A stretch of DNA of 63,323 bases, filler included, from Reticulomyxa filosa (Eukaryota; Protista; Foraminifera): the NCBI GenBank assembly GCA_000512085.1. It is 21 parts of 21 records of this genome, joined end to end, with 100 filler letters (N's around TTAATTAATTAA, not from the genome) between each part and the next. Parts side by side here need not be neighbours in the genome. Positions count along the whole stretch, not along the records: positions 9,320 to 15,593 come from ASPP01024253.1; 20 more parts are not named here. One strand, 5' to 3'. A program made the translations under genes and the position numbers. Of this stretch, positions 1-63,323 are shown piece after piece. The first letter of the stretch is position 1; every line of letters begins with the position of its first letter. A model generated the notes under the pieces. That model ran no database searches. It was not told where the DNA came from and was given only the letters and a program-made list of their open reading frames with translations.

Positions 1-126
1 ATATATACATATATGCATATATATATATATATATATGTTTAGTTCCTGTTCAAAGTCCCCTTTTTTTTTTTTTTTTGAACAAGACACAATGTATATACAT
101 ATATCGCGTAACATGAAAATGAAAAG

Positions 127-1347
127 GAATGAAACAGTGGTCGGCAAATGTGTTGTCGTGTTCTGGAGACAGCCTGACAACGAATGAGGAAAATGCAGTA
201 AGCTTTTTGGACTGGTTTGTGAAGCAATACCCGAACCGCCTTCGGCATATTGAAGAGATATCGCACGCGATAATTAACGAGATTGCGAGCAGTTCGACGG
301 AAGGTCTTCATAACATTGCGATCCCGGTAATGTCGTCTCAAGAGCTGGGACTTAATGTGTTGCAGAGGCTCCATTCTTCGGTGGGCATGGAGAACTTGCT
401 CAACGGAGTGGCCGTCATGAATGGAGTCAGTCCGTTTCAAGACATCCTCCGTCTTGGAGCCAGCACTAATGCAGCAGCAACAACAACAACAACAACAGCG
501 ACAATGGCTAGTCTTAACAATAATAGTTTCAATGCAAATACAAATACAAATACAAATGCAATTGCAAATGTCAGTGTCAATGTTAATGTTAACGCCAATG
601 GCAATAACAATAGCAATAGCAATAGCAATAGCAATATAAGTATGACTGACTGGAACGGCAATAGAAGGCACGGAGAGGACATAATATATAATAACAGCAG
701 CAATAACATCGAGGCATTTGTAATCAAAAGCGAGCCGTTGCTGAGCCATTTGCATGTGAGCGATGCAAACTTTGCCATGGCATTGTCGGGTCAACCGGGA
801 GGGCTGTGCAATTTGCCACCGGACATTGAAGACGGTTCAGCGATGAAGTACGCGTTTGCAGAGAAGATGACTGCACACATCAGCAATAGCAGCAACAACA
901 ACAGCAACAACAACAGCAACAACAACAGCAACAACAACAGCAACAGCAGCGACAAGATGGTGAGTCTGAAGCATGAGTCGATAGTGACCGAGGAGGCGCT
1001 GCTGGAGTGTCTGAAGATGAATTGCACCAACGACAAGAGTGTGGACACCAAGCTGCTGAAAAAAAGGAAGCGAACACACGTACACAACGCCGACGTCCCT
1101 GGGACTGCTCACATTCGAATGTCGCACTCCAAACGTCTGCGCTTGCGGAGGGGCACCAGCAGTCAGCAGTACAATCAGGAAAACCAGGCCGAAATCATTT
1201 ACTTTGGCTGTGCCAATTGTGGCAAAAAGTACACCAGCAAAGGGGCGCTGCGGGAACACATTCAAACCATTCACGAGGGGCACACTCCGCATGTTTGCGA
1301 GTTTTGTGGCAAGAAATTTGGTCGTAAGAATTATCTCACTATTCATT
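127..1347 (+). CDS. C2H2 zinc-finger protein, large internal exon (partial)
   Basis: Motif FGCANCGKKYTSKGALREHIQTIH, linker EGHTPH, then VCEFCGKKFGRKNYLTIH. N/S/T low-complexity tracts, basic NLS-like KKRKR. GTATGT donor at 1348. Confidence 0.88.
891..938 (+). repeat. Coding minisatellite (AGCAACAACAAC)x4 encoding SNNN
   Basis: Read directly from the sequence. Confidence 0.9.
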
Positions 1348-1404
1348 GTATGTCCACTTTACTTTTTTTTTTTTTTTTTTAAATTAAAAAAAAAAAAAAA
1401 AAAA

Positions 1405-1504
1405 NNNNNNNNNNNNNNNNNNNNNNNNNNNNNNNNNNNNNNNNNNNNTTAATTAATTAANNNNNNNNNNNNNNNNNNNNNNNNNNNNNNNNNNNNNNNN
1501 NNNN
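1405..1504. other. Artificial contig spacer N44-TTAATTAATTAA-N44 (first of 20)
   Basis: Identical 100-nt spacer with a six-frame stop linker, starting at 1405, 3367, 9220, 15594, 17120, 18635, 22932, 24570, 25670, 28808, 33125, 34821, 43744, 45039, 49496, 50724, 53642, 55096, 56685 and 61428. Genes and GC content break abruptly at each. Confidence 0.99.
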
Positions 1505-2611
1505 AACTGAGGAAGTTTAACCAAAGGGAGCTCCTCAGTTCAATACAAGTTCAACTATGTGTGATAAGGGCTTGCCCTACAAAATGTTTGGATTAAATTT
1601 GGAAAATTGTGCATTGCAACTGAAGCGACTGTCTTTTTCTTCTCAAAAGTTTCAGCATGTGTTATGAAAAATGAATGTAACCAAAAGAATTTACCAACAG
1701 AAACGATGAGATTGTATGATAGTTATTTTAAAAAAAGTTAAGTTATTTGCAAATTTCTACTTGTTGATAGATAGAAGTCGTTTCTTTGGAATGTTCTTCA
1801 TCAAAAATACAATAATATCCATTTTTTTGGACTAAGTAAAATGATATATTTGAGTTTTAAAATTATTTTTATTTTATTTTGAAAATGATTAAATAAGTTG
1901 AGAATTTTAATATATTGACTGATGTTTAGCTGTTGAGTCAGTGCTAGAGTTTGCGCAAAGTCGCAAAAAAATTTCGTGTAAGTCATGAATATTTGCGTAA
2001 ATGGAAGCTGAAGTTAAAGACTGAAAAATTTATTAAGAAGAAACCAAGAAAATGACTTTCGTTAAAAGTACCAGAACGAATTTTGTGTTCTTGCTTTGGA
2101 GTTTTGGAATGGCTATGTATGTAAAATTGATTGAAGTGTCAGTGCAGGTATTTACAAAGAAATTATATATGATAAAATGATCAAAAGTATTAATTGATGT
2201 TTAGAAGATAATGAAGATTGTATATTTCAGCAAGATAATGCCACTAGTCACAAAGCAATTACAGTAAAAAAATTGTTTGAACAAATAATATCAAAGTATT
2301 GGATTTACCTACAAATTATCAAGACATCAATGTTTTGAATCTGAGATAAACTGACAAAGTAAATTGTTATTTTTTTTTAATAACTAGAGTTGTTAATTGT
2401 TACAAAATTTTTTCAATAATAATATTGATCAACTATTTCCTAAAACATTATAACTTCTTTCTTCTTTTCAAAGTACTTAGACTGTAAGGAACTTTTATTT
2501 GACTGTAGTTCTTACTTTGCAATTTCAACTTTGTCACTTAAAAAAAAAAATTATTTTCTTTGTTGGTGTTGTTTTTACCTTTTCTTCTTGTCTTTTGAGT
2601 AAAGTTAAAAA

Positions 2612-3319
2612 ATGGTGGTTGTTCATTTATCTTCGACATATGGCTCAACCTCAGGAACGTCTACGGGACCTTCAGGACCTTCTGGCCAAAGCACTGCCGT
2701 CACCAAACTTAGTTTTTGGTCAACTCCCGAATATATTTGTTTAGTATTCATTTCTTTATTTTTGAATTTGCAATGTGATGAGAAAAAAAGATTACCACAA
2801 AAAACGATTGATTTATTTGGATGCACAGGTGCAGCCAAGTTGTTTTGGGGGACAACAAGCGCCGTCTACGGAGACAATAGTTAACAGAAAAAAAGAGAAA
2901 GAGAGAACAATACTATAAACAACAACAATAATACACTATAAAAGAATTGCAAATAATACAAAAGGCAACGGAACAAAGACAACGCTTCAGTTATCAAGCG
3001 GTGAATGGATTTGTGCAATTTATGTGAGTGTAAGTCAAAATGGAATACTGCAAGGTATTACCTTTGACAGCAATATTAGCTCGAGAGTGATGACTGTCGG
3101 ATATATGGGTTAGAATGTCTTCCACAAACAAATATATGTTTTATGTACGTGTCTGTGTGTACGTACAAGTGCGTATCGATGCACACACACAAGTGGCGAA
3201 AGGGGGAGGAAAAAAAAGCTGCAAATTGAAAATAAAAATTTGAATTGAATCAAATCGAACGTATACATATGTGTGTGTATGTATATTTGTTAATTGTCAA
3301 ATAGGTGATACGACGTTTT
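2612..3319 (+). CDS. Jacalin-like lectin domain protein, spliced (exons 2612-2738, 2829-2879, 2965-3108, tentative 3305-3319), 3' partial
   Basis: Phase-consistent GT-AG splicing gives MVVVHLSSTYGSTSGTSTGPSGPSGQSTAVTKLSFWSTPEYICAAKLFWGTTSAVYGDNSNGTKTTLQLSSGEWICAIYVSVSQNGILQGITFDSNISSRVMTVGYMG. This fits the jacalin beta-prism pattern (YG..G, L..GE.I..I, L.GI.F.sN..R...G). Confidence 0.7.
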
Positions 3320-3516
3320 GTTGACAATTTTATTTATCTTTGGTTTTTGTTTTTTTTTTTTTTTTTNNNNNNNNNNNNNNNNNNNNNNNNNNNNNNNNNN
3401 NNNNNNNNNNTTAATTAATTAANNNNNNNNNNNNNNNNNNNNNNNNNNNNNNNNNNNNNNNNNNNNAAAAAAAAAAAAAAGTGATGTTGTGTTGAAACAA
3501 TTGCAGCACTCATAAT

Positions 3517-4289
3517 ATGGCTTTTCCTTCACACTCTGGAGCCAGTGAAGGAACAAGTAACAATGCCAGCATGTCGCCGCATTTTTCTGCGATGGCAAGA
3601 CCGCCATGGTCGTCGAACGGCGGAAACGCAATAAACCCAGGGGCGAGTATGGGCCATGGGACCAGATTGGGAGGCTTGCAAAGCGCAGGAGCAGTGTATT
3701 CGACAGTCCCTCCAACGCAACAAGGAACGACAGCGCCAATAGGTAGCGCGACAACAACAGCAAACCCGGCTTCGGTGATCCCGCATTACATTGTCGGAAA
3801 CACAGTCGCAATCCCTTTTCCAGTGCCGTTTTCACACAACGCATACCCACCGCACTACATGCAGCCACTCATCTATCCATCGTCGTCATATGCCATTTAT
3901 CCGTCCCAAGTCATTGGTTCCGGAGTGCCCCCTTCCACCGCTAATGTCAGCGCCAACGTCGCCGTCACTTCGCTCGTGCCCAGTGCCAATAACCCATTGC
4001 ACACAGGAGCAAGAGACTTTGCGCCTGTGTACATTGCCGCTCCAATCAGTGGTACCAATGCGGATATTGGCATTATTAATACCACTGCGACTGCTAATAC
4101 TACTGCCGCTGTGGTTCCTCCCCCTACCCCAGCAACAGCAACAGCAACAACAACAGCGACAGCAGTAAACAATATTATCACTGCTGCTATTCCCATTGCA
4201 ACAACAACAACTGGCACTATTCCTATGGCGAATACTACAGCTGCAACGGCCATCATTCCGACAATGACAGCCACCAATGGTGCAATGGC

Positions 4290-4321
<32 letters not shown>

Positions 4322-5317
4322 CGGCGACTACAAACTCTGCCACTGCTGCTTCTACTGCGACGATGGCCACTGGTACGACGGCTGCCGCCACCACCACCAC
4401 CACCACCGCTGCTATCGCCTCCAATGTCAACGGCAACAATGGGCACTTGCCGAGTTTGGTGAGACACAATTCGATGAACTCGAGCTTCTCTTCACTTCCT
4501 GGCACGCGTGGTAATATGGCCTCGTTGCGCATGAGTCCGTCGTCTGGGTCCGTCCCCATGGCTATCAACGATCGGGAGTATCCGAGTGATAACAAAGAAA
4601 ACAATGTCGAAAGGACAGAGGTTGTAAACAAAACCAAACATCAGTACCCGAATTCCACGGCTTCTCCTGCATTGCTTTCCAGAGAGTTGGCTTCCATTTC
4701 GTCCATCACTGGAAGCGCAGTTGGAGTCGGAGTCGGAGTCGGAGTCGGAGTCGGCGACATGGAGGCAACTCCTTCTGTCAGAAATCAACATCATAATAAC
4801 AAGGTTCCAGATATATTTCACACAACAAACTCGACCAGTAGTGTCGTTATGACAAACACTACCAAGTCCCCCAGACCCATATTTACCAGATCTTCTTCCT
4901 TTCGATATGGGATAACACCACAAACCACTGCATCGTCCGCCAGCAGCGCTGATGGCATCACGCCCCGTGCAGAAAGCAAAGAGGATAGCCGCAGTAGTGA
5001 TATATCACCACTCTCACCTCAATTGCATCGAGTTCCAAGTATGGGTGTATCTTCCACTCATCACACTTCACCTCCTGGGGCTGTGGACATACGCACTGTA
5101 CATCAAGGTATATATACATATGTATATATATGTATATACAAATGTATATGTATACATATATACATACAATGTACTATTTTTGTGGCCATGATAACAAGCT
5201 GAGACAAACCCACGTTTTCGTGCGGGATCTTCTCGAGCGAACATTACACAATCTTTACCCAGTGTTCAAACATCTCACAAAGATCAAAATCGATCTCGGA
5301 ATTATTCTACTCAATAG
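3517..5317 (+). CDS. Low-complexity Thr/Ala/Ser/Pro-rich protein (exons ..-5107 and 5199-5317), probably 5' partial
   Basis: Long GC-richer ORF. GTATAT donor at 5108 and AAG acceptor at 5198 keep the frame to TAG at 5315-5317. No recognisable domain. Confidence 0.7.
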
Positions 5318-6186
5318 ACACAAATTTGCGTATGATGTGATGACAAATATCCTTGATTTTTTTGTTTTGTTTGTTCTGGTTTTTTTGTTTTTTTTTATTT
5401 GTTTTGTCTTTTGTTTTTTTTTTTTTTTGGTTATAGACTTCTGGTGGAATTCCATTTATTTGTTGTGTGTATCTTTATTTTTTAGATTTTTTATTTTTTA
5501 TTTTTTTTTTTGTTTCTGTTTTTTTTTTTTTTTTGCTTCACCCAATCCTTTGCACATTCAAAAGCTGGGACTATAAAATGTTTGCAAGAATATTAAAAAC
5601 AATGGATTTTTTTTCTCCTCCCCTTTTTTTGAATCTTCATTGATGGTTTTTTTTGCCCTTTTTCGTTTTGTTGATGGTGGCATTTTTTGAAACCAGTAAG
5701 CAAAGGAATTATTGTTAATTTCATTCTTTCTATTTTGCTTGTTATGCGTGTTTTTTAATAACTCTTTCTTGGTTTTTGGGGAGTGCAAGTGTCTTTTGCA
5801 CGTTGGACAATTCGTCCATCTCTTTTGTGATTAGTTACATTGAAGTCGCTTTTGGGTGAATGGAACTGTGATCAAAACGACTTTCTTGCATATTTGAAAA
5901 TAGTACAAACGATGTTCACATGATTTTTACCTTGAAATAGGAAAAAACTATTATTCGTAAGGATCACTGTTCCAAATTTTTTAAAACATAAATAAAAAGG
6001 CAATGCACTTATTTTGAATTTTGGAAAATTTCTACAAATGCAAAAAATATTGCGGTGCTTGCTTTTCTTTTTCTTCAAAGGACCAAAAAATAATTACATG
6101 TGAAGATCACAAACGATATGTTCACAAACTATGTGCACTTTGTTAAAAACAAATGCTTATCAGAACACAAATTAACAAACAAAAAA

Positions 6187-9100
6187 TCAAAATATTCCAT
6201 CACGCTGCTCCACAAGTAATTTTTGTTGAGAAGTCAAACCGTTTGCGTTCTTCCAAATACTGCCTTTCATCGATAAACCACTTTGAACACCCACTCTCCA
6301 AACACATTTCACCAAATTAGTCTCGGTCACATCAACTAATTTATTATCATTGCTACTCCATAATCGAATTGTTTTATCCTTGGAACATGACACTATTTTT
6401 GAACCATCAGGAGAAACATGAATTCCTCCAATAGTCGCATTATGCCCTTCCAATAATTGTATTTGCCGTCCTGAAGACACATCCCATATTCGAATAGTTT
6501 TGTCGTCCGAATATGAGATAATTTTAGAACCATCTGATAAAAATTGTACTTCCTGTACACAACCTGAGTGCCCTTCAAATATTTGAACTCGTTCTCCAGA
6601 TAGTACATCCCACAATCGTATTGTTTTGTCATCAGAACATGATACAATTTTGGTACCATCGGGCGAAAAGTGTGCGTCATTTATCCATTCCGAATGTCCT
6701 TCTAGTGACAGGAGTTGCTTTTGAGATACATCCCAGATTCGAATAGTTTTATCTGTCGAATATGACACAATCTTAGATCCATCTGGTGAAAATTGAACTC
6801 CAGATACAATATTTGAATGCCCCGAGAATAATAGAAGTTGTTTTCCAGATAATGCATCCCACAGCCGTACTGTTCTATCAGCAGAGCAAGACACGATTTT
6901 TGACTCATCTGGTGAAAGTTGCACCCCTAATACTCGAGAGGAGTGACCATCTAATAATCGAATTTGCCCTCCTGAAGATACATCCCATATTCGTATTGTT
7001 TTATCATCCGAACATGACACAATTTTTGAACCATTTGAGGATAATTGCACTGTATTTATATCCTTTGTATGTCCTTCTAATATTTGAATTTGTTTTCCAG
7101 ACAACACGTCCCATATTCGTATTGTCTTATCTCCTGAATAGGATATAAGTTTGGAATCATCTCGTGAAAATAATACTTCAAACACATGATGTGAATGACC
7201 TTCAAACATCTGAATCTGCCTTCCTGATTTTGCGTCCCATAAGCGAATGCTTTTGTCCAATGAACATGATACAACTTTAGTACTATCAGATGAAAACTGT
7301 ACACTCATTAAGGCATCTGAGTGTCCTTCTGCTAACTGAATTGTTCTTTCTAAAGTTATATCCCATATTCGGATTGTCCCATCATATGAACATGACAAAA
7401 TTTTGGGCTCCTTTGGAAAGAATTCCACTCCATTTACAACACTGGAATGCCCTTCCAACACTTGCAGCTGTCTTCCGGATGATACATCCCATATGCGAAT
7501 TGTATTATCAAATGAGCCAGAAACAATTCTAGAACTATCAGGCGAAAATCGTGCTGCCTCTACACGATTTGAATGTCCTTCTAATACTTGGAGTTGTTTT
7601 CCAGACATCAAACTCCATATTCGTATCGTTTTATCCTTTGAATATGACAAAATTTTGGAGGAATCGGAAGATAGTTGAACACCAAGAATATCATCTGTAT
7701 GTCCTTCCAATATTTGATTTTGCTCGCCTGATAATACGTTCCATATTCGAATAGTTTTATCAAATGAATAGGATATAATACTTAATCCATTAGATGTAAA
7801 TTTTACTCCAAGTACAGTATCCGAATGCCCTTTGAGTATTTGAAGTTGTTTTCCAGTCAATGCATCCCATAATTGAATTGTGTTATCACTTGAACATGAC
7901 ACAATCTTGGAACAATCTGGTGAAAATTGTGCTGCATTTACTGTGTCTTTATGTTCTTCTAATAATTGGGTTTGTTTTCCAGACAATGTGTCCCATACAC
8001 GAATTGTACTATCCAATGAACATGCTACAACCCTAAGACCATCCGGTGAAAATTGTGTTGAATTTATAAGCGATGAATGTCCTTCTAGCTGGAAGTGTTG
8101 GCCTGATAATACGTCCCATATTCGAATAGTATTATCTTCGGAATGTGACAAAATTTTAGATCCATCAGATGAAAATTGTGCTTCACTTATGTAACTTGAA
8201 TGCCCTTCCAATAGTTTCAGTTGTTTCCCTGATAATGCATCCCATATTCGAATGGTTTTGTCCCAGGAGTAAGATAAAATTTTCGTTCCATCTGATGAAA
8301 ATTGAATTCCATTTACTCTCTTCGAATGCCCCTTCAAATAGGCATACTCTCCAAAGTAGATTCCATTCATTGACACATTTGTGAAATCAACCTTGTTTAA
8401 GCAACACTGAACAAAACGAACATTATCCAAATTTGCATTGTTAAACTTAGTTCCTTCAAGAAATGCACGATTTAAAATTGCATAAGGAATTTTGATATTG
8501 CTCCAATCTCTGTAGTGCATGTTAATATTTGCTGAATTAAGTACAGTAATCGCATTTGCTGCTCCAATACTAAAATATTTGTTTGTTTTGGATGCTTCAA
8601 TAATTCTGAATAATCTTGATTTTAAATTTACAAATATTGGATTGGTATCATGAATTCGCTCCGCAATGAATTGAATAATTCCTAATTCTTCATTTAATAA
8701 TTTACGATTGACAGATAATTTTTGAGTATGTGTTTCAAATTGTTGTTGGAACTGCTGATTATTAATATCATCAATATTAGGCTTCCATGACACAATATCA
8801 AATATAATTTTTTGTGCTGCATAATATTCTTGACAGGATTTGTGTAAAAATTGATACTTATTATCACCAACTCTTCTCAGCACATATTTTGCAATGCTGT
8901 CACCATTAAAATACTTTTCCCAAATATCTTGTGTTTGTTCAACTGAGGTATCCACTTCATTTGTTTTAATTTCTGATTTTTCATCTTCATCTTTACCATC
9001 CATGTCTATATTTGGATCTAATTTGCTCAAAATTTCGTCACTTGCATATCTTTTAGCATCGTTTTCTGTTGCAAGCTGATTTCCCTGAATGAACATGTCA

Positions 9101-9219
9101 AATGCCAAATCTTGACAATAACGTTGAAATGATGATTTAATTTTTTTGGGATTTGTTCGTATTCTTAATTCCGATAATTTATTTAAAATGTTGTTCACAT
9201 GAATGTCAATCCATTGTTC
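6187..9219 (-). CDS. NLR-like protein: NACHT-type winged helix + pentapeptide repeats + 16 WD40 repeats (5' truncated by contig end)
   Basis: YQFLHKSCQEYYAA is the FxHxSxQEY motif of NACHT/STAND proteins. It is followed by AANAITVL, pentapeptides (AILNR-AFLEG-TKFNN-ANLDN) and 16 repeats of about 42 aa (GH...WD, counted by hand). No introns. Confidence 0.93.
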   Translation of the reverse strand, partial: EQWIDIHVNNILNKLSELRIRTNPKKIKSSFQRYCQDLAFDMFIQGNQLATENDAKRYASDEILSKLDPNIDMDGKDEDEKSEIKTNEVDTSVEQTQDIWEKYFNGDSIAKYVLRRVGDNKYQFLHKSCQEYYAAQKIIFDIVSWKPNIDDINNQQFQQQFETHTQKLSVNRKLLNEELGIIQFIAERIHDTNPIFVNLKSRLFRIIEASKTNKYFSIGAANAITVLNSANINMHYRDWSNIKIPYAILNRAFLEGTKFNNANLDNVRFVQCCLNKVDFTNVSMNGIYFGEYAYLKGHSKRVNGIQFSSDGTKILSYSWDKTIRIWDALSGKQLKLLEGHSSYISEAQFSSDGSKILSHSEDNTIRIWDVLSGQHFQLEGHSSLINSTQFSPDGLRVVACSLDSTIRVWDTLSGKQTQLLEEHKDTVNAAQFSPDCSKIVSCSSDNTIQLWDALTGKQLQILKGHSDTVLGVKFTSNGLSIISYSFDKTIRIWNVLSGEQNQILEGHTDDILGVQLSSDSSKILSYSKDKTIRIWSLMSGKQLQVLEGHSNRVEAARFSPDSSRIVSGSFDNTIRIWDVSSGRQLQVLEGHSSVVNGVEFFPKEPKILSCSYDGTIRIWDITLERTIQLAEGHSDALMSVQFSSDSTKVVSCSLDKSIRLWDAKSGRQIQMFEGHSHHVFEVLFSRDDSKLISYSGDKTIRIWDVLSGKQIQILEGHTKDINTVQLSSNGSKIVSCSDDKTIRIWDVSSGGQIRLLDGHSSRVLGVQLSPDESKIVSCSADRTVRLWDALSGKQLLLFSGHSNIVSGVQFSPDGSKIVSYSTDKTIRIWDVSQKQLLSLEGHSEWINDAHFSPDGTKIVSCSDDKTIRLWDVLSGERVQIFEGHSGCVQEVQFLSDGSKIISYSDDKTIRIWDVSSGRQIQLLEGHNATIGGIHVSPDGSKIVSCSKDKTIRLWSSNDNKLVDVTETNLVKCVWRVGVQSGLSMKGSIWKNANGLTSQQKLLVEQRDGIF

Positions 9220-9319
9220 NNNNNNNNNNNNNNNNNNNNNNNNNNNNNNNNNNNNNNNNNNNNTTAATTAATTAANNNNNNNNNNNNNNNNNNNNNNNNN
9301 NNNNNNNNNNNNNNNNNNN

Positions 9320-9919
9320 ATCTTTCCGTGTTAACTTTTGGTCTAGTGTCACACATCGATTTTCCGCAACCTGGCGAGCCCTTTTTTTTTAATAATTTTT
9401 CACAAAAAAGGGGGTTTGACGTTCCCAGCAACGTCTTTCAAGGTGGAGAAGAGAAAAGTGCGTGGAAAAGTACTTTTCTTACTTTTCGGTGTTTTCCAAT
9501 TGCTCTCGAATCGTTTTATTGTGAATGCTGAGTTGCTCGTTTTCGGCAACTATCTTGTCTTGTAATAATTGGTAGTGTTTCTCCGAATCTTTCGTGCGCT
9601 GTCTAAAATCCACCTCTGTTTCTGCTAACAGCTTTCGCAATCGATCCACTTCACTACGATCCTCTCTTTGGTATCTCATCAACATCTGAAGGCGATGATT
9701 CAAGTTACGCAGTTCTCGCTTCTCATTCATACGCTTTTTTTGTGCTGGAGATGTCAAATCAAATCCCCTTTTTTTTTTTTTAAGGGTTAATTTCCGAGTC
9801 AGTTTTAAGAAGCTGAACAAACAACATTTTACCTACCCTTCGTCTTCTTGCTCATTATCTGGTTCTAGAGGCTGAGAGGCAGCACTGCGATTATTTTCTT
9901 TTGTTGGAGGTTGCGACAT
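9320..9919 (-). CDS. Lamin/intermediate-filament-like protein, N-terminal part (exons 9919-9837, 9767-9483, 9380-9320)
   Basis: Two phase-2 introns (GTAGGT and GTAAGA donors, AAG acceptors) give MSQPPTKEN...GGFDLTSPAQKKRMNEKRELRNLNHRLQMLMRYQREDRSEVDRLRKLLAETEVDFRQRTKDSEKHYQ. This is an SP site followed by the coil-1A signature EKxELxxLNxRL at lamin spacing, then coiled coil. Confidence 0.75.
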
Positions 9920-10119
9920 GATGTGACTTGTTTCTGGCAGTTCAGAGAAAATAGAACTATGGCGGGAAAAAAAAACTTAGCCTTGCAAAAAAGTCAAAAT
10001 TGCTTGGAAAAGTTAAATAATCCGTTTGTTGTACGCCCAGATAAAGATCTTTATAAAAGACAAGTTAAAAGTAGGCTTTTATTGTTGATTTTTGCAGTTT
10101 AAAAAAGAAATAAAAATAT

Positions 10120-10269
10120 AATATCTGAATGTCCTCCTAAATATGCATATTCACCAAAATAAATATTATTCATTGATGAATTTATAAAATTAGATTTATT
10201 TAAACAAGCTTGAACAAAATTAACATTATCTAAATTAGCATTACTAAAATCAGTTCCTTCAAGAAATGC
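10120..10269 (-). pseudogene. Isolated fragment of the pentapeptide-to-first-WD40 junction of the NACHT-WD40 family
   Basis: AFLEGTDFSNANLDNVNFVQACLNKSNFINSSMNNIYFGEYAYLGGHSD is colinear with 8466-8323 of the gene at 6187-9219. There is no continuation on either side. Confidence 0.85.
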
Positions 10270-10853
10270 TGCATCCTCAAACAAAAAAGCAAAACAATAA
10301 CATGTTACAATAAGGTCGGGTGAATTCTTGGGGATAATACAGTTATCAATAAACTTGAATTTAACTTAAATGTTGCAAAGTGTAATTTTTTTAATTTTTT
10401 GCCAAAAACAATTATCATTTTGATTGGTCGTTTGAGAGTGAAATGTCGCAAGAGTTTAAACAAAGAATTTAAAAAACACAAAACTTAGAGAAAAATTTGA
10501 TACGAAATGTTTAAAATTCCGTCTTACAATGTGAAGTTACAAGAGATTCTTAACAAACACAAAAATATTGACTGTTCTGCAAATTTCAATAAGTTAAAGT
10601 AAATTGATTACAAGAGTAAACAAAAAAATAACGAAAAGAGGTTGACTGAAATAATCACCGAGTGACTGTCCATTTTATTAACATTATTTAAGTTCTTTTT
10701 AGTCTTTAGTTAGCAAATAAGTTTTTGATACTTTGCTATTGGAGTTGAAAAATCTATTGTATTTAAATATACTTTATAAAATCGTTTAACTGGCTGTCCT
10801 TGGTATAATGTCGACTGTAAGTTGTTTTCAAGTAGGACCCTTCTAAAAAAAAA

Positions 10854-13143
10854 ATGATGATATTTGCACGAACCCGACTACTTCCAAAAGCATTGACAAA
10901 ATGCTTACCCTCTCAATTTAGCTATCAAACTGTGGGAAAATGGTGTGTATATTCGTCGAGATATTGGCTATCTTACTCGTCCTCTCGTTTGCAGGACCTG
11001 AAAGTCTCGTTGAGCAACAAAGACACAAAAAGGGAGAGACAAGCCCAGAAAAAGCAAGAAAAATCGAAAGCTAAAAAAGTGGACGAAGCATCGCAGTCAG
11101 AGGTTCCAACTCAGTCTTCCAAAACGGTATACACAAACCGATCATTTCATGAGCGTATAAGTACACGAAAGAAGCGTAAGAATCAGCGTCTTCGTGAAAG
11201 GCAGCAACTTGCCGAGCAATACTTTCTGGACACATTGACAAAAAAAAAAATTAGAAATGGGATTAGTTGACGTGACCTATAAAATCGATATCAAGGACTA
11301 TGACATTTCAAGACATATTATTGGTCCCAATGTTTTATACAAAGACAATAATGTGATTGTTTTGCACAAGCTTCCAGGAATCGTCTCTTGTGTCGACAAG
11401 CGTTTTTTACCACAACATGAGACAAGCGAGAAACGCGAACAAGCCATTCTTCCCGATCTTCAATCCATGCTTCGCGAACACATCAAAGTGGACAAAGAGC
11501 TGAGAGAAACCTGGCGTTTTTTGGCCCAACAAGCGATCGACATTGCAGCAACTACAAAAAATTTGCACCGTCAGCCAAGTGTTTCCACAGTCACGCAAGA
11601 TCACAACTCACCCCTTACAAAGATCGATAAATGGATGATTGAAGCCAAAAAATTGAATGAAAAATATGGTATGTATATACATATATGTATATATATATTA
11701 ATAAAAAAAAAATGATATGAATGTTTGTGTTTGTTGCGAAGGAAATAGTGACAAAGTAGAAGAGCAGGAAAAAAAAGATACGAATGTGGATATAGTTCCT
11801 TATGTTGGAGTTTTGCATCGATTGGACCATATGGTGAGTGGCGTGTTACTGTTTACAAGACATGCACAAGCGACCAAAGAGTTTGTGGAACTGTTTTCGC
11901 AAAAAAAAATTCGCAAGTATTACGTGGCCATTGTGAAAGGCATCCCCAACTGGAACGAAAAGTCGCAACAATGCTCGGTTCGACATGGCGTGTTGGAGCA
12001 TTACATCTCCAAATCTGATCATCTCCTTAAAGTCAAGGTTTTGTCCAAAAAGTTTGTTGATGACCTGTTGCACCAGGCTAATCCGTCATCCGTTCAAAAT
12101 GAAAAGTCGTCTTCGGCTGCTTCTGATATGATTCATTCGACAACACATGGTTAGAGCTTTTTTCTTCTTTCGATTGTATATATACTTTTAATCTTCGTCC
12201 TTTAATTTTCTATAAATTGTTTTAGGGCAAAGAATGAGGAGGACTTGATTTGTGAGAGATAAGGAAAATTCAGTGTTGATTATCGAAATTTTGTGTTGAA
12301 GTATATGTAAAGATCATTTTGTTGAGATTCAACCCCTTTTTTTTTTTTTGAATGAATAAATTGGGCTGGGGGGACATTGAACCAATTTCATTGAATTATA
12401 CATGTTGACAATGAATATGAAAATTTTTGGAACTTCTTTGAATATGAATGTCTATGTGTGATGTTTGCACATTATTTTTGTCGTTTATGCAGCGACAGAT
12501 GGCTCACGAACAGTGGTATATTTGGATAAAATGGGGAAATTATCTGGTGTGAAATATGATGTTAGAAATGACGAAGAAGAAGAAGATGACAATGAAACGG
12601 AAAATCAAACGTCAGAAACAAACAAATCCACGAAAATTAGCGCTGCTAGTGTTTTATCAATTTCTCAAAACAATTCAACCGATGGTACCACGAAAAAACA
12701 TTCTTTATGTTTCAAATATGACAAATTGAAATATGAAGTATTGGACACATTTGAGTACTCGGGACAAATTACAGTATATTAAAGATTCAAACTTTCAGTT
12801 GTCGAAAACATCAAATACGTGCTCAATTATCCTATGAAAAGTTTCCAATTGTTGGAGATACTACTTATCGTTGCTCATTGCCATTTTTGGCAAATAAAGA
12901 TTGTGAAAAATTTACTGAATCATTGAATATTAAATCTAAACCGTCTAAAAATCGAAACAGTTCCATTCAAGTAATCCAATGTTCGTTGGTGAATGCGAAA
13001 AATTAATTGCACTTCATGCATGGATACTTGAATATGAATGCCCTTTCACTAAACAGCTACGATGCATTGAGTCGCCTATTCCTTTATATTGGACTGCCAG
13101 ATTTGGTTTACCTGTTATTCATAAAATATTTGACCACTTTTGA
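10854..13143 (+). CDS. RluA/RluD-family pseudouridine synthase with a possible organellar presequence; several frameshifts
   Basis: Motifs VLHKLPG, GVLHRLDHMVSGVLLF (catalytic Asp) and KYYVAIVKG. Outside the ORF track: RKHQIRAQLS, PIVGDTTY and IALHAWIL, ending TGA at 13141-13143. Intron 11669-11741. Frameshifts near 11245, 12768 and 12965; exon structure 12150-12490 unresolved. Confidence 0.85.
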
Positions 13144-13503
13144 TTATCAATATTTTAAATTCAATTGAAACTGTTTGTTAGTACTTTATTTCATGAGACA
13201 TTGTGGTCTAAAATCGAACTACAATTTTACCAATATAATTAATAAAAAATAAGTGTACGCATCAAAATAGATCTTTATGAATAAGTCTAATTTTTTAATT
13301 AAACATTATATTTTTTCTTAAGCAGTCTATCAAATTAACTGTATTTTGTTCGAGCATTAAGAAAAATATTACAAAACTATTTGACAACAGAAATAAAATT
13401 AGAAGAAATAAGTTGTTAATTTAAAGAAATAAAATGATATAAAAAAAGTTCATTTTTTGAAACGAGCACTGGAAACAAAGAAATGTAAATAATTCCGTTT
13501 TTT

Positions 13504-15370
13504 TCAATTGATATAAGTGATTAAATACATTGGATAGCATTGTCCTAAGTCAAATGTAACAAAAATAGTGGGACACTCCAGATCATTTACACATGAGTCG
13601 TACAAATCGTGACAGCCTAATTTAATGGGCTCTGGTCTAACCAAATCTCGATGTCCAAGATGATAATTACCAACTTTGACCCGGCACAAGAGCATTTGAC
13701 GTGTTCGATCAATATCGGATTCATGACAAAACCGATTACTGTAAGAAGAATGAACAGCAAAATAGGAGCCTTTTCCATAAGCAGTGTCATTGGTACCAGA
13801 TAATCTTGGATCAATACCTTGCTGGACAATAGCAGCAACACATCCTGGTGATGTACCATGAAATAGATAATGTTCCCTTATGGCAGCAGGATTTGTCCTG
13901 ATGCTATTCATGCCTTTCCAATCTTTGAAAGAATTAAATAGCCTACTGTTTTCTATCCGCTCTATTTTCATAATTGTGGCACAAGGCATTCCACGATCTT
14001 TGAATAGCTGCCAAGCCCATTTATATTCTTGAGCAGAAGCAGTGCCTAGAGCAACTTCTTCCAAAGTTGCAAGTCTATTTATATTAAGACTGGTACAGTA
14101 GCACACACATACACACATTAGTCCTTTTTTGCTTTCTCGATTATTGCACAACATGCACATACGTACACATAGTACGTATACTTACTCATTTTTACTTCTC
14201 CAAACGTTTTTCCATCTTTCAAATGGAATAGTAGGTATTCCACAAAATATCCTTCGTCGAACATGTTTTTGCCTTCCACTGGAATGTGACTGTTGTACCA
14301 TGGGTTCATGACACACATATAAAGTCATGTGATATCCATCACGAATCACATAATCAATGGCAGAGGACTTCAGTTGATAGCGACACTCCACATACGATGC
14401 CACTTCCGGGTCAAATGAGATCCAGCAATGGCGATCATCCAAATATTGCCATTCAAAATTTTCCGGTATTTTCAACCCAGTAATGCACATGCTTGTTGCT
14501 TGGAACACCCGACCTGTGTAATGCTGCAAGATTTTCGGAGCAATACTCTCTTGTGCAAGCCATGCTCGATACGTAATCTGCAAGGAATACAATTCATGAT
14601 ACGCTTCAGGATTTGTATGTCCCCGAACTTGATCCATTTTTTGCTGTATCTTTTCAAGCATTGTCTTTATACTTTGCGGAGGACTATTTTCATTCAGCGT
14701 CGCAAATTGCCGAGCTATCCAAGTGTGATATTGATTCTTCAAACATCCGCCATTATCTTCACCGTCACGTACAGTCTGAGTGCTGTTCGGACTATTCGGG
14801 TACAAGGCACTATTTTTTCTTTTCCTATTTCGATTTGAAAAGTATTTACCATCTTGAAGACGGCCAAAGCGGGAATGTATGAATTTGATTTTTTTGCCTA
14901 CGCAAACAACGTATACATACATCAACGTTGCTTCTACGTATATAGTTAATACGTTTATGTATATCCTCCAATATATTTTCTTTTGCAATCTCTCCCTTCT
15001 TTTTTTCCCTCTCTCCTTCACCTCCGATAACAACAACAATAACAAAGGAAACAAAACTGCATTTCGAATGGAAGGAGGTCCTGTAGAGGCCTGAAATGGC
15101 GGCCATTGATCGTTGTTGAGAAATGATTTGTGCACGACTGCGACGTCCAACAGCGGTCCATTGATTTTGCATCTGTCGAAAGCTATGCGAAGGGACCTTT
15201 CTCGCTACACTTTGTGTGTGACTGGAATGGATGCCACTGAATATTGTCTTGTTCAAACTATCGACCATCGGCTTAACATAACGGTGGTGACCAAGTCCAT
15301 TGCGATGGAAACTGATACCAATTTGGCTAAAGTTGGCTGGTCGCAAACGTCGATATCTCGTCTTTTTGTC
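13504..15370 (-). CDS. WWE-domain PARP (ADP-ribosyltransferase), PARP11/12/TIPARP-like, spliced, 5' partial
   Basis: WWE: FEWQYLDDRHCWISFD...VECRYQ...MVQQSHSSGRQKHVRR. Intron 14185-14075 (GTAAGT..TAG). Catalytic domain LFHGTS, YGKGSYFA, PTIFVTFD, CYPMYLITY. Confidence 0.9.
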
Positions 15371-15693
15371 CTATATGTAATTCTCTTTTGAATCTTGTAT
15401 TATATGCATCATATATGTACATATGTGCATAGTTTTTTTTTAAGAAAAAAAAAAAGAAATAGCAACCTTAATAAATATTTCATCATTGCTTAAAGTAATT
15501 TGTTTTCCAAGTGCTGTTTTTATACATACATTCATTCACTTTATTCGATGTTGTTTCCTCTCTCCTCCCCCCCAAAAAAAAGAATATGCATATNNNNNNN
15601 NNNNNNNNNNNNNNNNNNNNNNNNNNNNNNNNNNNNNTTAATTAATTAANNNNNNNNNNNNNNNNNNNNNNNNNNNNNNNNNNNNNNNNNNNN

Positions 15694-15863
15694 CCGCCGA
15701 GGACACGCTCCGCACCGCGGCACAGATCCCCGGCGCACACGTGCAGGTCATGAAGGAACTGGGTCACTTTCCGATGAGCGAGAACCCCGCCAGATTCCGC
15801 GAATACATCCTGCCCGTGCTGGAGAAGATCGCGACGGGCGGCGTTCCCGGCCCAGGCGTTTGA
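15694..15863 (+). CDS. Alpha/beta hydrolase, C-terminal end (not in ORF track)
   Basis: Frame from 15696: AEDTLRTAAQIPGAHVQVMKELGHFPMSENPARFREYILPVL...TGA. GHFPMxE is the catalytic-His region of alpha/beta hydrolases. Confidence 0.85.
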
Positions 15864-15880
15864 GCCGAAGCATCGTTGCC

Positions 15881-15934
15881 GGACGTCGGAGCTCGGGACG
15901 TCGGAGCCCGGGACGTCGGAGCTCAGGACGCCGG
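15881..15934 (+). repeat. 15-bp tandem repeat GGACGTCGGAGCYCR x3.6
   Basis: Units at 15881, 15896, 15911 and a partial at 15926, in the gap between convergent genes. Confidence 0.9.
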
Positions 15935-16003
15935 TATGGACGGCTTCAGCCCCTCGCGCGGGTTCCCCGGTCGCATGCCCGGGGCATGATCGAACAGCCA
16001 ATA

Positions 16004-16807
16004 TCAGCGTGCGAGCCGGGCGGAGACCCGTTTCACGACCGACTGAAATCGCCCGGCCTTTCGGGGCTGCAAACCATCCACCCAGTCGTTGCTGGTCTCA
16101 TACCGCAGATACTGCAGGACGGTGGGAAACCTTTCGAGGAATGCTGCCGCCAAAGCAGGCGTAAACTCGCGGGTCCATTGCGCGACGTCCCCACAGCGAA
16201 CATGTTTCGAGCCGTATAACATCAAGTTGCCAAAGAGACTGTTATTCCAGAACATCTGACGGCAAATCGCTTGTTCTGCTTCCTCGAATCCCAACCCGGC
16301 GACTATTTTCGACCAGCGGTTCATCTGCCGGTCCTGCCTCAGCTCTTCATATCGAGCTTCGACACAGTTGGCTCGATCGTACTGCCACTCCACCATGTCC
16401 CTTATGGTGCTGCTGGTGGTGTTCTCCATTTCGAAGACATATCGCTCGAGTGATGTCTTCAACTCCTTGAGCTTTTGCTGATACGTACGGTTGTCGTAGC
16501 CGGGCAACGGTTTATGTAGCCACCCCTCGGAAGCCTTCGAGTGATAGTGCATCGCCGAAATCAGAACGTCGCGCGGGTCACGGATCAGATGGAAAACCCG
16601 AACATCGTCACGCCATAAGAAATCGCGATAATTCCCGAAATCCGAGTTGGGGGAGAAAAAAATCGAGGGCCGATCCAATTCTCCAATATTACGCGTATTC
16701 AGTTCCAAGTACGTGCATCCAATCGCGCTCGCAATGGACTTGAACACTCCATCCATCCAGACGGTGCCAGTCTTGTGGTGGGTAGCGACAACTATACTAA
16801 ATCTCAT
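16004..16807 (-). CDS. Sulfotransferase domain protein (PAPS-dependent)
   Basis: 5'-PSB loop ATHHKTGTVWM, 3'-PB motif IRDPRDVLISAMHY, RYEEL, and C-terminal HVRCGDVAQW. Confidence 0.9.
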   Translation of the reverse strand: MRFSIVVATHHKTGTVWMDGVFKSIASAIGCTYLELNTRNIGELDRPSIFFSPNSDFGNYRDFLWRDDVRVFHLIRDPRDVLISAMHYHSKASEGWLHKPLPGYDNRTYQQKLKELKTSLERYVFEMENTTSSTIRDMVEWQYDRANCVEARYEELRQDRQMNRWSKIVAGLGFEEAEQAICRQMFWNNSLFGNLMLYGSKHVRCGDVAQWTREFTPALAAAFLERFPTVLQYLRYETSNDWVDGLQPRKAGRFQSVVKRVSARLAR

Positions 16808-16919
16808 CGTTACTCATAAGATTATCCAACAATTTACTGGATCCAAAGCGATATGATGAAAACGATAGCGCTACTGAGCCCAATTTGGGGTTGATAAATT
16901 TAGATCAAGGCGACGCAGG

Positions 16920-17119
16920 TTACCAGCCGCCGCCGAGGCCCTTGAAGATCCCGACGATGTCCTTGAGCACCTGCCCCTCGACCACGGCCAGGGAATCCTG
17001 ATTGCTGTAGAGCGACTGCTCGGCTTCGAGAACATCCAGGAAACTCGTGAGGCCGCGGCTGTAGAGATCTTTCGAGAGCTTCAGGGCCAAAGCGTAGTTC
17101 GCGACGGCGGCGGACAGGG
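16920..17119 (-). CDS. RND efflux outer-membrane lipoprotein (NodT/OprM/TolC family), C-terminal end (not in ORF track)
   Basis: Translates as LYSRGLTSFLDVLEAEQSLY...IFKGLGGGW*. YxxGxxxxLxVLxA and a terminal LGGGW are family hallmarks. Confidence 0.9.
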
Positions 17120-17260
17120 NNNNNNNNNNNNNNNNNNNNNNNNNNNNNNNNNNNNNNNNNNNNTTAATTAATTAANNNNNNNNNNNNNNNNNNNNNNNNN
17201 NNNNNNNNNNNNNNNNNNNTCCTCCTCCTCCTCCTCCTCCTCCTCCTCCTCCTCTACCAG

Positions 17261-17864
17261 AATATTGTGCAATAATAGTAATAGCAATGGCAATAGTAAT
17301 GGCAATAGCAATGATAATGAACATGACAGTAGTGACACATGGAAACGCCATGATTTCATACTGGCCAATACACAACCATCGCTACGCTCTTTGCAGCTGT
17401 TGTTTCCTGGAAATGCTGACATTGGCTCCACATTAGCACAAGTCCGCCATTGCGTTGTTCGCAGTCGCTTTTTCAATATTCAACATGTTATTGTATCTTT
17501 TCAAGATTCTTTGTTCGAACACGTGTCGTTTGTCTTACCTCGCCTTTTCCCATTTTTTAGAGACTTATTCTTCCATCGCAATAAGAGCATTACACATTTC
17601 ACCTTGCGAATGGAGTCGTCCACAAGTGTGGTCCATCGCTTTGTCGTCAACAAGTCGTGGCAACAAAAACTGCAAGAGTTCGATGACAATATGCTGGATT
17701 TGTTTCGTAATTTTATCTCCAGTGGATTACACTTTTTTTGTTTACATCTGCCTCTACCCATTGACTCTCTCAAATACTCCAAACTTCTCAAAGGGTGTCA
17801 TAACTTTACATGTGATCTTATCACTGATACTCAAAAACAAGCGTTTACTCTCTTGTTGCACTAA
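17261..17864 (+). CDS. Hypothetical protein, last exon
   Basis: About 200 open codons after a CAG at 17258-17260, ending TAA. No recognisable domain. Confidence 0.55.
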
Positions 17865-18267
17865 AATCGCATCTTTTTGTTTTACTTAATTTTTTTTTTT
17901 TTTTTAATCTTTATGTGTGCCACCCCCTTTGGCGTGTTTGTAATACAATCATGTGTTGTCTTAATATTTATTTTTATTATCTATTTTTTCTTTTTTTTTT
18001 CCGCTGTTGCTTGCTTCCGTTTCGTTTATGAGGAAAAAAAACCAAAGGAACTATTTTTACGAATAACTTAATTCGCTGTTGGACCTTTTTTTTTTGCTAA
18101 CAACACAATACAATGATATCTGACGTTGCCTATTTTTGGAAGACACTGCATTCACTAAAAAACATTGTTAAAAAAATCATTTATGTCGCTTCCCCCTCCT
18201 GCTGGCAGAAAAAACATTATAACTGCAATTTTCTTTTTAGTTTGAACATTTTTGTATCCACGTTGAA

Positions 18268-18618
18268 ATGGAAGAACCACTATTAGATCGTCCGCCAGAT
18301 GTTACAGAATTTGGTTTAAAAAAAAAAGACAATTTAAAAAAAAACAAGAGGCGCGAATAGTAAGAGAACAAAGAATGAAGGAAAGGATAGAGGTTTAAAA
18401 AAAAAAAAAAAAAAGGAAACAACAAAAACGAGTAAGCGAACGATGTTGATGACAACAACATAAACATGGCTTTTGTATCAGCTGACTATGCCGTCTGTCC
18501 CCCACGAACAAAAGTAGTATGTACATTACCGCCAGATTGTGAAGAAGAGCAAATTCGACGGTTAATATTAGCAGGAATGAATGTCGCATTGCTTGACTTA
18601 GCCGTCGGTTCCAAAAAG
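18268..18618 (+). CDS. Pyruvate kinase-like protein, N-terminus (exons 18268-18313, 18437-18618); not in ORF track
   Basis: MEEPLLDRPPDVTEF-ANDV...PPRTKVVCTLPPDCEEEQIRRLILAGMNVALLDLAVGSKK matches the PK start RxTKIVCTIGP...LIxAGMNVARLNFSHG. Confidence 0.8.
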
Positions 18619-19274
18619 GTTTAAAAAAAAAAAANNNNNNNNNNNNNNNNNNNNNNNNNNNNNNNNNNNNNNNNNNNNTTAATTAATTAANNNNNNNNNN
18701 NNNNNNNNNNNNNNNNNNNNNNNNNNNNNNNNNNTTGTTTTCAAAGTTTGTCATATAACAAAAAAGAAACTTTGTTTGCTGCAGCAAAAGAGATATTATG
18801 GTTGAATGAGAGCACTTTTTTTTTGCATTACAAATAACTACAACAACAAAGCAATATTTGACAACTTTTAATTACAAATGAATTGGAAAAGAAGAAAATT
18901 ATCGTTTAACTTTATATAAAAAAGATTTTGAAGACATTTCAGATCAGATGTGATTAGCATTTGCTTCAGTTTTATTGTAATGTATTCAACATATTGGCCA
19001 AATTATACTGTCTCTATCCAAGCATCTACTTCTTTTATGTTGATATCCAGTTTACTTTTTTCTTGATTTTCTTATTTTGAAATAAAAGCATTTTTTTTTA
19101 AAGTAAAGATTTTTTCAAACCAATGAGATTTTCAAAAGACGTAAATGTTTCAAGTTAAACCCTATTATCAAAGAGAATCCAAAATACTCTATTGCAGGAA
19201 GAGATGTTCATTATTAACACATGTGATCGTATTAGTATGGAATTTTGTGCTCTATATGTTTGTCTATCGCTCAC

Positions 19275-19598
19275 GACGTTATTTTGGTAAAAAATATTCC
19301 ATTTGATATTCAAATTCAAGATTTGCAACAATTATTTAGTAAATATGGTCAATTAGGAAATATTTTATTACCTGAAACAAAAGCAATGGCTATTGTTCAA
19401 TTCCTTGATCCCATTGATGCTAAAAAAGCTTTTCAGAATTTAGCTTTTTCTAAATTTAAAAAACTTTCTTTATTTTTGGAATGGGTACCTATTGATATTT
19501 TTGATTCTCTAACTACTTCTTCTATTCAAAATTCAAATCCCAAGGATTCCAATTCTAATTCTAATTCTGAGCTCAAACAAGCTAAAAATCATTTATTG
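19275..19598 (+). pseudogene. Isolated RRM fragment resembling RBM19/Mrd1
   Basis: VILVKNIPF...LFSKYGQLGNILLPETKAMAIVQFLDPIDAKKAFQNLAFSKFKKLSLFLEWVP matches the Mrd1/RBM19 RRM ending LYLEWAP. No other exons were found nearby. Codons are very A/T-ending. Confidence 0.7.
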
Positions 19599-20857
19599 GT
19601 ATGTTTTTATTTTTCTTTTTAAATTACTTTCATAGTATTTTGTATATTTGTTGCAATAGTTGGATATGGAGTTGATAAGTACATGCATACATTGTTTTCC
19701 ACTTCCGTTTGATTTTTAAAGCTTCGTTCTTTAAAAAAATGATCAAAAACCTTTTTTAATGATGTTAGTATGCAAAATCACGGCAAAGTTTTTGCAGATA
19801 TTAATTCTACAATAATTAAATAGAGAAAAAATTGCACGAAACAAGCTTCTTATGACAAACGTGAAAACTCCAATAGGGAAAAAAAAAATGAACATTTCAA
19901 ATATCGTTGCTTTGTATTATAAAATTCTGGTATAAGATTTGATGATTGTCCAGAACAAATCATCTCCCAAAAATTAGACTAAGATTCGTCGTTTGACTGA
20001 TAAAACTGCACAAACGACAGATGAATAAATATTTTAATTTTTTTGCGTGTTCTATTTTTAATTTAAATTAATTTGCATATTTTTGCAAAATGCAAATTTA
20101 GAAAGGTGAAATTAAATAATGTTGTTTTTCATGGGGAAATTCAGCTGATCTTGATAAACACACCTAACACAAGTACAATTTACTAAGAAACACTTCTTTT
20201 TTCAGCGTCACTGTTTTCGTCTGTATAATAACACCAAACAAAAAATGTAATCACTTGTTTTTTAAAAACAATATTTTTATGTATAATTTTAAAAAATTAG
20301 AACGCGACATTTTCATCAAAAGTCAGTATGACTTAAATATTCTCGTCTTTTTAAAGTTTACAAATTTCGTTTTTATTTGAACTTACCTATTTGTGCGGTT
20401 TCGCGAGTGCAAAAAAAAACCAAGGTTTAAATAGATAATGGAACAAAAGGGGTGCTTGAACTAACAAACAACGTTATGCACCTGTTGTTCGTTCTCAAAA
20501 GAATATTAAATATGAATTATTTTTTAAAACATGTAATACAAAACGTTCTTGCAAGAAAAATTATGTTTGTTTTTTTTCGATGGATATTTGATTATCGCCA
20601 TTAATGATTAAAAGATATTAGTTAGGGAAAAGGTTACGTGTATATTTTAAAATTCGTTCCATTGTCAAAGTAGTTTGACCTTATTACGTCTTTTTTTACA
20701 ACCTACACAAGGAGTTTTTTTTTTTGTGCCAACGAGTAACTAACATAATTTCACTTGATTTTATTCATTTCTTTGGATACAAAAATAACTGATTGGTTCT
20801 GCAGAAACAAGTTGTGTGAAGGAACGAATAAAAAGACCAGTCAAACAAACCACCAAC

Positions 20858-21966
20858 ATGGAACATTTGGTAACGTTATTTTTTTATGTATGAAACGTCA
20901 CATTTTTGATGAAAATTTAAAAATAGACAAAAACGAATATAAACATAATTGTTAAAAATTGGATTCGAATATGCTCAATTGATTTTGGCTGGATTAATGA
21001 ATTTAATAAAATGATTATACAATATGTTAAATATATTTATTTTTGTAAAATTAATAATTAGTTTATAAAATAAAAAAAAATTGAATAGGCCAAAAATTTT
21101 ACACTTTGGAAAACATTATGTGGTCATAACAGTGGCGTAACAAGTGTAAATTTTTCTCCAGATGAAACAAAGATTGTTTCATCATCATGGGACAAAACAA
21201 TTAAGATATGGGATATAAAATCAGGAAAAGAAACTATAACATTAACAGGTCATCATGACCAAATTGACTGTGTACAATTTTCATTAAATGGTGATATGCT
21301 TGTATCTGGTTCATATGATAAAACAATTAGATTATGGAATGTAAAAAGGAATAGAATAAAAAATTTACAATATATTCTAATGTAACATGTGTCGATTTTT
21401 CTCCAGATGGAAATATAATTATATCAGGTTCATTAGATAAAATAATTAGATTATGGGATATTAATTCTGGAACAAAAATAAAAGAATTAGAAGGACATTC
21501 AAAAGGTATAACTGATGTAAAATTTTCACCTAATGGTCAATTTATTGCATCATCATCTTTTGATGCAATTATTATCATATGGGATGTAAAATCAGGTGAA
21601 AAAATAAAAGAATTAACAGGACATTCTGATAATGTGCAAAAAGCAAGATTTTCTTTAAATGGACATAATATTATTTCTTGTTCTTCAGATAATACAATTC
21701 GTATATGGGATATAATAACAGGAAAAGAATTGAAACAATTTAATATATTTTCTGATGCAGTAAGATGTGTTCAACTTTTTTCAGATTGTCAAACAATTGT
21801 ATCAGGTTCAAATGATAACACACTTCGATTATGTGATGTCAAGTCAGGACGAGAATTACAAATACTGAGAGGACATACTGATTATGTAATTGGAGTAGAT
21901 TGTTCACGAAATGGTAGTATCATTGTATCATCTTCTCATGATAACACAATTCGATTATGGATTTAA
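20858..21966 (+). pseudogene. 7-repeat WD40 gene with the lineage-specific N-terminal module; frameshifted near 21350
   Basis: Exon 20927-21025 TKTNINIIVKNWIRICSIDFGWINEFNKMIIQY. From 21089, WD40 repeats (CGHNSGV...SWDKTIKIWD). A frame break lies between repeats 2 and 3. Start codon is tentative. Confidence 0.8.
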
Positions 21967-23754
21967 ATCCAATTTTTCATTTCAAATAATAAAAATTTTC
22001 ATCATAAATCAAATTTTTTAAAAGTTTTTTATGATCTTTAGTTGAGGAATAACTTTACTCTTCAATTAGTATCAATAAAAAGTCAAGTTGTTTCTAGAAT
22101 ACTTCTAATCCAAGTTTTTCAAGTTTTATGAAAGCTATGTTTTTTTTTGTCTACTAAAAAAATTACATTCACTGCGCAGATTAAATATAGGTCCAAATAA
22201 ATACAATAAAAAAACTTAATATTTATTAAATTTTGAATTTCCTTTTTGCTTTGTCTAATTGTACAAATTTGTAATAATTACCTGTGATGCGGACAGAATC
22301 GTTAATCAAGATAACAAAACAAAGAACAAAGAGAAAGTTTATTTAAAGTGAATTGAATAAAAACAATAAAACATGATTAGTGTTTTCAATAGATATATTA
22401 TAGTATTAATAAGAGTTTTTATTATTTTATTGTTAATTATTTTGATTTACCTCCTTTTCTTCTTTCAGTACTTCTATTATTAACACTACAACATATCTGT
22501 TGAAAACACTAACCATGTTTTACTATTTTTATTCATCACCGATGTATCCATGCCTTATTTCTTTTGACCCACTCGGGACGTAGTGGTTTCATTGTTTTGC
22601 CTACGGTTTTAGTGACTTGACGAAAGGTGTTGAAGTTGATGCATATACAAAGTCAACGAAAAAAGCCTTTTGAAAATATTCAACAAAAATTTGATTTACC
22701 ATAGATTTGTATTCACAATATCTTGTGACAAAATGATCATAATTGATAATGAGCGCTTTTGGTTGAATAGCATAAAAGGTACAGTTTTTGTAGTCTCGTT
22801 ACGAATGTTGCTTGTAACTTGCTGTTTGCTGTAACGACATGTTGCTGATTTTAGAGCTTTAAATTGGGGATATTAATGTATTAGATCAGTTAGTAATAAC
22901 TGATTTTTACAGTTACTGTCACTCAATTCTANNNNNNNNNNNNNNNNNNNNNNNNNNNNNNNNNNNNNNNNNNNNTTAATTAATTAANNNNNNNNNNNNN
23001 NNNNNNNNNNNNNNNNNNNNNNNNNNNNNNNAAACAGATTAACAATAGATAATTGAAAATTAAATTATTTTTTTTGGATAAATCATTATTTTTTGATTGA
23101 TGACTTTTCTCTGGAAAAGAAAAAAATTTCCCTTTTTAGAAAAAGTTCTCTTAGACATTACGAAGGTGGTTTGGCTCTTCTTCAAACAACCAAAAAAGTC
23201 AAAAGTATACAACACGGAGCTCGCTTCTCAAGGATTCCTTCTTCAATGCACTCCTTTGCAAAATTGCAACAGTTGCCGACAAAGAAAGAATAGAGTCAGT
23301 GAAACCGAAAATATCTAAAATAACAACATCATTCGAAAAAAAGGTGTTGTCATCGCGGCCCAAAAAATACTTTTGTTTATTGTAGCTCTCCTAATATTGG
23401 CAACATTCAGGTTGACACTGTGTATCTTTACAGTCAAGAGAAGATATCAATTTTTTTGTTGTTTGTTAATAAATAAATAAAAAATCAGATATTCGATCGT
23501 ATACCCTTTTCAAAATCAAAAATAAATTTTATAATACTACCATTTGTTCATCGATCGAAATTGATGATTTATAATAGTTACATTGTAGCAAAGAGACACT
23601 ACAAACCGGTCCCTTCTATCTTTTCAAATAAATTTGTGAACAAAGCCATATTGAATCAAATCGTAAAAGGCTATTTCACCATTCACAACCGTCGACAACA
23701 ATGGTGTGAACCGGCAATCAATAATTTGTCAAGTGCAAAATCGTACAAGAACTC

Positions 23755-24027
23755 GCTATGATTACACATACCCAGCTCATGATTATGTCGTTGAATTAAC
23801 TAACAATAGAAAAGGTATTTTTTCAAATATACTTACATATTATGTGTATATAATTTACATATACACATGCCTTTTTTTCTACTTTTTAATTTGTTGAATT
23901 GTATATCAATTTTTGACAACTTAAAAAAAAACAAAACAATCTGTTGATTTTTTTGCAGGTGTGATCAAATACGTTGGGAAAGTCCATTTTGGGGGAAGAC
24001 GGCAGGTTCGGCAATTGGACGAATTCA
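23755..24027 (+). pseudogene. Degenerate CAP-Gly domain remnant
   Basis: Splicing 23814 to 23959 gives VVELTNNRKGVIKYVGKVHFG...LDE (CAP-Gly GxVxYVGxxxF...GVELD), disrupted by indels. Confidence 0.6.
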
Positions 24028-24274
24028 AAAGTTTTTTTAATTAATGCTTATATTTTTAATTGTACATATTTACCATTTGAAAAAGGAATAAATACAATAA
24101 TTCTAATTTTTTGATAAACTTTTAACAAGCTTCGGTTTGAAAAATTATTTAATTGGCTTTTTGCTCTTAAGTTATTATCGAATTTTTCATTTTGAGATAT
24201 TGAGCATTGAGTTGGTAAATAATAAAAAAAAATTGATATCTCTTTTCACAACTAAAAATAAGATTGAAAAAAGA

Positions 24275-24569
24275 TCACATTTCTACTGCAAAACGAACAA
24301 ACAATAGTTCTTTTTGTTCATCGATTGAAGTCGATGATTCACACAACGGATGTGTAGAATGTTGCGGCATGATTACTCTGCGTATTCGTTTACTGAAATT
24401 ACACAGACTCTGGTGTAAGGCGAATGAAGTAAAAACCACAATATCACCAGTCCTTGGTATCAATTGTTGCATCTATAATTTGTGATTAGTTTTGTGTTTA
24501 AGGGTTAGATACAAAAAAAAAAGATACGATGACAATAAAAGTAACTTGGTACCATCGAAAAGCAGAGTC
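24275..24569 (-). CDS. PhyH-like Fe(II)/2-oxoglutarate dioxygenase, C-terminal exon(s)
   Basis: PRTGDIVVFTSFALHQSLCNFSKRIRRVIMPQHS fits GDxxxFxxxxxHxSxxNxSxxxR of the phytanoyl-CoA dioxygenase family. Confidence 0.75.
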
Positions 24570-24717
24570 NNNNNNNNNNNNNNNNNNNNNNNNNNNNNNN
24601 NNNNNNNNNNNNNTTAATTAATTAANNNNNNNNNNNNNNNNNNNNNNNNNNNNNNNNNNNNNNNNNNNNGTACATATATGTATATGTATACGTACATATA
24701 TGTACGTATACGTATAT

Positions 24718-24748
<31 letters not shown>

Positions 24749-24779
24749 TTATTTATTTATTTATATAATTAACTAAAAC

Positions 24780-25585
24780 TTTCTCTTGTGACACCAATGG
24801 CGTGCGCAATGTCATGTTGACTTTGGTAGGATGAGAGCCGTATGGCGACGTATTGTCTTGCTCTTCCTCATTGCTTTCGCGTTGCAGATCGGCGTCTTTC
24901 ATCTCCACCACCGTGACGTGTTTTTTAGCTCCGACTTCGGAGCCAAGCGAAGACGACTCCGAGCTCGGATATGGAATGTAGTACAAGTGCAAGAAGCCCG
25001 TGGGCTCCAACGACCAAATCGCTCCGTGTTTTCCAAAATAATATGAGTCGTGATAATTGATCCAAGGCGTGCCAAAGTATTCAAATAAGCAGATACCTGG
25101 TTCGCCATGTTTTTTCTTGTCTTTTTCTTTTTCTTCAATTGACTTGAAGTCTTTGGTTGTGTCATAGAGATACAAAGCCATTTTTTGTTGATCTCTGTCC
25201 ATCAGTTGCAGCCAGCACCTTTTGAAATTGCACATGCACATCACATACGCAAGTGAATATAAAACATATTTCACGTAATGTAAAAAAGATAACACCCAAT
25301 TCGGACATAAAAAAAAAAGAGAGAGCAATAGTCAAATAAAACGAAACTCGTTTGGTCGTTGTGTCCACCCAGCTCGCACAATGTATTCCAACCACGGGTG
25401 GCAATCATAGAGCGAGTGAGTCAGTTGGAAGTATTCCAACGTCACTTCCGAATCCAAAGAGATCTTTCCACTCTTCGGCACTGTAAAAGTCACCATTTTG
25501 ACCGTGTAGGAGCAATTGCTTTCGCCGGCGCGTGGCCATTTGTGTGATTCCACGCCATTCGAGTTTGGAATATTTATCGTTGGCA
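24780..25585 (-). CDS. Dipeptidyl peptidase 8/9-like (S9B), beta-propeller exons, partial
   Basis: SHKWPRAG, PWLEYIVRAGW, CWLQLMDRDQQ, WINYHD and TGFLHLY occur in the order of DPP8/9 (YRYPRTG, EYIARAGW, LDRPQQ, WINVHD, TGFCHLY). One phase-2 intron near 25346-25221. Confidence 0.85.
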
Positions 25586-27634
25586 CTTTGGAATTGTCAC
25601 ATTCCAAATACATTATTGTGTATTTTTTACACCTGTCAATTTGTGATTTGTGATTTACAATTTGTGAATNNNNNNNNNNNNNNNNNNNNNNNNNNNNNNN
25701 NNNNNNNNNNNNNTTAATTAATTAANNNNNNNNNNNNNNNNNNNNNNNNNNNNNNNNNNNNNNNNNNNNTTTTTTTTTTTTGTTGTTGTTGTTCGTTCAT
25801 TTCGTTTCTCTTTGCAACAGTGGCATTGTAGTGTAATGTCCTCATTTTATTGTTGCTAATTTTTATTTTACTCCAATTGACCTAAAAAAAACCTCCAGGT
25901 TTTTGTTTGGGCTACTGAATGTTTCGATATGCACAACGACTCTCATCGCAACAGAGCCACTTCGCAAAAAAAAGACTATCGTCTGTACTGTCCTTGATTT
26001 TGATTTCTTTTAAAAAAAGAACTCGATTTTTGCGTTTTTTATTTTTGTACTTTGATATCCAAAGAAATCTACAACCACTAAAATCGAGGAAAACAAACAA
26101 AAGCCAGATATATGTCATCTTCCAAACAGATTCAAATTTTTTGTAACAAATTAATCCAATTGATTGCTCTAACTTTTTGCTAAAAGAATTTGTGTAAATT
26201 TTCTCCAAAAAATCAATAACTAAAAGTGTTAAGAACTTTTCCAATGCTTTCAATGTTTTTTCCTTTCTTTCGGATTCGATTTTAGTTAATTATATTGACG
26301 ACAACACAATAATTCGGCTATTTCAATCAATGACTTTGCGACCTTGAATCTGTATTTGAAAATTTATTTTTAAACAATAGTGATTTTGCCACTTTTCTTC
26401 CTTTGTCGATAATGACGCAGCAAAATTTTTACCATTTTCTTTTTATCTAATGTTACATTTTAAAAAACAAAAATCGATACATAAATTGATATTGTCTTTG
26501 CAGTTTTTGAGTTGTATAATCAGCAAAACAAATATTTTTCTTTAAAAAAAAGAAAAGGTCCAGAGTTGTCACATTTAATCGCATATTATTATTGTCGTTG
26601 TTGTTAACATTGCTTATTATTGCTAATTTATCTATCTAATGCTAGTTGTTGTTACTCTGGCAGTGTCAATGGATCCTAATGTAATTTGGACTATACTTTT
26701 CTTTAGAACGCTGGTACTGGAACACCTATCATACAAACTGGGATCGAACTTTTCCATAGGATTCCATTTACATGCATCACTCAGAGTCTTTAAACTATTC
26801 TCAATATTAAATAATTTCGTATAAATTTCAAATTCTTTTACTTTTTTTTTATGGAAATTTAATTTTTTATTATATATAATTTATTAAATGTTTTTCGTTC
26901 AAAAATTTTACTTGGTTCCTTCAACAACACAGCAATATTACTTAAAGCATTTTGAGAGATCTTGTTGCAATAACTTGACGACATCTTTTACCTTTTCTCA
27001 CAAGTTCAGCAAAGTATTGTTATATTGTCTGTGACGTCACAGCCAACAGTGACCGTAAACAGTCAGGTTGTATGCGGCTCACGAGATGGGCTTGATGCAT
27101 CATCTTGTCGAATTGATAGTGCAAAGCACAAAGCCAATTTTTGAGAGATTAAAAAAGTTAGATTTATCGGCTAATGTATTGCCGGTGCTATGTTTAGACA
27201 CTCAAAATTAAGAGCATTTGCTGTTGCAATATGCGAATGACATAAGCATTCGTGGGATATGTGGCAATATAATTAAAAAAAAGAAGTATATAACGCAATT
27301 ATCTTTGGCATCTTTGCTCAATATCAACACAACTTTTCGAAATGACTTACTTTGAAACAAACATGTCAATAAAGTGTAAGTATTTTCCTAACAGAACGAA
27401 AAGGGTATTGCAGCAAAGATGTAATACTATGATCAGCAGTACATTGGGAATAGCAGAACGAGAGGACATAGTAGAATAAAGAAAGAGAACAGGAAAGGGA
27501 AGAAGTACAGAACAAGAGAGAGAAAAAAAAAAAAAAAGTGTGTCAGATTTAGCATTGAAAAAATACACACTCATAATTTGAAACAGAAGCACTATATTGT
27601 TAAAAAGAGAAAAAGGGAGGCGAGTAAATAACAA

Positions 27635-28676
27635 CTACACATCCATTTCATGCAAAAGAGTTTTTCTCTCTTCGGTATTCTCTTCACTGTCGGTATTATT
27701 TTCAGGAAGCATGGTTATTTGTTGAGGAGGATGTTGTTCGGAGTGATGAAGGGAAATCATTAATCCCGTTTGAGGATTGACCAAAGATGGATCTTGTTCC
27801 GCAGTCAAGCCGCCTTTATGAGCCAAAGTCATTTCAACACTTTTCCAATGAGCGTCACTGTGTTTATGGTTGCTCTTGTTATATATATCACTATCAACAT
27901 TAACGCAAGGATCGAAGCGTTGCGACCTATGTTCCGATCCTATTTTGCTATCATCCGTTTCGTGCAAAGACCAATTCCATGAAGTTATTTCAGCACTTCC
28001 AGAAACACTCACTTCAATTGACAATGGCAGCGAAGATGGTGCCATAGGGGCGACATTATCATGACCGCTACCAGCAGTGGGCTGATCACCAGTATTGGAA
28101 GCACCCACATTTGGTAATGGATTACCATTGGAGTGATTGACCACTTGTTGTTTCTGGTTATGTCCATGATGGTGATTATGATGACGATGGTGGCGATGAC
28201 GAGACGATTTCTTACCACGTTTTTGATTATGTTTATTACTGAAAATGAATGATTGTGTTTCCACTTTGGTAAATGGATTAAGAGTAGTCGTCGAAGGACC
28301 ACTTTTTTTAGGTAACACGAGTGACAAACTTGGAGTGACTGCAATGACTTCCACTCCAACTCCTACAGACTCTCCCTTTTTTTTTTTACCTTTGCTTGCA
28401 CTATCACCACTCGCATTCTTATCCAAAGTTTTCTTCGCATTTGTATTCAATTGCTTATTGTTCCTTAGTTTGTTTTTATTTCGTTTGCCCTTGTTCTTCT
28501 TTCCTTCTTTTCCATTCCCCTGTTCTTCTTCTTCTTCGTCCTCTGCTGTCGGCATTACCACCGTCACACATTTGGTATTGCCCTTAGTACTGCCACCGCC
28601 TTTCGCTGTGCATTCTCCTCGACTGTCGTTATCCTCACTATGTGACGCACATTTCCTCAAGTTGCGCTTCCTGCGT
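27635..28676 (-). CDS. Hypothetical low-complexity Lys/His/Ser-rich protein, last exon
   Basis: About 345 open codons after an intron-like T/A tract, ending TAG. No domain recognised. Confidence 0.6.
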
Positions 28677-28767
28677 CTGCGCCGAATGCACAGTGCACAC
28701 ACAAACATTACAAACGCGCAAATTACTGTCGCATATACATAGATGTCGCCGATACCATAAATCGACC

Positions 28768-28807
<40 letters not shown>

Positions 28808-29049
28808 NNNNNNNNNNNNNNNNNNNNNNNNNNNNNNNNNNNNNNNNNNNNTTAATTAATTAANNNNNNNNNNNNNNNNNNNNNNNNNNNNNNNNNNNNN
28901 NNNNNNNAAAAAAAGGGGGGGGGGGAAGATATTAAATGCAAAGAAAAAAAACTTAATATATACACATATATATATATATATATATATAATATATGTATAT
29001 ATTTTGAATGAATTATATACACACATACACACACAAACACAAAAAAAAG

Positions 29050-30352
29050 GTGTAAAACACCAAATTATGTGGATTATATCTATTTGAAGAGAGAGCTGCG
29101 GTACTTATTGTCGGGTGGACTTTCGTTGGTGGTAATATACGTCGTGTACACGGCGGTGTTGATAATAGATCCCACGTTCAAATATCTGCCGCGCTTTGGC
29201 TACGTAGCTTTTTTCAGTCCCATGGGTGCTATTGTTTGTTTTGGGACGATAATGATGGGTACATATGGCGTGTTGAAATGGAATGACCTGCTGTCATTTT
29301 TGAAGCAGCTGAACAACGGCTTTCAAACCGATAACGGTAATGATAACAACGACAACGATAACGATAACGATAACGATAACGACAATGACAATGACAATGA
29401 CAATGACAATGACAATGACAACGGCACGAACAATGGCAATGATACATACAAGAGTACCCAAACTACTGGCAATAAAACCACTCAATTGCGACATATCGTG
29501 CAAATGCGGTACGCTTTGCATAGCAGTCGCAAGCAGGCCATCCCTGTCGTCAGCCACTCCTCCAGAAGCACGGAAAACAGTCGTGTGCTGAGTTTCGTTG
29601 ATGCCAACTCCTCGCCGGTCGAAATGATGCAGCTGCACTTGAGACATATCTTGGCCAATAAACTGAGGCTTGAAATTTTCATGGATTTCTTGTGTCGAGA
29701 ATTTTGTCAAGAAAATATGCTCGGTACGTATACATCAACAACAACAACAAAATTTTTTAAAGAGTTTTTTTCGTCATGATTCCCCCCCCCCCCCCCCTTT
29801 TTTTTTAAAAAAAAAAAATTGAAATTGTTATGTACAGCTGTCATTGAATTAATCCAATTCAAAGACTTTGTTCGCGAGTATTTGGCACTGAAAGAAGCCG
29901 AAGAAAACATGATCCATGTGCTGGCAACAAAAACGTTAAATCCGAACAATATTGAGGTGGCATATCTGAAAAGGGATAGGCGTGAATTACGCATAACGCT
30001 TGCAGAAGACATTGTCAAGTCCGAAATCGTGTTTGCAAAGGATCTAACCATTCATCAGAAATTTCAGAAACTTGTTCGAAAGTATATTACCAATGATGCG
30101 CCGCTATGTATTAATATTTCGTTCCAACAACGAATGACAGTCATCCAAAAATATGAAGCCTCGTTGCAATCCAACACCGACAGCGTCTCTGATCCTAATG
30201 CTTCTGACGCTCCTTTTTCAGACTATCTGTCTCTTGAAGAATATCTCGCTGTCTTTGACCCTTCCTTGCGAGAAATCATATGTTTGATCAAAGATAGCTT
30301 TGGGCGCTTCGTCGCCACTGAAATGTATAGAAAGTTGTGCGAAGAGACATAA
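29050..30352 (+). CDS. Transmembrane RGS-domain protein (last two TM helices + RGS; exons 29050-29723, 29838-30352), 5' partial
   Basis: DYIYLKRELR precedes two hydrophobic helices. RGS motifs: IFMDFLCREFCQENML-AVIELIQFK, KYITNDAPLCINIS, VFDPSLREIICLIKDSFGRF. Confidence 0.88.
29351..29422 (+). repeat. Coding hexamer repeat (GAYAAY)x12 encoding DN
   Basis: Read directly; it switches from GATAAC to GACAAT midway. Confidence 0.9.
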
Positions 30353-30792
30353 ACTTAAAATGTTGTTGTTGTTGTTGTTACTATGGTTATTTATTTTTTT
30401 AAATTGGTTCTGTTTGTTCACTATTGTTTTTTTTCATATTTGCTTTTTTTCATATTTGTTTTTTTTCATATTTGTTTTTTTTCATTTCCTTCTCGCTCGT
30501 TCCTCGCCTGGATTGCCATTGACTTCAGAGTTGTAAGGCCAATCAAAAACAAAACTCCCCATTCATAGTTTAATCAAATTGCAATATATTCTTCTTTTTA
30601 TAACGGTATATATTATTATCATTTTCATTGTATTGATCTTGTGTTGTTGTTCGGCAGTAAAATATACTGTCTTTCTTCATGTTTTATACAGTAAAGACTG
30701 TTTTTAGCATTTAATGTTGTCTTCAATGTTTCCAAGTGTAGCCAAATAACGAAAGGGGCTCGGAGAAAAAATGTTTTTTTTTCAAATGCAAC

Positions 30793-31985
30793 ATGTCTCT
30801 TCATTTTCGAGAAATAAAATGGATTTTGGGGTTTGCAATTTTGTGGTTATTGTTTTGTTTGGTGTTATTTTATTTGCCCCATTTTGAAAAAAAAAATACC
30901 CGAGAGCACAACAAAGAAATACCAGCAAACGCTGGGATAACCGTTGTAACTTGCTTTTTCAACTTAAGGCAATCCAAACACTCGTTTTCCGACTATATGG
31001 AATGGATACAAAACCTATTTGTAATTGGTCATCCTATGATTATTTTTGTAGGAGGTGACATGTTGAACCGAGTAAAAACAATGAGATGCGACGCATTAGG
31101 GAACGATTTTGAAACTTGTCAAAGTTTGACACAATTTCATATTTTGAAAGAAAACTTAAGTAGCTTACATATAAACGAAGGTGTTGACATTAACTGGACT
31201 TACCAAGAAATTATCGACCCTGAAAAACAAAAAGGTCATAATAAAGAGTTATATTGGGTATGGTTAAATAAAATGAATTTTTTGCAAATCGCGGCAAATG
31301 AAAACTTTTTTCAAACAAAATATTTTATGTGGGTCGATATTGGCAGTGTGCGCAATAAGACTCTTATTCCATTGTTAAAACAGAATTGGCCACAATTGTA
31401 TGTCCTTGCACTTTCAAAAAAGACTTTTCAATTTAAACAAAATTATTATTTTATTATTAAAAAAAACAAAAAAGACTGCCTCCAAGTTTAATCCCTCCGA
31501 ATTTTTGTTTTTTTAAAAAAAACAAAAATAAAATATATATATATGTACAGAAAAGCTATTGACCATCTGCATGACAATAAAATGTTATGGTTTACACTCA
31601 AAGAGTTTGAAAAAAGCGATGAATATGCATTTGACATTAGAAGAAGCTTATTAAAACAAAAAATGGTGCCACTAAGAATTGCTGGAGGGTTCACTGTTGG
31701 CACCAAATACGCAATAGCTACATTTCAAGATCGATTTTATCGAATATTGACCGAAATGTCTCAAAACGGGTGGTTCGTGGGGGACGATCAACGAGTTTTG
31801 ACAGCAACAGCCTTATATTTTCCCAACACCGTGTGATAATGCTAGCGGAAGATAGCATTCTTTTAAACGTTAAAAATTGGTATTATTTTCAACTTTTTAT
31901 GGCATACTTGCCAAATATTCACCGAACCATTCCTCGTGATTGCCTTATTTTACCTTGGACAAATAACTTTTTGAAACAGCTATAG
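30793..31985 (+). CDS. HtrL/YibB-family glycosyltransferase-like type II membrane protein (one intron, one frameshift near 31830)
   Basis: N-terminal TM anchor, then TVVTCFFNL..SKH, DPEK, ELYWVWLNK..FL, NFFQTKYFMWVDIG, IAGGFTVG, FVGDDQ and WYYFQ. Confidence 0.7.
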
Positions 31986-32550
31986 TATCAACAACTTTAA
32001 AAATTTTTTTTTTTTTGCATTAAAAAAATTGTTAATATTTGTCATCTTACGTATTATCAATAACAATAAAACACATGTCGTCCGGCAAATTTTAACAGAT
32101 AACAAAAGTTGATAAAAAATATATAAGTTACATCAAACTTCTCTTAGTAACAGCTTAAATTTTACCTTACCTTAAAAAAAGAGATTGTTAAACAAAGTTT
32201 TTAAAATTATTTGCTGGTTGTTTATTGTTGTTTTTTTGATTTGATCATAAGCTTTTCAATGCTATTTCGTTTTGTTTAATTTTTTGGAATATTGAAGTTG
32301 GAATTATAAAATTTGATAATATTTTAAATTGAGCAATTTTTTTTGTGCAAAAGAATGCTTTGAATAGATAAACCATTTGCTTGTTTAGATGTCTATTTAC
32401 TTTCAAAAGTGAATTTTTAGTATTTTTAAATATCTTAATCGTATTTTTGATTTTGTATTGAGTGAATAAATGTTTGTCCTTTAAAAAGAACGGCAAAGAA
32501 AATTTGGTGTCCGGTGTTGGTCACCCGCTCTGCCAGGAAATTCAGATAAA

Positions 32551-32957
32551 ATGTTTGGTTGGACATGCTCTTCAGTTGAAAAAGTTGGCAAGGGTGACAT
32601 TTATATTCTGACAATCTTGACATCATTATCCCTTTTAATTGTGTTCCTGACAGTGCTGTATAACTATGGTTTTCTTTGTGGAAATTCTGGAGTGCAGCTA
32701 TGTTGTAAAAGAAGATCCAAGGTTGCTTCGAATATGGATTCGACTTTTCGGCAACTGGCCATCACATTTTTTTTTGTATCTTTGGTGACATGTGTTCTGA
32801 CAATGATAGCATATATTTTAGAAGCAATTGTAGCGACTAAGCAATCCTCGCTTAGTGATTGTCATTCGGTGGAGGTGGCGATGCTCTCATTTTTTTTTCT
32901 GGCCATATTTTTTTGGTTCCTGATGAAGATTTCGTATTACTTTTTATTTTTGCGAAG
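32551..32957 (+). CDS. Orphan multi-pass (7TM-like) protein, first exon with TM1-3
   Basis: Three hydrophobic helices, Cys before TM3 (SDCHS), TM3 ending YYFLFLRR. GTTATT donor at 32958. Confidence 0.65.
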
Positions 32958-33399
32958 GTTATTATGAGACCATACATTTTTACATTATCACGTGAAATCG
33001 CTCAATCTTTGTGGCGCAATATAATATCAAATATTTAAAGAAAACAATTATCAAAAACAAAGCAATAAGCAGTGCGACACTTTTTTTTTTTTTTTTTTTT
33101 TTTTTTGTTTTTTTTTAAAAAAAANNNNNNNNNNNNNNNNNNNNNNNNNNNNNNNNNNNNNNNNNNNNTTAATTAATTAANNNNNNNNNNNNNNNNNNNN
33201 NNNNNNNNNNNNNNNNNNNNNNNNTTTTGATTAAATGTTGTTTTTTCATGGAGAAACACAATCATCTCTATAAGGTGGCATTTTAGGTGTCAACTTTCTT
33301 TTTTATCTTACTGTATTAAAAACAGAAGGAATGAATGAAGAACAAGGAGTGAAAGCAGATGTAGTGAAACAAGTAGTAAACAAATTAAGCAGCACAAGG

Positions 33400-34147
33400 C
33401 AATTTTCGTGGACTGTATATCGAACAAAGTAATAAAAGTGATTGTAAATGAAAAACAGGAAATATTTAAAACGTTTGTAAATAAGATGTTAGAAGATCAT
33501 GATGGTACCTAGAAAGCTGTTAAATCAAAATTAACAATTATATAAAAAAAGTGTGTCTACAGACACCTGATGCAAATGTATAATAGGAAAGCCAGAAATT
33601 TTGATATTGATCAATAAGATTATACTAGATAGAATAAGATCAAAGATTAAAGTTGAGAAACAAAGAGGGTTCAGAAAAGGGGCAGTAAATAAACTGATAA
33701 TGTTTATACTTGATTGTATCATGCGATGCAAATATCAAAAAGCATAAATATATATTGAATGTGGACCTCAGTAAGGCATTCGATTCAGTATGGCACGAGG
33801 GTTTAGTTGTCAAGCTTAATGAAATCGAAATACAGTGGAAAATACTAGTCTTGATAAACAGTATACTTAGATATGATTGTGTAATACTGGGACTAGAAGG
33901 ATATTATGAAAAGCAGATGCCTTTGAAAAGAGGGAACGATCAAGGGTATTCAATAAGCGGACATTTATTTAACGTTTACGTAAATGACATTATCAGAAGG
34001 ATAAACATTTTATCAAGGCACCAAGACATATACGGTGAAAGAACGTCGAAGTGCATAATGCACGAGGATGACTTGATCATCTGGGAAAATACAAAAGAAA
34101 GTGTGACAATATTAGTAGATACAATTAACACGTATTATAAAAAATAG
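33400..34147 (+). mobile_element. Degenerate non-LTR retrotransposon reverse transcriptase
   Basis: QRGFRKG, VDLSKAFDSVWHEGL, RGNDQGYSISGHLFNVYVND, and HEDD at the YADD position; stops and frameshifts upstream. Confidence 0.85.
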
Positions 34148-35471
34148 AAATTACAACAAATGCAAAAAGGAAAAGCAACACAAAAGATGAACAAGCAATA
34201 AAGATAAAAGGTGTATCTAGTGGTGATAATATATACAAAAACGGAGCGATTGAATAAACATCTGTTTAACTAATAAGAAGTGTATATAGCGACGAGTAAC
34301 AAGGAAATAATAGGGTGCACTATGAATAATACTATCAAATGCAAGACTAGATCTGCTTCTTCTGAAGACACAGTACGATATCTTATATAAGGAAAATATG
34401 CAGAAAAAATATTTAAAACTTGAAATGAAGCAGAAACGAATACACATTAAAAGTAGCAAAAATCAATAGATTATAAACTAAGCGATTGGCGTATATGAAA
34501 CACTTAAAGAATATGAACTGGATGAGTTCTGGAGCGAACAAATAGAAATACCAAATACACAATGAAAAAAACGTACAATCTTGACAAAATTGTCTTTAAT
34601 GATAGCTTGAATAACGACTTGTCATTATAAAAAAATTTTCGATAATTCAATGATAATAAAATTTTCAAACATTAAAAAAAAGATAAAACTGAATAGTCCA
34701 AACCAATTCAGTACGTTATAACAAACTTTTTTCTATCAATTGGTGAAATTTTTGATTAAGAATTTTGTTTGCATTGTATTTTATTATTGCGTGTAGTTGT
34801 TAATGTTGGAAAAAATTTGCNNNNNNNNNNNNNNNNNNNNNNNNNNNNNNNNNNNNNNNNNNNNTTAATTAATTAANNNNNNNNNNNNNNNNNNNNNNNN
34901 NNNNNNNNNNNNNNNNNNNNCATTTGGGTGACAACAATCTTGTCATTCAATATCACCGCTTTTTGGATGTTTGTTGTTTGTTTTTTTTATTTAAAAATAA
35001 TAAACAATGGACTTCTCGATGATCGCGCAAGGGACCCCGATTAGTTGAAAAAATAAAGTACTTGTATTTTACTTTTTTAGCAAAAGAGGGATTTCCAATG
35101 CTTTCTTCTTCCACAGTCTGAAGGAGCAACTTTTTTATATTCAATTTTTGTTATATTTATTCATGGTATTTTTTGAGGGGCAAAAGGAATGGGGTACGTA
35201 ACGAGATTATCATAGGGATGCACACAAAAGGATTCGCATATTTTTAATGTACATACGTTACAAAAATAGAATTAGTTAAATTGAGAAATAAAACCACTAT
35301 TTTCGTCAATATTTTTTGAGTGATACGTATATATCTTTTTCAATATTTTGCATGGATTGATGTGCTTTTAATTTTTATTCAAAAAACTTTAAGTGTGAAA
35401 AGCTCACAAAAGAATTGATGTGATGAATTATAAAAAATTTTTATTACAATGTGAACACGCAAAAAAAAATT

Positions 35472-36473
35472 TCAAAAATCTGCTCTACAAACAAACCCAA
35501 AAAAGCGCTTTGCAAAAGCAAAAGATAACAACATTAGTGTAGACTTAACACAAAGATCAATTGCCATCATAGACCAGGTTAGGTCATATAAACTGTATAC
35601 CACAGCGCATACATACACCGAAAAAGAAGACAACTCAGATGTGATAAACAATCGCAATAATTTTTTCAAATAATTTTTCAAACTCTCTTGATACGATCCG
35701 GTTATTTCCTTATGAGTAATCACCTTTTTTAATAAAAAATTTGTGAATATGTATACGTCACTCCCTTTTACTCAATTGATTCAAAAAGGAAAAAAAAACT
35801 TAACTTTGTGCAAATAAAAGATCAAAAATAGAAATAACACACTTTCCCAAATAAAATGGCATATAACGAGAGCAAAGACAAGAGCATCACCGAATGGATC
35901 GTGGTCTTTGCAATAAGTAAGATTCGAATAAATTTGAGAAGCAGCGATTAAGATACCATAGGAAGCAATTGGAACAATCCCAAAAAAATATTGCTGACAT
36001 ATGGGCACTTGAAACATACTTCCTTGCAAGAGTACTACGGCCCGAACTACGTAAAACAAAAAAGATAAACTATCTGTCAATATTACCAACCATGATACAT
36101 ACAATGCTCGATTACATGCTTTTCCTGGAATGCTGGTCAATCCGAATATCAATCGCTCACACATGCTTAGCATACAAAATAAACTGCAACTTGCTATATA
36201 CGTAACAACCACCCATCTTATTCTATTATCAATATTTGTGGTTCTCTTTCTTTCTTCTTGACTTGTTACACTTACACTGATTCCTGATAGTTCTCTTTGC
36301 GAAATGCTTTGAATCTCTTTATTGATTGATGCATTTCTCTCTTTTCTCCACAAGTACCTCCGTGCCGTAGACAACAACCAGACACAGTACATACTGCCAA
36401 GAAAATTTAGGAAGATATTCATCATAAACGTCCATTCCTCCACAAAACCTGCTTTTTTTACATTTAGACGCAT
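35472..36473 (-). CDS. Orphan seven-transmembrane (GPCR-like) protein, complete, 306 aa (exons 36473-35805, 35723-35472)
   Basis: A phase-0 81-nt intron (GTTAAG..AAG) joins the two ORFs. Seven hydrophobic segments by eye, with Cys at the top of TM3 and in the TM4-5 loop. Confidence 0.8.
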
Positions 36474-36898
36474 GTCTTCAAAGCTTAGTTTGGTACTTTT
36501 TTGAAAAAAGAAACTTCTAAACAGTCAACCCAAATTTAAATCAATAGACAACCGTAATGTCTAAAGAACTGCGATTCCGGACTATTGCAAAAATATAAAG
36601 TTTCACTAAGAATGACTAATTTACTTTTTCATAAGCAAAAATCTTAAATAGAAAAAAACACTTTTATTTTTAGAGAGCTGGAATATTTACACTGTATCAA
36701 GTTGGGAACATGTCCTTAAAAATGGACAGATGGTTTACTTGTTAATCTGCTCCTCATTACTTGATTTTTCTATATTTATATTATCAAAATTTTGGAGATA
36801 AAACTAATAATGAGAACTTTGGACAAGTATAAGAGTTTTTTTGAATTATGGAAGGAAAGTAAAAAACACGTTTTTGAAAAAGTACATAAAGTAAAGTA

Positions 36899-39800
36899 AT
36901 GTCGTCATTTAAAGCATATGTGAATGATGGGACAAAAACGCATACGATAACGTTGCCAGAATTGACAATAGAATACTTGAAACGTCAAATCCTTCAAGTG
37001 ACCCGACCAACATATGTAGACGATATATTGACAGCAATTATTGATGAAAATGGTAGCCACATAAAAACTGACGAAAGTGTAATTCGTGCATTTGAAAAGG
37101 ATCCTGTTTATTTTACTGTCCAATTTGAATCAAGTTTTCCTCTATTAATAAAAGTAAATTTTTGTTATCGTCAAAAGTTGATTTTAATTGTTAGCACAAT
37201 ATTGACCAAAAACAGAAGACATTTCAAGAAATAATTCAATTGTGGAAAAAAAAAGAATTTGAAGTACAATCAACAGTACCATCGTGTAAAGTAAAGTATC
37301 CATTGGTGTTATTGGTTGGAGCGATCAAATATGAACAAGAATATCTGGAATGTGTCAAAAAGGATCTCTATTTATTGCAAGCATTATTCCAATCAAAACT
37401 GGGTTATCAAGTGTTTAATACTTATAATGCACAAGATCTCAAAACAGAAACACTTACATTGGATGAATTGGATAAATTTATGATGACACATTCTTTGAGT
37501 TTAAAAGATGGCAGCAATACGAATAATACAGATAATGACTATGATGGATTGATCTTTGTGTGGTGTGGACATGGAGGATTTGGAGAAAATGAAGAGGCGT
37601 TGATTACAAGTAACGGCAGAATGAAAGATTTCAAAGAGATTCAAAATGCATTTATCACTAAAACTGAGTATTTTATTGGAAAACCAAAAATATTTATAAA
37701 AATAACATATAGAGAGCAAGAAGAACTCAAGACAATTAAGTCTAATCGAGGAAATGAAAGTATTCGAAAAAAGATATGGTATAATCGTGATGCAGATGTA
37801 TTTTCAATTTTTGTAAATGCAACAAAAAAGACAATGCTTGAGAGTCCGGAACATTGTTTCACGGAAGTATTTTGTAAGATATTTGAAAACAATATGAATA
37901 AAGATTTGGAGTTTATTATCAAACAAGTCATCAAAACTGTGTTTGGACAAGCGATTGACAGAGAGATTATTCAAACTGTTTCAAAACTGTATGCGGATAT
38001 CTATTTGATCCCAAGCATGCCAAAGCAATTGCTTCTAAGCGCTGACAGTAGTAATGACAAAGAGGTCAAGTACGAACGACCAGTCATTGAAAAGGACAAT
38101 AGCATAGAAACATTGAGTTTTAAGAGACATTGGAACAGACAATGGAGAAAAGCAAATGCCAAAGCGGCAATAGTAGTCGAGCAAATGACACGTGATAACA
38201 AGCAAGGATTAGTTGTTGTTGCTTACGATACGTCCAAATGGAAAAATAAAAGTGATAATCTTGCTTTATTTGCCGCATTGGTAAATAACAGCAAAGATGA
38301 TATAAAAGAGTTTGGGGAATATTGTATGTATGTAATAAACAAAAAATTGATTATATTAGAAAATGTAAATATTGATGGAAATATGTATGTTATCGATTGC
38401 GAAATCCAATGTAAAGGACATGTGGATATTACAACACAAATTTTCGCTACAAAGAATTCCATCATTGATCAACACTTGCAACAATCATTTTCCATCATTC
38501 AATGGAATACAAAAATACATCATGATATTCCAGTGCAATTTCAAGACCTCGAAAGCAAAGAAGAAGAACATAAAAAGGAAAAGCTGTTTGACGAATCGAT
38601 TGCTTATTTGCAAAAGTATTTGCAAATTGCAATTGATACGTTTGGTGTTAATCATCATTATGTTGCAATTGCATACAATATGCTTGCACTTGCCTATGAT
38701 GACAACAAAGGACAGCCTGAAAAAGCGATTGAATTCTTTGAAAAGGCATTACAAATCATGTTAGATCTTTTTGAAATGAATTGCAGCTTTGTTGCACAAT
38801 TGTATGAAAACATAGGCAATACTTACGATAAAGGAAAAAATGGGAGAAAGCAATGGAATGTTATTCAAAAGTGATGCAGATCAGATTACATATTTTTGGC
38901 ACAGTCAATCATGCCGATATTGCTCGATCGTATAATAATTTGGCATATGTTTATCAAAATAAAAAACAATATGACAAAGCAATCGAATATTATGAACAGT
39001 CTCTAAAAATCAGATTAGAAATCTTTGGAACTGACCATGAATATGTAGCTGATTCATATAGCAAATTAGCGTTTCCGTATTTCAGTCAAGGACATTATGA
39101 CACAGCAATTGAGTTGTATGAAAAGGCATTAAAAATTAGATTGGAGAATTCTGGAGTCGATAAGAGTGATATTGCCGATTTGTATTTTGATTTAGGATAT
39201 ACTTACCAAACCAAAAAAGACAATGATAAGGCAATTGGCTATTATGAAAATGCATTGAAAATTAGATTAGATCTTTTTGGGATTAAACATGCCGACGTCG
39301 CGCATGTGTATAATAATTTAGGAAATATTTACCAAAGTAAAAAAGAGTGTGATAAGGCAATCGAATATCACAAAAAGGCACTACAAATTAGATTGGATGT
39401 TTTTGGAGAAAAACATGATGACATTGCTTGGTCTTATCACAATTTAGGATTCTCTTATAACAGTATGGGCGAACATGACAAAGCAATCGAATGTTACGAA
39501 AAGGGTGTAAAAATTAGATTAGAACTTTCCGGAGCTAGCAATAGTGATGTTGCTGGTTCCTATTTTGATTTGGGATATGCTTACCAAAGTAAAAAAGAAT
39601 ATGACAAAGCAATTGAATATTATGAAAATGCATTGAAAATCAGATTAGAACTTTTTGGAGTTAATCATGCTGAGGTCTCTCATGTGTATAACAATTTAGG
39701 AAATATTTATCAAAGTAAAGGCGAATATGACAGAGCAATTGAATATCATGAAAGGGCACTAAAAATTAGATTGGATGTGTTTGGAATCAAACATGAGGAA

Positions 39801-40373
39801 GTAGGTAGATCATATGGAAATTTAGGAAAAGTATATCAAAATAAAGATCAACATGATAAAGCAATTGAATATCATGAAAAAGCATTAAAAATCCGATTGG
39901 AAGTTTTTGGAAATAATCACGTTGATGTTGCTTGGTCCTATCATAATTTGGGAACCTCCTATGACAAACTAAATAAATACGGTGAAGCTATTGACTTTTA
40001 TGATAAAGCATTGCAAGTAAGATTGGCCATTTTTGGGACTTATTATGCTGATGTTTTTGAATCTTATACGTGTTTAGGACTTGTGTACATATATACTGGA
40101 AGGTATGATAAAGCTATTGAATGCCATGAAACGGCATTAAAAATAAAAGAAAAATTACCTAATATTGTAGACGAAGTTGTGGCTGCTTTGAATGAGCTTT
40201 TAGGGTTAGCATATGAAGCTAAAGGAGAAATTCAAACAGCATGTACATATTACGAAAAATCATGGAAGATGAACAGTAAAGCAGAAGGAGAATGGAATGC
40301 AACAACATCAAGATCAAAAAAGAAAACAAAAAAATTGACCAAAAAGTTGATGACAGAAATTTCTTCCATTTAA
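36899..40373 (+). CDS. PB1/ubiquitin-like + caspase-fold (C14-like, catalytic Cys replaced) + about 14 x 42-aa TPR protein
   Basis: Exon 1 36899-37133, intron 37134-37215. Caspase motifs YDGLIFVWCGHG and GKPKIFIKITYR. TPR array xAxxYxNLGxxYxxxxxYDKAIEYYEKALKIRLxxFG. Two 1-nt indels in A runs (37246-37254, about 38833-38838). Confidence 0.88.
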
Positions 40374-40751
40374 ATGAAAAAAAAAGAGAGTTATGAAATT
40401 TTGTTTAAAGTTCTAATATTTGATTTGGTCAAATGATTTTTTATTTTTGTATTGTAGCTACGTTTTTGTTTTGAAAAGGGTTGCCTTTTCTTTAAATTCT
40501 TCAAAATGCATTAATGTTATTATCGATCCTAGTAAAAAGATTTTAAATTATTTCCGCTTTTTTGCATTTAGCACAGTAAAAAAGAATTTTAATCTTGTCA
40601 AAACATAAAAATCACACTTTTGCAGAATACTAAAATTTATTTAGAAGCGAGAAATATTTTGCGTTTTCGCTACTCTCAACAAGTAACGAAAGCTCCTGTT
40701 GGATACAAAAAAAACTTGAGGAATATCCTCAAAATTATTATTTTATCGCTA

Positions 40752-41559
40752 ATGACGGAAAGTGCTAGTGATTTTAAAATAGAAGGAGAATTGATCCAAC
40801 AAGGTGCCGAAGCTCGAATCTATAAATCAGGCAAAAGTGGGAAAGAAGTGATACTAAAATATCGCTTTCCAAAAACGTATAGGCATCCGAGTTTGGATGA
40901 AAGGCTAAGAAAAGCGCGAACTAAAGCAGTTTTGCTTTTGTTAGACGTCGGTATAGTGTACAGAACTTTTTGTTGGAAAAAAATGAAGAAATTTCTTGTT
41001 TTTTTTCTAAAATAACAAAAAAAAAAAGGAAGTAAAACTAATCAAAAAAGCAGAGGCAGCAAAAATTCGGGTCCCAAAAGTGCTCCGAGAAGATCGCAAT
41101 AACTGCTTGATCGTTATGGAATATATAACTTTACCAAGTGTACGACAAATACTGAAACAATACTATGATCCCGAAAACCACGAATATTTACAAAAAGAAG
41201 GGCTTGTGCTTCCATTGTTGCGAGAATTGGGCACATGTATTGCCAAATTACATGAAAGTACGATAATTCATGGCGATTTGACCACTTCCAACATGTTTTA
41301 TGATATAGAAAAACGTGAATTGATATTAATCGATTTTGGTTTAAGTAATGTTAGTATGCGAGCGGAAGACATGGCCGTTGATTTATATGTATTGGAAAGA
41401 GCGCTCATAAGTACTCACAACAATAGTGAGTTTATGATTGAAATTATTTACCAAAGTTACATTGGCCATTTTTCGGAAAAAAACAACCGTGGCAAAGAGG
41501 TGTTAAAACGTTTGGAAGTTGTAAAACAAAGAGGAAGAAAGAGATCCATGGTTGGTTGA
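40752..41559 (+). CDS. BUD32: KEOPS kinase Bud32/TP53RK (exons 40752-40928, 41029-41559)
   Basis: QQGAEARIY, KYRFPKTYRHPSLD, IIHGDLTTSN, LIDFGLS, EDMAVDLYVLERA, terminal RGRKRSMVG. Confidence 0.97.
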
Positions 41560-41855
41560 AAGAAGAAAAAAGACGAGGAAAAAAAAGTGATTATATAAAT
41601 CTTTATTTTTCAAAAGCCCTAGCAAAATAATATATTTCCTTTTGTGAGCATTTGAGAATCTAACAATAAAATTTGTTCAAGTTGCATTTTTTTTGCGTTT
41701 TTCGTTTTCATTTTCCCATTTTGTTTTACAAACTTAAAAAAAATTATAAATGTCAATATAACTCATAAAATTGAAATCGGAGGGGGTCACACTTGCAAAA
41801 AAAAAAAAAAATACAATTTGTGAAATGCATTAAACGTGAATCGGAAAAAGTAAAT

Positions 41856-43126
41856 TTAATCAGTATCTTTCTTGAAAGAGTCAGGAGTTTTTTTTTTCTT
41901 GCCATCTTCAGCGTTTCTTTTCAAGGCCTTGATTTTTTTAGTTTTCAATTTGGCCAAGTTTTGATCACTACGATTGATATACAGTTTTCCGACCCTTTCG
42001 CCCAAAATGTTATGTTTGACGTTCTTTTGTTTTGGTTTTTTGTTGGTCAACGTTCGGCTCGGTTTCATTCTGGAAGCTTCTTGTAATTCATCCGGGGCAT
42101 GCTCTTCTCGTCGCGAGTACAAATCGAGCCGAGGGCCAATTTCATGCAAATGAACGTATGGTTCTTTGGGGTCACTTGACTGATGTAACTCAACATGATA
42201 ATGGCGAATCAAGATACACATCGCATCTTCATCTATACCAAGATGTTCAAGGTGTGCATCTTTCAAACTGTCAGATTTAAATGAAACGGCTGTAAATGTG
42301 ATCACATGATCAACTGTTAACAAATTGATCTTTAATAACGTGTCCCCTCGATAAAAGTCCATAAACAGATTGCGTATCTTTTTTAGCCTGTCGTCATTAT
42401 TAAACGCCTCACCTTGAAACACCAAACACGGCTTACTTCCAACACGAAATGATTTGTCCCCACCATCGATGCTGCTTTCATCCTTCAATTTCTGGATAAT
42501 TTTTGTTTTTTTGTTTTCTTTATGAATTTTGCTTTGTCAGAAAACACATCACTCAAAAAAAATTCTTTTGATTGATTGTTGTTTTTTTTTTTTTTTTTAC
42601 GTTAAAATATTGCATTGGCTTGAATGTTTTCGGGTCGATTCCAAATTCGAACATATCCAACATTTGATAGTTGAAACAACGCCCAATCACCAAATTGTGA
42701 GGTCGTTTCTTCGAATGATTACCAAATATAAACAAACTACTATCATTCTTGTTACACAAGAATTCGACTGAACTGAAACTTTCAAACGGATGACAATCCA
42801 GGCGACGCATTAATGCTTTGGAATTTGGTTTACATATTTCGTGCTTTCGGTCCATGTTTTCGAGTTTTTTGTTTTATTTTTAAATTTTTTTTAAGAAAAT
42901 TTTTTTTTCTCCTTGTTACCCCTTTCCACACACAAAAAAATTTTTTTACCAAGTTGTGAAGGGTATCGTTGATTATTGGCGAGGTTTTTGTTCCTCTTAG
43001 TACGACTTGTTGCTTTAAGCTTTCAAAGGTTTTGGGCGCTTTTTTGGCTAATGCTCTTTTCCCACGGCCTGTTTTTGGTGGAGCTATTTTGCCTTTGATC
43101 TCAGCTTCTGATATGATATTCTCCAT
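41856..43126 (-). CDS. RPF2: Ribosome biogenesis protein RPF2 (Brix domain), spliced
   Basis: HPFE, SLFIFGNHSKKRPHNLVIGR, LDMFEFG, GSKPCLVFQGE, EIGPRLDL, KNVKHNILGE, KTKKIKALK. Confidence 0.95.
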
Positions 43127-43843
43127 TTTTTTATAACTTTGCCAATGTATCAAAAAGCAAATGTCTTCCGGGAGACCACCCATAAACTCAATTCCTTTTT
43201 TTTTTTGCAAAGAACGACAAAACTTTCGTTCTTTGTCATATAATGACAGCCACATTAGAAAAAGTAAAACTCTTTCACATCAATAAACGGATGAACTATT
43301 TTTGCAATTGATCGACCAACAATGCAGAGTTCAAAGGTGAATTGGACAAAAAATATGATGCTTCTTTTGTTCAAATCTAATTTTCTTTAAAATTCAGACT
43401 TCCAAAAAAAGATATTGTAGTCTAATAACTGTGTGTTATAATGACTATGTTACTTAATGTAAAAAGTTGTGTTAGTTTTAATATTTAAATTACATTTTAC
43501 GTTTTTATTAATTGCTTTCCTTCTCAGATTTCTTCGCATTGGCTCAACTTTCATTTGGTGCAATTTCTGTTTCCAGCATAGCTACTATACATCGAAACGA
43601 ATATAATAATGCTTGAACCAATAATCATCTGAAGGATTTATCCTTTTCATTGCTGGAACGTTGCACTATTTATCGTATTCAAATTATGTTATTAACACAT
43701 ACAGTATGATAAAAAAGAAAGTTGACACCTAAAATGCCACCTTNNNNNNNNNNNNNNNNNNNNNNNNNNNNNNNNNNNNNNNNNNNNTTAATTAATTAAN
43801 NNNNNNNNNNNNNNNNNNNNNNNNNNNNNNNNNNNNNNNNNNN

Positions 43844-44660
43844 AATTGAATACACAAGTTGTGCATTGACCCACTTGCGATAACGATTCCACAAATGTAA
43901 TATTTGAATATCTTGTCGGTAGTACCAATCTTCATCGTTTATTTTTTTAAAACCAAAATCGAGTAGAATACCTTTCATGTCATTCAGAGTTTCAACAAAA
44001 TTTGCGCCTAGTTGATCACATTTGAGTTTCAAATTTTTATATAAGCTTTGACTACTGATCTGACGATATTTAATTGTTCTGGAGTGATTTAATATATTCC
44101 ATAATATATAAAGAGACATTGATCTGACAATCATCAATTCTTCTCTTTCTTTCGGTCTATCATTTATTATATTTAAAACTCTTTGATGAAAAGAAATAAA
44201 CAAGTAGACATTGTGTATTAAACCTATTGGTGTCACGAGAAGAACAAATTTCTTCCAATTTGAATCTTGTTTCATAAAAAATTCTATTACATTGTTTCCA
44301 TATATTTAAAATCTCTGTTTTGTTCACTTGATTACCAAAATCTACCAATAACGAGAGTAAAAGCTTTTGATCATCATGAAATATGCTATTTATTGAAAGA
44401 ACAAAGTTGATATACTTCAAAAAAAAGAAAATTAGACACGTGGATTTAATGATCAACCTATTATCATTGACATAGTGCAATATTTCATTTGTTTCATCAA
44501 TATCTTCGTCACAATAGTTCCATGCTTGTAAAATGATTTCTTTCTCAATCTCAGGGAAATTCTGTTGGAGTAGACATATATTATTGTCTCTTGTTTGCTT
44601 TGAGAGCTTACCGTCTCCTATTTGTTCTGAGACCTTACCCCACTCGTATTTTGAACTCAT
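43844..44660 (-). CDS. Protein with CUE/UBA-like helical repeats and a PUB-like domain, spliced, 3' partial
   Basis: LQQNFPEIEKEIILQAW...DIDET..L is CUE-like, with a second similar repeat. LYILWNILNH..TIKYRQI...LLDFGFK is PUB-like. Confidence 0.55.
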
Positions 44661-45249
44661 TTACAATTAACAAAAAAAAAGTATTACGGGGGACACGTTA
44701 AATTACTGTCTTCCTTTGTCAGAACCTTGATTTAGCATTACGGCATAGTTTTTTAATTTTTAATCTTTGTTGCAGCTAAAATACAAATTTAGAATAGTTT
44801 TTTCAAATTATTGTCAACAAAACTCTATCCTATCAAATGTAGCACATAAAGAAATACTTTCATTTCTTTTGGAATATTTTCACAGCGACAAGAGTCAATA
44901 ATAAAAATTTTAGGAAAATCTTTAAATGATTCCATTTCATAACAATTAAATGATGAATGTATTTTATCAATTGATATACAGTAGATTGCAAAAAAAACTG
45001 GCATACCTAAATGGCACTATATGAAGAGAATCGATTTTNNNNNNNNNNNNNNNNNNNNNNNNNNNNNNNNNNNNNNNNNNNNTTAATTAATTAANNNNNN
45101 NNNNNNNNNNNNNNNNNNNNNNNNNNNNNNNNNNNNNNTTTTTTTTTGGTGTGCACACGCACCATCATACACATGCGTCGCGTGCACCCCCTCGTTTTTC
45201 ATATCGAATAAAATGGAGACGATATACACAAAAAAAAATGGTTTGATAG

Positions 45250-45406
45250 GAGTCGTGTTCAACTAAAACCGGAAGAGACAATATTTGTATTCATAAACAA
45301 TAAATTGGTGCCTAATGGAGCTTTGATGGCTGATGTATACGAGAAAAACAAAAGCGAGGACGGCTTTTTATATGTTCTTTATTCTTCTGAAAATTATTTT
45401 GGTTGA
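45250..45406 (+). CDS. ATG8: ATG8/GABARAP family, last exon (not in ORF track)
   Basis: After the TAG acceptor: SRVQLKPEETIFVFINNKLVPNGALMADVYEKNKSEDGFLYVLYSSENYFG*. Confidence 0.93.
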
Positions 45407-47068
45407 ATAATCTTTTTCAATTTTCCTGATGTTTTTTATTGTTCTAAAAAATTTTTTTTTGTACTTTGTCTTTAAAGTTACACTCATCCAGCTCATTGAG
45501 TAATACAAAAAATAAAGACAAACCATTTTCTTGTGATGTTGTCTGATTTGGTGCATTTGTGTTTTGGTGTTCTGTGAAGAACTGGTACAGTAGATGTTTT
45601 AACATGCTTTATCCAAATCAACAACATAAAAAAAAGCCATTACCAAAAAATTAGGGTCAGGCTTGAGTAAAAAAAATTCTTGGTTTTTTGATAAAAACAC
45701 GATCTCACCAAAAAATGGATTGACCCCGGGATATATTGTACGTGATAACATATTATAAATGTAGCTATTATAAATGTAGCAAGCATGCGTCGTTGTTCAC
45801 TAGTATATTTTAAAAACAGATGTCGCAAATATATCTCCGCAATGCATATTTTTGTTTAAAACACTTGTATTCATTTTGCCAAATTGTCAATTTTGAAGTT
45901 TCAGAGTAGTCATAAAGGATTGGCTAGAAAAAATGTCCTTTACTATAATCGAATTTATAATGAATTGTTTATGGCCAAAATTTCTTTTGGCATAAGATAA
46001 AATGATTTGAATTTGTTTTCTTTTCGTAGATATTTTGTTGGGACTCATTATTAAAAAACTTTTGAATTGGAAAAAGTTTTGTGCAAACTATATTTCGCTG
46101 GGCATAGAAACTGGGAGCGTTTTTTACAAAAATAACCGTAAAAATGTTTGCTTGTAGAAAAAATTATAGGCAACGCCCATTTGCATAAGATTGTAAATAT
46201 ATCTAATAAAGCGGTAATTTAGGGCAATCACAAGCATACCCAGGCAGGAATTAAAAGTGTGGAAATAACCGTAAACTACGAAGCTGCGTGTGAAACGATT
46301 ATTGCAACACAGATGAACTTGTGTCAGTAAGTAACGCGAACTGGCGGTAGTTATATCTGCCATGCAAACACTGTCACTTTCAGTTGTCAGTAGAAGAAGG
46401 TAGGAATGCTTTGCTCAAAAATCTTGAAATAGTGGCATTTTTTTGATTTACAAAAAATAATTTGGGATAGAGCTTGTTTGCGTTTAGAACGCGCTTGTCC
46501 TTTCACTTTGAACTGCTTGGCCACTATTGCCCTTTTTTATGTGCTCTTGCATTGGCTGGGATCATATCGCTATCAAATCCAAAATAATAGTCGACGTACT
46601 CAAAGGATTTTCACATAGCATTTTATAAGAAAATTGGGAGATTGACTCTCTTTTCACTTTTACCGTTTCATTTATTTTGTTCGATCTTCTACGAAGTTTT
46701 CTTTTTTTTACAGTTTTAGTTACATTAACGTGCAAGTCTGTTAGAATTTTTTAAAAGGTCCATTTTTTGTGGAATTTATTACTAATATTGGGCGACACCC
46801 TGTTTTGTTTGAACATTTTCAAAACTAAAGGTTTGACTCTTTTGAATTGTCTGCATTTTTTGGAGTAAGTTTGCATGAATTCTCAAAGATAATTTTTTTT
46901 TTTGCATTGACAATTGATGGACAGCACAAACCAATGATGAAAACAAACCAACACAAAGAGACAAAGCTTTTTTTGTTGTTTGACGAATTTACAATTGGCA
47001 GAGAGTTAAAATGGAGAAGAGTGAGAGTAGCCAAACGACAGAAAAGCAAAACAAAAGCGGCGATTTCT

Positions 47069-48160
47069 TTAACATCTCATACATTGTGAAGCTTTGGCGC
47101 TCTCCTCAACGTCGGATATGGCATCTGACATTTTGTCTTCTAATGACACCGGATCAGGTTTGTTTTCATAAAATTTTGGACTGTGTATGGCATATGACAA
47201 GGCATTCAATGTCAGGCCCCAGAAAGAAGAAACGAAGAGGGGAAGAGGAGGGGGGGCAAAAAAAGTCGACTTAACACTCCAGGCATTAGAGTAAAACATT
47301 TTTTGGCGACTTGGTCAAATAAATCATTAACGCCGCTTCCAGTTTTGGCGCTTGTTTCTAAGTAAATCGTATTTGACCATTCTTTATTAACGATTTGTTG
47401 TCTGACCCAATCGGATGATAATTTTCTATCATTTTCCAAGTCGCATTTGTTACCAATGATAAAGAATGGTATTGTGTCGATCCACTCAATGTCACTTTGC
47501 GATACAAATTCGTCTCGCCACGACGATACGGCTTCAAACGACTGTGCGTCGCTCAGATCAAATACGATCACACATGCATTTGCTCCTCGGTAAAATGGGG
47601 CACCCAATGCTCGGAATCTTGTATTCATTTCAAAGAATACAATAGGTTACAAAAAAAAATTATTTATTTATTTGTTCATTGGACCCCGTCTCACAAAAAA
47701 GTTTTGAGTCATTCTTATGTATACAACACAAAAAATACCTTTCTTGACCTGCAGTGTCCCAGATTTGAAGGAGTAACAATTTACCATCAATCACCAGTTC
47801 TTTGGTGCAAAAATCAGCTCCTCTAATTTCGATGATTTGTGTATATTCATTTTTTTTCTCATTGTAATTTTTTCTTTTTTGTTACTGCAATTAAACGATA
47901 TACGTCACCAAAAAAAAAAATAGATAAATAGACAAATAAATTTACAAAAATTATTATATATAACATAGTGGCTTTGTATTGTTCAGCAAATTTGTTGTTG
48001 ATATATCTTTTCAAAATTGATGTTTTGCCAACGTTAGAGGAGCCTGCGATTACTGTTCCAAGTTATTCATAAACACCTTTTTCCCAAAAAAAAACTCACA
48101 AAGAGTGAAAGACACTTGTCACTCACCAACTTTGAAGAAGAACTCTGTTGCTTGAGCCAT
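47069..48160 (-). CDS. RAB7: Rab7-like small GTPase, five exons
   Basis: Spliced: [23 protein letters not shown]...QYKATIGADF...[21 protein letters not shown]...GNKCD...ETSAK...SQCMRC*. Confidence 0.9.
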
Positions 48161-48505
48161 TTCTGTATTATTTTATTATTTATTATACTGTCAAATTATC
48201 AAAGTTCACCAGTGATTGAATGATGAAGGAGGACTTCTAAAATCTTGAAGTTCTTTTTAAACCTTTTTTTTTACTTATATTGAAAGAGGTGCAGTAACAG
48301 AGCTTGCACATGCACAACTCCAACATCGGACCAAACAATTGAAGAAAAACAAAATTCTGTGACAAGCGAATGCAAATTAGTGATATTTTTTTGAGCTGGT
48401 GCGTATGAAACAACGCCTCTTTTTTTTTAAAAAAAATGAGTAAGAAAAAAAAACAAAAAAGGAGCAATGGATGAAAATGTGTGTAATAGTTTGAGAAAAA
48501 GAAAT

Positions 48506-49389
48506 TTAAGGACTACAACACTGTTGACATGGATAAGAATAGTCTTGAAACCAAAAGATTTGCTTAGTTTCTTGGTAAAACATTTCACCAAACATTTCAG
48601 TAGAGTCTAAGTCATCGACAATGATATCGTCCCATTCTTCGCAGTGATGATAGCAAGAGTCAAATAGTCTTCAATATACAAAGATACACACACGTACATA
48701 TATTTGATATAAAGATGAAAGTGAAAGGAAAGAAAACAGGGACAAACCCTCCGTGCAGTGATAGATTGGTTTGCAAATAGGTTTGGTTGAAAATGCGAGT
48801 GAAATTAGTTCCATATTCGTTGATCAACGTGGCATTGTTTGTATTGCCCAAGATGTATGTCAGCTGCCACGAGTCAAAGCGCGACTGCAGAGCAAACACC
48901 GGGACCTCAATAAACGGCGCATTGGCCTGTGCAAACATGCATTGCCACGTGTTTCCTGTCTTTATGTGGGCCGCAATGCAATTTTGGTTTACACCACCAG
49001 TGCAATTTTGATTGTCGAACACCCACGTCATCCCTTGCACACACCCCAAAAAAAAAAAAAAAAAAGCAAACAAATAATAGGAACCAAATGTACAAAAATA
49101 AATAAATAAATACCAGTGACATATTTTTCAGTGGGGCTTTGATATTGCAAAAAAAAGCCGCTGTCTGGTAAAGCCGCAAAGTTGCGCAATTGATTGTTGT
49201 TTTGTGTCAATATTTGATAGATGTATTGCGTGTGCAAATACGTCGCCAGACCACCTGCGCTACATCCGCCCACGACCACTTGCGCTGCCATGTCCAATCC
49301 AAAGTCGGTTAACAGAGCTTCCAATAGCGCTTGCACATTCCGAAATCCTCGAAAGTAAATATTCGTTCCGCTTACCGACACAGGGTGCC
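48506..49389 (-). CDS. Pectinacetylesterase/Notum-family hydrolase, 3' exons
   Basis: YFRG, GCSAGG nucleophile motif, DSGFFL, FDSWQL, DSCYHHC, ending YPCQQCCSP*. Confidence 0.9.
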
Positions 49390-50823
49390 CTAAACGTACG
49401 TACACAATAAGGATTAAGTTTTACGTATACATATACATACATATATGTATATGTATATGTATATGTATATTACATTGCAGCATTTTTTTTAAAAANNNNN
49501 NNNNNNNNNNNNNNNNNNNNNNNNNNNNNNNNNNNNNNNTTAATTAATTAANNNNNNNNNNNNNNNNNNNNNNNNNNNNNNNNNNNNNNNNNNNNTATCC
49601 TCAATGAAAACGTTTTTGTTGTCTCAAATACTTTTCAATTGGATATAATAATTCGATTTTACTTACTCACTTTTAAGGGAAAAAGAGGGAAAAGGGATCA
49701 AAATAAAAAATTATTTTATTAGGCCACTTTTGAGACCTATTATACGTATTTTATTGTTGTCATTTTTTTAATGTATTTTTTTTTTTAAGGCAAATTGGTT
49801 GCGTTTTTGCGGCAAAAGATGTTTCTTTTAGTTTTTTTTGTTGCACAGCACGAAAAAGGTGAAAAATAAAAAAAGGGAATACATAAACTAGTGAACGAGC
49901 GAACGACTTCGTGTTTCAAAGAACGTGCTCTTGAATATCTACAATATCGAGAAGAGTATAGATAATTGTAGCAGAATTAAATCTAAAATGCTTGTGAGAA
50001 GAACTGTTTTTTGTTTTTTAAAAATACTGTTAATATCCAATATTGTTTGGCACACAATAAGAAATTTTGTTATTATCAAAATGATGTATGCACCAGACAT
50101 ATTTCATAACAATAATGCAAATTTGGATCTTCCTTACACAATACAAGAATGAATAACAATACAAATCAAGTAACTATGGTAATAAGTATTTGCTGATACT
50201 ATAGTCTGATTGAAGGATATTTTGTGTTTACTCTGATTTTTTCTTGTTCGAAAGACTTTGTATGGTTTATCATTTTTTAGAAGTAATTTTTTTGAAAAAG
50301 ACCAAAAATTAAATCACATAGAAAAGAAAATCGCAGCCACAGGAAAATTATTTTTTTCAATTCAGCAACTATTATTTAAGTCAGTTATTATATTATTGAT
50401 TTGTTTTATCAAATGAAAATTATGTCAAATTATCAAAACATTATGCCACAAGGGAGATAGTCCCAACTTTTTTATTTTTTTAACTTTAATGCGCTCAAGG
50501 TTTCACCTACTTTGAAACAATCTGCATTAAATTAACACATACAAGCAAGAGAATCCAATGGTCCTGTTTCTTTCTTTAATTCTTTTGTAGCGCAACTTTT
50601 TTCTTTTGTGAAGTAACAAAAAGGGCAGTCTAATTATATCTTTAATTTATTCAGTAATTTGGATTCTGGTGCATGTGAGTTGAAAATGTACTGTTTGGCC
50701 AATAACATAGAAACGTTATACTTNNNNNNNNNNNNNNNNNNNNNNNNNNNNNNNNNNNNNNNNNNNNTTAATTAATTAANNNNNNNNNNNNNNNNNNNNN
50801 NNNNNNNNNNNNNNNNNNNNNNN

Positions 50824-52765
50824 ACTATCGACGATCATGACAATGAGAATAAATACGAAGAAAATGATGATGAAGATGGAGATGATGATGAAGATGGAGA
50901 TGATGATGAAGATGGAGATGATGGAGATGATGATGAAGACGATGATAACAATGGCAATGACAAGAAAGGGGTCAATAACAACATTGACATTGATGATAAA
51001 ACTAAAAAAGCGGTTGAGCAGTTGGACACTAAGAAAAAAAAATTATGGTTGGATAATGTCCACGTGATGCAGGTCAATGGGTTGGATGTTGAAAATATTG
51101 AAGAGATTGAAAACATTGAAGAAGCGGAGGAATATGAAGAAGATGATGATAATGAAGATGGTGATGATAATGAAGAGGAGGAGGAAAACCCTGAAGAAAA
51201 TGGAGCTGGTGACAAAAAAAAAACAAAGACTGATAAGACTGTCACAGATAACAAAGCCGATGCAACGAAAAACAAAAAAGATAACAAAAAAAGCACTTCA
51301 TCAACCAATAAAGAAAAAGTCAGCTATCAAGACACTATTGATCGAATCAAACTCAATTTACAAAGCATTGTGGAAGAAGGACAATTGTTTTGTTTTTTTT
51401 TCATTTTATTTTATTTTGTTGTTTTGTAATTTTTTATAAAAACAAACAAATCAACAAATTGACAACATGCACCACAGTGACGACGCAGAGGAGGAAGAGG
51501 AGGAAGAAGCAGGGAAAGAGGCTTCAGAAAATGATTCGGAGGAAGAACCACCACTGTTTGATATTGTGGAAACGGAAGATCGTGAAGGCTCCCCTGTCGC
51601 AAGGTTTGATCCTCAAATGTCATTCTTGGATAACCAATTCAATCGGCTACTTCAAGAAGACTACAACGATGACAACATTGGCGAATTGGATGACCAAAGC
51701 GAAGATTTGAGAGGGGACATTAACGCCAAAACGCGTCTTGGTGGTCGCCTTCATCGAAGCAAAGAATTCGACTCGTTTCAACGCACGGTCAAAAATCGTA
51801 AAAAAAGACGAAATCGAAATTTGGAAAAAACAGCCGTGAAATTTACCATCAAAACACTTCGTTTTGTTTATTTTTTTTTCTTCCAAGCGCGGAAAGGGGG
51901 AAAAACAGAAAGGAATGCTAATAAATAATAACAAAATATAAATATGAACAGGAGAAGAAGAGGAAGAAGCCAAAAAACAAAATGAAAAATACCTTTTGAA
52001 AAAAGGAGCATCTCAAAAAGATATAGATACCAATAAAAAAGAAAAAGAAAAAAAAAAAGATGATAGCAATGACAATGGTAATGATAATGACAATGAAAAT
52101 GATAATAAAAATGAAAAAGACGAAGTTGCGATAGAGACAACCTACGATAGCGAAGAAGAAATATTAATCAACAAAATGTTGGAAGAAGAATTCAAACGAC
52201 CCCCTAAAGAAATGTGGGATGCTGAAAGTATACTTTCTACTCGCACTAACCATGAAAATCATCCCTTTGAATTAGTTGTTCGCCACAACATGATAAATTG
52301 ATTCACCTTCACAACGAAAGTGGTATTCCCAAAAATATTCTGAAATGGGAACAAAGAAAACAGGAATTGCTCCAAAATGTATTGCAAAATATTGAGGAAG
52401 ATGCACCCAATGAGAATCATGAACAATCGGGTGAAATCCATGACAAACTCTTTAATTTTGGAAATTTAACTGATAATCTTAAAAAAGTGGATGATGTTCC
52501 TACCACAAATGACTCCCAAAAAATTGAAACTGAGAATGTAGTTAGCAATGATGACCCATCTCAAAATAATCCAAAACAGAAATCCACTGTAAAAGAAACT
52601 AAAGAAGAAAAGAAAAAAAGAAAAGCAGTTGGTCAAAACGACGAAAAGAATGTCTCGACAAAGAAAAAAACAAACTCAAAGAAAGACTTCAAAGCTCAAG
52701 AAACCCAACAAAGGAAACAGCACGTTGGCGCGGTCCAAAGTCATTCAGACGCATATCGATTGTAG
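50824..52765 (+). CDS. LTV1: LTV1 40S biogenesis factor, C-terminal part (introns and homopolymer frameshifts)
   Basis: YNDDNIGELDD, WDAESILSTRTNHENHP (LTV1 WDCESILSTYSN.YNHP) and KETKEEKKKRKAV; acidic low-complexity N-part. Confidence 0.85.
50866..50919 (+). repeat. 18-bp coding repeat GATGATGAAGATGGAGAT x3 (DDEDGD)
   Basis: Read directly from the sequence. Confidence 0.9.
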
Positions 52766-53410
52766 AGTGTATCACAAACCAATGCTTTTTTTGAATTATT
52801 TTTTGGCAATTATTTGTAGTTCTTACTTGTTTCTCTGATGGATTGATCTTATTTTTGTCATTAATTCAATCTTTTTATTTTCAATTAAAATAATAAAAGT
52901 AAATAATCTACTAATCTTCAATCAATTTTATTTCTTTATTAAAAAAAAAAATGAAAAAAGAAAGACCACATTGTTGTCACATCTGACATAATTTGTGGAT
53001 ATTAGTTACTGTTTTTATCGCATGATGAAGATGTGCGTTGTATTGTGATAATATTGTCGTGTCAATACATCATCAAGGAATTTAGACATACATTAGATTG
53101 CATAATCTTTTTTTAAAAAAATATCTACTAATCTTGTAGTTTTTAAATATTAAATTTTTTTTTTTGCTAATTTTCTTTATTGTTGATATTCTTAATTGAC
53201 ATTTCAAAATTTTGAAACATTTGATTGCTTTTAAGAAAAGAGTTACCGTTAGTATGCGGTTGATGGAGCTAGCATTCGATCTGTAGCAAAGAAATTTAAT
53301 ATAAGCATAGCTTCGTTTTTTGCTGTCGTCATATAGATGTAATGGAACCGTAAAAAGAAAAGCTGGATCTGGCAGGAAGAGAAGATTCATAATGTTACAA
53401 AACTAAAAAA

Positions 53411-53626
53411 ATGATTGGTTTAAAGAAAATAATAAAACTGATAAATTTTCATCATAATTCACCAGACCTAAATCCAATTGAAAGCATTTGGTGGATAATT
53501 AAAGTAAAATTGTATAAAGGCGAAAATATTAACAACAAACAATAACTTTGTAAAAAATTTTTAAAAATATTTGAAAAAACTGACACTAAACTATGTTAAG
53601 CTTTAGTTGAGCCAACGCCACAAGAA
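53411..53626 (+). mobile_element. Tc1/IS630-type DDE transposase remnant
   Basis: NSPDLNPIESIWWIIKVKL at about 53456-53512 is the SPDLNPIE motif carrying the catalytic Glu; surrounded by stops and frameshifts. Confidence 0.8.
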
Positions 53627-53881
53627 AAATCAACAAAATATNNNNNNNNNNNNNNNNNNNNNNNNNNNNNNNNNNNNNNNNNNNNTTAATTAATTAANNN
53701 NNNNNNNNNNNNNNNNNNNNNNNNNNNNNNNNNNNNNNNNNAAAAATTGTGGTTGCATTTCAATTCTCACGGTAGTTTGCAAGTTTAAAAAAGGTTTATG
53801 TATTGTGTTGTGTGTAGAAGTAAGTAAAATGAAGGATGGAAAAAAAAAAAAAAAGATATAAAAAGTTCCACAGAACACTAC

Positions 53882-54977
53882 CTCTTTTGTGTATTCAAAT
53901 AGACATTGGAGACGGAATCGCCTGGCTCTCGGTCTTTCCCTTGGGCAACAATCATGGCATTGTTAAAGAACTGACGTACCGATTCTTCATCGGCATTGTG
54001 CGGTAGACTCCCCACGTAGATACGCTTTGACGCGCGCGACGCATGTAAGTAGTTGCTCTGTTGCATGGCATCGGCCAGGTCCTGTTCTCCTCCGCCCATT
54101 CCGTTTTCGCTGGCAAGTCTCGCATTGTCTCCGTTTTGCGTTCCGACCGCCTCCTTCGACGCTGCGGCGCTGGCCTCTTTCATCTTCGACAGCAACGCGG
54201 CCAAAGGGTTGACAGCCAACAGAGGTGCCGTCGGAACAGTCTTGGGAATGGCATCACCCGACGTCGAAGAGGATGCAGAAGAAGAGGAGGAAGAAGAAGA
54301 AGCGGAAGAAGCAGAAGATCCCAACATGGCTCCGCCCGCAGCGCTAATTCCAAGAGGAATATTAGGCTGTCCCACTTTCTTCAAAAGCGGATTGTTCAAG
54401 GCCATGATCAAAGGATTGGTGGTGGCGGTAGCGACGGCAGCAGCCACCGCCAAAGGATTGGCCCCTCTTGCAGTTAACGCCAGCCCAGGTTCGATCACCG
54501 GCTCGATCTTTGTATCGTCTTTGGCAGTGGCATTGGCCTTCTTTGGACCCTCGCGACTATGGCTGCGATTGCGACCGTGGCCATGTCCGTGACTGCGACT
54601 GCGACTGTGACTTTGCCGACTCGAGCTCCTGTGCATGTCTTGCTGAGCAGCAGACCCACCTGCACCCAAAGAAGAAGACGACAAGGACGAAGAAGCACCG
54701 CCCATAGTCGTACCAACCGAGGTCAGAGGCGCGGATAGCAGTCCTGCGTGAGCTCCGCTCATGCGTTGAGCAATGACTGTCATATTGGTCGCGTTGACCG
54801 GGTTTTTGTACAAATCCTTGTTGTGAGGGTTCGTCACTGCCGCCGCCGCCGCGTTGGCTGCTGCCGCTGCTGCGCTGCTGAAATAGGGATTGTCAGGCGA
54901 GGGCTGCCAAGGATTTACTGGGATTTTTTGGGCGTCGCACATTTCCGGCGTCATGTCCCAATAACTCACCAATGATC
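53882..54977 (-). CDS. U2AF2: Splicing factor U2AF large subunit (U2AF65), internal exon
   Basis: SYWDMTPE (ULM Trp, cf. KYWDVPP) and RRM1 start RASKRIYVGSLP..ADEESVRQFFNNAM...PGDSV..VYLN. Confidence 0.85.
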
Positions 54978-55055
54978 CTTTTTTTTTTTTTTAATTCAAT
55001 TTGATTTCATTTTATTCGACTTCAAAAAAAAAAAAAAAAAAAAAATTGTAAACCC

Positions 55056-55095
<40 letters not shown>

Positions 55096-56877
55096 NNNNN
55101 NNNNNNNNNNNNNNNNNNNNNNNNNNNNNNNNNNNNNNNTTAATTAATTAANNNNNNNNNNNNNNNNNNNNNNNNNNNNNNNNNNNNNNNNNNNNTCATA
55201 TCAATTTGATTGCATTCACACATAACCCAAAATGAACTACTTTGCATATTGCAATCACATTTCACACCATTCAACTTTGAATTTTCCATGTAGCCTAATG
55301 AACGATGTTTCACGCAAAGTAATCTTTTCTTGAGTTATTTTCTTTTTCACTTGACAAAGGATCGCACAGTCTGGCCCTTTTGATTGTAATAACTGCAGGC
55401 ATCGTCATATGAGGCTGTTTCACTTGATTAGAGATGAGATTTATTCACTTCTTAATGCTATTTTGTTTTATATTAATCAAATGTGAGCTACCTTCTTACA
55501 TTAGCGATTCCAAAATTTTTTGAGTGTAATTGGGATTCATCACGTTGGAATTGACCGTTTGAAGCCTGGTTCAACTTGTACATGATACAATGTGCGATCG
55601 TTATCAAAGATACATGGGTTCTCGAAACACAATCCACAACAACTACTTCTATGCCACACATATCTTTGACAGCATTGCAATGCAGACCAATCACGCTTAT
55701 TCCACCACATGCGAAATACTTTCGGTGCATATGCAAAGATTTTCCTCTGGATATGCGTCCACTGGATCATACATTTCGTTATCCAAAAACGCGAACGATT
55801 CAGCTCAGTTCTCCAAATCTGTATATCACAAACAATGTACCTTAATGACAACTTTCAATTTGTTTTTTTTTAAGTTTTTTTTGAATTAAAATAACTGTAA
55901 AATCAATGCGTAGTAATATCCGGAACAATCACAATATCTATTTCAATATCTTACAACGCGTCCACAAATGTCCATTTAATGTAGCAAATCTTTTTGATTG
56001 AATTGATATTCCTTTCTTGTAAATGATTTCACGCAAACTTTTTTTCATTTTCCGCATATGTGTAAAAATAAATGCTTATTTTAACATTACAAAAAGAAAT
56101 TGGAAAACAATCAAAGATTGTATGTAAAATAGAAAAATGAGAATATAAGATATTTTTTTATATATTAAACTTGTCGCCGCTCGCTTTACTGTACTATTTT
56201 TTATTTTAAACAAGTCAATATGAAAAGTGTTTATTTGTTTTTTTACTCAACTTATAATTATTAATATCCACGTATATAATAATTTTGGAGTCATGCTCCA
56301 ACGTTTAAATAAAAAATTAAATTTTCAGTTTTTTCTCTTTCTCTTTTTTTTATACGTCTTTTTTTTTTTTTAAATTTATTATTACCTTCTTTTTTATTTT
56401 TTCTTTATATCATAATAATTTTTTTTTCTAATTTCTTTCAATTTTTTTTCTCATTTTCCAATTATCTATTTTTTCCCACCCTTTTCAATTTTCCTTTTTT
56501 TCCCATCTTTTTATATTATCTTTTTTTTATCAATTATTCTACATTTTTTTCCCACTACAACCATCCCCATCGCTCACTCTTTATAAAATTTCTTTTTTTA
56601 AAAAATTCATTTGGATCATGTTGTACCTATTACATAAACAAAAAAAATTATTTATATATTTTTAGATAACACAAGAAAAAATATNNNNNNNNNNNNNNNN
56701 NNNNNNNNNNNNNNNNNNNNNNNNNNNNTTAATTAATTAANNNNNNNNNNNNNNNNNNNNNNNNNNNNNNNNNNNNNNNNNNNNTATCTATAAATATTTA
56801 TTTATTTATTTTTTATACGTACTTGCATGTTATATAAATAAGTATTTTGTATCTCAAAAAAAAAAAAAAAAAAAAAG

Positions 56878-57150
56878 GTTGCCAATGAGAAGATAATTAT
56901 AAATAGCCAACTCGAAAAAGATTTGAAAGACTATTTGAAAAAGATACTGCAATTGTTTTTATTCGCAGAAGTATTCACTTTTATCTGCTACTCGATTGGA
57001 GCTGTTCCTAGCTGGAATGAAGCCCTTTGGTCGTTCGTGGTCATCGACCTCTGTGTCAATTGCTCCACTATGTTGTTGTCATTCAGTTTTGCAAAGCCCG
57101 TTTTTGATACCATTTGTTTGTGCACATTCGCTAATGGCAATGCAATGTAA
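56878..57150 (+). CDS. Orphan 7TM family paralog, last exon (TM6-7)
   Basis: LKDYLKKILQLF..AE..F..Y...WS...IDLCVN...MLLSFSFAK..F...C is colinear with 35723-35472 and has the same phase-0 intron position. Confidence 0.8.
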   Translation, partial: VANEKIIINSQLEKDLKDYLKKILQLFLFAEVFTFICYSIGAVPSWNEALWSFVVIDLCVNCSTMLLSFSFAKPVFDTICLCTFANGNAM

Positions 57151-58149
57151 TACGCGTAAGTACATTGTGTATGTGTGTCGACGTGTTATGAAGAGCTTTT
57201 ATTTTGCAAAAATGAACATCCTTTCGCAAGTTTTTTTCTTCTTTTTGTGTTTTATCTTCTTGTTGATGCATTTGTGATTGGCTCATATTTTTCCTCGTTT
57301 TTGTAAATTTACACAATTTATCTTTTCATCTTACCTTTCAGACTTTTTATTTTTTTGCTCGCAACAATTATTTTTGTCAAAAAAAAGGGACATTAATTAA
57401 ATTCTAAGTGAATTTTTAATCTGGTTCATTTTCCTTAAAATGTTATTACTTGTCCACATCAAGAACGCTCAGAATTGTAAATATTTTTTTCAACACAAAT
57501 ATAACTGACTAATTCCCTTTTCAGTAGCAGTTATCTCAATACAATTTTAAATATTCCTAAAGAAACAAAGGACTACTCTAAAAAAGTATTGTAAAAACGA
57601 AAGCTTGTTACCGTGTCTGCATACATTTAATTTTATTACCAGCAATCAATTGAAAAAGGGGTATTTAAGTAACAAAATAAAAAGCTGTTTTACCAACGAT
57701 ACAATATTTTATTATTTTACTTAAACATATAAAAAATAAAGAGCAAATTAGAAGAAAGAAAGATCAACGAATTGAAGAATTCAGAACAGGAACAAAAAAT
57801 CATTTTGTTTTATTTCATATCTCTTTGTTTGAAATGATAAATAGAAACAAGAACAAGAAAATGTACTAAATAAAATTAATGGAAGTAACAAAGGAAATCA
57901 AGAAAACTTCAAATCGTTACAAACCACATTCAGAAATTCGAATATTAAAACCTCCACAATTAAAAGGAATAAATGAGAAGAAATCAATTCCAAAAATGAT
58001 ACCCAATTAAATTTGTTAACTTTGTTAATTCAATCCGAAGGAAATGAAAAGCAATCTATTTATGTTATTTTATTTGAATATTTTAAGAAACACATTATGC
58101 GTGAAATGAATCCAGCAAGTTGTTTTGATGTTATATCATTTAAAAGAAT

Positions 58150-58540
58150 CAAGAAAACTAATTCTAACATTAAATGGATATTCTAATAGAATACAAGGAA
58201 TAAAATTTTTATCAGATGGCTCCAAAATTTTTTCATATTCATTGGATAAAACTATTTGAATATGGGACATATCTTCAGAAAACAAGTTCAAATATTAGAA
58301 GAGCACAAAGGAGGCATTAATTGTATTCATTTATCACCCGACGGTCAAAACTGATGTCAGGTTCTAGTGACAAAACAATTCGACTATGGAATAGTAATAA
58401 TGGTAAAATTGCTGATATAACTGAGACTGGTGAATTGTATTTGGAGAGTATGCATTCAAAGTAATTTATTAATGAATAACGTATTTGGAAGGACACAAAT
58501 GGTTTGAAAGATGAACAAAAACTGCCAGTGAAAATTAAAA
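58150..58540 (+). pseudogene. Decayed C-terminal remnant of the NACHT-pentapeptide-WD40 family
   Basis: SDKTIRLWNSNNGKIADITET..NCIWRV.IQS.L.M...IWKDTNGLKDEQKL matches the end of the 6187-9219 protein; multiple stops and frameshifts. Confidence 0.8.
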
Positions 58541-58980
58541 AATTTTGGAAAATAAACAAAGTACAATGAAGAAAATATATTCATTGTTCAGAAAAAAAGA
58601 TACTCTAAAGTTTCTTTGAATGTTCAAGATAAAGAATGTTTGATCAAATTATTCCAACATTTGCGTCATGCATGCCTAGTCTTTAATTACAGTTGAGAAT
58701 ACTACCTCTGATGATTGGGAGTTAGAAGTAACGCTTTTATGTCGGAATACCAAATTAATTAATTAAATAAATGATTATAAATTCTTTAACATTCGTAAAA
58801 TAATAAAGACATGCACACAAAAAAAAGAATGTTATCAAGGAAATAATTTTGAACTTAGTAATCATTCTTTTGATGTGATAACAATTGCAAATCGAAAGAA
58901 ATGTGAAAGTATGTATGTTAATTAGTGAAGAAAAATTATTTGATTCACTCAAAAAGAATACAATAAATTTTTAAATAGTG

Positions 58981-59909
58981 CTATTCCCAAATACGAATTA
59001 GACCACTGCCCGAACCATAAACCATACTGATTCCACAGCTACTTTCATTATCGTTTTTTCTGATTTTTTTTAATTGTAGGAATTTAAGACAGAATATTCC
59101 ATCATCTTCTTTCTCATCTCCTTTGATCATATACAATTGATTCTTATTTGATCGAATATCCCAAAAAACGAATAGTATTATCCCATGACCCAGAGCATAT
59201 CACATTTGAACTACCACATCACAAAATCTTCATGTCCTTTGAATACAATCATTTGTTTGGTTTGTTTCAATATCCCATACGCGAATAGTTTTATCGTATG
59301 ATCCAGAACAAATGGTATATCCATTTCCACCTATCACACCAATACTGTTACATTTATTATTATCATTCTTGTAATTGTCATTACTTTGCAATGGTGAAAT
59401 ATCCACACATTTAACAGGATTTGTATGTCCATTGAAAAAATGTAATGCTTTGGATACTTCGATATCCCATAGACAAATAGTATTGTCACCAGACGCAGAA
59501 CACAAATATCGACCAACACTAAATGGTGAAAATTCAATTCCACCAATCCAATCTGTGTGTCCAGTGAAAGTCTTAAGTAATTTGAATGATGGACAAAATA
59601 TCTAAAACATGAAGAAGTTAGTTGCCTATATTAAATCGTGAACATAATGAAAACAATAAATAAGTATTTGCTATTTGTTATAAAATAAATATGCTCAACA
59701 TATTTAACGATAATTCTATCAAAATCTTGGATCCATCCTAATTTGATGTTTAATATTCTAACCCAATATTTAATAATTACTTTGATTTCCTCTTCTATTG
59801 ATAGATTTTTCTGAAATCACAACCAATTCAATCTTAAAGGACAGCTCTCTAGGATTGGTTGAATGAAACGTACCACCGGTTGCTGTAGTGCACTGACTAG
59901 ATTTCCCAT
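58981..59909 (-). pseudogene. WD40 gene with the N-terminal module; in-frame TAG and frameshifts
   Basis: MGNLVSALQQPV / EEEIKVIIKYWVRILNIKLGWIQDFDRIIVKY / ATNFFMF*IF...FTGHTDWIGGIEFSPF...GGNGYTICSGSYDKTIRVWD. Confidence 0.85.
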
Positions 59910-60336
59910 TTTTCAACTTTTGCTACTTTTTCTCTTGAGCTTCTCTTAGATGATGAATATGACACAGATTTAACTTATAAACTTTTTTCCTATTCGTAAA
60001 GGGACTTGTCAAACTTTGACAATGTACAGATCAAAATCTTTGTTATGTTGTATATTTCTTGTGTTAACACAAAAAATAAGTTACTAGAAGTTGAAATTAA
60101 AATTATTTTAATAACTATTGAATCACAGTATTTGCCACATTACATTGGGTTATTAAATAAATGAATTGATATCCAGAAATAAATACCTGAATGACATTTG
60201 AAAATTTCATTATCAAAAGCTTTTTGCCATGGACTATTTTCAGTAATCCAAGAAAGCTGTTTATCTCTTTATCAAAGGTAATAAGACATATTCTCATTTG
60301 TCTCCAAAAATATTTAAGCATTTGTTTGAACATAAC

Positions 60337-60396
60337 ATAATCGACAACAAGTTTGTCAAAATTATGGATTCATTCGAAGTGAATGTTAGGTATTGT
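60337..60396 (-). pseudogene. Solo remnant of the WD40 N-terminal module exon
   Basis: NIHFE*IHNFDKLVVDY followed by GTTATG, versus NIKLGWIQDFDRIIVKY followed by GTT in the paralogs. Confidence 0.6.
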
Positions 60397-60665
60397 ACAA
60401 AATCGAAAAAAAGAATGAATTGAGGAAAACGAGAGATTGTATAATTGGAATTCAATGTCTAAAACTCAAAAAAGTCGCCTTAACAATTTTTGCCATTTAA
60501 TTAAGGATGTGTTTTGCATCGTCATTCTTCAATGAAGAGGGTTGTGACATATCAAACATAAACATGAAGTTTTGTTTTTTTGTTAGTGTGACCTTGAATG
60601 AAAAAGGTTCAAACATTTTTTTATCTTGCATCATCTAAGGCTAGCTCAAAAGAGAAAAAAAAGGA

Positions 60666-61427
60666 ATGGCCACTTATAGCAACAAAAAACAAGCTTTAAC
60701 ACAACCAGTATTGGTAATCTTTATTTCAATCTTCCAAAAAAATTAATTGTTTTACCGTCATATTTGTTGTGTGACTTATGGTTAAACCAGTCAGAAGAAG
60801 ATATCCAAGCGATTATCAAGAATTGGATTCGAAGATTAAAGATTAAACTAGGATGGATTAATGACTTTGGCAAACTTGTTGCCAATTATGTTATGTTTTA
60901 TTTTCGTTCAATCACAAATGTATATTTGTCACAATATTTATTATTACATTCTAACACAGGCAGGAATTTTCTTCATACTTGACACATTTCGTTCGTCATC
61001 CAAATTGCTCAATACATTCACTGAACATAATACTTGTGTGAATAGTATTGACTATTCAATATTTGATTGTAGTCGATTTATTTGCTCTGGGTCAGATGAT
61101 AAAACAGTTCGTGTATGGGATGTTGATAACAACAAACAAATTCAACCATTCAATCAAAATTCAAGTTATGTAAGTTGTGTGAAATTTTCATCATATCATT
61201 ATCATAGTCATCGTCAAAATGTCATTTGTTTTTCATCAAGTGACGACACTATTCATTTTTGGGATTTCAAAAATAATCAACAATTACAAATGTTCAATGG
61301 ACACACTGGTAGTGTTTATGGTATCGAATTTTCACCATTTAATGGTGGTCGATATTTATGTTCTGGATCATTAGACAACACAATTCGTTTATGGGATGTC
61401 AAAACATCAAAATACATTACATTATTT
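60666..61427 (+). CDS. WD40 protein with the N-terminal module, spliced, 3' truncated
   Basis: MATYSNKKQALTQPVL / SEEDIQAIIKNWIRRLKIKLGWINDFGKLVANY / AGIFFILDTF...ICSGSDDKTVRVWD...NGGRYLCSGSLDNTIRLWD. Confidence 0.85.
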
Positions 61428-61527
61428 NNNNNNNNNNNNNNNNNNNNNNNNNNNNNNNNNNNNNNNNNNNNTTAATTAATTAANNNNNNNNNNNNNNNNN
61501 NNNNNNNNNNNNNNNNNNNNNNNNNNN

Positions 61528-61932
61528 TTCCTGGGTCAGGATGTGCAGTACCTGGTGATCAGGCGGGATCGACACCGCACGCGCCGTCTCGATCACGCGG
61601 TCGATATCGGCCTGGGTCACCTCACGGTCCTTGATCGCCACCATGCCGTGTGAATTCACGCCCTTGATGTGGCTGCCCGCGATGCCGGTGTACACCTCGT
61701 TGATCTTGCAGTCGGCCATCAGCTGCGCTTCTTCCAGCGCACGCTGGATGGCCTGCACGGTAGATTCGATATTCACCACCATGCCGCGCTTCAGACCACG
61801 CGAGGGCACCTGGCCCATACCGATGATGTTCAGGCGGCCTTCTTCCAGCACTTCGGCGACGATCGCGACGATCTTCGAGGTGCCGATATCCAGGCCCACC
61901 AGCATGTTTTTGCTTTCCTTAGGTTTGCTCAC
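61528..61932 (-). CDS. ftsA: Cell division protein FtsA, N-terminal part (GTG start after GGAG)
   Basis: VGLDIGTSKIVAIV, GLKRGMVVNIE, GIAGSHI; truncated by the spacer. Confidence 0.97.
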
Positions 61933-61947
61933 CTGTCGCTCCAACGC

Positions 61948-62677
61948 TTAAAGCTTGTTTGCTGCCGTAGGCGGTGCCTTGTAATCGGGCATCCGCACAG
62001 CGAATCCATTGGGGTAGCGCAAATCCACATACGTGATGCGGTATGGCAAGGTTGCCAGGCTGCGTGGCCAGTGTTCGACAAAGCGCGACAAGCGCTCGCC
62101 TACCGGGCCGCGACCCAACTCCAGCACTACCCCCGTTATCCAGTTCCATCTTCCAGGCCCGCCGCTCGGTCAGCCACAGCCGTATCGGCTGCAATCTGGC
62201 GGGCTGCAGACGCTGCCGGAAGTCCTGCAGTGCCTGCGTCATCTCCTTCTCGCTTGCCGCCGGCCCGAACAGCACCGGCAGCGGCTGGTCGCTAGCGGCA
62301 TCGAACCAACGCGCCCGGGTGCTGATCAGCCCCTGATCCCCCCAGCGTGCCAGCGCCACGTGTTCGCTGACCGTGATATCCAGCCGGTCCGGCCAGGCAC
62401 GCCGCACCTGTACCTCATCCACCCACGGCAGCTTCTCGAAAGCCTGTCGCGTCTTGTTGATATCCAGCGTGAAGAACGTGCCGCTCAACTCGTTCTGCGC
62501 GATGTACTTCAACTGCACCGGCGTCACCTTGGCTACCTGGCCACTGAGGTGAATGCGCTTCACCGGAAACAGTGGCGAATGCGTCACCCAATACCCGCCG
62601 GCGTACAACAACATCAGCAGCGAGGCCGTCAGCAACAAGTTGGCGATGGCCCGCAATACAGCATGGTTATCCCACAT
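61948..62677 (-). CDS. ftsQ: Cell division protein FtsQ (one extra base in the C5 run 62130-62134)
   Basis: MWDN start, TM helix, [20 protein letters not shown]. The corrected frame ends [13 protein letters not shown]...NKL*. Confidence 0.95.
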
Positions 62678-63323
62678 GAGCGGCAGCCAGCACCTTCACG
62701 CACAGGTCCTCGTAGCTCAAAACCTTCTGCCCGTGCAGCCATCGGTACCAGGCTGTGGCTGGTCATGCCGGGGTTGGTATTGGCTTCCAGCAAGTAGATA
62801 CCGCCCTGCTCGTCCATCAGGAAGTCGATACGCGCCCAGCCCTGGCAACCCAGTACCTTGAACGCCTGCAACGCCAGGCTGCGCGCACGCGCTTCCAGCG
62901 CATCGCTCAGGCCGGACGGGCAGCGGTAAACCGTGTCATCGCGGAAGTACTTGGCCTGATAGTCGTAGTACTCGGTTGCCGGCTCGATCTTGATGGTGGG
63001 GTAGGCCTGGCCGTCGATCACGGCACAGGTGTACTCGCCCCCCCCAATAAACTGCTCGGCGATCACGATGCTGTCGTACTGACGCGCCTCTTCGTACGCC
63101 GCCTTCAGGCCACCGTGTGTTTTTACCTTGGTCACACCGATGCTGGAGCCTTCGGTGGACGGCTTCACGAAAATCGGCAGCCCAAGTTGTTGTTCGATGG
63201 CGTCGAAATCGCTGTCGTCGCTCAGCAGCTCGAACGCCGGAATCGGCAGCCCGGCACCCTTCCACAGCAGCTTGGTACGCCATTTATCCATGCAGATGGC
63301 CGATGCCATCACGCCACAACCGG
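62667..63323 (-). CDS. ddl: D-alanine--D-alanine ligase, 5' partial (one extra base in the A4 run 62719-62722)
   Basis: [41 protein letters not shown]. The corrected end is [18 protein letters not shown], overlapping the ftsQ ATG by 11 bp. Confidence 0.97.

Follow-up and report, generated by a model that had tools for sequence, protein, structure and literature searches.

A rhizarian lamin was reported in 2015 (Kollmar 2015, PMC4448529), and a comparative survey listed ETO28743, ETO24379 and ETO27405 together with four further fragments of the foraminifer Reticulomyxa filosa as lamins (Koreny & Field 2016, PMC5630835, Table S1). The same table holds full-length lamins of the foraminifera Ammonia and Elphidium, taken from MMETSP transcripts, which have both a lamin tail domain (LTD) and a CaaX box (CLMM, CFVM, CFIM) and contain the sequence LD.EIELYR.ILN.AE. 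We found no literature on the localisation of foraminiferal lamins. An experimentally characterised model for such a protein is NE81 of Dictyostelium, a non-metazoan lamin that is described as having a rod, an NLS and a CaaX box as well as a head with a CDK1 site (PMC6406624, PMC7464662). Its gene is described as single-copy, in contrast to the several lamin copies of R. filosa.

The window analysed here is a stretch of 63,323 nucleotides, filler included, joined from parts of the R. filosa genome. Reverse-complemented, window positions 9320..15593 are identical to the whole of contig ASPP01024253.1 (6,274 bp, GCA_000512085.1). We find that positions 9919..9320 on the minus strand very probably represent the 5′ part of an R. 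filosa lamin-family gene, the remainder of which would be as in the rest of the family. An earlier note on this DNA had considered a lamin potentially novel for the taxon; with a rhizarian lamin described in 2015 (PMC4448529) and seven R. filosa fragments in 2016 (PMC5630835), this novelty does not hold. Lamins of Rhizaria, foraminifera among them, were known from these two studies (Kollmar 2015; Koreny & Field 2016), and the window copy therefore leaves our view of lamin evolution unchanged. The value of the present locus lies mainly in annotation, as the lamin family of R. filosa appears larger than published. None of the three N-terminal fragments in Table S1 (PMC5630835) begins with the MSQPPTK... 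found here, and the window copy is therefore a further paralogue; ETO09545 is not in this table either. Judged by sequence, R. filosa hence has at least five distinct lamin N-termini, including the window copy and ETO09545.

Gene structure at the contig end

Direct reading of the minus strand from 9919 to 9320 gave the start of a lamin-like gene with an ATG, three exons and two short in-frame introns. In one frame, this piece contains a first open stretch, MSQPPTKENNRSAASQPLEPDNEQEDEG, that ends in a stop, a second one, ...GFDLTSPAQKKRMNEKRELRNLNHRLQMLMRYQREDRSEVDRLRKLLAETEVDFRQRTKDSEKHYQLLQDKIVAENEQLSIHNKTIREQLENTEK, that also ends in a stop, and a third one, ...ARQVAENRCVTLDQKLTRKD, that reaches the edge of the piece; the stops between them fall within the two introns. 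Exon 1 (9837..9919, minus strand) begins with the ATG at 9919 and encodes MSQPPTKENNRSAASQPLEPDNEQEDE, followed by GG as the first two bases of a Gly codon. It is separated by intron 1 (9768..9836, minus strand; 69 nt, GTAGGT donor, A-run before AG, phase 2, with an in-frame TAG) from exon 2 (9483..9767, minus strand), which reads G-GFDLTSPAQKKRMNEKRELRNLNHRL...REQLENTE and ends with AA. Exon 2 runs from the head end GFDLTSPAQKKRMN through coil 1A (EKRELRNLNHRLQMLMRYQRE...AETE) and a linker-like stretch into the first part of coil 1B. Intron 2 (9381..9482, minus strand; 102 nt, GTAAGA donor, A-run before AG, phase 2) leads to a partial exon 3 (9320..9380, minus strand), (K)ARQVAENRCVTLDQKLTRKD. 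Both introns have canonical GT-AG ends and lengths divisible by three. As contig ASPP01024253.1 genuinely ends in exon 3, the gene breaks off after about 143 codons, which extend from the head through coil 1A and the linker region into the beginning of coil 1B.

The encoded protein has a head of about 40 residues that ends with TSPAQKKR and is followed by MNEKRELRNLNHRL. Directly after this head, the protein carries the coil 1A start motif EK..L..LN.R(L/F), at 9689..9724 on the minus strand, with the sequence EKRELRNLNHRL. Both peptides quoted in the earlier note were located on the minus strand where it had placed them. The fragment is unannotated by NCBI: on contig ASPP01024253.1 three genes are annotated, none of them over the lamin-like fragment, and a word-index search of the protein collection with exon 2 found no product among candidates of 52-165 aa.

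Relationship to foraminiferal and metazoan lamins

We searched exon 2 exhaustively with phmmer against 1.84 billion representative proteins. At E<=1e-3 only ten proteins were found, and they form one family once a repeat artefact is removed, namely the tandem-repeat protein P0007, which we set aside as spurious. The best match was ETO28743 (568 aa; E=1.2e-28, 74% identity), followed by ETO24379 (E=8e-25, 64% identity) and ETO27405 (E=2e-21, 57% identity), and also ETO09545 matched with 49% identity; all four are from R. filosa. The remaining matches were shorter fragments, one of them from the foraminifer Bolivina argentea. A word-index search with the ETO28743 protein returned only ETO28743 itself and ETO24379. 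The four R. filosa proteins come from the same genome as the window copy and align with it from the head end through coil 1A into the first part of coil 1B, whereas the window copy is a distinct locus that is not gene-called and stands outside the published table.

The relationship extends to gene structure, for which we compared the loci of ETO28743 (L001, contig ASPP01006493.1) and ETO27405 (L002, contig ASPP01007277.1). With tblastn, exon 2 matched L001 3354-3626 (E=7e-42), and exon 3 matched both L001 3695-3751 (ARQNAESRCVNLDQAMTRK; 74% identity, E=7e-7) and L002 1168-1224 (E=2e-5). Intron 1 interrupts L001, L002 and the window gene in the same phase and at positions that agree to within one codon, and intron 2 likewise agrees among the three in position and phase, splitting a Lys codon as AA/N. 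All three first exons begin with MS(Q/A)P, and those of L001 (3193-3239, MSAPQSPSAV...) and L002 (630-697, MSQPSNTEST...) also end GG/GT inside a Gly codon. In both of these loci, the second exon ends AA/GT after ...TEK and the third begins with ARQNAESRC.NLDQ, the window counterpart of which is ARQVAENRCVTLDQ.

Between the window gene and L001 or L002, nonsynonymous divergence amounts to 0.19-0.23 per site, and synonymous divergence to 0.76-0.83 per site, a range in which it is saturated. From this low nonsynonymous divergence at saturated synonymous sites it follows that the coding sequence is under purifying selection. The three copies are old paralogues maintained by such selection, not alleles or fresh pseudogenes. 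An allelic relationship to ETO28743 was rejected, since the two agree at only 70% of nucleotides in exon 2 and synonymous divergence has reached saturation.

The introns of the window gene show a further peculiarity. Both end with 10-14 A directly before the AG and have no pyrimidine tract (minus strand, 9768-9790 and 9381-9400), and this A-run was not seen in the homologous introns of L001 and L002.

In contrast to this close match within R. filosa, similarity to human lamin A emerged from single sequences only faintly. The window exons were searched one by one. Scanned in this manner against Pfam, they matched neither Filament nor LTD and gave noise only (YabA, zinc knuckle); for exon 2, a match to Pfam Filament was absent even at E<=10. 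In a single-sequence phmmer search of PDB, exon 2 reached coil 1A of human lamin A with E=0.47 only, beside unrelated bacterial TetR and MerR regulators, and an Atlas language-model search yielded mixed coiled-coil families and was uninformative. On its own, the window fragment hence reads as a generic coiled coil. Unlike metazoan lamins, the window copy, represented here by its N-terminal part, lies below the Pfam Filament threshold.

A different result was obtained with profile A1, an alignment of ten foraminiferal N-termini that was searched against all PDB sequences. Its top four matches were human prelamin A/C coil 1A chains (E=2.9e-4 to 2e-3), with keratin 1 and lamin A 1-300 ranking close behind. 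In the register of this profile, the Pro of the window head falls on lamin A Pro23, and EKRELRNLNHRL falls on the start of the lamin A rod. A1 shows three invariant residues in this motif (L22, R25, L26) and three nearly invariant ones (K16, R20, N23); Bolivina and other foraminiferal sequences belong to the same family with 29-38% identity in A1. As judged from these searches, the pairwise similarity between window copy and lamin A is not above chance by itself and becomes significant only through the foraminiferal family. With A2, a profile of the whole rod, lamin A coil 1A scored E=0.005 in PDB and was intermixed with influenza HA2 stalks, so that this profile was not discriminating, probably because the NCBI models used for it hold read-through introns.

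In the alignment from the A1 search, the window protein and lamin A run without gaps over 45 residues, from the Pro of the S-P to ...AETE, with 15/45 identities counted by hand. Past coil 1A, lamin A 1-300 is matched with gaps only, profile positions 7-91 being set against chain positions 27-118. The earlier note had proposed a gapless alignment over about 60 residues; this is real for 45 residues of coil 1A, and the figure of 60 is somewhat overstated because the match needs gaps beyond that point. The human lamin A string that the note gave agrees with the prelamin A/C PDB chains as far as ...RITESEEVV.

Metazoan lamins, i.e., human lamin A/C and B-type lamins, likewise carry the coil 1A start motif EK..L..LN.RL after a short head. 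They differ in the Y-I-x-K/R-V-R part of the motif, for which the window copy has MLMRYQRE. Closer at hand, the lamins of Ammonia sp. and Elphidium margaritaceum share with the window copy the N-terminal pattern (Q)KR.(V/L)R.LN.RL.M.VR...E...L..(Q/T)E(M/V)(D/E); these are full-length proteins with LTD and CaaX box.

Lamin hallmarks of the closest paralogue and alternative readings

Downstream features of a lamin can be followed at L001, the locus of the closest paralogue. Its rod ends with AKIQLDNEIA, an intron and YRTILNEAEKEAGY, which together constitute a coil-2 end motif of the LD.EI..YR.LLE type, the second part of which reads YRTILNEAE. After the rod end follows GRKKRN, a basic, NLS-like sequence. 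Two tail exons come next, the first (5405-5573) with APGEPFPLQFSTMDLCSSTLEVQNISDHSIDLRGFYLTN... and the second (5686-5888) with ...ERIKIIVG...LWWHENVWSG..ARLFDPSHKEIARIEISPDM...RKNCLIM and a stop, so that the C-terminal NCLIM forms the CaaX box CLIM. Searched individually, tail exon 1 matched Pfam LTD (PF00932) weakly (E=0.04-0.06), tail exon 2 had no Pfam or PDB match, and a PDB phmmer search with each tail exon gave no match to a lamin tail. In the Atlas language-model search (recognition 2543), all 30 of 30 neighbours of tail exon 2 were LTD clusters, at 0.90-0.91. The sequence support for a tail domain in L001 is thus modest, and it agrees with the LTD-based identification by Koreny & Field 2016 (PMC5630835).

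We assign the fragment to the foraminiferal lamin family because of its homology to the lamins of Table S1, the shared introns and the hallmarks of L001. The lamin identity proposed in the earlier note is upheld by the match to ETO28743 (E=1e-28), the conserved intron positions and a paralogue locus with coil-2 end, NLS-like sequence, tail exons and CaaX box. As suggested by the family, the remainder of the protein would be encoded on a different contig and would comprise the remaining rod with its coil-2 end motif, a basic NLS, an Ig-like LTD and a CaaX box. By established lamin biology and the architecture of the paralogue, it would form parallel coiled-coil dimers, and these would assemble head-to-tail via the start of coil 1A and the end of coil 2, both of which are conserved. 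A basic NLS would direct nuclear import, and a farnesylated CaaX box would anchor the lamina under the inner nuclear membrane.

Alternatively, the window copy could be a lamin-derived paralogue that no longer serves as a nuclear lamin, either as a truncated or decaying duplicate or as a cytoplasmic IF-like derivative without NLS, LTD and CaaX box. The C-terminal two thirds of the gene, in which these elements would reside, lie off the contig, and the fragment has neither an NCBI gene call nor a matching product of 52-165 aa in the protein collection. Degenerate lamin duplicates occur in other lineages (Koreny & Field 2016, PMC5630835); for example, the second ichthyosporean copy has lost NLS, LTD and CaaX box (Koreny & Field 2016, PMC5630835). 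R. filosa has at least five N-terminal copies, in a genome that is highly duplicated and fragmented. Decay is however at odds with three of three exons being open, with both introns keeping GT-AG ends at conserved positions and with pN far below pS against two paralogues, and rhizarian lamin duplicates were described to "have remained fairly similar" (Koreny & Field 2016, PMC5630835). We hence regard a paralogue that has left the lamin function as improbable.

A generic coiled-coil or SMC-like protein that resembles lamin coil 1A by chance is far less probable still and already largely refuted: Pfam Filament is matched by neither exon 2 nor ETO28743, the pairwise E-value to lamin A is only 0.47, Atlas neighbours are assorted coiled-coil families, the whole-rod profile does not discriminate and NCBI names the closest paralogue "condensin, SMC5-subunit", but neither ETO28743 nor ETO24379 contains Pfam SMC domains, ETO28743 has no Pfam domain above threshold at all, at L001 an IF coil-2 end motif is followed by LTD-like exons and a terminal CaaX box, profile A1 matches lamin A coil 1A first and in register, and the full-length Ammonia and Elphidium relatives show the complete lamin architecture (PMC5630835, Table S1).

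With the window copy taken, in our preferred reading, as the 5′ part of a lamin-family gene, R. filosa lamins are missed or misnamed in public data, the window copy being uncalled and ETO28743 named a condensin. ETO28743 is moreover modelled without its likely real first exon, its tail domain and its CaaX box, and the 568-aa product matches neither Filament nor LTD in Pfam.

Several observations concern the public gene models of the paralogues. The model of ETO28743, under its NCBI name "condensin, SMC5-subunit", appears mis-built. The likely real first exon at L001 3193-3239, MSAPQSPSAVNHDEG, which ends GG/GTAA, is outside the NCBI model; several L001 introns are read through as protein in it, and the tail exons (5405-5573, 5686-5888) lie past the annotated stop at 5341. 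At L002, an upstream ATG exon (630-697), MSQPSNTESTTSTKLAEKEKNSG, ends GG/GT and resembles exon 1 of the window gene. The annotated ETO27405 lacks this exon and starts at L002 752, inside an apparent intron. ETO09545 corresponds to a lamin-like N-terminal fragment near a contig end (L004 2182-2532, contig ASPP01024011.1).

Candidate CDK site in the head, and neighbouring genes

The head of the window protein contains a Ser-Pro at 9746..9751 on the minus strand (codons TCT CCA), located 17 residues before the Asn of "LN", which makes it a candidate minimal CDK1-type site. By the A1 search alignment and lamin A numbering, Ser22 of human lamin A has the same spacing. The full CDK consensus is S/T-P-x-K/R. 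The Ser-Pro of the window copy aligns with lamin A Ser22-Pro23, and with the sequence S-P-A-Q-K-K-R it corresponds to the minimal consensus only; the human lamin A head site, in contrast, reads S-P-T-R.

In the A1 alignment, the column of the Ser-Pro is occupied by T-S-D in ETO24379, D-P in ETO27405, S-S in ETO28743 and R-P in Bolivina. None of the four other R. filosa N-termini has a Ser-Pro at the position of lamin A Ser22, nor does Bolivina, and the Ammonia and Elphidium lamins, unlike the window copy, also have no Ser-Pro before coil 1A. Given its absence at this column in the other copies, the site is not conserved within foraminifera. The earlier note had inferred a conserved CDK site; the Ser-Pro does sit at the Ser22 position, but as S-P-A-Q and without a counterpart in four R. 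filosa paralogues and Bolivina, so that conservation cannot be upheld. In plasmodiophorid lamins (Plasmodiophora, Spongospora) the sequence is E-S-P-I-R, and the spacing is again 17 residues (Koreny & Field 2016 Table S1, PMC5630835). The position may thus be ancestral and retained only in the window copy, or it may be a coincidence in a short head rich in S, P and Q.

A regulatory role of this Ser-Pro as a candidate CDK site is possible but unproven. Through it, assembly of the window copy may be sensitive to CDK-type phosphorylation, the weakest step of the scheme outlined above. If the site were functional, we might speculate that foraminiferal paralogues subfunctionalised, with one lamin that is regulated by CDK and able to disassemble and several that are constitutive, a division that we consider unlikely. 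Were it true, it would operate in a giant syncytium, where many nuclei are transported along microtubules. The presence of the Ser-Pro in the window copy only is a small new point and a natural start for work on CDK regulation of a foraminiferal lamin.

Contig ASPP01024253.1 contains further coding sequences. Just upstream of the lamin fragment and on the same strand, a 61-aa ORF (window 10099-10284, minus strand) matches Pfam Pentapeptide repeats (E=3.6e-7); it is not among the NCBI gene calls on the contig. An RluA-type pseudouridine synthase gene (window 10854-13143, plus strand; PF00849, E=1e-14) appears in the NCBI annotation as two separate models, one of 381 aa and one of 142 aa. Its conserved ...RKHQIRAQL...PIVGDTTY motif (12779-12870) lies in another frame than the preceding ORF, which ends at 12782; this frame change points to a tiny intron, to a frameshift or to an error of the assembly. 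Window 13504-15346 (minus strand) holds RFI_28186, annotated as a hypothetical protein, of 544 aa and with a WWE and a PARP catalytic domain.
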